Shown here: positions 1-64,000 of the stretch, piece by piece
Layout of the letters: the number at the start of each line of letters is the position of its first letter
Position numbering within the stretch: position 1 is the stretch's first letter
The notes under the pieces: model-generated
Database searches by the model: none
What the model was told of the DNA's origin: nothing
Seen by the model: only the letters and a program-made list of their open reading frames with translations
Origin: Octopus vulgaris
Lineage: Eukaryota
Direction of reading: 5' to 3'
NCBI GenBank assembly: GCA_951406725.2
Contig: OX597815.1
Span: 209,994,001-210,058,000, forward strand
Length of the DNA: 64,000 nucleotides
Position numbers and translations under genes: made by a program

Positions 1-82
1 TTTGCTCGACTAAAGGCGGTGTTCCAGCATGGCCGCAGTCAAATGACTGAAACAAATAAAAGAAAAAAAGAAAAAAGAAAAA
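1..82 (+). mobile_element. SINE family B, 3' end (cut by window edge)
   Basis: Matches the 3' end of the full copy at 25603-26018 (tttgctcgactaaaggcggtg.tccagcatg.ccgcagtcaaatgactgaaaca) followed by an A-rich tail. Confidence 0.85.
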
Positions 83-599
83 TACAAGCAACATAGGAAG
101 CGAACCCACATACACACACGAACACACAGTAACTTCACAGACGGTCGCAACAGTATCAACGACAAGACTAACAACGACAGCAGCAACAGTGGTGACATAT
201 ATGGCAATAACAACTCCACGACGGCGAACACATACACAAACACAAAGATACAGGAACTTACTAAATTTCGTGTCCTCGAAGAGCAGCGGTAACAATGGGG
301 GACGCAAACGGGTAACAAACGCGGACGCAAACGCATGCGCATATAAGGATACACGTCATAGAAGGACAGAATGAAATAAGTGGAGCAGGAGCAAACTCGG
401 AGACTGAAAGTGTCACTGAAGAGGTCAAAGATGTGTGACGAAAGATTTCCAATGGGCATGAGTTAGAATAAGAACAGTAATAGACGAGTGAAGAACGAAT
501 ATATAGTGTATATGTTTATTCGGCAAAAAAGTGACCGTCCCGAAATACAACAATATCTGTTTCACCACACGATATCACATCAGGAGTATTGCAACAAAA

Positions 600-602
<3 letters not shown>

Positions 603-668
<66 letters not shown>

Positions 669-711
669 CTTATATATATATATACATATATATATAAACT
701 TATATATATAT

Positions 712-782
<71 letters not shown>

Positions 783-842
783 AACTTATATATATATACA
801 TATATATATATATATGTATATATATAAGGTTATATATATATA

Positions 843-888
<46 letters not shown>
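603..888. repeat. (TA)n microsatellite with recurring aaact interruptions
   Basis: Read directly. Confidence 0.95.
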
Positions 889-1410
889 AGAAATTAAAAA
901 AGGAAAATACGCACATTTACATGGTTTTAATATAATTTTTAATATATCGACCGGTTTCGCAATCGCTATTCATGATATAATGTTTAATTTTTATGAATAT
1001 ATATTTTTTTCTTAAGAAGAAATTTGGTCCATGTTGTTTGTAATGAAATTCACGAGTGAATGACTTTACAACTTGTCAAGTAAAGGGAGGTAATTGGTTG
1101 TTATTATTGTTATTGTTGTGTGTAAGGGAGATAAGTATTTAGGTTTTGGGTGGGGAATAAATATATGTACAGAAAGGAGACAGATTTAAAAAAAAGGGAC
1201 CTTGTTTAGTAGGGGATTTATGTACAGTGATGTAATATGTAAAATTATAAAAGTTGGTTATGCGTGCTTATTAAGACGCGTTTTGTATTTTTCAATGAAA
1301 AAAGTTTCTTTATTTAAACGTTCTAGTTGAGAGATTGTGTCTTTGCACTGGTAGAAAGGGAAGACTGTAAAATTTGGTTTGATGTTACCTGCACATTTTT
1401 CTATGTGCAC
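889..1410 (-). mobile_element. Penelope-like element 3' relic: GIY-YIG C-terminus plus terminal repeat
   Basis: Minus 1410-1258 reads HIEKCAGNIKPNFTVFPFYQCKDTISQLERLNKETFFIEKYKTRLNKHA*, resembling the H..C..F...P....RL.KE..FI.K...LN end of PLE ORFs. A hammerhead motif lies downstream in the same sense and the element ends in (TA)n. Confidence 0.75.
943..979 (-). ncRNA. Minimal type I hammerhead ribozyme motif, A3-U8 core variant
   Basis: TATATC-ATGAATA-GC(gatt)GC-GAAAC-CG-GTC-GATATA: 6-bp stem I, short stem II, palindromic stem III (ACCGGT), GUC site. Confidence 0.6.
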
Positions 1411-1470
1411 CACGACGTGGGGACAACTGAAATTCTTCTTTTCTGTTACTACTATATATATATATATATA

Positions 1471-1626
1471 GTTGAAATTCCTAGAAGAACAAAAGACAAA
1501 GACAAGTGTTCGAGCAATAAGCAAGTGTATTAGTTTGACGCTCGGGAGAAATGAAAAAATCCTTTACGTTTTGAGCCTACGCTCTTCAACAAAAAGGAAT
1601 AAGAGAAAATAAATAGAGAGAGAGAA
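1471..1626 (-). mobile_element. Penelope-like terminal-repeat fragment with decayed hammerhead (1561-1597)
   Basis: cctt-t-TTGTTGA-A-GAGC(gtag)GCTC-AAAAC-GTA-aagg: stems kept, core mutated. Same layout as 46892-46926; abuts (TA)n. Confidence 0.5.
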
Positions 1627-2624
1627 TGAAAACATAAACGACATGGTGAAACATATATATATATAGGTTGATCCGAAAAGTTCCCGGCAAAGGAAGTCAG
1701 TAAGCATTAACAATGTACATAAATTCTATAGCTGACAAAATACGGATAGTATACGATAAAGTAAACTTAGTAACTAAATGTATTTCGTCACAAATCGGAA
1801 TCAATAGAAATTCCAATAAGTTGACAGCCACGATACACTTTATACCCTATATATTAACACGTCTCTATTTTCCATAGTTTATGAATAGAGATAACGTTTA
1901 TTTATGCGTTTATACTTATAACATTTTGAATTTGGTATGTGATTTTTTTATATTTGTCGCGCCTATTTTTATTTTTCATATATATTTTCACGGAACATCT
2001 TTCTTTACAGAACTTTGCATTTAATTTGAATCTGAACATTTCAGTGTTTGTTTATCATTTATTACATTTATATACATCTTCACGTATTTATTTTTACGCG
2101 CGGTAGTAACCACTGCTTTTATTTTCTATGCTATCGTAAATTACTTATCTTAGCTGTCACGTCTTATCACACGGCTTTTAGGACTTGTTCTGTTATGCAT
2201 ATCTCTCATTATGTTCTCGACGCCAAAGTTATGATTTTATTGTCTCGCATTTGAGACGCTTTAGTTCCATGTTCCCTTTCGTTCTGTTTGCCTCCTGTCT
2301 TTCCTATACTTGTGTTACTTCTCACTCGGTTGTAGTCAGCCTCCCCATTTTTTTCATTTAGCTCAAGCTCTGCTTCAATGCTTACAATTAATTTCGTTAA
2401 TATTTTGGCTTAGATTTTTCAACCTACAACTTCACGTTGATCAAAATACAGAATCATTTGTTCAGTTCCATGCAGTGATGTAAACAACTCGAAAGTGACT
2501 GGATCTGAAGATTAGCTAACGATTTTTGCAAGTGTTACGAGTCATATAAAATATAATGTTTAACTACGAAATGTATGTAGACTTTATTTACACATTCCAC
2601 TTATGTTTTTCGAGTTTATATTTG

Positions 2625-2671
<47 letters not shown>

Positions 2672-2678
<7 letters not shown>

Positions 2679-3280
2679 TAACTAATAATATAAGATGAAG
2701 TTTTTTTCTCTACAGAAAAGAGTTCCATCAAGAAACGTGGCAGCATATTAAAAAATACCTTTACGGTTAAAAGTTTTTTTCTCTACAGAAAATAATTCCA
2801 TCAAGAAACGTGGCAGCATATTAAAAAATACCTTTACGGTTAAAATTATAAACATCTTATAAGCAAGGGCTAAAGAAGATTATTCCAAAGCCAATATACT
2901 GATTTTCCACATATAATCCACTTGTTACAGGAAAATTGAACTGAAGTCGGGCAACTAACCGTTAGAATATTTAAATTTCGTTATCTCTATATTGAAGGAA
3001 TTTCGGAATTAATCTCATAAAGGAGTCATTCTTCATCGGTAGAGCTTACGAGAGAATATAAGTAAGATACTTACATGCGTCTATGGAAAAAGCCGAAGCA
3101 AAAAACATAAGTACATTTAAGTACCTCAGTTATATCTAAAAATAAAAATTCTTTGGTCAGTCTCAGAACAACGTGTTGACTTTTCGCCGCTACAAATTGT
3201 AATGGTTACCAGTCCCTATAGCAATCAGTAATAAGTCTATTACTAATAATATAGGATGAAGAGAAAAAAACTTCATATAT
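2672..3280. repeat. TA-flanked segment with a ~73-bp tandem duplication and direct plus inverted ends; probable Penelope terminal-repeat relic
   Basis: 2699-2772 repeats at 2772-2845. actaataatata.gatgaag occurs at 2681 and 3242. atgaagtttttttctct (2695) is inverted at 3260-3276. Confidence 0.5.
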
Positions 3281-3539
3281 ATATATCTTTTGATACCCCA
3301 TTTGTCAAAATCGGCAAATCAGTTTTCGAATGCATAGGGAACATACCCTCATACACACATACAAATTCTCTTTTATATATATAGATATATACATATGCAT
3401 AATTATATAAATGATTATATACTTATAATGAATAATTGTATAATTCAAAAACTTAGGTATTAAAACAGCTTCAGGGATATAAAATATTTGAAAAAAGCTG
3501 ATATATTTTATTTCTAATATCATCAAATGATTTAACATC

Positions 3540-4300
3540 TTCTTCTTATATGCTTTGTGAATGGCTTGATCAGGTTGTCTAAATGGGTAATAAGACGGTG
3601 AGTTTCACACACTGAACTACTGTGGATCTATTCCATATCATCCGGTGAGGTTACCTAAATGAATATGTCGGTACTTTCATAACATGCTTCTCTTATTCCT
3701 TTTCACTCTTGTGAACGTTGAGTATGCCAAAGTGGAGGTCAGATTTACGCCTCTGTGGACATAGCTCTATTCTATACCAGTGTATCCTTTTTGGTATAAG
3801 GTTTATAAACATTCTAAGGTTTTACATTATGTTTTACTGATTGTAGTTTGGGATTTTTCGTAGTATGCATTGTCTTTTAACATAGATAATACTATATTTT
3901 GTAGTATTCTGTGTCTATCACGCAAATTCATTTCCTTTATCGGCCTTTTTAATTGTTCATTCTTTATAATTTTAATATATGTTTATGTTCAATATATTCT
4001 TGCCAAAGTTTGATCTCGATTTTTTTACGTGTGTTTTAAGGCAGGGCACCCTGGGAAGTTGTCCAGTGGCTCCACGGGTCCGAAGGATGATTTCGAATTT
4101 ATGTACGATTTGCTTTAGAGTCAGTAAATATATGCTATCAAGGGCTTTGTTGCTTACCATCGCTTTGTCATCTTGTAGTTTCGCTCTTGTGGGTTGTTAT
4201 AAATTTGTTTGATGAGTTTCTAATTAAATATTACTTAAACTTCAGTTGATTGTTTGGTAGCACAGAAAATTTCTGTACCTGTGACCAGGGTCTCTAAATT
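3540..4300 (-). pseudogene. Decayed Penelope-like reverse transcriptase (N-terminal part)
   Basis: Frameshifted motifs in the expected order: IKKADKGN (~3955-3930), VIDTEYY, LSMLKDNAYYEK, FGILNVHKS (~3735, cf. FYGLPKxHK), CETHRLITHLDNLIKPFTKHI (~3610-3545). Confidence 0.75.
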
Positions 4301-4334
4301 ATTATTATAATTTTGTTCGGTTGATGTTATCAAT

Positions 4335-4585
4335 ATGTATGTATTTATGTATGTATGTATGAATGTATGTATGTATGTGTGTATGTATGTATGCATGTAT
4401 GAATGTATGTATGTATGTATGAATGTATGTATGAATGTATGTATGTATGTATGTATGTATGTATGAATGTATGTATGTATGAATGTATGTATGTATGTAT
4501 GTATGAATGTGTATGTATGTATGTATGTATGTATGTATGTATGTATGTATGTATGTATGTATGTATGTATAAATGGATGGATTGA
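4335..4585. repeat. (TATG)n microsatellite; a second tract lies at 4946-5070
   Basis: Read directly. Confidence 0.95.
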
Positions 4586-5071
4586 TGGATTTATGTATGA
4601 GTTCTTGCATATATGTATGATTTTTCTTTGAGCTTTATTTACGTTCTTCTTGAGAGAGTTCAAGCCAGTTGCTAAAAAAGCGAGAAGACTTTTAGAGATA
4701 AGAGAGTTCGCAACTTTTGTAAACATGCGGTTGAGTTGGTGTATTGATGGAAATATCTCTGCGTACACCCAATGCATATACCAATACATAAGAATCTCAC
4801 ATGGAGAATTTTGGGAATGTCTTACAAATCTTCACTGTGCCACTGATAGATTGAATTTGGAGAATCCGCGTTAGCTTCTTTTACTCTTTCTTTGTAAAAC
4901 AACGTATTTCTAGGTTTTTGTTCAAATTCATTGGAACATAACCTCTGTATGTCTGTCTGTATGTATGTATGTATTATGTATGTATGTATGTATGTATGTA
5001 TGTATGTATGTATGTATGTATGTATGTATGTATGTATGTATGCATGTATGTATATATATATTATGTATGTA

Positions 5072-5330
5072 GGCATCGCCGAAACCGACTGTCCAGGCGG
5101 AAATTATTGCTGTAATTTCTCCTACGTGAGGAAACCCTTTCCCATTTTAAAGCCTGTTTCATACTTTTCAGGTTTTACATTGCTATGGGTCTAATTTTTC
5201 AGTAATATTTCGTTATCAGTCTGCATTGAAAATCTACCTTAGTTAGGTAGCTCGCATACATACCTTTTTCGCCCCATTGGTGTATTTTAATTCACACATC
5301 CACATATATAGATATTTATGTGTTTGTATT
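5072..5330 (+). mobile_element. Probable inverted Penelope terminal-repeat fragment beginning with the 3' half of a hammerhead
   Basis: GGC(atc)GCC-GAAAC-cgact-GTC at 5072-5093; the CUGAnGA half is replaced by microsatellite. Orientation is opposite to the RT relic. Confidence 0.45.
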
Positions 5331-5977
5331 TGCATTTGTATCATGTATATATATATATATATATATATATATGTTTATATTCACTGTGCATGATTGCTCA
5401 GTTGCGGACTCGACAGGGAGTTGAGCAAAGGATTGCATAGATAGTGGTTGATATATTTCTCTTGTTACTATTGTACCGTTTCTGTAAAATTTCTAACAAG
5501 TGACGCAGCCGCATAAATGTCATTCGTTGCCTTATTAGGTGTTCAGTTGATTAGCAGGCAGAAGTGTGTAATGCAGATGCCAAGAATAATTGCAGTGCAG
5601 AAGACTGATTCTAAAGCCCACTGCTTTTCCTGTATCATGGGCAAGTTTCCTTGATCATCAGTATTAATAATTATTAAAATTTAAATTGTGTGCATATAAG
5701 TGTATACGGTCTTAGTCGCAGGTGTGATATCGTTCACAATTGTTGAGTTAATCAGAATTACGTGGTGACTTGTCTATTCATGCGACAGTTTTCGAGTGAA
5801 TGTTAACAATATTTCTTTACTACATCAATATCTATAATGAGATTATTCATATATTAAAAATTCGCAGTACGTAATCATGATCGAAATTAAGGACTAAATT
5901 TGGTCATGTTAGTTAATTCTCTGACAATATGATATATTAGTTGTTGTTGCCTTAAAATTTACGACGTCATTCATATT

Positions 5978-6110
5978 ACAGTTCTACATTTAAGAGATGA
6001 GGAATTATTTACATTATTTATATTTGACGGATATTTGTCCTCATCTTGTTTGTGTTAACAACAAACATGATGAGGACAAATATCCGTCAAATATAAATAA
6101 TGTAAACAAT
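5978..6110. mobile_element. Fold-back insertion with 12-bp target-site duplication
   Basis: 46-bp inverted arms 6008-6053/6061-6106 (1 mismatch); gtcattcatatt at 5966-5977 and 6111-6122. Confidence 0.75.
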
Positions 6111-6244
6111 GTCATTCATATTGCTGCATAATCTACCAAACACATTTTTGCTGCTCACAATTTTTATAAAATAATATATGATAATAACTGAAAGTTCATG
6201 AATTTATATATTACATTCTTTCCAATCGAAGTGGACATTAATAC

Positions 6245-7096
6245 CTATTTCTTTACTACTCACAAAGGGCTAAACACAGATAGGACAAACAAGGACAGAC
6301 AAACGGATTAAGTCGATTTTACCGACCCAATGCGTAACTGGTTCATATTTAATCAACCCCAAAAGGATGAAAGGCAAAGTCGACTTTGGCGGAATTTGAA
6401 CTCAGAACGTAACAGCAGGCGAAATACCTATTTCTTTACTGCCCAAAAGAGACTACACACAGAGAGGACAAACAAGGACAGACGAACGGATTAAGTCGAT
6501 TATATCGACCCCAGTGCGTAACTGGTACTTAATCAATCGACCCCGAAAGAATGAAAGGCAAAGTCGACCTCGGCGGAATTTGAACTCAGAACGTAGCGTC
6601 AGGCGAAATACCCGTTTCTTTATTACCCACAAGGGGTTAAACATAGAGGGGACAAACAAGGACAGACATAGGTATTAAGTCGATTACATCGACCCCAGTG
6701 CGTAACTGGTGCTTAATTTATCGACCCCGAAAGGATGAAAGGTAAAGTCGACCTCGGCGGAATTCGAACTCAAAACGTAGCATTCAGACGAAATACCGCT
6801 AAGCATTTCTCCCGGCGCGCTAACGTTTCTGCCAGCTCGTCGCCTTCATGGACATTAATACCTATTTCTTTATTACCCACAAGGGGCTAAACACAGAGGG
6901 GACAAACAAGGACAGACATAGGTATTAAGTCGATTACATCGACCCCAGTGCGTAACTGGTGCTTAATTTATCGACCCCGAAAGGATGAAAGGTAAAGTCG
7001 ACCTCGGCGGAATTCGAACTCAAAACGTAGCATTCAGACGAAATACCGCTAAGCATTTCTCCCGGCGCGCTAACGTTTCTGCCAGCTCGTCGCCTT
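6245..7096 (-). mobile_element. SINE family A array: head + 3 bodies (6245-6846) plus a duplicated monomer (6862-7096)
   Basis: tRNA-like head with A-box (tggcagaaacgtt) and B-box (gagttcRaattcc). Units of ~184 bp start at 6245, 6428 and 6612. TSD tggacattaatac at 6232, 6849 and 7099. Confidence 0.92.
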
Positions 7097-7916
7097 CATG
7101 GACATTAATACCGCTGCCGTCACATTAACACCACAGTTTTGTTTTCTTTTGTTTCTTATTGAATTTATCTCTTTTTATTAGCTTTATACGTCTTACTTAG
7201 TGCAATGCAATATTTTGTAAATTGTAAACAAAGGTAAACATTTATAAAATAGCAAAACATAAAAACAATGTTTAAATAACTTTACGAAAAAATAGTTTTG
7301 TTATAAAACAGAGATATGAGGAGTAATTTGATTAGCTCTTATTGTTATCCGTTGTTATTTGCCTAACTTCTTTCAAATTATTGATGCTGTAATACTGTTT
7401 TCATCACGGCGAATAGCAGCGACAATTAGACTGGACTGGGAATGTGATAAAGAAACCGATCTTAAATTACAGGTAGAAAGGGACCGAGGAAAGATCCATA
7501 CGGAATAATTATGAATAAAAGGTAGGAAAACTGGCCTCAATGTTTTAAGTGAAATTGTAATACACAAAATATATAAAAGCAATATATTTCTAAAATTGTA
7601 ATATAATTATAATATTAAATATTTTACTACAATTTAGTGTTAAGACAAGGAGCTGTTCACTAAGTTGGTTGGCTATATTCACAATCCACTTACGATTATT
7701 GTATGTGAGATATCTTATGCTATCATATGAACGAGTTTATTTGTGAACCCTAAGGATAAGTAACTGCATACAGGTCAATCGAATATATATAGTCATACTT
7801 TACACTATATGTTGAATACTTTCACTTTACAAACAATGCGATATGAATTTATGTGTGTATGCGCATGTATATATGCATATACGAATGTTAGAGTCTGTAT
7901 TTGTATGTACATGTAT

Positions 7917-7963
<47 letters not shown>

Positions 7964-8003
7964 TAGATAGATATACATACATATATACATATACATAAGT
8001 ATC

Positions 8004-8056
<53 letters not shown>

Positions 8057-8081
8057 GTATATATATATATATGTATATACA

Positions 8082-8193
8082 TTATTTAAAAGCAGCAGAA
8101 ATTTTCTGCTGCTTTTAAATAAAGCATATTACTCTACCCCTGGTATTTGAGTACTCTTTTTTCCACCTTGTTCCACATTTATGTGTTTACTCC

Positions 8194-8195
<2 letters not shown>
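8082..8195. mobile_element. Fold-back terminal fragment within (TA)n
   Basis: Perfect 20-bp palindrome arms 8082-8101/8103-8122, then ~70 bp of unique tail; TA tracts on both sides. Confidence 0.6.
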
Positions 8196-8232
<37 letters not shown>

Positions 8233-9011
8233 GGAATCGAGGTGTAGGAAGAAAAGTTATCTTCTAGCAATCCGTAGTAAAATAACGTAGGGACATTAGC
8301 TGTTTATTGAGGAAGGTTCTGTATTTTTTATCCGTATCGAAGTACAATAAACTGAAAAAAGTTATATATATATATCTATATATATATATATATATATTGC
8401 AAATCCGAAACCCCATTAGGATTTACATGATGTAAACATTTTACTCTTTTGTGTTGTTACAAGTTTTTTTGTTGTTGTTAATACAATCATACTGTTTAAG
8501 TGTAAATGTTGAGATGTGACTTCAAAAAAGGAGTAAAAGAAAAACACTGGTCTTTGTGTAGAACAACCTGTTCTTCCTCGATAGTGGCAAAGGATACGAA
8601 AGTACACGTCAGGTTTTTAATAATGCGGATGAAGCAAGAAGGTAACGTAGCTCATATGTTACCACCTTACGAGATAGTGCTCCACTATCATTAAAGAGTA
8701 GAGATGTTGATATACAGCACTGTTGACGAACTATCAACGTATCCCAAGAATTGCATTTGAAAATTAACCCAGCATCTCACAGCAAGTACAATGATTTTCT
8801 GGATGAGCCATCCTAGCCGTCCCAAAATGCAGTGGTTACAATATTTATGCTGGTATCATTTAGTAGAAACCAGACAGTTCAGTTCTTGTAATTCACTTGA
8901 TGGTATAACTAGTGTAACCGGCGCTGCCAAACCAATGAAAAACATTCTGGAATCTCTCAAAACATTTGATGTCTTCCTCACACGCTACAGTTGAAAGCAA
9001 TAGTCCATATA

Positions 9012-9212
9012 ATATTGGTTTCAAATTTTAGCACAAGGTCAACAAATTCGGGAAGTGGATAAGACGCTTGTATCAACCCTAGTCCTCAAATGGTACTTAT
9101 TGTATCGACCCCGAAAGGTAAAGTCAACCGCAGTGTAATTTGAACTCGGAACATAAAGAAGAGAGAAATGCCGCTAAGCATTTAGCCCGGCATGCTAATG
9201 ATTCTATCAGCT
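9012..9212 (-). mobile_element. SINE family A (alternative-tail subfamily), diverged
   Basis: atcgaccccgaaagg...aatttgaactc...ccgctaagcattt similarity to family A. Confidence 0.75.
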
Positions 9213-9574
9213 AGGATGTAGAATACCATTGTAAATCTACAAAACTAGAAATCAAAACTCTTTTGACCGATGTGTTCATAGTGACAATTTTAAATAGATC
9301 TACAAGGGGAGATAATTTCTGTCCAGGCATTCCTGTCATCCCAAAGGAGACGTTATTTCACTTCAAATGACATCAGTTTTAATTTTAAAAAATTTCTTCT
9401 GTGACAGTCGACAGGTTTCACGTGAGTCATTTAGTACTCCTCGAGGTGAAAATCATCTCCTAGGCACAGAAATATATAATGAAAAAACAAGGAAAATGTA
9501 ATAAATCACCTGACATAGTGAGTAATAACTCTTGTACACTGCTGTTGTACTTAAAAAAAGTACTATCTATTTTT

Positions 9575-9816
9575 TTTTACTTCTTTCAGTCATTAGACTG
9601 TGGCCATGCTGGGGCACTGCCTTGCAGACTTATTAGTTGAACGAATCGACCCTAATTCTTTCCTTTAAAGCTAGGTCCTTATTATATCGATAACTTTGCC
9701 GAACCGCTAAGTTACGGGGACGTAAACACACCAATATCAGTTTTCAGATGATGGTGGACACACATACACACACCTGCGAAGGGCTAGCGCCTTATCACAC
9801 AGCCACACCTTCGCCC
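9575..9816 (-). mobile_element. SINE family B, diverged and internally deleted
   Basis: ggccatgctggggcac...tttgccgaaccgctaagttacggggacgtaaacacacc...cacacagccacacc. Confidence 0.75.
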
Positions 9817-10383
9817 AAATAAGGAAAATATTTCAACAGACAAACAACGTACTAAATAATACAAGACGATAGAAAAAGAAAAGGATAACTCGTTAGATTT
9901 AAACAATTTCTGTATGTTCTTATGGCTACCTCTATGCTGCACGTACATTTCGTTTAGAATAAAGAAACTAAGCGCGTTAGTACTGTCTTAGTATTGTCTG
10001 AGTATTGTCTTAAGTCACTCAATTCAAATTATCAATAAACAGAGTCTCAAAAGTATGGCACATGACATAAAAAAAAAATCAGATTTAGATATGCATCTGT
10101 AATGCAAAGGAAGTATGTAAGCAGATTTAATTACAGACAAAAAGTAGTACGTTACAAAATCTTTTTGTCAGTAATTTATGTCTCATGCAATTCTCATGGA
10201 AATTGATTTAATCGGCATGCGGCACACGGGCATTGTGCGCGTAACCTTTGTTAATATATGAATGTATGCATGTATGTATGTATGTATGTATGAATGCGTG
10301 GGGGGGGGTGTAAACACACCCACACACACCTATACATATATATATATATATATATAAATATATGTATAGGTGTGTGTGGGTGT

Positions 10384-10419
<36 letters not shown>

Positions 10420-10577
10420 GTATAGGTGTGTGTGTGTGTGTTTCCACCCCACACACAAACACACACACATATATACATACATATATTCATGCGTATGTAT
10501 TTATATATGCCCAAACATTCATACAAATATATGCGCATATATATGTCTACCTATATATCTAGCTATCATTACATATG

Positions 10578-10621
<44 letters not shown>

Positions 10622-10987
10622 TGTGTGTATGTATATGCATGTATATCTGTGTATAAACATGCTCATCCATATGTATTTATATATATGTGTGTGTGTGTGT
10701 GTGTGTAATTTTATATGTATGTATATTTAGTGCTAACTTTCGTTGTTGCAGTTCTTATTACCAGCATTTTTTATTTAATTTTTTTATTTTGTATTTTTAT
10801 CTTTGTTTTTGCTGCTTACGATGCTAGATAATGGTTATGATGATAATGTGTAATGCGTGACTTAAAACTATTGTCATATCATAGTTAAGCCTTTAGCAGC
10901 CGACAAAATCAGTAAAAACTTGATGGCTTACAGAGATACAAAGAATGCAGTAGATCTGCGGTTGATATATAACTACGTAAACGCTAT

Positions 10988-11133
10988 ACGTACATACATA
11001 CATACATGCATACATACATACATACATACATACATACATACATACATACATACATACATGCATGCATGCATGCATGCATACATACATACATACATACATA
11101 CATACATGCATGCATACATACATACATAAATAC

Positions 11134-11164
<31 letters not shown>

Positions 11165-12160
11165 CATACATACATACATACATACGTACATACATACGTA
11201 CATACATACGTACATACATACATACATACATACATACATACATACATACATACATACATACATACATACATACATACATACATACATACATACATACATA
11301 CATACATACATACATACATACATACGTACATACATACATACATACATACATACATACATACATACGTACGTACATACATACGTACATACATACATACGTA
11401 CGTACGTACATACATACATACATACGTACGTACGTACGTACGTACATACATACATACATACATACATACGTACGTACGTACGTACGTACGTACATAGGTA
11501 CGTACGTACGTACATACATACATGCATGCATGCATACATACATACATACATACATACATGCATGCATACATACATACATACATACACACATACATACACA
11601 CATACATACATACATACATACATACATACATACATACATACATACATACATACATACATACATACATACATACATACATACATACATACATACATACATA
11701 CACACATGCATGCATACATGCATGCATACATACATACACACACACATGCATGCATACATGCATGCATACATACATACACACATGCATGCATACATGCATG
11801 CATACATACATACATACATACATACACACATACATACACACATACATACATACATACATACATACATACATACAATCACACATGCATACATACATGCATA
11901 CATACATACATGCATACATACATGCATACATACATGCATACATACATACATACATACATACATACACACATACATACATACATACATGCATACATGCATA
12001 CATACATACATACATACACACATACATACATACATACACACATACATGCATACATACATACATGCATACATACATACATACATACATACATACATGCATA
12101 CATACATACATGCATACATACATACATACATACATGCATACATACATACATACATACATG

Positions 12161-12256
<96 letters not shown>

Positions 12257-12598
12257 CATACATACATACATACATACATACATTCATGCATGCATACATA
12301 CATACATACATACATACATACATACATACATACATACATACATACATACATACATACATACATACATACATACAAGCATGCATGCATATATCTACATACA
12401 TATGTACACATATACATATATACATACATACATACATACATACATACCTACATACATACATACATACATACATACATACATACATACATGCCTACACACA
12501 TACATGCATGCATACATACATACATACATACATACATACATACATACATACAAGCATGCATGCATATATCTACATACATATGTACACATATACATACA

Positions 12599-12630
<32 letters not shown>

Positions 12631-12652
12631 CATACATACATACATATATACA

Positions 12653-12686
<34 letters not shown>

Positions 12687-12988
12687 CATACATACATACA
12701 TACATACATAAATACATACATACATACATACATACATACATACATACATACATACATACATACATACATACATACATACATACATACATGCATACATAAA
12801 TACATACATACATACATGCATACATAAATACATACATACATACATACATACATACACACACACATACATACATACATACATACATACATACATACATACA
12901 TGCATACATACATACATACATACATACATACAAGCATGCATGCATACATACATACATATATACATACATACATACACACATACATACA

Positions 12989-13022
<34 letters not shown>

Positions 13023-13274
13023 CATACATACATACATATATACATACATACATACATACATATATACATACATGCATCCATCCATACATACATACAAGCA
13101 TGCATGCATATATCTACATACATATGTACACATATACATACATACATACATACATACATACATACATACATACATACATACATACATACATACATACATA
13201 CATACATACATACATACATACATACATACATACATACATACATACATACATACATACATACATACATACATACA

Positions 13275-13308
<34 letters not shown>

Positions 13309-13654
13309 CATACATACATACATACATACATACATACATACATACATACATACATACATACATACATACATACATACATACATACATACATACATACATA
13401 CATACATACATACATACATAAATACATACATATATACATACATACATACATACATACATACATACATACATACACACATACATACATACATACATACATA
13501 CATACATACATACATACAAGCATGCATGCATACATACATACGTACATACATACATACATACATACGTACATACATACGTACATACATACATACATACATA
13601 CATAAATACATACATACATACATACATAAATACATACATACATACATGCATACA

Positions 13655-13690
<36 letters not shown>

Positions 13691-13760
13691 TATGCATGCA
13701 TCCATACATACATACATACATACATGCATATATCTACATACATATGTACACATATGTGTG
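10988..13760. repeat. ~2.8-kb (TACA)n microsatellite with variant domains
   Basis: Read directly; source of the HTYI/MYVC pseudo-ORFs. Confidence 0.98.
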
Positions 13761-13825
13761 CCTGTGTGTATATATAGCCTACGTTTATGTGTGAATAGCC
13801 TATTGGATACTTACACACCAATATA

Positions 13826-13877
<52 letters not shown>

Positions 13878-13881
<4 letters not shown>

Positions 13882-14211
13882 AAATATTATTAGAGACAAA
13901 ACCACTATTTTGCAAAACAAACAAGGAAAGACTTAATCAATACATAAAATTTTAATAAATAGTCAAAAAAACCGCCACTACAATCGTTTCTTGTCTTGAT
14001 GGACAATCTTCAGGTGGACTTCCAATAAGTCAGTTTCAAACTATGAAGTTTATTTATTAAAATTTTATGTATTGATTAAGTCTTTCCTTGTTTGTTTTGC
14101 AAAATAGTGGTTTTGTCTCTAATAATATTTTATAATATTTTACTATAAAATTGGATTTAATCCTAAATCTGATTTTTTTTCCCTGTAAATTTGGATTTAT
14201 TCCCTAATATT

Positions 14212-14215
<4 letters not shown>
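13878..14215. mobile_element. Penelope-like terminal repeat in inverted configuration within (TA)n
   Basis: 84-bp inverted arms 13878-13961/14051-14134, hammerhead in the spacer, TA tracts on both sides. Confidence 0.75.
13975..14017 (-). ncRNA. Minimal type I hammerhead ribozyme motif, consensus core
   Basis: CCAC-CTGAAGA-TTGTC(catcaa)GACAA-GAAAC-gatt-GTA-GTGG. Confidence 0.75.
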
Positions 14216-14257
<42 letters not shown>

Positions 14258-14567
14258 GTGTGTGTGTGTGTGTGTATGTATATAATATAAATAGAGAGAC
14301 ACAAGTAGAGAGAGAGAGGGGGTAGATAAAAAGACAAATGTAGGAGACAAGGCAATTAAGGAGAGAGAGAGAGAGGGAGATAAGTAGACAGACACAAATA
14401 TCTATCGAAATGCAATTAAGCGTAATGAAATTGTCATGTGAAACGTATAGAACCTGTACCATCATTGTGTTTCTCAAATGTTCGTCTGTCTATCTGTCTA
14501 TCTATTTATCTATCTATTTATCTATCTATTTATCGTTCTCTTTTCTCTCTGTCTCTCTTTCACACAC

Positions 14568-14809
<242 letters not shown>

Positions 14810-17109
14810 CACCTACTGTCTTCGTCTTTTGTCTTTCGTGAATTCTCTCCCTATATATATACAAAAACACACACCATTTGTAGATTCTTAATTATCTATT
14901 CTCGCATTAACACAAAGTTGCTCATGCATATAATAATATATACACGTACACAAACAATACAGACATACATGTATAGAAGCATATATTTATATGGATGGTA
15001 AGATACAGAATTAGATTGTTCGTTTTACAGATCCATGTGTACCCAATTCTTTTTTAACTTTCAAAATGATTATACATGTGTATTTCAATTATTTTAAATT
15101 TTCCTATAGTATATCCTTTTCTCTATTTCGACTTTTCTTTTCTTCTTTCTCTTTCTTTCTTTCTTACTTTCTTTCTTTCTTGCTTTCTTTCTTACCGTCT
15201 GTCTTTCTTTGTTACTCTCTATTACTCTTTCCTTTTTTGTTTTGTTACTAAAATTCCTTTCCTACTTTTAAATATTCTGCAGCACTTTAGTAAGTTTGTA
15301 TTTTTTTCTTTGTCTACTCAACTTATTTCATTTCTGTTTATATGTTACCTTCATTAAATCTATCGAATGTTTTTCTCTCACTATATCAATCAGATTTTTA
15401 TTTGTTACCATCGCTTTCTTTCTGCTGAAACTACCCTTCTTTACATCTTTCTATTTCTCATTTGCAATATTTTCCCTTATTTCTTTTTCTCTTTCTATTT
15501 TGCTCATAATCTTAGTTTCGCTTATTTTGAAGTCTCAGTTGTTTCTGTTCTTCATTCTCTCTACCACAATTTTACTCCGCTAGCATTTTCTCTTTTCCTT
15601 TCTCCAATTTTCATAACTCTCCCCCTTCTCTCTCTCTCTCTCCCTAATATTCACTCAGGCTTTCTATTTGTTCTCTCTACGACTAAGTCATCGAATACAC
15701 ATACACTCACACATATACATTCACTCACATACACACGCAACGACCCACATCCACACACATACAAAAGCACATGTCTGTCTCTGTTGCGGATCTGATAAAT
15801 CACTGCCTCACTTTCTCTCAATCTGCATTTCAATTTTTATTTCGCTTCTCTTCTATTGTTCAAATTCATCACACACCCTCTCTATACCTCTCTTACTACA
15901 CCTTGTCCCCTTTATCTATGTATTTCTTCTCTCTCTCTCTGCCCCCTCTCTCTTTTTCTCTCAGTTTATCTTTCTACTTTCATTTCCCAAACTTATCTAT
16001 TTTATCATTTCTCTCTCTCCTTTTATTTGTTTGGTCTTCTAACTTCCCACCTCTTTGCTGCTACACGCTCTATACGCGCCATGTTTATTTAGTCTTCCAC
16101 TTTCTCCTTCTTTCAACACGCACACTCATCAAGTGTCATACACTAGCTATTTCTTGTCTTTTGCATTTATTTTCTATTTAGATAACTTTTACTATATCTA
16201 ATTCAGTAATTTCTTTCTACCCACCCTTTCCGTTTCTGTCTCTTTGTCTTGCGCATAACACGCCTCACATCCTCCCCGATAAATTTCTTTTTATCTCCAT
16301 TTAAGCGCCATCCTTTCTCATGGAACATATTGCTGTGTATTTTGCAAGCTAGAAAACACAAGAAAACTTTTACTTGCAACTAGAAAATGCTGACTTTCAT
16401 AATGAGGCATCTAGATTTTTTTATGCAAATACTTGATATTTTGGTTGTGTTTACCATCTCATGTTGCTTACTCTTAAATGCCTACGGCATAAAAGATGTA
16501 ATTATTCTCGAAGAATGCCTGTGTATTTGAAGCATGAAAAAATATTTTGCCAATCGTTTATTCAATAGTAACCAAAGGTGAACATTGAAACTTATTCAAT
16601 TCTTTTCCTTGATGGTATATCTTTTTGTAAAATTTCAAATGAATTCGTTGTTGTTAATTGTTGATGCTATTGTTGCTGTTCTAGCATGCAGATTTCAATT
16701 ATCAGTCAAAAGATATTTGTGATTTATTTATATATCTTATTTTTACAGTATTTATTCATACCGTTGTTGGTGTTTAGTTCCTATCGACCCTCACTGGAAA
16801 TACTTTTCAGCTATGGTCGTACGATCTTTTCTTTCATGAATCGTTTCTGTATTACTGCATTCTCTAATCATACCTCATGTATCATACTATTTTTTAAGTC
16901 TCTACAGTGTAATGTTTGAGTATTTTAACTGCTATTTGGTGATGACTGAATACATGGAATACATTGGCACACTATATCTATGAAATCCTTGTATTTACGA
17001 TGAGCGCTGAAATATGTTGTTGTCGTCTATTGTTGTTATTTTAACGTTAATTATTTGCAGCGTAAACAGAAAATTATTGATGGATAATATATACTGTTTT
17101 TCGTGCAAT

Positions 17110-17436
17110 ACGGCCGAATGATTAACAAGCTCACTTCACAACCAAGTACCGGTATCGATCCCAATGCTTTGCATCTTGGGCAATACCATTTTCTGTTGTC
17201 ACATCCCTCCATATCTTGTGAATGAAACCGGCCCAAACTATAGAAAGTACCATTGGAAGTATTGTACCTGAAATTGAAATGACACAGACTTGCCATATCT
17301 ATAAATTGTGCTGGAGACTTTTCTAAGAATTGCATTAAGAGAACACATGATTGTGCAATAATCAGCTACTTACACCTTAATTCAAAAGCACAAAGACCGA
17401 AAAACCAAATCCTCGTCGTCGAACGACGGCGATCCA
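17110..17436 (+). mobile_element. Old SINE: family-B-like head with family-C-like tail
   Basis: The 5' part has atcttgggcaa (CORE-like). The 3' part cagctacttacaccttaatt...cctcgtcgtcgaacgacgg matches the family C tail cagccacttacacgttaattt...cctcgtcgtcgtaaccgacgg. Confidence 0.55.
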
Positions 17437-18942
17437 GTAAATGTTGATTATGAGGATGACTATCGTAATAATGAGGCGGAATAATGAGAAGGAATATAAT
17501 ATTTAGAAACATAATGTTATTTCATAAATCACTATCATGTCATTCACTATTGTTTTATACCTCTTTTTCAGAGGCTTTCCTTACCTGACCATCTCACTTC
17601 ATTCATATATTGAAAAGCAGATTATCTAATACGGTCTTCATGCTTAAGATATGTAGGTAGTGATATTGCTGAATATTAGGATGCGAATACTTTTGACGGT
17701 AACGACATCATCAATAAGTTAACCGTTAACATAAATTATTAGTGTGATTTTCATTGGGTTTATTATATTATCATGTCACGAGTAAACTATAGTTTTTAGT
17801 AGAAAAGCAAGGTTACATGCAATACCAGCGTAAAGACTGCATGAATTATTCCATTCTGTGCTGAGTCTTTTCATACGGTGTCAAATACATACATTTGGAA
17901 ATCGCTGATCCGGCTGTAGACCCTAGCACCATTTCCCACTGTTTAATCACTAGATAATTTGCTTTTATTTGGAAACTGATATTATTAATGCTAATGGATG
18001 GTAACTATTACCATGACAATTATCATCATGGTAGTTACCATCACTATAACCATGATGATGATAGTTATGTTATTTAAGATGTTGCCGTCTATTGTGATGA
18101 TTATGAGGACGAAAATCATAATAATGAAGAGGAATATAACATTAAGAAACATAATGTTATTTCATAAATCATTATGATCTCACTCAGTATTGTTTTATGC
18201 CTCTTTTTCATTGTTGAATATATTCAGTGGTTTTTCACAGAGCTCTTCCTTTTCATAGCAGCTGCGATTTGCATCTTATGTGGCTATTAAAACTTTAATT
18301 CTGCCACTCGGATTCATTAAGCTGAATTATGTTGGCTGTTATTAGAACTACCTTATGGTTTTAGTTAGCCAATCTCTTTATATTCTGAATGATCAATTTG
18401 GCAAATGTAATTTGCCTTTTATTCTTCTGTGGCCACTAGCATTAATACTATATTAATAATGGAGTAATTAAATTAAAATCTTTATCACTGAGCTTCCAAG
18501 CCTTCATTGCTACAATTCCAAATGTATGTTTCTGCTTTGGACTTCGATAATAATAATTTTGTATGAATGTATCAAACAAATGATGCAATTATTTTACTCC
18601 AGGCCAGAGAAAAAAATAATAAACAACTATTTGTGGGATAAGGTTGTATCTCTAGGTTTAAAGCTATCAAAAAATTAAATATCTGAAAAATTATGCTGCA
18701 TTCAATTGTGTTAGATCTCCACCCATTTCTGCTACACTATAAGAACCACGTCTCTTCTCAGGCAGGAAATATAAATGGTACAATATAGAAAACTTATTTC
18801 AATGTCAATATTGGCTTCTACTTCGCTGATCATGCATACATTTGTTTATTGAAGTCTCATATATCTCCCTTTATATCCAATTCATCATCTATATTACTCA
18901 CACTCACACACACATATACACACACATGCACGCAAGAATGTA

Positions 18943-19751
18943 TAGGGTGCGGTGAATAACCTGTCGTCTAAAAATGAAAAGAACACTGACATTTCATGTT
19001 AACAGATATATTTACCAAAATTACATTAAAATATCTTAAAATGTTAAAGTGTAAATTTATTCAATACATTCCCCATTGGCTTCAACTACGCCTTCCAGAC
19101 AACTTTAGAATCTTCTGCAACTCTTCAGGAAGGTATCCTAGTGTAGAGAATGCTGCTATAATCCTTGGCTTCAGTTCAACTTTGCTCTTACGAGGAGTTT
19201 TGTTGGTCTCTCACTTAACTGCGCCCCGAATAAAATAATAAAGAGGGCTGCAGTCCGGGAAGATGTTAGAAGTGATGTGGGTCCTCCTGCTTGTGTGGCA
19301 TGGTGCGGCACCCTGTTGTCAGACATATGATCTTCCAACAGCCCCCCCACTCTTGACTCAGGAAGGAGCACCTCTTCCAAGCACTTGATGTAGGACTCCG
19401 TGTTGAGTGTGAGGCTGTGTGAGAAGATGAATGAAGGCATAACGTCACCATCACTCCAAACACCATAATGTTGACTGAATGTTTGATTTTTATTACTATC
19501 GGAATTTGTCCTCAGATTGACAAACAAACGCTCTGAAATGTTCGTATTGGAGATTTCAGCGTGAATGCCGAGCAGTACAGCATGTCGTTTCGAAATTTCC
19601 GGCAGAATGAATTGCGTCATGGTACCCTTTTATTCACAGACGATACCTAACTGACCCTACTATACTGTGTAGTCGACAAACTCAAAAACAAACAATTCAT
19701 ATACGCAAAATGAAAAATATAAATTGGCGACAATTTGTCCATCGCACGCTG
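18943..19751 (-). mobile_element. Internally deleted Tc1/mariner DNA transposon (maT/DD37D-like)
   Basis: Degenerate ~26-bp TIRs (tagggtgcggtgaataacctgtcg / cagcgtgcgatggacaaattgtcg) with TA flanks. Transposase relic SDGDVMPSFIFSHSLTLNTESYIKCLEEVLLP; downstream remnants resemble the SPDxNPLD and EANG regions. Confidence 0.85.
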
Positions 19752-19767
19752 TACATGTAAGTATATA

Positions 19768-19854
<87 letters not shown>

Positions 19855-19855
<1 letters not shown>

Positions 19856-20300
19856 GTAATAATAGCAATAATTCTTCGATGGAATTTATAAACATTTAAT
19901 TAATGAATTTCTAAACAATTACGCGCGTTTCCACAAGTTACGTGTGTCTTTAGATCACACTCCGTATTCCCGAGATGATCATAGTGTAGTTCATAGTATC
20001 AGTCAGTATCGAGAAGATCCATTTCTTCAGGCAATATAAAATTGAGAGATAAAGGAGGTGTGTGTTGGTATGTTGGATTTATTTTGCTATTCAGTCTGCA
20101 GGTCTCCAGGATGGGTCGTACATTACTTTGTTCGATATCATTTCAGGCATGACTATCATTGATAAATTCTGAATTAAACAGGTCAGCCGGTGCAATACTT
20201 TCATAGGGTGGCCTTTTAATTCTCTGGTTGTACAATGGTATAGCGTACGGCATCCTTAATATGGTTGGTCTGTTTATTTTTTATTTAGTTATATAATTTT
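19855..20300 (-). mobile_element. Penelope-like terminal region with mutated hammerhead (19916-19957)
   Basis: tgat-CTAAAGA-CACA(cgtaact)TGTG-GAAAC-GCGC-GTA-attg; palindromic stem III ACGCGCGT; ends at (TA)n/(CA)n. Confidence 0.55.
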
Positions 20301-20343
20301 TCTAAGCTTCAGTCCAAGGACTGCGGCCATGCTGGGTTACTAC

Positions 20344-20577
20344 CTATTTCTTTATTGCCCACAAGGGGCTAAACATAGAGGGGACAAACATGGACAGACA
20401 TAGGTATCAAGTCGATTATATCGACCCCAGTGCTTAACTGGTATTTAATTTATCGACCCCGAAAGGATGAAAGGCAAAGTCGACCTCGGCGGAATTTGAA
20501 CTCACAACGTAACGGCAGCCGAAATACCGCTAAGCATTTCGCCCGACGTGCTAACGATTCTGCCAGCTCGCCGCCTT
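20344..20577 (-). mobile_element. SINE family A, full-length monomer
   Basis: Complete head, body and tail; 14-bp TSD tgctgggttactac at 20330-20343 and 20578-20591. Confidence 0.93.
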
Positions 20578-20614
20578 TGCTGGGTTACTACGTTTACCTT
20601 GCTACACTTTCAGT

Positions 20615-21332
20615 AAACCACCTCTGATATGTGACATTTGGTGCGTGAAGGAGTTTGACGTTGCTGTCCTCATCTGCAGAACATTTGACAGAATGCGATC
20701 TCGTTTTGTTCTGTAAGCGCCTACATGCACACCGTGCAGGTCTCTCATGCTTTGTGAGAGGATATTGAAGAGCTGTACCTCTTTGAAGCCCACTCTGTTG
20801 CAGTATCTGGTCCTGTATCCTGATGCCAATGTTGGGATCTTTGGTACCATTTAGTATCCCCCTCCCACCGTCCAGCTATTTGTGTAGGTGACAATTCCAA
20901 AGTTTGAAGCAAGCTTTTGTAGGATTTCCTTGTTGTATATTATTGCATATCTTTCCTTCCTTCGCTCCAGGGAGTAGTCTTAACTCTTTCAGTCTCTGTC
21001 AGGTGTTGATATGTTGCTTTGTATCGATCTTACTTGTGTAGCTTTACTTGATCGTCTCAAGTTCTGTCATTAATTTTACAGTGTTTGGTGACCACAGTTG
21101 GGAGCAGTAATCTAGACGGCTGAGAATGAAAGTCCTACAGGAGACCGTCATGGTTTCCTTTTTTTTTTTTTCTTGTTTTGAAAGTTCGAGGGATCCACCC
21201 GGCGAGTCGTCTGCATTTTATTGCCAACTTAGTAATGTGCATCTGGAAAGATGCACCATTACTCATGTCGGTGCCTAGGTCACGCACTGATTTTGATTCA
21301 GAGACTGAAATCCCTCCTGGGTCAGTGTATCC
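20615..21332 (-). pseudogene. CR1-like LINE ORF2 C-terminal relic
   Basis: SVRDLG...FQMHITKLAIKCRRLAGWIPRTF, LSRLDYCSQLWSP, QRLKELRL, YCNRVGFKEVQLFNILSQSMRDLHGV. Confidence 0.85.
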
Positions 21333-22145
21333 TACTGGAACAGCCCTACCATCAACTTGCAGTGAAACAGTTTTCCCCCCTGAAATTACTAAATCTTTTC
21401 AAGGTGATCAATTTCTGTTTTATGACTCAGGACCAGTTGAAAAACATAATGTGATATTTACAAGACGTAATTTACAGTGTTTATCACTAAACAGTCACTA
21501 GTATGCAGGCGGCCCATTTAAACAGTCGCTTTGTTATTTCACCAGTTGTATACCCTACATGGTTTAAAAGAGAAATATTCGCTGCCGCCCATGTTTGCGT
21601 TATTGCCGGACAAAACAGAAGAAACATATATAACTTTTTTTGCACAAGATAAAGATTCTTGAACCATCATGTGCACCATTGACAATATCGATCGATTTTG
21701 AGGAAGTGAATATGAAAGCATTCTTGAAAGAATTTCATAGTGCAGAACAGAATGGTTGCTTTACCCATTTCAGCCAATGTATCTTTCGTGTAGTTCAAAG
21801 TAACGGTTTAAAACGAAAATATGAAAGCGGCCCTAATTTTGCTTTAGTGATGAAGATTCTACCAGCATTAGCAATTGTCCCAGTAGGCACAGTAACAAGA
21901 GCTTTTGAGTTATGTAGTAATAACAGGTTCCTTGGTGAAGCACAAGAAATCATTGATTATTTCGAGGATACGTGGATTGGAAGGCCTAACAGAAGGATGC
22001 GCGAAGCCCACCTCCATTCCCATTAAATATGTGGAATATGTTTTAAAGAATTCTTGATTATTTGCTCAAAACGAATAACTCCGTCGAAGGATAGCATTGA
22101 GCATTCGAAACTCAAGTTGGGTATCATCACCTCTACATCTGGAAA
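21333..22145 (+). pseudogene. MULE (Mutator-like) transposase fragment
   Basis: FLFYDSG, QLYTLHG, FALLPDKTEETY, ISIDFE, GCFTHFSQ, LPALAIVP, IIDYFEDTWIG, KTNNSVEG*H; contains stops and frameshifts. Confidence 0.88.
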
Positions 22146-22702
22146 TCTTCCTGGGACAAAATTGTAGCATTGGCTTGCGTTACGGACATGAAAGTTTTCA
22201 ATTTCATGTACATATCAGGTGTAAAGAGATATTCAGAACTGTCCTTTTTGTTGATTTCTTTCTCAGTTTATTTCCAGTCTGCTTTGTGGTGGTTCACATT
22301 GGAGAGGCTTTGGGCGCTTCTCATGAGCTGCATCTCTGTGGGTTCCTTTGGTTCATACACGATCAACTCTATTATGTTGTAATCTGACATTAGCGTCGGT
22401 GTCCCTTTCACTTTATGGATGAGATCCACATTGTTTGTGAAAGAATATTGTTTGCTCTCGTTCGTTGGAGTATTATTTACTCCATATATAAATTGTTGGT
22501 GAGACTGAGTAGGGATTCCACCTGACTTTGCTCACATCGTGTCATTCCTGAGAGGGAAAGTCCTTCTGGCCATTTCACACTGGGCTCGTTGAAGTTTTCC
22601 ACTAACACTGATATGCTCTACTATTTTGGTTAAGACCTCTTCTATTCTTGCAAGACAGTCTTCGAATAGGCCTGTACGATTTGAGGCATCTGGTGGGCGA
22701 TA
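22146..22702 (-). pseudogene. LINE ORF2 apurinic-endonuclease region relic
   Basis: YRPPDASNRTGLFEDCLARIEEVL followed by a degraded GDFN-like region; same strand as the RT relic at 20615-21332. Confidence 0.7.
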
Positions 22703-23155
22703 TTTAGTACATATATATGTACATATATATATATGTACATATAACGACATATATATGTCGTGTTGGCTGGTGTGTACAATTAGTGTGTCACACTGGCTTT
22801 GAGTGTAACAAAAGTATATGAGGTGTGTGATTTCCACGGATTTATGATGCCTTGGAACTTTACCATGGCTCCTGTCCTTTCTATCGCTTCGCAATACCAC
22901 GTACTAAGATATATATTATTTCTGCATGTGCGTTGTCGCGTTTTAAGTGCATGTCAGTGAGTGCTATGCATAAGGCTTGATTGCATGTCACTAGTTCTCT
23001 CAGGAGATCTAGTTTGCTTGTTTGTATGTGTTCCTTCCTTGTTCTATAATGTGCTATTATTCCGTTTGCATTTTATCAGTACAGCTCTATGCAACCCCAA
23101 AACCTGGTTCACTAGTCAGCATCATTAAACTGTGGTCGGCACAATGGAATATATG

Positions 23156-23218
<63 letters not shown>

Positions 23219-24058
23219 TCCAGAAGGTACACTCGATCATCATTCATATTATCTGACAAGCATGAAAGGAGCTGACATAGAATGCCACCTTTCCTTGCAT
23301 ACGGGTCACATCATTTATTTTGTGGGAAGAATATAGTTTATGATATCAATTATTCCGTTTCCATTATTAATTATTTCATTGTTGTTTCCTGTCTAAGATC
23401 TGCGAATTAATAAGCTTTACCAGATGTATAATTGCATTTATGATACTAATAAATGGAACAAAATATACTACCTGTGATTAGTAATTAGAAGATTCTGAAT
23501 TGCTTTACAGGGTAAAATTATTGCTTGAAATCACTGAAACACGGCCAAGTTTGTGCACTTCACTAAATCCAAATGCCTAGCTAGTGGTATATATAATATA
23601 TATACCACTATTATTTAATTTTTAGCACACACACACACAAGCACACACACACACATATATACACACACAAACACACACACACGTACACAGGTACACAATT
23701 GCATATGTATATATACGACAGGATTCTTTCAGTTTTCATCAATCAAATCTACTCACAAGTCTTTGAACAACCTGAGGCTATAGCAGGAGACATTTGTCCG
23801 AGGAGCCACACGAATCAATGAGGTTGGGAAACAACCTTCTTAATAGAGTCACGTGTGCTAAGTTATGTGAATATCAAGTTGCCTTTATTATCTGTGTCGA
23901 ATCTTGTCAAAACTAAATGCTCAATATTTAAAAGTAGTAGGAAATGGCAGCATCACTGTATATTACGTTCTGTAACATAAATGCTTACTAACATTGCCAC
24001 TGGTTTTAAAAACATAAACACATAAATATTAAATATGTGTGTGTGTGTTTGTGTGTGT

Positions 24059-24089
<31 letters not shown>

Positions 24090-25247
24090 GTGTTCGCATG
24101 AAACCACATTATGTACTTGTAATGTATCATTTCTTTAATGTTTTACATATTCCTTAATTTAAATTGACCATCTTCAAAACGTTTTAAACCTCAAAATATA
24201 TACAATTAATTGAATTTCGATAGTTCATCAGCAGTGTTTGTTTGTTTTGTATTCCTGAAACTATTGTGGAAACGTGCACAAATAATAGTAGTTTGAATAT
24301 GATGCATGGAAATGCTGGGATCTTAAACATATGCTATGGATTGTAATCATATTTTTAAAATTTCTATCCGTATTAGAAAGATGTGGACGCGAGAGAGACA
24401 AAATTGAGATACACAAAGTGTTAGGGAAAGAGAGTGAGATGAATAGACAGACTAACTAGATTGAAAGACAGATAAAGAGAGAGAAAGAGAAAGAGTAAGA
24501 GAGAGAGAGGTAAAAATAGAAGAAAGAGCTTTAGATATAAAGAGAACTAAAATGAAATGAAGATAATGGAAGCACAGAAACTCACCAGGCTCTCGTTTGA
24601 TGGATATTTTTCCATAATTTCTTCCTTTGCTGTCTAATTAGTCAAAATAAATCAAATAAGCATCGAGATAAAAATACAAAGAATACAAAAACAACTTTAT
24701 ATTGCTTTGAGAAGCTTGAAAGCTATATAACAACTTAGAAATGACAATTGCATTTTCTGAAATGAGTAGAAAAATCAGTTATACCTTTCATCAATTATGT
24801 ATTTTTCTAATTAGTGCCACGGATTTTTCAGCAACTAATGACATTCATGTGTGACATTTTATTGATTACAAACATATAATGTTTCTTATAGTTTTTTTTT
24901 TTTTTTTTGGTTTTGTATATATTGATTGTTTATTTTATTTTCTATTCTTTTGATTTGCGTTTTGTTTGTTTTCTTAAATAGTTTATTTCTGAAAACATAA
25001 TGGAAGAAAATTTATTTTAAGTTAAATTTAAGGAAAAACAAGTTATAAATTAAATTCTTTAAATAAAAAACTGATTTTGTGATTATTCAGTAATAAAATA
25101 TGCTAGTCAAATCTAGTATAGTATGACTTGGAATATTTCAATTGTTATTTTAGTGCAAACATTATATTAGAATAGCTATACCACACAAAGTCCAATATTT
25201 AAATTTTCTGTGTTTTAGTACAATATGAAATAGTGTAACTCTGATTA

Positions 25248-25310
<63 letters not shown>

Positions 25311-25602
25311 ACTTTTGATTATAATTGAAGGGAGAAAGATAAATTTTTAAAGTATCTGATTAATGAAAAGAAAAGACTAATATATTTTTGTTATTTTTTT
25401 CTTTAAAAAGACTTTTCAAGTTTCGGTTACAGATGCCGAAGAGCCAATATATTAAAGAATGTAGATACATTTGGGTTTGGAAATCCGATGTTACGCATGT
25501 TAGTAACTTTAGATTATCAAATATGTCCTTCCTCTCTCAGCCCCTATATATGTTATTATTCATTACATATTTCAAGGTTGTTCTGTTGTGAAATTATAGA
25601 TA

Positions 25603-26018
25603 GGCGCAGGAGTGGCTGTGTGGTAAGTAGCTTGCTAAACAACCACACGGTTCCGGGTTCAGTCCCACTGCGTGGCATCTTGGGCAAGTGTCTTCTGCTA
25701 TAGCCCCGGGCCGACTAATGCCTTGTGAGTGGATTTGGTAGACGGAAACTGAAAGAAGCCTGTCGTATATATGTATAAATATATATATGTATGTGTGTGT
25801 TTGTGTGTCTGTGTTTTTCCCCCTAGCATTGCTTGACAACCGATGCTGGCGTGTTTACGTCCCCGTCACTTACCGGTTCGGCAAAAGAGACCGATAGAAT
25901 AAGTACTGGGCTTACAAAGAATAAGTCCCGGGGTCGATTTGCTCGACTAAAGGCGGTGCTCCAGCATGACCGCAGTCAAATGACTGAAACATGTAAAAGA
26001 GTAGAGAGTAAAAGAGTA
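25603..26018 (+). mobile_element. SINE family B (tRNA-derived, CORE-like), full length
   Basis: A-box tggctgtgtgg, B-box-like ggttcagtccc, CORE-like cttgggcaagtgtctt, internal (TA)/(TG) tract, (gtaaaaga)n tail. Confidence 0.92.
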
Positions 26019-26544
26019 TATCGAATTTTTAACTTACTCTTCACTCTTCTTCCTCAGTTTTTAACTCGATATACATCAAATCATACAAACACCCGCGCGC
26101 TCGCAAAAACACACCCAAAGCCAAGCACGCACATGCACGCACACACACGCAATCACACACATACAAACACACACACACACACACACACAAATGTTGTTTT
26201 GAATTTTTTGAGAACAAGTAGAGTGCAAGTCATAAGAGGGTCTACAGTTCTGCCCTGTGATTCACCATTATGGGGTTACGAATATTTCTTCTGAAGATCA
26301 ATGGAGAAATGGTGTCGTCAGCTCAGAAATGTTAAAATACAAAGTAAAAGTTAAACTACCGATTTATATTATTCATAACTTGCATTCTTTTGGATTAAAC
26401 ACAACATTAACATACTTTATATACATACGACAATACTTCAGGCAAATTATGCTGATCTAATATGTGTGTGTGTGTGTGTGTGCGTCTGTGTGAGTGTGTC
26501 TGTGGGAGAGGTGTATTTGTGTGTGAGTATATATATATATGCAT

Positions 26545-26808
26545 ACAATTCATAGAGAAGGGCAAACGAAAAATTGGTTATATTGTCCATTAACCATATA
26601 ATTTTTTCACAATACGTAGAAAAAATTATATGGTTAATGGACAATATGTCCAGTTTTTTGGCATATTTGGCATTAGAAATTTTTTCGTTTGCCCTTATCT
26701 ATGAATTGTTTATAAATTTAACCTTTAAGGGTATTTTTTAATATGCTGGCCATTGATAACATTTTTTTGGGAAAATAATTTTTTTCGAAAAAAGTTTTAT
26801 CCTACATT
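26545..26808. mobile_element. Nested fold-back fragment between TA tracts
   Basis: Inner arms 26580-26608/26619-26647 (29 bp, perfect); outer arms 26545-26573/26681-26709 (1 mismatch). Confidence 0.65.
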
Positions 26809-27107
26809 ATATATATATATATAGTCATACACGTGCATATCAATTAAATAGAGGTAAAACATGGTCTGATTGTTACGTTCTTTATGGTATTTTAACATTA
26901 AACACCATCCTTAAACAAACTTTACTCGGGGAATTGTTAGGTGGAATAGGCTACTCGACCTGAAAAAAATTCTAACTAGATGCCAACTGCACTGTTTATC
27001 TTGATATGAGATCACCATATCACGCATATATATAGTTGAGATGGGTATATTTGGCTTCGTATATTTGTACTCGGCATCATTTTGATAGCATGCACTGTTC
27101 TCTCACT

Positions 27108-27124
27108 TAATAATAATATTGATG

Positions 27125-27203
<79 letters not shown>

Positions 27204-27381
27204 GGACTTAGAAACACGTATAACATACAGAAGATTGCACTTCTAGGCACTGCACACATCCTACGCAGAACACTTTCCATACAATAACCATCAGAGCATC
27301 ACAACAAATCACAGCACATACCTAAGGCACACAGAGCTGCGCTCGGTAGTGAAGTGAAAGCACGATATAAAAATAAAACTA

Positions 27382-27419
<38 letters not shown>

Positions 27420-27529
27420 TAATAATGATAATAATAATAATAATAATAATAATAATATTGATAATAATGATAATAATAATGATAATAATAATAATAATGA
27501 TAATAATAATAATAATGATAATAATAATA

Positions 27530-27560
<31 letters not shown>

Positions 27561-27600
27561 TAAGAAGAAGAAGAATAAGAAGAAGAAGAAGAAAGATAAT
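27108..27600. repeat. (TAA)n microsatellite interrupted by a retrotransposon end
   Basis: Read directly. Confidence 0.95.
27204..27384 (+). mobile_element. R4/Dong-like non-LTR retrotransposon 3' end (5'-truncated)
   Basis: GLRNTYNIQKIALLGTAHILRRTLSIQ* (stop 27285-27287) matches the QK..LLGTA.ILR C-terminus of RLE elements; ~100-bp 3' UTR; embedded in (TAA)n. Confidence 0.85.
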
Positions 27601-28899
27601 AAATACAATAGGAAAAAACAACCTATAGCTCTCATGATATTTTGAGCTTTGTCAACTTTGTACAGTAGAAAAGGATGAGTGGGAATTGTTCGGTTCTGAT
27701 CAAAATCTGGAGAACTATATCACAAATGACTGTTTTCCGAGGTATTTTCCCGAAACAATAAAGGAGAAATGTATTGTTCTATTATGGAGACTACTCTTGT
27801 GAAAGAAGCTTTGCCATTATCGGTGCTGTAGTTTCTACTGCTGCCGTTATTGGTTTATTCCGTGCCAGTTTTATTAATTTTATTGCTACTATCGGTGTTG
27901 CTGTTGTTGATCCTGCTGTCGTTAGGATTGTTGTTGCTTTTAGGCTTTGAAATATCAAAGCTTATATCTTTTTTCCAGACATGGTGGGATTTACATAGTC
28001 CCTTAAAATAGCAAGGAAAAGCTCCTGTGAATATATGGTGTCCATTGATTATAATAAAGTGTATAATATATATATATCTTTCTTTACGATAGGAGGAGAA
28101 AAGAAAACCGCAAATGCGTCAAGCAGCACCTTAGAGTCTGAGAATGCAATGTATGAGAAGAAATTACAACTGGGTCATAGCGAAGGGTATTCCTATAGAC
28201 GTTATATTAAATTTCATAGAAATGATTAATATCGTGATGTATTTTTAACCTCATTTTTTATGGTACCGAATGCTTACATCACCACAACCACCTGTAATAC
28301 ATTTGCAATACAATTTATATGAGTGGATAGATTCTTGTGAGATATAAAACAAGAAACCACTTATTATTTATATTATATACAGACATCAATGCAACGACAT
28401 ATATGGTTTTATGAGCTCGTGATGTTTCGAAAAAATTATTAGGTAACTGTCCAAACGGAATGACTTTTTGAGTTCTTTTTATGTGAGTCCGTTACACACA
28501 AATGAAGTGAAACTATTCTTTCATCTTTTCTCCCGTTTGAAGAATATATTTCACATTATAAAGCAAGTATTTTATGTGGGAGGGAGTCAAACAAATTTCA
28601 AAAGTATTAGCAATCGTGACGTGAACAGAATTTCTGGTAGAAAAATCCTAGAAAGATGGTAGCAACATATAACACACAAAAAATTTAAGAGATTAATAAA
28701 GATGAACAGAAAAAATATGACATTTGAATAAGCACATTGAGGTCATAAATTCTTACATTCCCGTCTGATCCATAGTATACATTTAATGATTTGCAACTTA
28801 AAATTTGTGCAAGTTAACCAAGTTTCTAAACAAAGTTACACAGTCCTTTTTCGTATATATACATTTCTTATTTACTCTTACAACATTTGTATATCATAT

Positions 28900-29063
28900 G
28901 TTTCAGCCATTGGACTGCGGTCATACTGGAGCACCGACTCGATGGGTTTAGTCGAACAAAATGACCTCAGTATTTACGTTTTAAAGTCTATACTTATTTT
29001 ATCAGGATCTTTTGATAAAACGCCAAGTTATGTAGACCTAAACAAACCAACACCGGTTATAAA

Positions 29064-29096
<33 letters not shown>

Positions 29097-29140
29097 CATA
29101 TATACGACGAGTTTCCCTGCAGTTTTCATCCAGTAAATCC
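28900..29140 (-). mobile_element. SINE family B, diverged partial copy
   Basis: tgtttcagccattggactgcggtcatactggagcaccg... similarity. Confidence 0.65.
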
Positions 29141-29443
29141 ACTTAAGGTTCCTGATTGACACACGAGGCATCAATAAAATAACTATCAGTTGAGCACTAA
29201 GATCGATGTAATCGATTTACCCATTCACCCGCATTTGCTGGCCTTGTGCCAAAATTTGAAACCCTTATTCGTTTTTAAAATGTCTTTATTGTGTACAATT
29301 TGTAAGCACTGATAATGTTTATTATCCCAAAGCATTGATGAAATATCAATGACCGGATCTGACACTCAACAGTGCAGCATATAAATATCTAATACCAATT
29401 AATCTAATATCGACCAACTTCAAGTATTTTATAGACTTTTATA

Positions 29444-29823
29444 GGCGCAGGAGTGGCTGTGCGGTAAGTAGCTTGCTTACCAACCACATGGTTCCGGGTT
29501 CAATCCCACTGCATGGCACCTTGGGCAAGTGTCTTCTACAATAGCCCCGGGCCGACCATTGCCTTGTGAGTGGATTTGGTAGAAGGAAACTGAAAATAGC
29601 CCATCGTATATATGTATATATATATATATGTGTGTGTGTACGTTTGTGTGTCTGTGTTTGACAAACAATGGTGGTGTGTTTACAACCCCCGTAACTTAGC
29701 GGTTCGGCAAAAGAGACGGATAGAATAAGTACTAGGCTTCCAAAGAATAAGTCCTGAGGTCGATTTGCTCGACTAAATGCGGTCGCAGTCATATGATTGA
29801 AACAAGTAAAAGAGTAAAAGAGA
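29444..29823 (+). mobile_element. SINE family B
   Basis: Colinear with 25603-26018 apart from two internal deletions. Confidence 0.9.
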
Positions 29824-29943
29824 ATATTAAGAGTCATTTGAATACATGAAAGCCCTGCACACTCTTACACATATTGTGATAAGATTTATGACCAGGGAAC
29901 ATTATGAAGATATAAACGTATCAAATGTTACGGCACACTCATA

Positions 29944-30320
29944 TTCTTTTATTCTTTTACTTGTTTGAGTCATTTTGGACTTATTCTTTGTAAGGACTTA
30001 TTCTTTGTAAGCCTTGTACTTGTTCAATCGGCTTCTTTTACCAAGCAGCGAAGTTACGGGAACGTAAGTACACCAACATCGGTTGTTAAGCGATGGTGGT
30101 GGAGGGGGACAAACACAGACACACAGACATAAATATACATACATACATAAATATATACATATATGCGACGGGTTTCTTTCAGTTTCCATACACTTACAAG
30201 GCTTTGGTCGGTCCGAGGCTACAGTAGAAGACACTTCCTCAAAGTGCCACGCAGTGGGCATGAACCCAGAACCATGTGGTTGGGAAGCAAGCTTCTTACC
30301 ACAGGGCCATGCCTACGCCT
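29944..30320 (-). mobile_element. SINE family B, diverged
   Basis: Reverse-complement match to family B from tail to head. Confidence 0.85.
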
Positions 30321-31841
30321 GTGTTTTATTTATTATATTTTTATTCTTTATTTTTACGTATTTTCCCTTCTCACTGTTTTATTGTTGTCTATCTCATTTT
30401 AATAAGCGTAAATAATTTCATTGCAAAATGTCAATAATATTTGTCACCTCGAAATTTTGCTCTGATATCTGTGACCAAAGCGAATAAGATATCGTAGATA
30501 CAATTTCTCAATTTTATAGAGTTTCATGTGATTGCGTTTTATTTATATTTATTCCTATGTTCAAACAGTAAGTAAGCAGAGAAAAATCACTCCACTTCAA
30601 ACGCACCTATCTCATTACGAAAATGCATTATTTTTTTCGTATCTTTTACATTAGTTTCATTTGTTTTATTTACTTTTTCTTTGCACGCTTCCCTGTAGAT
30701 TCTGAATAAAGTATCAGTCACTGAGCACAAGATGTCCGATCTGAAGATCTTAAGCGCAGAATTCGATTGTCCATAAATTCTTTACTTCTGTCTTCACAAA
30801 ATATTTCCAACAGAAATGCTTTAAAGCGACAACTTGTGCAGTGGAAAAGGGTCCCTTCTGCACGCACCCCAATTTATAGCGGGCAGAAATAAACTGTTGG
30901 ACGCTTTCCACAGATAAGCTGGTCACATATTAGATTCTTAAAGATAAGGCCTTCGTCAATCCAGTGCACATGACTAAGCTATCGCAGGAAATACTCATTG
31001 CATAGCGATAGTATATTCTTACATCCTGTGTGCCCCTGAACTCAGAGGGTACGACCTTGCATGACAGTAGGTGTGGTAAGCATGTAGCCTTTCCTCACCT
31101 CCGATATAATTATTCCTATTTAGATATTACGTAGAAGTGCACTAATTATGCAAGCAGGATGAATGCTCAATTTGATATTCAGTGTATAAGTTTTGTTCTT
31201 CAGGCTGTTAGGGAGAATTGTGTTTGCAGTAGATGAGTGTAGGGTTTGTTTTGCGCATTACTCTCAGTACACAGAGCTTATGACTGGGCTAATATATTTT
31301 CAGATGTCTACCACTTGAAGGACGGAATCTTTAATAGAAAGAGGAAGAGCATCTCAAGCATCTTCAGCCATAACTTCAATTTTCTTTTATGCTGATGTCT
31401 AGCGTTAAATCTCTATACGCGTTAGAGAATAGGTCCATAATACGCTAATACTAATCACTTCAGAGAAATAATTACCATAAGCGTATCATGCAGAGTTCTA
31501 GTTTTAGCTGTAAATAGTATATTATTGAGAAAGAAACGAACTACCTTACTTGTCTAATGTAGGTCTACACAAGCCCTAATTAGAAAACAAAGAATGCATC
31601 AAGTTTCGGTAAAATATATCATGGACCCTCTTGTGCACTAGGCTTGCTTTGAGGATCAAGCCCCTTTGTAGGTGTGTGCTCATGTGTATGTTGAGTGTTA
31701 ATTTATTGTATCGTTTCGGTTCCACTTCAACATACGTACATACATACAAGCATGCTGTTACGACCTGGTGGCCATAACCCGAATGTACACAGGATTCAAG
31801 GATGGGGTAAACCCAAGACAACAACACATGAAGTTTTTTGT

Positions 31842-31903
<62 letters not shown>

Positions 31904-31940
31904 CATACATACATACATACATACATACATACATACATAC

Positions 31941-31977
<37 letters not shown>

Positions 31978-32905
31978 CATACATAACACACACACGTGTT
32001 TTACTTTACCTCTCATTATACGTTTGAGTTTACTGTTTAAATTGCTATGATTATTTTGTGTGTGTTTCATCGCGCTATGAAATGTATTCACATATTTCAT
32101 TAAAGTTTATTTTCTTATGATATACGAGAGAAAATATTATTTCACACCATATAAAACAATATCATACATTTTGCTCAGTACATTCAAATAAAATTTAATA
32201 TATTTATTTCGTTTTTATTTTATGAATTTACCCGCATACATTTCGGATTACAAACGCGTACACAAACACGCGTAAGTGCACACACACACATACACACATG
32301 CGCGCGCACATCTATATCAGTGTGTATGTATGTGTGTATCTTTCAGGTAGTTATGGTAAGTAAATTTCTCACATATACACACATTTTTTACTAATGATAT
32401 AAGTATTGCTGTATGTGTTATAATCCTGCGTGCATGCATATATGTTGGCATGTGTTCATGAGAGGCCCCGGGATCAGAATAAATAAATTTCACACCCTTA
32501 TCTATGTGACAAATATAAAGTATCTCTATTTCATGAAAATTGTTCTTTGGTGGTATTCAATAATCTGAAAGTAGATATAGAAAGTTGAAATTATTTTAAA
32601 TATTCACATAAAGGATTATATACAAAAAATAACTTTCGAAAAAGTTTTGTTTTCCTGTATATTCACACAAAATTCCAAAGAGCACAATGCATTAAAGCGA
32701 GAGCATTTCAATACTTTTTTTCTATGACTAGACGCAGGTTTCCGCGGGTCATTAAGCGAGTCAGTATTTCTATGAGTATTATTGAGATAACCGGTATAAT
32801 TTTCGTTTTGTAAGATTTTTTTTATTACCGTTAACCCTCATAAACCCAATGGAAGATTGTTGCACAGGAAAACCAACTAGAAAATAAATGTTGTTATTGA
32901 TTTTA

Positions 32906-32985
<80 letters not shown>

Positions 32986-33062
32986 AATAATATTAAGGCG
33001 GTGAGCTGGCAGGTTCGTTTGCACGCCGAGCAAAATGCTTTTGGTATTTCGTCCGTCTTTAC

Positions 33063-33502
33063 TTAGAAATATATCTGGTTTATTTGCCTTCATGGTCCGA
33101 TATATACATACTGAGAAGTCCCATAGAATAGTTACATTTTCTCCTTCAGTTACAGCCTCAGGGTGGCACTTGTACCATTTGTCAGCACTTTTGATATTAT
33201 AATGCCTACACATTCTCCAATGTTGATATTGGCCAACCCTGTCATGTCTTGATTTGTACTTTATAGGTGCTGATATCTTACATCCAGAGATTAGCAGGTT
33301 CATTGTTTCTATCCCATTGTTGCAGTATCGGCACTTTGGGTCTACACCATTTTCATCACATTTGCATGATAGTTCCTTGTCAATAATCTCTGATCTCAGC
33401 CAAGATAAAGCCTTCACTCTCTGCCTTTAGCTCTGAGCTCCGTAGCCATTGATGAGTGTGCTTCTGGTCCACAATAGCTTGTTTACTACGGGTCACATAT
33501 TG
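33063..33502 (-). pseudogene. R4/Dong-like retrotransposon relic (zinc knuckle and start of RLE)
   Basis: HQWLRSSELKAESEGFILA, then KCRYC...ET..L.SGC..APIKYKSRHDRVG...HW..C...WY...TILWDF...KANKPDI. A family A SINE head (32995-33062) and a (TTA)n tract lie next to it. Confidence 0.85.
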
Positions 33503-33878
33503 CACCTTGTGAACCAATCACCAATGGAATAATTGTTGTCCTAGTTTTCTACGGTCTTCTCGTCGCTCAGATTAGATAATATTTCTAAATTTTTCAGTTT
33601 CTTTTCTTTCGGTTTTGCTCTCATAGTGAATTGCAAAATTCATTATATTACACTTATATTACACGTAAATGCACACACCTACACACACCGCCCTGACAAT
33701 TACAAGGCACTCTCACACAAACATATCCACACATACACAGATACACACACAAACATGCAAATACAACCCCCCCACACGGATATATACACACATATGTACA
33801 CACACACAAACACAATATGCTCGTTCACACACAAAAATCACACAAACACTCAAAGAAAACACACACACATATATTTTT

Positions 33879-34261
33879 TGGAAGCACTCCGTCGGTTACG
33901 ACGACGAAGGTTACGGTTGATCCGATCAACGGAACAGCCTGCTCGTGAAATTAACGTGTAAGTGGCTGAGCACTCCACAGACACGTGTACCCTTAACGCA
34001 TTTCTCGGGGATATTCAGCGTGACACAGAGAGTGACAAGACCGGCCCTTTGAAATACAGGTACAACAGAAACAGGAAGAAAGAGTGAAAGAAAGTTGTGG
34101 TGAAAGAGTACAGCAGGTATCACCACCATCCCCTGCCGGAGCCTCGTGGAGCTTTAGGTGTTTTCGCTCAATAAACACTCACAACGCCCGGTCTGGGAAT
34201 CGAAACCGCGATCCTACGACCGCGAGTCCGCTGCCCTAACCACTGGGCCATTGCACCTCCA
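33879..34261 (-). mobile_element. SINE family C (tRNA-derived), full length
   Basis: Head ggaggtgcaatggcccagtggttagggc...ggtttcgattccc; near-identical to 36320-36702 and 54004-54391. Confidence 0.92.
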
Positions 34262-35086
34262 CTATACACATATATACACGCAATACAATCCCATCAATCC
34301 CAACAAGCACTCACACATACATACATACATACACAAATACAAGCACGCGCACACACACAATAACACACACCACCCTGATAAATACAAGACACATAGACGC
34401 ACTCACACAAACACACTCACACAAACACACCCACACGTATACACAAACACTACACAAACAATACAAACTAAACACTCACAATGATACACCCAAACACGTG
34501 CACGCACCACACAGAATAATAACATGCACACTTGCAGACACTCATACACACACACGCACTTCGCCACAACAAATATAGCAGACACACATGTGCATACACA
34601 CCAGAAAACTACATAAACCACACCCACATATACACACACACAAACGCACACTCAGTACAAACATGCACAGTACGTACACGCACACACATACACACCACCT
34701 GGATAAACGTAACACACACAGACACACAGAACCCCTGACAAATACAACACACTCACACGCACATGCACACGCACCCACATACATATGCACCCTCACACAC
34801 ACATACGGTTACACACGCACACACACACACACACACACACCCGGACAAATATAGCGACAGAAACTTACTCAGACAGACACACACACATACTCACGTGCAC
34901 GCACATAACATGCCTACCAACACAACACACACAAACATACACACGCACACACACAGACGCACATATACACACATACGAATAAACACATGCACACAAACAC
35001 ATACGCACATGCGCACTCACAGCACCCTGACAAATGCAAATCACACACATATACACGCACAGTCCCGCTAAATATAAAGCACACAC
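34262..35086. repeat. Degenerate (CA)n-rich low-complexity region with recurrent ccc.gacaaata motif
   Basis: Read directly; continues 33665-33870 on the other side of the SINE. Confidence 0.8.
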
Positions 35087-36319
35087 AGTGTCGTGATTCG
35101 AAGTTCTTAATCACTCCACTGTATCTGCAACCATAAAACATGCATTTGTCCTTAAAATATTTAGTATTGTTTCGAAATTAAAGGGTAACATTTTTGTGGA
35201 CGGTTAAAATTCCCCAGTTAAATCTATGGGATAAAACTCCGTCTTGATGTAATTATTTTATACAGAAATCAAATTTTGTAATTTAATTTTCATTAGGAAG
35301 TTTCTTAGATAAATTCTACTTGTTATCTTATATTCCCGTCATTAAAATGATCGTACTTATCACCAGCTTCAAAATTAGCGGCATCAGTTGCTACATCAGT
35401 CACTATCAGTACGTGTTTTTTTTATATCTCTCGCTATCACTTTATATTTTTGCTGCATCATCATAAATATTAGCAACTTTATCGCCGCTGTCACCACAAT
35501 CACCTGTCACAATCGTCACCATTATGTGGGTGATGAAGATGATCATGATAATGATGATAATGACGATGATGATAATCATCATTATCATCGTCGTCGTCAT
35601 CATGTTTCTCTCCATATCTTTGTAGTCATCATTTAAAATTTTGTTTCTCAATTTCTTTATTGCTGTAGACCAAATTCTACCACAGCAATTCAAATTTATT
35701 TTATTTTTAGATACGTTCTTTTTAACTACGTGTGGCATAGAGTGCCTTTATCAATGAAAGGCTTCTCGAGTCTAAAGTGATAACTTCTTAATTCATCTAT
35801 TTAAATTCTTTATCTATTGTCTTAGCTTTTATATACTATTTAGGTTTCTTTTGGTTTATTTTGGTTTAAACGCGACACGAAATATTTGAGCCAATTTGGG
35901 ACGTCTGAAGTTTACAGAATTTTTGCTTTCTGTATATCATTGTAAACGTAAGGGAATATGAAACCATGTAAAATTGTTAGGTTTATCGCAAGAATTAGAA
36001 TTCAAACACGCTGACAGTGGTATCATTATTTTATGAACATTTCACTCCCGAAATAATTGGCAACTTCATCTTGTCATTATTATAGTTTGCTCATGATACA
36101 TATGGAGCCAAAATACCACAAATTATAAAGCTCTCAGCTCTGTCAACAGAATAGGATGCATGGCTACTATTCTTAAGTTTGAAATATATCTGTATTGTTT
36201 GATGGCGTCTCTGATTTATAGTACCGGACATGCTGAAATTATTTTTGTAGTATAGTATTAAAATCTATACTAAAGATGTATCATACAACGTCATCCTTTT
36301 TACCTGTTTTTACAATGTG

Positions 36320-36702
36320 TGGAAGCACTCCGTCGGTTACGACGACGAGGGTTCCGGTTGATCCGAATCAACGGAACAGCCTGCTCGTGAAATTAACGTG
36401 TAATTGGCTGAGCACTCCACAGACACGTGCACCCTTAACATAGTTCTCGGGAATATTCAGCGTGACACAGAGAGTGACAAGGCCGGCTCTTTGAAATACA
36501 GGTACAACAGAAACAGGAAGTAAGAGTGAGAGAAAGTTGTGGTGAAAGAGTACAGCAGGGATCACCACCATCCCCTGCCGGAGCCTCGTGGAGCTTTAGG
36601 TGTTTTCGCTTAATAAACACTCACAACGCCCGGTCTGGGAATCGAAACCGCGATCCTATGACCGCGAGTCCGCTGCCCTAACCACTGGGCCATTGCGCCT
36701 CC
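36320..36702 (-). mobile_element. SINE family C, full length
   Basis: As above; probable TSD gtttttaca at 36306 and 36705. Confidence 0.92.
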
Positions 36703-38270
36703 ACGTTTTTACAGTAGAAGCACTACAAATGAAACTCGCATATATTCCAACGTTTGAAAATGAAAATATACAGAAATGTTGTTAAACCTGGGTGTATATG
36801 ATAAATATAATGCATGAGTAATTTAAATAGAACAGTTATCTGTTTGAAGCACGATTACGAAAAATGCTAACTTAGCGCAAATATTGCGATGATATATAGA
36901 CTAAATTTGGTTTACTACGGAACGAAGGCGCTCAAACCATGGACACACTAACTATTGCTATTGTAAGCATTGCATACAATATACAAATGCTATTTACATT
37001 ACACAGAGTTAATATATGGACCAGACTGCAATTACAATTATAAACAGCCTTATATACACCGCTAAACAAAATTCACAGGTTTTTTTTTTGTAACTCTCAA
37101 TTATAAATCAATTAATACATAGAATTTTGCCTTGTAATAGCGTGTACGCACCACTTATATTATTCCCATACGCAAAGACACCTCAATAAAATAATTCCAG
37201 CGTCACTTAGTGAAGGTATGATCAAAGTACGTTTCAACAGCAGAAAAAGAATTGAACAGACATATCCAATGGTCTGTATAGTCAGAATGCCGATATTTCA
37301 GTTGTTTACATGATGATGAATATATTTTAACATCTGAAACATTGGCATAATTATATTTTGAATTTCTAGTTTATTTATGGTCTTATTATAAAATGAGTAA
37401 CTGTAAAGTAGTTATGATCATTGGTTGGGAAAACACGACTTAACCATGATAACGTTATTGAAACTTTGATTCGAATGAGAAGCACAACATCCATCATATA
37501 CATAGAAATAACTTTAATATCAATTGCTACTGTATGTCCAAACATTGTGTTAGCAATGAATAATAAATTCAGAGTAATGAAAGCCAAATCAAACCAATCA
37601 AATATTCTTTGAAGTATCTGCAGCAATCTCTTCAAACCATCTAGACTTAATAAAAGACGATGGATTACAAAGAGTATATAATATACCTAGATAGATAGGC
37701 TGTACTTCGCAGAACCAAACACAGCGTGAACCTACAGAGGAGATTTTAATTAACCCTTTGATCTGCTACAAGTAGCAGACATATCTCCAACCAATAACAC
37801 ATTACCAAATTAAAGTCAGAAGGACGATAAATAAAACGATATCCTAGATACACATGATGGCGAGATGGGATCGGTGAGAAAGTCATGGATTTTTGATGAG
37901 TGTGATCATTGCTAACTTTGCTTTAAAAATAGACATTCGACCAACAAATGCCAGACGACAGGACAATAAGAAAGTCTCCGTGAAAGGGCGATTTATGAAA
38001 AACTCTTGATATGAAGGCGCAGACGTGGCTGTGTGCTAAGAAGGTTGCTTCCCAACCACACGGCTTCGGGTTCAGGCACTTTGGCCAAGTATCTTCTACT
38101 GCAGCCTTTACTGGGCACAAAACTCAACAACAATAACACATGCAACAGCATCAATATTGAAACACTTCGTAATATGAAGTGCAATTACACATTAAGCTTA
38201 TTTAAATTATGATTAGTGTGCTGAACCTTTAAATCACTTCCAATAAATTAGTAACTACTATTACTACCAA

Positions 38271-38573
38271 TGGAGGCACATGGCCTAGTGGTTAGAGGAG
38301 CCGACTCGCGGTTGAGGGATCGCGGGTTCGAATCTCAGACCGGATGATGTGTGTGTTCAAGAGCGAAACACCTAAGCTCCACGCAGTTCCGGTAGAAGGT
38401 AATGGCGAACTTCTGTTAACTCTTTCGCCACAACTTTCTCACTCTTTCCTCCTGCATCTTGCAGCTCACCTGCGATGGACCGGCGTCCCGTCCAGGTGGG
38501 GAACCTATATGCCAAGGAAACCAGGAAACTGGCCCTTATGAGCCAGGCATGGCTCAAGAAGGACCAACAACAA
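38271..38573 (+). mobile_element. SINE family E: family-C-type head with V-domain-like 3' part; partial second copy at ~38605-38720
   Basis: The first ~175 bp parallel family C, then cctgcgatggaccggcgtcccgtccagg (V-SINE-like) and a (caa)n tail. Confidence 0.8.
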
Positions 38574-39545
38574 CTCTATAAAGTGGTTAGTGAGAAGGGC
38601 ATCCAGTCTGCTAACTCTTTCGCCACAACTTTCTCACTCTTTCCTCCTGCATCTTGCAGCTCATCTGCGACGGACCGGCGTCCCATCCATGGCTTGAGAA
38701 AGAACAAACAACAACAACAACATTACCAATACTGCTACCACGCATTTTTTTAAAGAAAATAACTTCACCCGAACTATAAAAATGAGCTATTTATAAACAT
38801 GAATATCATGTTTTTTTTTCCATGTTAACTTAATCCCTCTTAAAAGTCTTCCATGGGAAATACAGTTATGCATGTTGAGTCAAGTCGACGATTTGGCAGA
38901 GTCATTAAAATGACAGATTGCCTTGTAATGTTCACTCCGGGCCCCTGCATTCTGAGTTCATATACTACTGAAGTCAAATGTGTCTTACATATTTTCTGGG
39001 GCAGGTAAATTATGTAGCAGCTACGAACTGGAGTCTATTTTACTTCTCCCTGTCTTTCTTTCTGCCTGACTGTCTGGTTTTCTCTTTATAGATAAAATGA
39101 CTTGTAGTTTGACCCGGATATGGATAGCCACACAAGGTTTAAAGCCTCGTCATTTCTAACAACTAAAACATGACAAGGCAAACAGGGTGCGGACATACTC
39201 ACTAAGATTGCTAGTGAGGACACCGAAAACTCCCTGAAATTATACTGCCAAATATTAAATTTAGAATATGGATAGAATAGTGATATTTATCTAGATTATT
39301 AAAAACATGCGATTGTTTTGAATGAGATCCTTTTCTGTATAGGTCTATTTCATTAGGTTGATCCACGAATAAGCAACAAGATCATGCTGTCTTAGTATCG
39401 GGGTTAATCATGGTGTCTGTATACTAAGAACTATCTAAGGCTTCTTTACAGAATTTTTTTGCTTCCAATAACCTCATAATTCTAATTCAACAGAGTAATG
39501 CCAACAACACTTGTATTAACCCACCAAAATGAATAATACAGATTG

Positions 39546-39745
39546 AAGGCGGCGAGCTGGCAGAATCGTTAGCACGCGGAGTATAAGTCTTAGCGGCATT
39601 TCGTCAATTTTTATGTTCTGAGTTTAGATTCCACCGAGATACGTTTTGCCTCTATTTCTTTCGGCGTCGATAAAATATGTACCACTTTTACACTGAGTTC
39701 GATATATTCAATTTACTCTCTCCCTCAAACTTGTTGATCATGTGA
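39546..39745 (+). mobile_element. SINE family A, diverged
   Basis: aaggcggcgagctggcagaatcgttagcacg head plus a decayed body. Confidence 0.8.
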
Positions 39746-39829
39746 ATGGGACACAGCTCATGTCTAACATCATAGCTGGTGATGGGGGGCATTGAATCCT
39801 CAAACTCCTGTGATGGTGCGACAAAGGAA

Positions 39830-40102
39830 GAAGTGTTAGGGGTTCTTAAACGAAGCCATGGTCCCGTGAATGCAATTTCTGGTGGTTTCGGTACGTAACT
39901 TGCAGCAAATATTCCTTAAATCCTTAGCTGTCACATTCTTGGAGGTCCCACAATCGGATCGTTTCTTCCTTGGTGAAGTAATCGTCATACCGTGTCCACA
40001 TGACGACCTAATTTCTCGCAGTTACTTGAAGAGCGGTGACTTCTGAACTTTCCTTTATGATGACAGGCTTTCCTCATCGTTAAGACCTTTTTCACGTCCC
40101 AT
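39830..40102 (-). pseudogene. Tc1-like transposase N-terminal (HTH) relic
   Basis: MGREKGLNDEE..PVIIKE...KLGRHVDTV...SPRKKRSDCGTSKNVTAKDLRNI; frameshifted. Confidence 0.7.
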
Positions 40103-40317
40103 TGTTCTTAGAGAGGAGAGACGCTATTAGCGTGGTTCCCCCAAAACTGAAGAATCTGAAATAAAAAAGAAAGGACGTTACACAGAATAATGAAAACATA
40201 ACAATGGTGTTGTCATAGTGTGCGAACCAACTGGTAAAATATAATTCAAAATTGATTGATAGAAAACCGAGGAATCCTAAATGTCACTGCTAAGCTATTA
40301 GCGTGATTCTGGGTGCA

Positions 40318-40364
<47 letters not shown>

Positions 40365-41225
40365 GTATATGTGTGTATATACACACTCACAAATAAAGCT
40401 CGGAACTGAGAAATCTAATAAGGCGAATACAGGAGGTGGTCGAAAAAGCCCGCTTCTATATATGGCTGAAGCGGGAAGACCAAAATGGCTTGAAATTCAT
40501 AACATGCCGACAGGAAAATAACATCATTAGGTGAGACAGGCTGACACTGAAGTAACTGCGCTGATTGACAGGTGACAGTCTCGTTTAGAGAATGCGTGGC
40601 CTAAGACTACACGCCCTCCATTGGTCAGTCAAAGTTTAGACAGTGTCACGTGACAACTTGCAGGAGCTGAATGCTGGAGTCTTTCATCGTGTATTTACCG
40701 GGAAATTTGACAAGACAGTCGCCCGCTACACTCGTTGACGCTACATCGAAGAAGCCAGGGAAGAGAAGAAAGAAGGAGAAAGAAGACATGCACCCAACAC
40801 CAGAGCTGAAGACACCTCCGAAAGGGGGGGGACGTCAAAATGGTAGAATAGTAGGGGCCGAAACCGGACGTGGCTCCTCCTGATAATGTCTTGAGCTAAC
40901 TAGATCCTATAAAGAGGCTGTTGTGGTACAAGACCACGAAACATGGTTGAAATTGCTATGTATGTATGTGTATATACACACACAAGTTTTGACATATATT
41001 TTTAGTGGGGGAATATGTCGGTTATATTGACTCAGTATATTCTTCTTTTTATCGACTCCCGAAGGATAGAAAGTTAAGTCAATCTGGACGAGAATATTTG
41101 AAATATTAATCCATAACAAGAGGATATCGTCATATGGATAAGTAGCAACATGTCAGTAACAGAGATAATAATAAAAAACGAAGGATATGAGTTTATTTGT
41201 TATTTTTGTATTTTATTTTAGAGTG

Positions 41226-41489
41226 GGTGATGATGAGGACAACAACGACGATAAGAACGGTAATGGTGAGGATGATGATGATGATGATGATGATAGTGAT
41301 GTTGATGACGACAATGACGACGACGACGACGACGACGATGACCACGATGACCCTGATGATGATGATAGTGATGTTGATGACGACAATGACGACGTGGACG
41401 ACGAAGATGACGATGATGACGATGATGACAATGATGAGGATAATGATGGTGATAATGATGAGGAAGAGGATGACTAAAACAATGATGAC

Positions 41490-41527
<38 letters not shown>

Positions 41528-41555
41528 CAAAAGCAATGATGATGATGATGATGAC
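41226..41555. repeat. (GAT/GAC)n trinucleotide repeat with internal ~40-bp duplication
   Basis: gatgatgatagtgatgttgatgacgacaatgacgacg occurs twice. Confidence 0.9.
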
Positions 41556-43262
41556 AAGAACTATTATTTCTATTGAGAATCTCAGAAATCTCCTGCTCAA
41601 AGATAAGACATAAGGCAGTCAAAACGATCAACCCGGCATTGAGTATATGCACATAGTACTCAACGTAGCATCAATTCACCTTATTTAAACTAACCAGAGC
41701 CAGGATTCCGACCAATCCGATTGTACTTTACTTTCGAGCTCCATGTCATTAGATGCAGGACATAAAACATCTTGTTATTGAATGATAATAGCTAGAATTC
41801 GTTGAGAGACACTTCAGTGCTGCATTGGACAAATGAAGATGCTTACCTAGAGGATTCCTTACACGTTCATAAATAATTTCTCATGAGATTGAATATGTTT
41901 CCATAGTGCACGAGTTTAGATGTGAAGATGGTGATGATTTCTGTTTCGAATTGGATGTTTGTTTTTATATTTTTGTAGGCATTGGACTTCCGTCATGCTG
42001 AGACGAAGCATTCAAGGATTTCTTTTATTCAATCATATTGACTTTTGCACATATAACACTAAGTCATGCGTTAAGACACGACGCCAGTTTCGAAAGTTTT
42101 ACTGTACACACTAACGCACAAAGACATAGAAATGCGTACATCATTCACAAATACATACTGCTCATATATACAAGCACGCATGTATATACATGATTATACA
42201 TACATGATTATATATAAATGCATGTACATACAGTAAAATTGTTGTGAGTTTCTGTATCCCAATACACCTAATTGTTTTACATTGTGGTTCACTTCAGAAA
42301 CATACATGTACCTATTATATACAAGTATTTTGAATTTGGTGATAAATAACTTCTACCAACCCTTTTTGACCTTGACCTGACTTATGTTCAGAAGCTTTTC
42401 TGCTGTGTGTAATACATCCTTCCTTATTTTAAATGACAGGTTTAGACGTTGAGTGGAAATTACATGCTTTTTTTTTCTTGCCAGTTGTGAAGCATCTGAG
42501 AGACATTCGCGTTAGTTCATTTGTTGGGAATACGTTTAGCTGGTCAGCTGTTTTGCATTTTCTTGGCAGAATCTGTTTTTAATGTTTTAGTTGATGCTTT
42601 GTTGATTTCGATATTATACATTAGTTATTATTGCAATATTATTGAGCCCCTTTGCCAGAGCAGTTGGAGGGAGGCAAAAATCAAAGAGCTTGCGATAAAA
42701 CGGATTGTGGCATTAAACTCCGTACTTTTATCGTCTGAGTTCGCTTTCAACTCTGGTCAATTTCGATATTATCTTTTTATGCGACAATAAATTTAGTAAC
42801 ATTGTAATAATGAACCTCCTTTTAACCGACTACACCAGACCATCAATATTCATGATCTTCTTATTGCTGTTGCGAATTTAGTTTCTTTGTAATACCAGAT
42901 CAGCGCTAATTGCTCAAATATCTGATAGAATGTTATTTAGGCATAGCCATTTGTTTTGAGAATTATCAAGGACCACGTAATATAAATTATCGTTGATCGA
43001 TTTACAACGTTGGGGTGATTTGAGAATGATGTGACAGCTGCCCCTAACAGGCGCGGCCACAATGTAGATGCTCCTTCAGTGTTTGATTTTCGATTTACAT
43101 TGCTATCGTAATTTTTAGTAAATTTCCTTGATTTTACTGGTTTTTCATAACGCCTTCGTAAACTTGAACGTGGTTGCAGTTATCCACCTAAACCTAACCA
43201 ACATGTCTTTATTTGTTTCGAGCTAAATATTTGTACATCATTTAAGTTTTTAGTGGCTTTAA

Positions 43263-43907
43263 CCCTTTAATATTCAGAGTACTCCATCAAATCTAATGCT
43301 TTTTGATTCACGCTGTTTTGAAGTAATCATGCATTATCTTGTAGCTTCGAGATTTTGATGATATTTCTTTTTCTTTTTCTTTTTACATGTTTCAGTAATT
43401 TGACTGCGGCCATGTTGGAGCACCGCCTTTAGTCGAGCAAATCGACCCCGGGGCTTATTCTTTGTAAGGCCAGTACTTATTCTATCGGTCTCTTTTTGCC
43501 GAACCGCTAAGTAACGGGGACATAAACACACCAACATCGGTTGTCAAGCAATGCTAGGGGTACAAACACAGACACACAAACACATACACATACATACACA
43601 TACATACATATACATATATATACATATATACGACAGGCTTCTTTCAGTTCCCGTCTACCAAATCCACTCACAAAGCATTGGTCGGCCCGGGGCTATAGCA
43701 GAAGACACTTGCCCAAGTTGCCACGCAGTGGGACTGAACCCGGAACCATGTGGTTGGTTAGCAAGCTACTTACCACACAGCCACCCCTGCGTTGCTTATT
43801 TTTAGAATGGTATTGGATGGTAGGTGTGAGAGACTTAATATGGCCAGACTTAATATAAAACCAATAGAATATTTGGGCCGGAAATGGCCGGTTTAAATAC
43901 TAAAGGG
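43263..43907. mobile_element. piggyBac-type non-autonomous element (MITE) hosting a SINE
   Basis: TTAA|ccctttaatatt ... aatactaaaggg|TTAA: TTAA duplication and CCC...GGG termini. Confidence 0.75.
43364..43791 (-). mobile_element. SINE family B, near full length
   Basis: Reverse-complement match to 25603-26018. Confidence 0.92.
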
Positions 43908-44447
43908 TTAAGGTGGAATTTGAAGAAGAGGGAGATTCAGCTGTCATTTCTATTAGATCAATCAACTCCAAATAGACTTACGATCCATCCACAAGTTGTT
44001 ATGATATTGTTCACGACGCTACTTTTGATAAAATTAGAGATGCTGTTTATATTGATACAGTTAATGCAGTAGCGTTGCTGGTAATAATCTTGCTGTTGAT
44101 GCTAACAATTTTGTGTTTGCCATTGTGGAAACACCACAGCTGTTGGAAGTTATTGTCGGTGTCCATTTTTGAGCTTGTTCATGTTGTTATTTTTATAACC
44201 GAGTTCCATTTTCTTGAGGTTACTCTTATAACTAATAATGTACGCTTTATGTTGTTGCTACAAATATCGCATATTTTAATAATGTGTTTGTTTTTTTTTT
44301 TTTCTACTACTGTTGATGTAGCTTTCGTTAAATTGGACAGAAGATTGGATAAAAATAAAGTTATAAAAGTTATTTTAAAATCTGTTGAAACACAATGTAA
44401 TATGTTTGTCTCCAGTGTTTTTCTGAGATAGAACTATCGTTTCTCTT

Positions 44448-44451
44448 ATGG

Positions 44452-44483
<32 letters not shown>

Positions 44484-44524
44484 TTGTTATCCTCAAAATC
44501 ATCATCACTGCTTCCATTACTATT

Positions 44525-44556
<32 letters not shown>

Positions 44557-44738
44557 CACCAACACTACCACCACCACCACCACAACCTCCACCACCAAAA
44601 CATCCTCACTATTATCATTATTCATAGCAGCATTTTTATAATTCTTGAATATTCGTGTACTTAGTTTCAGTAGCACGTAAAATAATGATAGTGGTGGACA
44701 TGGTACTCTTGTTGTTGCTGTTGTAATTGTTGTTGCTG

Positions 44739-44770
<32 letters not shown>

Positions 44771-44825
44771 GATGGCGGCGTCGGCGATGATGATGATGAT
44801 GAATGATGATGATGATGAAGACGAG
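44448..44825. repeat. Compound trinucleotide repeats (GAT, CAC, CAA, GTT, GGT)
   Basis: Read directly. Confidence 0.9.
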
Positions 44826-46467
44826 GAAGGGGTTGATCGAGTGGTGGCTATCATGCTGAGTTATGGCAAAAAATAACACCAAAGGGGGAGAAACAAGCAT
44901 GACAACAAAACAAAAAATGGCGAAAAGACATTTCACCATCAAAGTAACTTTTTGAAAAATAGCATCTGTCTATCAGTGTGTCCTTTGCGTTTGAAATAAT
45001 GTTTAAACGAGGCCAAATACAACAAAATCCACTAACATGTTTAAAATACATGAATATGATGCATTCATGTTTAGGTTTCAAATCTGAAACGAATGAATTA
45101 GGAGATATTTTTAAGATTGAAACCACGTTTATAGAAATGCTGTTTATCAATACAGTGTTTCTATAGTATGTAAACATTTGTATATGCATCTGTGCATACA
45201 TACCAATATAAAGCACATAGAAACATATCCACTTATGCAGATAAATTATGCATTCACTTTCACAAATATGTCAATACCTAGCCAAACGCATACACGCGTA
45301 CATATTTCCAGAACTACTATAGTTACATATTTCTACCAAATAATGGGTACAAGACGTGACAATGTCTAGAAATAACATTTATTCAAAAGTTTAATTATTA
45401 AGTACTGTATATGTTTCGCGGTCATTATCTTGTAAAAGAGTATTTTTATAAAGTGCTTAATAAGTATACGAATATGTAATATTTGCTCGAAGTCTGATAT
45501 CAGCTGTTTCGATATTTTTCTATTTTCACTAGGAGAGGTATAGGCTCTAAACTGGTTATGAAGTTTCTTTTATAGATTTTATAGAATATTCAACTGAGTC
45601 AGAGGCAAAATAATGAACTTATATGTCAGAATGTAAGGAAATGGAATGGCATTATACTTACTGATTGCGAAAATGCGAAAGACAAATTCAAACAACCCTT
45701 TTCAGAATTTGAACTCATAACGTAAAACGCACAAAACTAATAAGAGCAGGTAGTTTACCAAATGTTTTAAAGACTCTACCAGTTCGTGGCCTTTGGGTTG
45801 ATAAATATTCTTGTGCTATAAATAATGGAGAGGTGGTCAATACTGTAAGGGAATGTGAAAACAGTATACTGCAACAACCAGGTTAAATATGAAGGAAATA
45901 TGGATGTAGTTTGTATATTTAATATATGTATTCCAGTACATTTTCTCAGCATGAAATGCGGTTGTTTGCTAAATGTTAGTAATTTTTGCAGATCTTATCC
46001 TGAATTTGACGCTGCACTGTGAAAACACAACACCAATAATCCGATTCAATTCCTGATGCAACATCTGATTATCCAGTATTCTAATAACCTGGAGGTATGT
46101 AACCGTATCTCGGTCCATACTTGTGTTTAATCTGTACAATAGTCCGGCTGTAATTTTACTAAACATCTTTTCCTTTATTTTTATTTTCTTGTTTGGTTTC
46201 CAACTGTTTGTAGCATTCCCTGAACTAATTTTCTTTTACCCTTCTTTTCCATTTTATTTATTTCATTTATTCTTTTATTTTATTACAGATATTGCAAGTG
46301 TCTCTTCACTTTAATTATTACGAGTTTGTTCAACCTAGACTATAATATCAGTTAAAATTACCTCTTTCCCTCGCAATATCTGCATATGGATGAGGGTATA
46401 TGTTAGTGATTGTGCATGCATGAATGTGTGTATGTATGCATATATATAAATATATATATATGCAGAT

Positions 46468-46507
<40 letters not shown>

Positions 46508-46516
<9 letters not shown>

Positions 46517-46689
46517 GAAGGAGCTTCTACAGGACTAGAACTGTTTCATTCAAGAGAAATCATCAGGATTTCTCTTGAATGAAACAGTTCTAGTCATGTA
46601 GAAGCACCTTCTATATAATAAATTAATTTTACTCTGTTATGTATTGAGTACCTTATTTACTGTGGTTAACCCCGAATCAACCCGGGACC

Positions 46690-46692
<3 letters not shown>
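46508..46692. mobile_element. Fold-back Penelope-like terminal fragment within (TA)n
   Basis: ~54-bp arms 46508-46561/46567-46620 (2 mismatches). The minus strand across the turn reads CTGATGA-TTTC(tctt)GAAT-GAAAC. Confidence 0.7.
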
Positions 46693-46729
<37 letters not shown>

Positions 46730-46813
46730 TACAAATATATATATACATATCACATATATATATATACATATATGTATCATATATATGCATATATATATAT
46801 ATATATATATATA

Positions 46814-47021
46814 TTTAGTATGTGACCTCGTCTGTATCACTAGCGATGTTTTTCCTCTGTCTTCCCTTCTCGGGACCTTTCCTTCTCCTATGTTTCCGAC
46901 GAAGAGCTCCGCTCGAAACGTCAAACCCTCCTTCTTCCCTTCTTTCCTGAGCGTCCAATAATACTTTATTTGTTCCACGTCCTTGCGTTGTTGTCTTTTT
47001 GTTTTCTTGTTTGGATTAACT
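46814..47021 (+). mobile_element. Penelope-like terminal fragment with hammerhead motif (46892-46926)
   Basis: GTTT-CCGACGA-A-GAGC(tcc)GCTC-GAAAC-GTC-AAAC; TA tracts on both sides. Confidence 0.65.
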
Positions 47022-48154
47022 ATATATATACATAGTATATGTATTTATGTATGTGTGTGTGCGCGTGTGCGTGTGTATATATATATATAGGTATATATAT
47101 TTATAGGAATATGTGTGCATGAATCTATGTATCACGGAAAAATAAAACTATACCCTCATTTAATATCAACACTCATATTTCAGTTAATAGTGCTAACATA
47201 TGACATGGATATGCTTGACGCATGCAGAAGCATATCAATATATACTGGATGTATGCAAATGGCAATTCAGTTTATAGTAGTAATATTTATTATATCAGTA
47301 TATGAGTTCAGTATTTGAATTAATCCTTCGCTTTGTAAACAGACGATTTCTATATTCAATATGAAAATATTTGATTTCATCAATTGTCTTAACAGTCATT
47401 ATCGCTTTTTGTTACACAGAAAATGTCTGACCTATCACGAATGTGTCAGATATTCAAAATGAACTCCAATCATTTGAACATCAAACAAATGTAGCTTACG
47501 AAGGTAACTTCCCACGGTTGCTCGACCTGATAGAAACAGCAGCCATATTGTCTTAGAAAAGGGAAGTAGATATGAGAGGGGCGTGCATGGAATATCTTTC
47601 ACTGTGTCTGCTTAAATTTTCCAGGGGAATAAAATCGCAAGAACAATAAAGATTACACCAGCATTAAGTTAGAAAATAGGTTACCGTAAACTTATACTTC
47701 AAACTTCAATGGGAATTTACGATACGACAACATCAAAAATACCAAAAACGCCTTACGAATGTCTCTTAGCGTATTGAAGACGTATAATGTAAATAACAAC
47801 GATACAAAATCTAAACAAGGCAATATTAAATAGAGGAAATAATACAGAGAGGTATTCAACTATTTGTTAATGTGAGTAAGGAGCCTTTTTAAGAAAGACT
47901 ATGCAAATGTGTGCTTGCTTTGTATTAATCTTTAAATTGAATATCTAAAAGCTACAATATTAATAGTATGAACATATTCAATATAAAGAAAGACGAACTA
48001 CATGTTCGATGCAATTCAAGCTCAGACATTACTAGAATAAACAGACTTTTCACTACGCTGAGCTTGACAAACTACATGCCAGTAATATCACGTGTATTTT
48101 TGTTCTTTATCCTGTTACGTAATTCCTCCTACAACGGCATCCCTGGGTGAAATG

Positions 48155-49349
48155 AATATAATTTTATCGATTACGGTTGCAAGGTCTGAAACTTTTAGAG
48201 GAAGGGATAATCGAGTCACTTATTTTGTTGACCTTGAAAGAATGAAAGGCAAAGACGATTTTAGCAAGATTTGAACTCGCAACGTAAAGCCGGACAAAAT
48301 ACTCTTTTCTACTCTAGTCACAAAGCCCGAAAGTTTTGGGGAGGGGGTCAGTCGATTAGGCCAACCCCAGTAGGTAACTGGTACTTAATTTATTGAATAC
48401 GAAAGGATGAAAGGCAAAGTCGACCTCGGCGGAATTTGAACTCAGAACGTAAATACAGACAAACTACTGTTAAGCATTTCGCCCGGAATGTTAGCGTTTT
48501 TTATTTCTTTACTACCTACAATGGGGCTACACACAGAGAGGAAAAACAAGGACAGACAAACGGATTAAGTTGATAATATCGACGCCAGTGTGTAACTGGT
48601 ACTTATTTAATCGACCCGGAAAGGATGAAAGGCAAAGTCGACCTCGGCGGAATTTGAACTCAGAACGTAGCGGCAGACGAAATACTTATTTCTTTATTGC
48701 CCACAAGGGGCTAAACATAGAGGGGACAAACAAGGACAGACAAACGGATTAAGTTGATTAATATCGACGCCAGTGTGTAACTGGTACTTATTTAATCGAC
48801 CCGGAAAGGATGAAAGGCAAAGTCGACCTCGGCGGAATTTGAACTCAGAACGTAGCGGCAGACGAAATACTTATTTCTTTATTGCCCACAAGGGGCTAAA
48901 CATAGAGGGGACAAACAAGGACAGACAAACGGATTAAGTTGATTATATCGACGCCAGTGTGTAACTGGTACTTATTTAATCGACCCGGAAAGGATGAAAG
49001 GCAAAGTCGACCTCGGCGGAATTTGAACTCAGAACGTAGCGGCAGACGAAATACTTATTTCTTTATTGCCCACAAGGGGCTAAACATAGAGGGGACAAAC
49101 AAGGACAGACAAACGGATTAAGTCGATTACATCGACCCCAGTGCGTAACTGGTACTTTATTTATCGACCCCGAAAGGATAAAAGGCAAAGTCGACCTCGG
49201 CGGAATTTGAACTCAGAACGTAACGGCAGACGAAATACGGCTACGCATTTCGCCCGGCGTGCTAACGTTTCTGCCAGCTCGACACCTTAAAGCCAGACAA
49301 AATACTGCTAACCGTCTTTTCGGTGTGCTAGTCATTCTGCCAGTACGCT
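48155..49349 (-). mobile_element. Nested stack of family A SINEs including a head + 4-body array (48501-49288)
   Basis: Old copy split into 48155-48303 and 49289-49349 by an 18-bp TSD. Inside are an alternative-tail copy (48304-48500) and bodies starting at 48501, 48686, 48871 and 49055. Confidence 0.9.
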
Positions 49350-49673
49350 AAAAATAACATTACAATTAACTCTAAAAATTCAAAAGTTTCATACTTAGTT
49401 TCACTATAGAAATATTCTCGGGCTTGAGCATGAATTTGTCATAGGTAAGATTTCCAAAGATTCAAAGACTTATAATAATATGTCTGAATCAGCCTGTTAA
49501 AAGAACATTTTTGAGAAACAATAATATTCCATAAAGATTAAATGAAACATCGAATAGTGGGCTCGACTCAAAATGTCAATCTAATGGTAGCATCCACTTT
49601 GCTTCCACGCTTTCTCCCTCACATGTACACAAAATGCATGTATGAACACACACACACACACACATATATGTGC

Positions 49674-49724
<51 letters not shown>

Positions 49725-49748
49725 AGTGTGTGTGTGTGTATTTATATG

Positions 49749-49811
<63 letters not shown>

Positions 49812-49815
<4 letters not shown>

Positions 49816-50154
49816 GGTAAAGACCCCCTTCGGTCATGAGTGACCATGGGTTTGCACCTAGAGAGTTACTCTCTGAGGCACAAGTCTGGGCAAGGTTGTT
49901 TTATGGAAGACCAGTAGTCGCCCATGCATACCGGCCTCCCCTCTCCACGCCACCAGTGTTATCCAAGGGAAAGACAAAGGTCGATACAGTTTGGCACCTG
50001 TGACGTCGCAACTCATTTCTACAGCTGAGTGAACTGGAGCAACGTGAAATAAAGTGTCTTGCTCAAGAACACAGCACGCAGCCCGGTCCGGGATTCGAGC
50101 TCACAACCTCACGATCGTAAGCTCGACGCTCTAACCACTGAGCCATGCGCCTTC
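49812..50154 (-). mobile_element. SINE family D (tRNA head, CORE-like centre), full length
   Basis: ggcgcatggctcagtggttagagcg...gagctcgaatccc head; tgtgttcttgagcaagacacttt CORE-like segment. Confidence 0.88.
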
Positions 50155-50164
50155 TAAAATCAAG

Positions 50165-50214
50165 TTCCCATGCCGGGAATCGAACCCGGGCCGCCTGGGT
50201 GAAAGCCAGGAATC

Positions 50215-50218
<4 letters not shown>
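50165..50218 (-). pseudogene. tRNA-Glu(TTC), 5'-truncated
   Basis: TTAGGATTCCTGGCTTTCACCCAGGCGGCCCGGGTTCGATTCCCGGCATGGGAA equals the 3' ~54 nt of metazoan tRNA-Glu; anticodon stem CCTGG/CCAGG, TTC at 50201-50203. The first ~18 nt are replaced by (TA)n. Confidence 0.9.
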
Positions 50219-50263
<45 letters not shown>

Positions 50264-52703
50264 CTAAAGCATATTAACGCAAGAATTTGTAGTACTCTTG
50301 TGCTGCAGTACGTGTTCAATAACAAAAAAAAAAACAAAGAAAAGAAATACAAAAATTAGGAAAAGCATATTTTTACACAAAAAAAGCTGCACAAAATATC
50401 GGTATCTTTCCATAATTTATGACGTTTTAGATCACAATGTGATCAAATTTTATCGATTTTAGGAAGATAATTGAAGACACGTCACTAAATCTATATACCA
50501 AGCAAAGTTTCAAAATGTTATAAGAAATCTATAAACCAGTCAAGATTTTAGAATGCTTGATTAATTGATAAATGAGAAGAATCGATAACAGTGAATGAAG
50601 ATAAGAGAGAAAACTCGGACAAGTTAATATCTGATTGTGGGAAATATTCCACTTGAATTTGAAATGTTTGTAAAAGGAAGATGTATAAATTTCAAGATTA
50701 ATCACTTCCTTAAACTATGAAATGAAGACTTGTTACCTGGTTTCCTCATTAACGTTATGGAAAGCTTCTTAAGCTGTCATTTCTTCCTGTCCATTTTATT
50801 ATCTTGTTTTCTCATTAGACTAATCTAAGTCTTCTATAATTATTACTAATGCCAATCCATTTTATGGCCTCGTTTTCTCAATTAAACAGTTTATCGGTTT
50901 TATTTTACTGAGCTTACTTTTTCTTATTCAAAGATATAATCGGATGTGTGTATATATGTATTTTCTTCTAACATAATTAAAAGAAATTACACCTTTTTAT
51001 TTTCAACGCAGATTATATGAAATGGTGTGCATATGTGTGTGTGTGTACGTGTGAGCATGTCTTTGTGCCTCTGTGTGTGTGTGTGTGTGCGCGTGTGCGT
51101 GAAAGTAACAACTGGCGGATTCATTATCACAAGTCTGTAAGTGTACTTTCTAAGCATGTCTAATAGTCTTCCTGAAACAAGCAAAATCACGTATTTCTAC
51201 ATTATATTACAAATGAAGACATCTCCGTGATTGAACCATCAGCCTCCAATGACTCATCCCGAAGCTATTTCATTGTTATCATTATAAGTTACCCTGTTGA
51301 TATGAGATTCCTTACTCTATTCAAACTTCACTTTTACTAAAACACTATCAATACATCAATTATCCTTCATTATACAGTGTGCTTTATTTTGAATCTTCCA
51401 CAATTGAGATACATTGAAATGGAAACTATATACACATAGTTTTTCTAGCAAAGCCAATACTCTGTCCTATGTACCAAACTATACTCTCAATCAAACTATG
51501 ATAATATAAAATAATTACAGGCCCAATAATTTCTACTCAGAGAAATAGCGATGAATTATTTCTGTTTCAAAGAATCTATTTGGTTAGAGTATATTCGTAA
51601 TTTATGAGAATTATTTGATCTCCTAAATGTAATTACGATTTTATTAGCAGTGAGAACGTAGTAGCTGAATTAATTTGTGCCATATCACTTTTAATAACAC
51701 TACAAATAGCCTAAATACTTAATTTAAATGTAGTTAGGTCTAATAAGTTAAAATAAAAGACTTTTCTTTCTTCCTGACGGAGTATGAAGAATATATTGGA
51801 AATGAAATTTGTCTTCACATTTTAACAATCAAGAGGAAATTATTAATTTTAAAAGATGTGATGGCTTTTCTGCGATATCATTCTAAGGAACTCAAGTTCA
51901 AACACTGTTTCAAATACTAAAAGGTATAATGTGCCTCTAAATAATGTAATATATTTATATTTGGTAGTTCCCACAATAGAAAGCGCTAAAGAGATTTTGC
52001 TAATTTCTAGATATGCGTCATGCTGTATACTATGGAAATAAAGAAGCATAAACAATAACTTATATATATTGATCTTATATGGGGTTCACTGAAAGTGAAT
52101 AAGCTTGAAATATAATGTCTTTATGACCAGAACAACTTTGCTACACATTCCAAAGCAGCCACTATTCCCATGGGAATTAATTGTAGTTCCTTTTGGGACA
52201 TTGACAGAAAACAACAAAACACTCCAAGAAATATATGTACGTATCTGTGAGGGTGTGTGTTTGTGTTTGTATGTGTGTGTGTGAAAGAATATGGATGTAT
52301 ATAAAGATAAAGATATTGATAGAAAGAAGTTCAAATTCTAGTTTAAATTCCTTCTTTCAATGTATGACTGAGCACAGAGACCATAGATTGACCACTGGCC
52401 ATTAAAGACACATACACACACTCACTCACACACACACACGCACACACACACACACACATACACACACACACAAATAGGCATACACATATATTGCCACTGT
52501 AAACTTCATTATTCCAGTGAGGCATTGAAAACTGGTCTTATTTTAGGAGAGTGCTAGTATTGTATATATGCTCCAAAATTGAAATGCTGAATTTAGTTTT
52601 AATTATAAAATTACATCTCAACAGCTCAAAGCATTTTTTTCCAACTTTAGAATTATTGCTTTTACGCTCACATTCTTTCATTTAACAGAATCTTTTTCTT
52701 TCT

Positions 52704-52873
52704 TGCCGCTACGTTCTGAGTTCAAATTCCGCCGAGGTCGACTTTGCCTTTCATCCTTTCGGGGTCGATTAAATAAGTACCAGTTACGCATTGGGGTCGA
52801 TATAATCGACTTAATCCGTTTGTCCTTGTTTTTCCCCTCTGTGTGTAGCCCCTTATAGGCAGTAAAGAAATAA
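52704..52873 (+). mobile_element. SINE family A, 5'-truncated
   Basis: Body and tail only; TSD agaatctttttctttctt at 52687 and 52873. Confidence 0.9.
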
Positions 52874-53667
52874 GAATCTTTTTCTTTCTTTCTTTCTTTT
52901 TTACTACTTTTCGTTATTTTGTCAAATACTTGAAAAAACTGGAGGGAAGTGGGGCAAAATTGATAACTGGGACGAGATGAGTTATTATTAGTTTCTCTCT
53001 GCCTTCTCACTACTTGTCAGAAAACATCACATTGCAAGTATTGCATCATCTTTGGGAGTAAACTTTAGCCACCATTGGTTGTTGCAACTGAGGCAGTTTG
53101 AAACCGTCAAGTAACGAGTATTTTTTTTCAAGAAACTTTCCCTCAAATTTGACCCTGTTGTAATTGAGGTTGATAATAGAATATCTAAACAATTTTGGAT
53201 TTCAACAATCCAAATTCTTTCCTCCGTTGGATTCCAAGTCAATTTTTTCCCACACTAATGTCTAATTTGATCATTTTCAATTTTCAAAATCAATCTAAAC
53301 AGGGGCAAAATGAGTAATGCCTAATTTCAATAACCCTTTCTCCTTATCTGCTTGATACATAAATGTATCAGGAAGAGAGCCAGGTGGAATCTTGCTTTAA
53401 GTACCCCATAAAAAATCTCATAACTTTTTCTAGTTTTTGCAATTTTCAGCGAATTTGTATTTCTGCACTAGGAATTCATACGACTATGGAAAAAAAATGT
53501 TTTTTGTGTCCGATTTAAGGGCTGTTTAACTGTTATTTTTAGCACATCTCATGTCCACCTGATACCCTCCTCGTTTCTTTATCACTCTGACGTACTGATG
53601 TTTTTAAATAGCTTCCTCCCTATAAGCATGTTTAATGGTCTATTGCTGGGATTGAAGTGAAAACACT

Positions 53668-53790
53668 TTACTCTCTCTCTTTTAGTTGTTTCAGTCATTT
53701 GACTGCGGCCATGCTGGAGCACCGCCTTTAGTCGAGCAAATCGACCCCGGGACTTATTCTTTGTAAGCCCGGTACTTATTCTATCAGCAC
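53668..53790 (-). mobile_element. SINE family B 3' fragment
   Basis: tgtttcagtcatttgactgcggccatgctggagcaccgcctttagtcgagc. Confidence 0.85.
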
Positions 53791-54003
53791 TTATTCTATT
53801 ACAAAACTGTTTGTAATTAATAATAATAAAAAAACATTAAAAAAATTTAGAAGAATCATAATTGTATGAATCCTCGTTTATTTTGAAAATCCCAAAACAT
53901 TAAAATGTTATGAGGAATTATATTGGATGCTTAAACCAGAATTCTGCAAAGAACCCCTCCAGTCGATCGTGAAGAAGCTATAAAGGATATTTTATACTGA
54001 GGT

Positions 54004-54391
54004 GTGTGGAAGCACTCCGTCAGTTACGACGATGAGGGTCCCGGTTGATCCGAATCAATGGAACAGCCTGCTCGTGAAATTAACGTGTAAGTGGCTGAGC
54101 ACTCCACAGACACGTGCACCCTTAACGTAGTCCTCGGGGATATTCAGCGTGACACAGAGAGTGACAAGGCCGGCCCTTAGAAATATAGGTACAACAGAAA
54201 CAGAAGTAAGAGTGAGAGAAAGTTGTGGTGAAAGAGTACAGCAGGGATCACCCCCATCCCCTGCCGGAGCCTCGTGGAGCTTTTAGGTGTTTTCGCTCAA
54301 TAAACACTCACAACGCCCGGTCTGGGAATCGAAACTGCGATCCTATGACCGCGAGTCCGCTGCCCTAACCACTGGGCCATTGCGCCTATAC
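54004..54391 (-). mobile_element. SINE family C, full length
   Basis: TSD tatactgaggt at 53993-54003 and 54392-54402. Confidence 0.92.
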
Positions 54392-55168
54392 TATACTGAG
54401 GTATTTGTACTTAGACCCTCAGGATTACTCCGAAGTAGCAATAGCATTACCTTTAATCCTATAATAATGTACTCCCTTTTAAGACCAACATATGTTTCAA
54501 TTGCACCGACTAGTAATCGTTGCAATTGCAACCCTACTGTAGAACGGTGCAGTTTTTTCAGGGTCTTAACTTGATATCCCCCGGTATGATCGTTTAAATA
54601 TTTTCTTTTATAAACTCTGCATTGTATTATGTAGAGTTGTCCGTTAAGTCAGACGCAAACGATCTCTATTTCAAGCTCTTATGGGATAATCCTTTCACAA
54701 CCTTGCATAGTTTAAATGATAATTACTCATTTATATATAGTTTAATTTTCCGTTCAGTTAAGATCAAAAAAGTATTGCATCCAGTGAGATATATTATTCA
54801 ATATACACAGTATACGTTTACGAGCTGATTATAGTTCTATGCTTTGGAGATATAGTCTAGGCAAGTTTTCATAACATGCCTTGTGTCTCTTAGCAGTCTT
54901 ACGGGTCTGAGTACAAAGCCTATACAGTTTGCAAATGAGGACGCTAGAACAAGGGAGATCACGCGAAACAACAAGATGGATGCAAAAGGTGGAACAGTGG
55001 AAAAAAGGAGGCGAAACACAAAGAAAAATACAGTTATATTCCATTTTGCTGTAAAGCCATCTTAAATCTCGTAGTAGAATGAATCAACGGAAATGGGTTG
55101 AAATTCAGCGATGCAACTGCTCGATCTGGAGACGGTGGTCTTCTTCAAACAGAAATATTTCCATATGC

Positions 55169-55233
<65 letters not shown>

Positions 55234-55667
55234 GCACAGCTCATATATGTTTGATAGTGTGAGAAAGTGTGTATGTATTAAAACACTTGTTTACAAAGTA
55301 CATCCCGACTATATCCAGTATATAAATAAGCAAATCACAGCAGGGTGTGGCTGTTTGGTAAGAACTTTGCTTTTCAGTTACATGGTCCCGGGTTCAGTCT
55401 TACTGCATACAACCTTGCGTGCGTGTCTTTGTGTTTGTGTTTGTCCCACACGGCTCCTTGATAACCAGTGTTGATTTACTTAGGTCCCCGTAATTTGACG
55501 AATCGGCAAAAGTGTCGGTGTACCAGGTTTAACAATACCAGTACAAGACTTAACAACAAAAATAACTACTGAGATCGATTTTTCAAGTCATTATTCCAAA
55601 GGAATAAACTGGTGAAAAACAATGTAGTCTTCTCTTTGGGGAAATGAATTATTAACAAGGGAAAAAT

Positions 55668-55747
<80 letters not shown>

Positions 55748-55787
55748 GTATGTATATATATAGAGAGAGATACATACATACACACAC

Positions 55788-55826
<39 letters not shown>

Positions 55827-55859
55827 CACACACACACATATATATATATGTATATACAT

Positions 55860-55919
<60 letters not shown>

Positions 55920-56510
55920 TTGTATGTATGCGTGTGTGTTCGAATAGAATATGGCTAAAAGGTACGCAATATATTTAATGTGCAGAATCAATGTTCTTTT
56001 AAGTAGGTCAGTGTTTTCTCGATATTAGTGAAGAGTCCGTGTGTTTATTGCTGATAGAACCAATTAAGAAGATATTAGAAATATATCGGGAAGGCACACA
56101 GTAGGTGGAGAGCCTATTGGTTAGCAAATGGATAATGAATCCAAAGAGAATTATTCCTTTACTCATACCTACACAAGTATATGCATTCCTATACAAACAT
56201 ACATTGACGCACATACAAAGACAAACACTCACACACAAATATATGCACACAAACATACAGGCACGGTCATTATTAGAAATAACCTCAATATAAAAACATT
56301 ATTCATTTCAAGAAACAGAACAGTATTATACGCTCATTTATACATATATATCTATGTGTATGTGTATTTATGTAAACGTATGTATATGAATATATATGTG
56401 CACATATATATATGTGTGTGTTTGTGTGTATCATTTTATCGGTTATAAGTCTTCTCATCCTTACAGTAGTGCACACATACACATGTATATATAATATATA
56501 TATGTATATA

Positions 56511-56909
56511 TTCTTTTTTTTCTTTTATTCTTTTATTTGTTTCAGTCATTTGACTGCGGCCATGCTGGAGCACCGCATTTAATCGAGCAAATCGACCCCA
56601 GGACTTATTCTTTGTAAGCCCAGTACTTATTCTATCGGTTCTTTTGCCGAACCGCTAGGTGACGGGCACGTAAACACACCAGCATCGGTTGTCAAGCAAT
56701 GCTAGGGGGACAAACACACACACACACACATATATATACATATATACGACAGGCTTCTTTCAGTTTCCGTATACCAAATCCACTCACAAGGCTTTGGTCG
56801 GCCCGGGGCTATAGCAGAAGACACTTGCCCAAGATGCCTCACAGTGGGACTGAACCCGGAACCATGTGGTTGGTTAGCAAGCTACTTACCACACAGACAC
56901 ACCTGCGCC
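56511..56909 (-). mobile_element. SINE family B, full length
   Basis: Reverse-complement match to 25603-26018. Confidence 0.92.
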
Positions 56910-56977
56910 TATATATATATATGAATAAAAAAGGGAGTTAACGCAGGTGTAATCAAAACAAGGTAAAAATACACTGA

Positions 56978-57030
<53 letters not shown>

Positions 57031-57160
57031 ATAAAATATTTATGTACACATATGTATATATATATATATATGTCTGTGTGTGTGTGTGTGTGCGTATGTA
57101 TACAATGTACATACGTAGGGAGAGTGAGAAACAGAATGAGAGAGAGAGATTGAAGGATAG

Positions 57161-57211
<51 letters not shown>

Positions 57212-57416
57212 TTAATATCAGCAAAAATACCTTAAGAATGAGAACACATATCTGTACAATGTAAATAATGTACGGAATTTCTCATCTCTAAAATATAAAA
57301 CAACTTCACTATACGCACAGCTCGCACCTTGGATTCCAGTTTCCTCCAGGTAGGGTTGCACAACACATTCCGTGTCTTCATACACACACACACACACATA
57401 CACACAATTTTGATGG

Positions 57417-57532
57417 CTGGAGATCGAGGTTTGTTTTGAAGACGCCTACATCCACGTCATATAGGTCTCTCGGGCTTTGTAGGAGGATATTAAAAAGCTG
57501 TGGGTCCTTGAAACCCAAGCTGTTGCAGTTGT
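57417..57532 (-). pseudogene. CR1-like LINE 3' fragment
   Basis: [36 protein letters not shown]; same family as 20615-21332. Confidence 0.8.
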
Positions 57533-57644
57533 ATGTATATATATATATGCATACATGTATTATGTGTGTATGCATGTATGCATGTATGCCGGTATGTATC
57601 TATGTATGTATATGTGTATGCATATCTATCAATCTATCGACCTA

Positions 57645-57770
<126 letters not shown>

Positions 57771-57773
57771 TAC

Positions 57774-57854
<81 letters not shown>

Positions 57855-57883
57855 TGTATGTGTGTGTGTGTATATATATATAT

Positions 57884-58085
57884 TGGCACGAGACCGGTAA
57901 ATTTAGTGGTTGGAAATTAGTGGATTACATCGAACTAAGTTCTCAACTGGCACTTATCCTTCCGACCGCGCGTGAACGAAAGACAGTGTCTACCTCGTCG
58001 GAATTTGAACACAGAACGTGTAGACCGGAAGATGTGTTGCTAAGCAGTTTTGTCCTCCGTACTAAAGATTCTGGCAGCTCACGTT
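57884..58085 (-). mobile_element. SINE family A, highly diverged
   Basis: gtctacctcgtcggaatttgaacacagaacgt...gattctggcagctc. Confidence 0.65.
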
Positions 58086-58435
58086 ATTGGGAATCAACTG
58101 AAAACTCAGTACCTTTGGTAAAGTCATTATTTAATGCCAGTCTAGAACCTCGACTTACTCAAAATTTTATATCCTTGTCATTGGAAATTTCTCACACATT
58201 TATTGCGTCTAATATTTAGAAATGTGTCTAATGATATTGTGCCTCAAATAAACGTTAGTTTAACAAATTCGAAATATACACATGTAATTTCTACGTATAT
58301 TAATACTAACATGTACAGCTATACATACATACTCATTCAAACACAGGAAAAAATTTATCAAACAACTTACAGGCATTCACGCAGCCTACATTTTCTTCTG
58401 CACACACATATGGAATGATACACACATATACTGAT

Positions 58436-58514
<79 letters not shown>

Positions 58515-58544
58515 ATATATATATATATATGTATGTACATATAT

Positions 58545-58720
58545 GAATGTCTGAAATAATGCGACTAAAGATTATACGCGTTTGTTTGCTTCGAGTTTCA
58601 TGTCTGCAGGACATTCATCGGACAATGTTTTTATCAGCAAAAATTTTCCAAAGACTTTCTAAAATTTTGGCTTAATAAACACGGAGAACATAAGCCCAAA
58701 ATATATAATCTGTGGTTTCC
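58545..58720 (-). mobile_element. Penelope-like terminal fragment with hammerhead remnant (58571-58626)
   Basis: ATTGT-CCGATGA-ATGTC(ctgca)GACAT-GAAAC...GT-ATAAT; abuts (TA)n. Confidence 0.5.
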
Positions 58721-58793
58721 ATTGCTTTATGCGCATATAATTTTCACTACACTTCTATATTGCTTGCTATATTTTTGTTGCATATACATATGC

Positions 58794-58824
<31 letters not shown>

Positions 58825-58900
58825 CATACATATATATGTAATATATATATGTATATATATATATATACGTATGTATATCTATCTATCTATCATCTATCTA

Positions 58901-58937
<37 letters not shown>

Positions 58938-58949
58938 GAATGTATATCT

Positions 58950-58982
<33 letters not shown>

Positions 58983-59380
58983 CGTATATATGTACATCTA
59001 CACTCAAACACACACACACATGTGTGTGTGTTTATGTACCATGAATATATGAAAGAGAGTATACTAGAGAGATAAGGTAGGCAAAATTATACGTAACAAT
59101 GTAAAAATAGGTAGCCAGTAGCAGTGGTTAGAGTAGTTGATAAAAATTGTTGTAAGCCGGAAGCAAAGATATTATGAATATATAACCATAATCTAACAGC
59201 TGCACAAATGCATAAGTACTAGTATATCGTGGCATTTACTGAAATTCGTTTAATATTTTACCGATCCCTTGCAGAAGGTATTTTACTCCGTTTGCTTTTC
59301 AGTATGGAAGCAGGTAAGAAGATGATATTAAAATATATAATATAAAGTTGTTAAATATTTAATTGTCGGTATGAACATAT

Positions 59381-59800
59381 AAGGCGGAGAGCTGGCAGAA
59401 ACGTTAGCACGCCGGGCAAAATGCTTAGTCGTATTTCGTCTGCCGCTACGTTCTGAGTTCAAATTCCGCCGAGGTCGACTTTGCCTTTCATCCCTTTCGG
59501 GGTCGATAAATTAAGTACCAGTTACGCACTGGGGTCGATATAATCGACTTAATCCGTTTGTCTGTCCTTGTTTGTTCCCCCTGTGTTTAGCCCCTTGTGG
59601 GTTGTAAAGAAATAGGTATTTCGTCTGCCATTACGTTCTGAGTTCAAATTCCGCCGAGGTCGACTTTGCCTTTCATCCCTTTCGGGGTCGATAAATTAAG
59701 TACCAGTTACGCACTGGGGTCGATATAATCGACTTAATCTGCTTGTCTGTCCTTGTTTGTTCCCTCTGTGTTTAGCCCCTTGTGGGTAGTAAAGAAATAG
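59381..59800 (+). mobile_element. SINE family A, head + 2 bodies
   Basis: Junction gaaatag|gtatttcg at 59615/59616; TSD gtatgaacatat at 59369 and 59801. Confidence 0.93.
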
Positions 59801-61630
59801 GTATGAACATATAAATGCGCGAAAAAGTCATTTAAAGATCCTCTCGTCCATGTAGAACAAGAAACAAATGAGAAATTATTGTGACTTGAAGAAAAGGTTG
59901 TGATTCTTCGGTATTCAAATAACATTAATTATGCATCTTTGTTAACCTCTCCACCGAAATATATTACGGGGATGTAAAAAGTTGTGTCGTAGTTATACGC
60001 AATTAAACTACATTCTAATGTTTTTAGTGTTCTCATTTGATAACCTTTTTTTCTAGAAACATGTAATAAAACTTCTGATGAAGGTTTGTTTGAAATATTA
60101 ACGCAATTTTGTTTTTCTTTTAAAAAGTAAAAAGCATTCAAGCTGTTATCATCGATCCTGTTCCCAAGCATAATTGCATCTAGGACTATATCGTTTATTG
60201 TATCCTTCTTGTCAAGAAGTTATTTTATTAAGATGAGAGATATTTACTCATTAATTGTAGCTCGTTGAGGCTCCCTCGTGAAGTCGTCCATGCAGCTGAT
60301 TGAAACATTTGCAACATCATACTCGGTCGTGCTATTTCACGAGCAGTCTTTTATCTTTATCTTGTCAATTTACAAAGCCTAAAGTGTAACTACAGCTAGG
60401 AATGGACAGAAACCCTTTACGTTTATTGAATATTAGAAGCCATGTAAAAATATCTAATGACCTCAGAAGTTCAGAAAATTAGCTAAAGAAAGAAAAGCCT
60501 GGAGATAACAAATTATTGGCAGTAACATGATATCCGTGGCAACATGAGAGAAGGCCATGGAAGGAGAAGGGCGGAGAGGATAATGAGAAGGACAGCATCA
60601 TAAGGAAAACGACGATAGCCGCGATGATTACGATGATGGCAATAATTATAATGAGGATGAGGATGATGGTGGTAGTGATGATAAAAATATAAAGGAAACT
60701 ATGCTGATATCGATGGTCGGTATAAAGCTTTTGTTTTGCATGATTACAATATTTATGAGATAGATTCAATCATAGTATTTCAAATATTTATTTTATAGCA
60801 TATCGATGGAAGTAAGTCCGTGTGAAATATCTTAGGATTTATAGACAGGAATTAACCTGAGGACAGTTAGTTGAGCACATTACTACTTCTAACGCTTTTA
60901 TTATCTTTGGTATTAATAAACATATAGAACTGTGGACGAGTTCTTGTTAATGTAGTGCAGTACTATTTTCAGGTAATATATATGTGGAGCCTAGCATTAA
61001 CTGTTTCACTATAGCTAATTCATAAAACTTAGCTTTAAATTTATAAAAGTAGAAATTAACGGAAATCAAAATCAAAGTATTATACGTAAGAGAAACATAG
61101 CAAGACATAATAGTTTGATTTGAGAGCACGGAAGCAGAAAATTGTAGAAAAATGAAACAATATCAAGAGAATACGCTCGAGATAAACTTCGTTATTTGAA
61201 TGATTGACTTTTTGTAAAGCATGTGTCCTCGGATTCTCAATTCTAACTACGATTCCGTATAAAATTTTTAAAAAATGTATCTTGTTTGGACAATTGTATT
61301 AAGAATATCATATTCTGAAATAATGAGTGAAGTAAAAGAAAAGATTGCATTTAGAAGCATTTGGATAAAGTAGAAAAAAGAAAGTGATGAAAGTTTGTTC
61401 ACAAATGCTTGGTATTTGGTATTTAATGTCAAATTTTATTCATGAGACTAAATTTTCTTTATATTCCATATAACCATTTTATTTTTTCTTTAATTTCATA
61501 TTCCGAAAGAGATAGTTTGAAAGGTTTATTAATTTTAAAAATAACGATGTGTTTATTGCCGTAAGGAATTAGTTATGTACTAAGAAGACGTAAAAGACGA
61601 ATTCTGTTGTAATTCTGTTCTAATAATTGA

Positions 61631-62071
61631 AAGGCAGCGAGCTGGCAGAAACGTTAGCACGCAGGGTGAAATACTTAGCGTTATTTTGTGTGTTTACGTT
61701 CTGAGCTCAAATTCCGCCGAGGTCGACTTTACCTTTCATCCTTTCGCGGTCGATAAATTAAGTACCAGTAGCGTACTGGTGTCAATCTAATTGACTGGTC
61801 CCCACAAGAAATTTCTGGCCTTCTGCCTAGAGTAGAAAAGAATATTGATATAATTGAAAGCAACGACCTGGCAGAAAAGTTAGCACGCCGCGCAAAATGC
61901 TTAGATATATTTTGTCTGTCTTTACGTTCTGAGTTCAAATTCCGCCGAGGTCGACTTTGCCTTTTATACTTCCGGGGTCGGTAAATTAAGTACCATTTAC
62001 GTACTGGTGTTGATCTAATCGACTGGACCCCTCCCCCAAAATTTCGGGCCCTTGTGCCTAGAGTAGACAAG
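61631..62071 (+). mobile_element. Two tandem full copies of SINE family A (alternative-tail subfamily)
   Basis: Copies at 61631-61840 and 61858-62071, each followed by aatattgatataattga. Confidence 0.88.
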
Positions 62072-64000
62072 AATATTGATATAATTGATTGAATTAAACC
62101 TAATGGAGCCAAGAAAATTATTTCATACGAGAGTTGGAAAGCGAATCTTTTGAAGCAACCGGTAATCAACAGATCGCATTAAGTAACCTACAACCTAAAC
62201 ATTGTTGAAAAAACCTCATAAATAATGTTCAGTTTTCAATATCATAATATAAATCGCCTATTTCCTTCCTTCTTCAGACATGAAGATTGAGGACATTTCA
62301 AAAATTTATTTGTAGCATATCTACTAATTGCATACATTAGAAACTTGCAGTCCATCGATAATACCGCTATGATCACAACTGGCTGCAAGGAGTGCAAGGA
62401 TCTATCATTCCGTGTAAAATTGTTCCGCGCAATACTCGGTGTACACCAAATGTCAGCAAGATTAAATTATTGGTTGTATAATCGAAAGAATGTGCAATGT
62501 TTCGGCTCGATGGCCAGCTGATCTAGTTGGTTGGAAGATGCGATCCTTAGTCCTTATATCTACAGTAATTGTTACAATGCTAGAAGATCTGCAGCTGGTT
62601 GAGTTTGGATCACTCGACAATGAGCGACCAGAACAGCGTGTCGCATGTTATCTGTGCATCCCTTAATACAAAGACGTGATTGGTACGGTCACTGGTTACT
62701 TCAGCTGTTCTGATCATCTATGAGGCATAGCTGCAAATTATAAGGCAATGGTGCAAAGATGACAGCTATGAGCTGTAGGGCTGGCATTACGTACAACAGA
62801 TCACTGCAGGAACAGTGAGATCGCATAAGTTCTAGACGAGATAAATAATACTCTTAGACGAAAACAGTGCAAAAGTGGAAACTTAATCATTTTGTACATA
62901 TTTACTGTTATCCGGTCAATAGCATCGGACAAGTATATTATTTAGGGCAATCTTCGGTGTGGGTAACCACGTATGTTTATAACGTAAAATGACAAATGGG
63001 TAGCTAATCTACAAATCTCTCTGTGAAAGCTGTTCAGAACCGATTATAGTGGCATTCGTTTGTCAAAGATTTCACCAACTTTAGTTCGTGAGCCGATGTC
63101 CCAATGGAAAAGGTTTGATTTATTTAAAGTTATCAATGATGATTGTATACTTATCTCCATTGTATATTTATCTCCATTGATCCAAAATGTCTCGTTCCTA
63201 CGAGAACAGTTCAGGCAGGGTGTACAGTAGGTTTGTTCTCTAATGGTATCTGAATTTTATTCAAATTAGTCTAAGCAACATTCAAATACTAAGAAGGAAG
63301 AAACAACAATGGCCAAGAGATAGATATTCAGAAGTATCAAATGCGATACGTGAAAAATAGTAAGCAACGATTGCAAAATTAGATCTTTTGAAGTGGGTAA
63401 AATTACGGATAAAGATTTACGTTTTTACTGTTTAGATTTTGTGCTTGCGTTTATAAGCTATTGAACTAGTAATGTAGAATACCTACCGTAAATAACCGGA
63501 AGATTTGCACAGAAAACGTAATAAAAATTGATGTAAGAATGTAATTATTGTATATTTTCATGGGATGAGTTTTAACCTATTTTCTCGGTTTGGGAAATGA
63601 AATTCTATTTCTCTTTTCCTTTAATCATAGGTAAACACGATACTCCATGTGATACAAAATACTTTAAATCTACAGTTAATGAAAATATTTCGATTTAATT
63701 CCAAGGCTAGAATATAATATGTGAAAGAAAATATCTAAATAGTGAATGTCAACAAGTAATAACTTCTAGAAAGCTAAATAAATGTGGCTTATTTTTACAA
63801 ATAAAAAATAAACATGGAACATACAACATAAATGTAAATTATGAAATTGTTTATAAAATCATCCTAATATATCAAAATTGATAAATACCTGGCCCTAGAT
63901 AGATCTCAAAAGTTAAGCCATACTGCATATAGAGATAAAGCAAATTACAGCTCTATGCAACAATGATTTACTTACAGTTGCTCGTAACTTTATAAATACT

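What the first reader, a model, noticed from the sequence alone, without database searches (positions are those of the whole stretch)
48155..49349. A SINE nested in an older copy of itself at the site where its tandem arrays join: possible self-targeting retroposon
Seen: an old family A copy is split by a ~1-kb insert with a 17/18 TSD (48286-48303, 49289-49306). On the sense strand the TSD reads aGTATTTTGTC.GGCTTT, the same internal GTATTT site where every array junction in the window falls. Inside the insert, a second copy is cut in its head (48500) by a younger head + 4-body array, with no duplicated head. Inference: the family inserts into its own copies. When the new cDNA's 5' end anneals to the homologous resident sequence, a seamless head+(body)n array results; otherwise a nested copy with a TSD results. 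Caveat: bodies 1-3 share private variants (gacgccagtgtg, gacccggaaagg), so local DNA duplication also contributed.
Basis: partly seen in the sequence, partly recalled or inferred. Interest (0 to 1): 0.75.

Follow-up and report, generated by a model that had tools for sequence, protein, structure and literature searches.

The report
SINE that inserts into itself
A very common short jumping element in this octopus-like genome is joined to other copies of itself at one exact spot tens of thousands of times, likely because it borrows the site-specific enzyme of a long jumping element that lands on the same spot; the neat nested copy flagged here is real but is likely a chance hit by an older subfamily.

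Summary
The structure is real: a 985-bp insert with a 17/18 target-site duplication (TSD) splits an old SINE copy at its GTATTT site (consensus position 51). Self-targeting holds genome-wide. There are 35,386 exact young-tail-to-position-51 junctions, plus 3,288 at a second site, position 18. A LINE with endonuclease and reverse transcriptase shares the young tail (28 of the last 31 letters) and lands at position 51 in 29 of 30 copies. Dimer units are unrelated, the downstream unit is older, and unhit copies are depleted of intact targets. Two corrections. First, the TSD here is ended by an older-tailed copy, and that tail meets position 51 only 4 times genome-wide, so this nest is probably incidental. 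Second, the doubled head survives in about 1 of 500 junctions at position 51 and 1 of 80 at position 18, but in most events at a control site, so homology alone does not explain head loss; it likely happens during targeted insertion. The middle units here are local duplicates. The scan reported this LINE/SINE system before on other DNA of this genome. Closest known: Tx1-Mar/SINEU and melanogaster-type R1.

The parts
49307..49348 (-). Head of the old resident copy (O)
   Evidence: aligns to consensus positions ~8-50, about 22% diverged
49289..49306 (-). 5' TSD copy, consensus positions 51-68 of O
49238..49288 (-). Single head of the insert; carries CCGTAT instead of the target GGTAT. Its first 17 letters may belong to copy M or to the newcomer
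   Evidence: 4 mismatches in 51
49054..49237 (-). Body u1, young A2 tail
   Evidence: 9 differences from consensus; 20 from u4
48870..49053 (-). Body u2: front of u4 plus back of u1 (local duplicate)
   Evidence: variable columns switch between 116 and 144
48685..48869 (-). Body u3: same as u2 plus one inserted letter
   Evidence: 1 difference in 185
48501..48684 (-). Body u4, A2 tail, joined headless to position 18 of copy M
   Evidence: 17 differences from consensus; junction class counted
48304..48500 (-). Copy M, A1y subfamily, positions 18/19 to end; its own position-51 site is mutated; its tail abuts the 3' TSD
   Evidence: 16 differences in 160 from the A1y consensus
48286..48303 (-). 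3' TSD copy
48155..48285 (-). Body and decayed A1-type tail of the old resident O
   Evidence: 26% diverged, with a 25-letter deletion

Best explanation
The young subfamily (A2) of this SINE likely borrows the site-specific enzyme of a Tx1-like LINE whose target lies in the SINE's own head, so new copies likely insert into older copies, and the new head likely replaces rather than doubles the old one during insertion, leaving head+(body)n arrays. Shown: fixed junctions at positions 51 and 18, a LINE with the same tail at position 51, an older downstream unit, unrelated units in dimers, depletion of intact targets in unhit copies, and rare doubled heads. Inferred: the first nick at GGTATTT primes reverse transcription; the cDNA head pairs with the resident head; the top strand is cut upstream of the nick or overwritten, as proposed for melanogaster-type R1; a downstream cut gives the rare nested copy with a TSD. 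Inferred history here: O inserted; the A1y copy M inserted into O at a loose RTAT-type site, making the TSD; an A2 copy (u4) hit M at position 18 because M's position 51 was mutated; u1 hit u4 at 51; unequal exchange or slippage then added u2 and u3.
For: 35,386 exact junctions at 51, reversed-pattern control 0; 3,288 at 18. Unselected DNA: of 111 A2 ends, 39 land at 51, 7 at 38-63, 5 at 18, 1 antisense, 59 outside the family. LINE fragments match endonuclease and RT profiles. 28 of 30 copies found with a LINE-only query land at 51, a 29th by eye, with the target duplicated wherever the 5' junction into a SINE was in view (L246, L272, L274, L287, L294). The commonest LINE end and the u1-u3 tail agree at 28 of 31 letters. 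A2-tailed nests with a TSD exist at 51 (66 matches; 21 nests parsed). Downstream unit older: 7.0 vs 5.6% (58 dimers, p=0.007) and 7.9 vs 5.4% (29 A2>A1y pairs, p=0.010). 0 of 57 A2 dimers have units under 3% apart; median 9.5%, against 9.8% between arrays. 51 last A1 units share at most 2 rare changes. 9 of 11 untruncated A1y copies follow another copy's tail, against 5 of 45 A1o copies, whose commonest site reads GGCAT. Target intact in only 9 of 24 unhit A1y copies and 26 of 65 headed A2 copies, against 65-70% for control 5-mers. No hidden TSD in headless dimers: 3 of 24 vs 7 of 14 shared variants, and 5 of 25 vs 6 of 6 motif matches. Doubled heads: 66 at 51, 40 at 18, 15 at a control site with at most 18 plausible junctions.
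Against: Outer TSD quality does not fall with the age of the last unit (rho 0.03, n=59), and some arrays with a diverged last unit have near-perfect TSDs (L312, 16 of 17), which copying of multimer RNA predicts. No locus was seen both before and after a hit; contigs break inside the SINE. Head origin over positions 1-50 cannot be assigned, because A1y and A2 heads have the same consensus. Over half of A2 ends (59 of 111) lie outside the family, so targeting is loose or other partners also act; a sister LINE with a related tail targets TATC repeats. The pattern counts differ in stringency, and the control loci were not inspected. Part of the target depletion in A2 is a CCGTAT variant that may simply be a subfamily.
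Confidence: 0.68

Rival explanations
1. Junctions are mostly inherited. A few insertions into residents made loci whose transcript runs from the new head through the new body into the old body, and such multimer RNAs were copied whole to empty sites.
For: No run of four T in either consensus, so read-through is possible. Young head region, older last unit and no hidden TSD all follow. Outer TSDs do not age with the last unit. It would explain why headless junctions exceed nests only at hot spots.
Against: 51 last units show no shared source, so thousands of sources would be needed. Unhit copies are depleted of intact targets. Outer TSDs are found less often around arrays (20 of 59) than around solo A2 (22 of 41; p=0.064). 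It still needs targeted insertion to found the sources.
Confidence: 0.18
2. Every hit first makes a nest with a TSD; the doubled head is deleted later by recombination between the two heads.
For: Doubled heads do rearrange: several nests carry 3 or more heads in tandem. A random crossover predicts about 20% retention of resident letters at 52-66, as seen. Nests are enriched for diverged residents.
Against: Longer duplications (about 105-120 bp) at the control site mostly persist, while duplications of about 25-35 bp at position 18 would have to collapse about 99% of the time.
Confidence: 0.07
3. Reverse transcriptase jumps from position 51 of one SINE RNA to the 3' end of another, building the array in one event at an empty site.
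For: It gives unrelated units and no hidden TSD. The tail end can pair with positions 53-58 in a fold of the junction.
Against: It does not explain why a LINE enters DNA at the same letter with a TSD, the one-way order (A2 before A1), the age gradient or the target depletion.
Confidence: 0.05
4. Arrays are purely local tandem duplications or satellite seeds.
For: True for the middle units here; 7 of 9 arrays of four or more units have a neighbouring pair at most 3.5% apart.
Against: 0 of 57 dimers have near-identical units; many arrays end in another subfamily.
Confidence: 0.02

Closest known systems
Tx1-Mar LINEs and SINEU-3 of crocodilians (PMC4494074; passages read)
   Same: A Tx1 LINE and its passenger SINE share a target inside another repeat; tandem SINEU-3 copies are read as sequential insertions.
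   Different: There the target is a Mariner element and tandem copies sandwich a TSD. Here the target is the SINE's own head and almost all junctions lack the doubled head and TSD.
Melanogaster-type R1 in 28S rDNA (PMC2718515; passages read)
   Same: Two outcomes at one site: an upstream top-strand cut lets cDNA made from target-homologous RNA anneal precisely; a downstream cut gives a TSD. Tandem arrays form by repeated insertion.
   Different: R1 is autonomous, targets rDNA, and its homology is co-transcribed rRNA. Here the homology is the SINE's own head. The upstream cut is inferred here, not shown.
SINE-derived satellites (sSat) of squamates (PMC10702118; parts 1-4 of 5 read)
   Same: Tandem units shorter than the SINE with a longer terminal unit; some units cover body and LINE-derived region.
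   Different: sSats run to hundreds of homogenised units and tend to be subtelomeric; the paper invokes unequal recombination and mentions insertion at the same locus, with no site-specific LINE in the parts read. Here most arrays are dimers of unrelated units spread through the genome.
Tandem Dip/B1 multimers of jerboa and dimeric SINEs such as Alu (as cited in PMC10702118; originals not read)
   Same: A large share of copies sits in multimers.
   Different: Those are full-length units or fixed dimers, not head+(body)n at a fixed internal site.
Octopus SINEs OK, OR1, OR2 (Ohshima and Okada 1994; not held; the name OK is recalled)
   Same: tRNA-type SINEs of octopus; this family may be one of them.

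Membership tests
SINE | short, high-copy, interspersed | tested here: met
   about 234-letter consensus from 105 copies; 111 A2 and 84 A1 ends in 1.31 Mb
SINE | target-site duplications | tested here: met
   22 of 41 solo A2 copies vs 4 of 82 mismatched controls; median length about 14
SINE | 3' end shared with a partner LINE | tested here: met
   A2: 36 of the last 48 aligned columns vs L246; 28 of 31 letters vs the common LINE end. A1: no match, partner not found
SINE | tRNA-derived head with A and B boxes | tested here: inconclusive
   A-box-like and B-box-like words by eye against recalled box consensus; ARAGORN 0 genes, Rfam no tRNA match
SINE | transcription by RNA polymerase III | not testable with these tools
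   no RNA run laid; no TTTT in either consensus
Tx1-clade LINE (partner) | ORF2 with APE endonuclease, RT and C-terminal zinc domain | tested here: met
   sister family L086: Exo_endo_phos, RVT_1, zf-RVT. Site-51 copy L246 is broken: RVT_1 passes, Exo_endo_phos just below cut-off; 44-61% identity to L086 along ORF2
Tx1-clade LINE (partner) | sequence-specific insertion with TSD | tested here: met
   28 of 30 at position 51 by script, 29 by eye
Tx1-clade LINE (partner) | RT groups with named Tx1 elements in a tree | not tested
   no named references; homologue search gave unnamed or hypothetical proteins. The label Tx1 comes from domain order and earlier notes
Tx1-clade LINE (partner) | ORF1 with zinc knuckles | tested here: inconclusive
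   one 108-aa ORF1 fragment of a broken copy matched nothing
sSat (SINE-derived satellite) | at least four middle units, homogenised | tested here: not met
   57 of 79 A2 arrays are dimers, largest 6 units; dimer units 9.5% apart
sSat (SINE-derived satellite) | subtelomeric location | tested here: inconclusive
   junctions occur throughout contigs; enrichment not measured
Retrozyme (ribozyme-bearing tandem retroelement) | hammerhead or other ribozyme in the unit | tested here: not met
   no Rfam match at gathering score or at E up to 5, apart from one chance hit in the flank
MetaSINE superfamily | central Meta domain | tested here: inconclusive
   resemblance recalled only; two core words not found in 2 supplements, a third file not searchable

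The most novel reading that the evidence does not exclude
Probability: 0.35. Interest if true: 0.72.

Novelty: new variant of a known kind. Interest (0 to 1): 0.5.

Why it matters
It links two repeat classes by a defined route: a site-specific LINE enzyme turns a dispersed SINE into tens of thousands of short tandem arrays, which unequal exchange then extends. That offers a testable origin for SINE-derived satellites. It is also a natural, very large sample of how 5' junctions of target-primed insertions are resolved when the cDNA end matches the target, a step otherwise studied in R1 and R2 at rDNA. For annotation, copy counts and ages of this family are distorted if array units are treated as single events. 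The flagged locus itself adds little beyond a readable layered history.

Tried and rejected
Head-origin test: heads of A2>A1 arrays looked young (position 39 G in 11 of 11). Withdrawn, because the residents are A1y, whose head consensus equals that of A2. Outer-TSD age test: no trend, inconclusive; low-complexity flanks, short matches and arrays preceded by another unit were dropped before the counts. The motif typing was off by one position and was redone; the other outputs stand. A guessed LINE-tail pattern found 1 match. The first LINE found (L086) is a sister family: my pattern found the end in 12 of 30 loci, 11 running into TATC repeats and 1 into TCTG repeats. Laying reads could not show unit number or empty alleles: contigs break inside the repeat and raw-read depth was near zero. 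Ribozyme or rolling-circle origin: no Rfam support. The unselected sample could not be enlarged beyond 131 stretches, so several tests have n under 60. Literature: nine answered searches listed no paper describing this system; (SINE, self-insertion, own copies, site-specific endonuclease, LINE partner; 3 of 5 terms) gave 0 papers. An octopus repeat annotation (PMC13282606, parts 1-2 of 3 read) lists L1-Tx1 and SINE families and does not mention such arrays in those parts; its supplement was not opened. PMC4758252 and PMC4824008: passages only. Subscription journals and Repbase entries are not searchable here and may describe it.

Full report
Observation. The element reads on the minus strand. 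From its 5' end the locus is: head of an old copy (49348-49307), an 18-letter repeat (49306-49289), one head, four 184-bp bodies, a second copy that begins at consensus position 18-19 (48500-48304), the second copy of the repeat (48303-48286) and the rest of the old copy. The repeats match at 17 of 18 and cover positions 51-68 of the old copy, which is colinear and 26% diverged once the insert is removed. Contigs of another individual and of two other species labels cross from the flank into the inserted head. The description is accurate.

The family. I sampled 131 unselected 10-kb stretches (1.31 Mb) and about 180 loci picked by pattern or similarity. The family has one head and core and two tails: A2 (young) and A1, which splits into an old form (A1o) and a younger form (A1y) that differ at six positions. 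Solo A2 copies have TSDs in 22 of 41 cases, against 4 of 82 controls. Ordinary A2 targets are biased: of 52 ends outside the family, 43 have A at the fourth position and 15 begin GGTA, against a background of 0.26%. That the genome is an octopus is inferred from the repeat content and earlier notes; a tRNA origin of the head was not confirmed by ARAGORN or Rfam.

Landing points. The exact junction of the A2 tail to position 51 occurs 35,386 times (control 0). The unselected sample has 13 such matches where that count predicts 17. A second junction, to position 18, occurs 3,288 times; the cut at 48500 belongs to this class. Of 111 A2 ends in unselected DNA, 39 land at 51, 7 at 38-63 (probably 51 with small indels), 5 at 18, 1 antisense and 59 outside the family. 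Of 84 A1 ends, 75 are outside the family and 1 lands near 51.

The enzyme. Earlier notes of this scan pointed to a Tx1-like LINE, which I tested. L246 holds a broken LINE with endonuclease and RT matches, inserted at position 51 with the target duplicated. A search with its last 302 letters, which hold no SINE target sequence, gave 40 matches; of the 30 fetched, 28 land at 51 by script, one more by eye, and one elsewhere. The commonest LINE end agrees with the tail of units u1-u3 at 28 of 31 letters; the A1 tail shows no such match. A sister LINE with a related tail targets TATC repeats. The clade name rests on domain order, not on a tree.

Are residents hit in DNA? Five results say yes. Dimer units are as different as units of different arrays (median 9.5 vs 9.8%; 0 of 57 under 3%). 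The downstream unit is older (7.0 vs 5.6%, n=58, p=0.007; 7.9 vs 5.4%, n=29, p=0.010; both sets mix unselected and selected loci). The 51 last A1 units share at most two rare changes. Nine of 11 untruncated A1y copies follow another copy's tail, against 5 of 45 A1o copies, whose commonest site reads GGCAT. Unhit copies have lost the target more often than control words (9 of 24 A1y, p=0.005; 26 of 65 headed A2). One test did not agree: outer TSD quality is unrelated to the age of the last unit (rho 0.03, n=59), which leaves room for multimer RNAs copied whole.

Why no second head? Nests with a doubled head number 66 at position 51 and 40 at 18, against 35,386 and 3,288 junctions; 0 of 23 headed arrays in unselected DNA have a head remnant upstream. 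At a control window (positions about 89-105) there are 15 doubled heads and 40 tail junctions, of which I read 22 as position-51 or -18 junctions with deletions, leaving at most 18. So off-target hits in the same orientation mostly keep the doubled head, although their homology is longer. This argues against later collapse as the main cause, and against homology alone. The patterns differ in stringency (23-24 vs 32-33 letters), the 5' patterns accept any tail, and the control loci were not inspected. Headless dimers hide no TSD: 3 of 24 resident variants at 52-63 recur in the first unit, against 7 of 14 in nests (p=0.02), and the A1-type motif at 62-69 recurs in 5 of 25 against 6 of 6 (p=0.0006). 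The join therefore usually lies upstream of 52, or the resident strand is overwritten. Resident heads that survive in nests are more diverged than heads of headless arrays (11.2 vs 7.4%, p=0.011; last bodies 8.1 vs 6.9%, p=0.057), as a homology-dependent join predicts. Melanogaster-type R1 offers a precedent: an upstream top-strand cut permits precise annealing, a downstream cut gives a TSD (PMC2718515, passages). Applying that here is inference.

This locus. The TSD is closed by copy M, an A1y element. The A1y tail meets position 51 four times genome-wide, once here. So the nest is most likely an ordinary A1y insertion at a site fitting its loose preference, later overbuilt by A2; that the whole insert arrived as one RNA primed at M's tail is not excluded. 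M's own position 51 is mutated and it was hit at 18. Units u1 and u4 differ at 20 of 185 columns; u2 and u3 match u4 up to column 116 and u1 from column 144, and differ from each other by one letter. That is the signature of unequal exchange or slippage in a u1-u4 dimer. Seven of 9 arrays of four or more units show such near-identical neighbours.

Relation to known systems. It works like Tx1-Mar/SINEU of crocodilians (shared target, sequential insertion; PMC4494074, passages), but the target is the SINE's own head and the junctions are headless. It resembles squamate sSats in layout but fails their array length and homogeneity (PMC10702118, parts 1-4 of 5). Nine paper searches listed no description of this system, but the library lacks subscription journals, and the 1994 octopus SINE paper was not held. 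This scan has reported the LINE/SINE system at least eight times on other DNA of this genome. New here: the control-site and position-18 ratios that place head loss at insertion, the target-depletion evidence, and the finding that the flagged nest is not part of the targeted pathway.

Verdict. Observation confirmed; interpretation partly supported; new variant of a known kind; interest 0.5.

Noticed in passing
A2 heads genome-wide; window 49238-49240: A CCGTAT variant replaces the target GGTAT in 42 of 188 headed A2 units, in 18 of 49 solo copies and 16 of 86 first units. It may be a subfamily immune to further hits.
   Followed up: partly
L086 (G000:C18:20.00 Mb) and L216-L245: A very young LINE family (intact 1,146-1,149-aa ORF2, all 150 scored copies 99-100% identical over the query) with a tail related to A2 inserts into TATC microsatellites.
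   Followed up: partly
window 6240-7100: Array in which a whole head+body+TSD unit of 250 bp is duplicated at 98% identity ahead of a three-body array; likely duplication through the TSD.
   Followed up: partly
window 61630-62077: Two different full-length A1y copies in tandem, separated by a TSD-like repeat; both have lost the position-51 target.
   Followed up: partly
G000:C14:84691114-84691416, C1:163187374-163187490 and others: Doubled heads have themselves expanded into 3-5 tandem repeats of 23-76 bp.
   Followed up: no
A2 consensus positions 33-65: The head is predicted to fold into a long hairpin whose 3' arm begins next to the target site, and the tail end is complementary to positions 53-58 (no shuffle control).
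   Followed up: no
L208, L167, L180: A2 copies inserted with a TSD into other copies at further sites: antisense at a GGTAC word (L208), near position 70 (L167) and at 18 (L180).
   Followed up: no
window 49819-50155 and 50158-50215: Another SINE-like element with a tRNA-like end, followed by a tRNA-like fragment; ARAGORN called no gene.
   Followed up: no
window 10986-13744: A 2.76-kb (ATAC)n microsatellite, about 690 copies.
   Followed up: no
L008:2631-6886: Two long open frames (429 and 1,038 aa) that look like a retrotransposon gag-pol pair; not examined.
   Followed up: no
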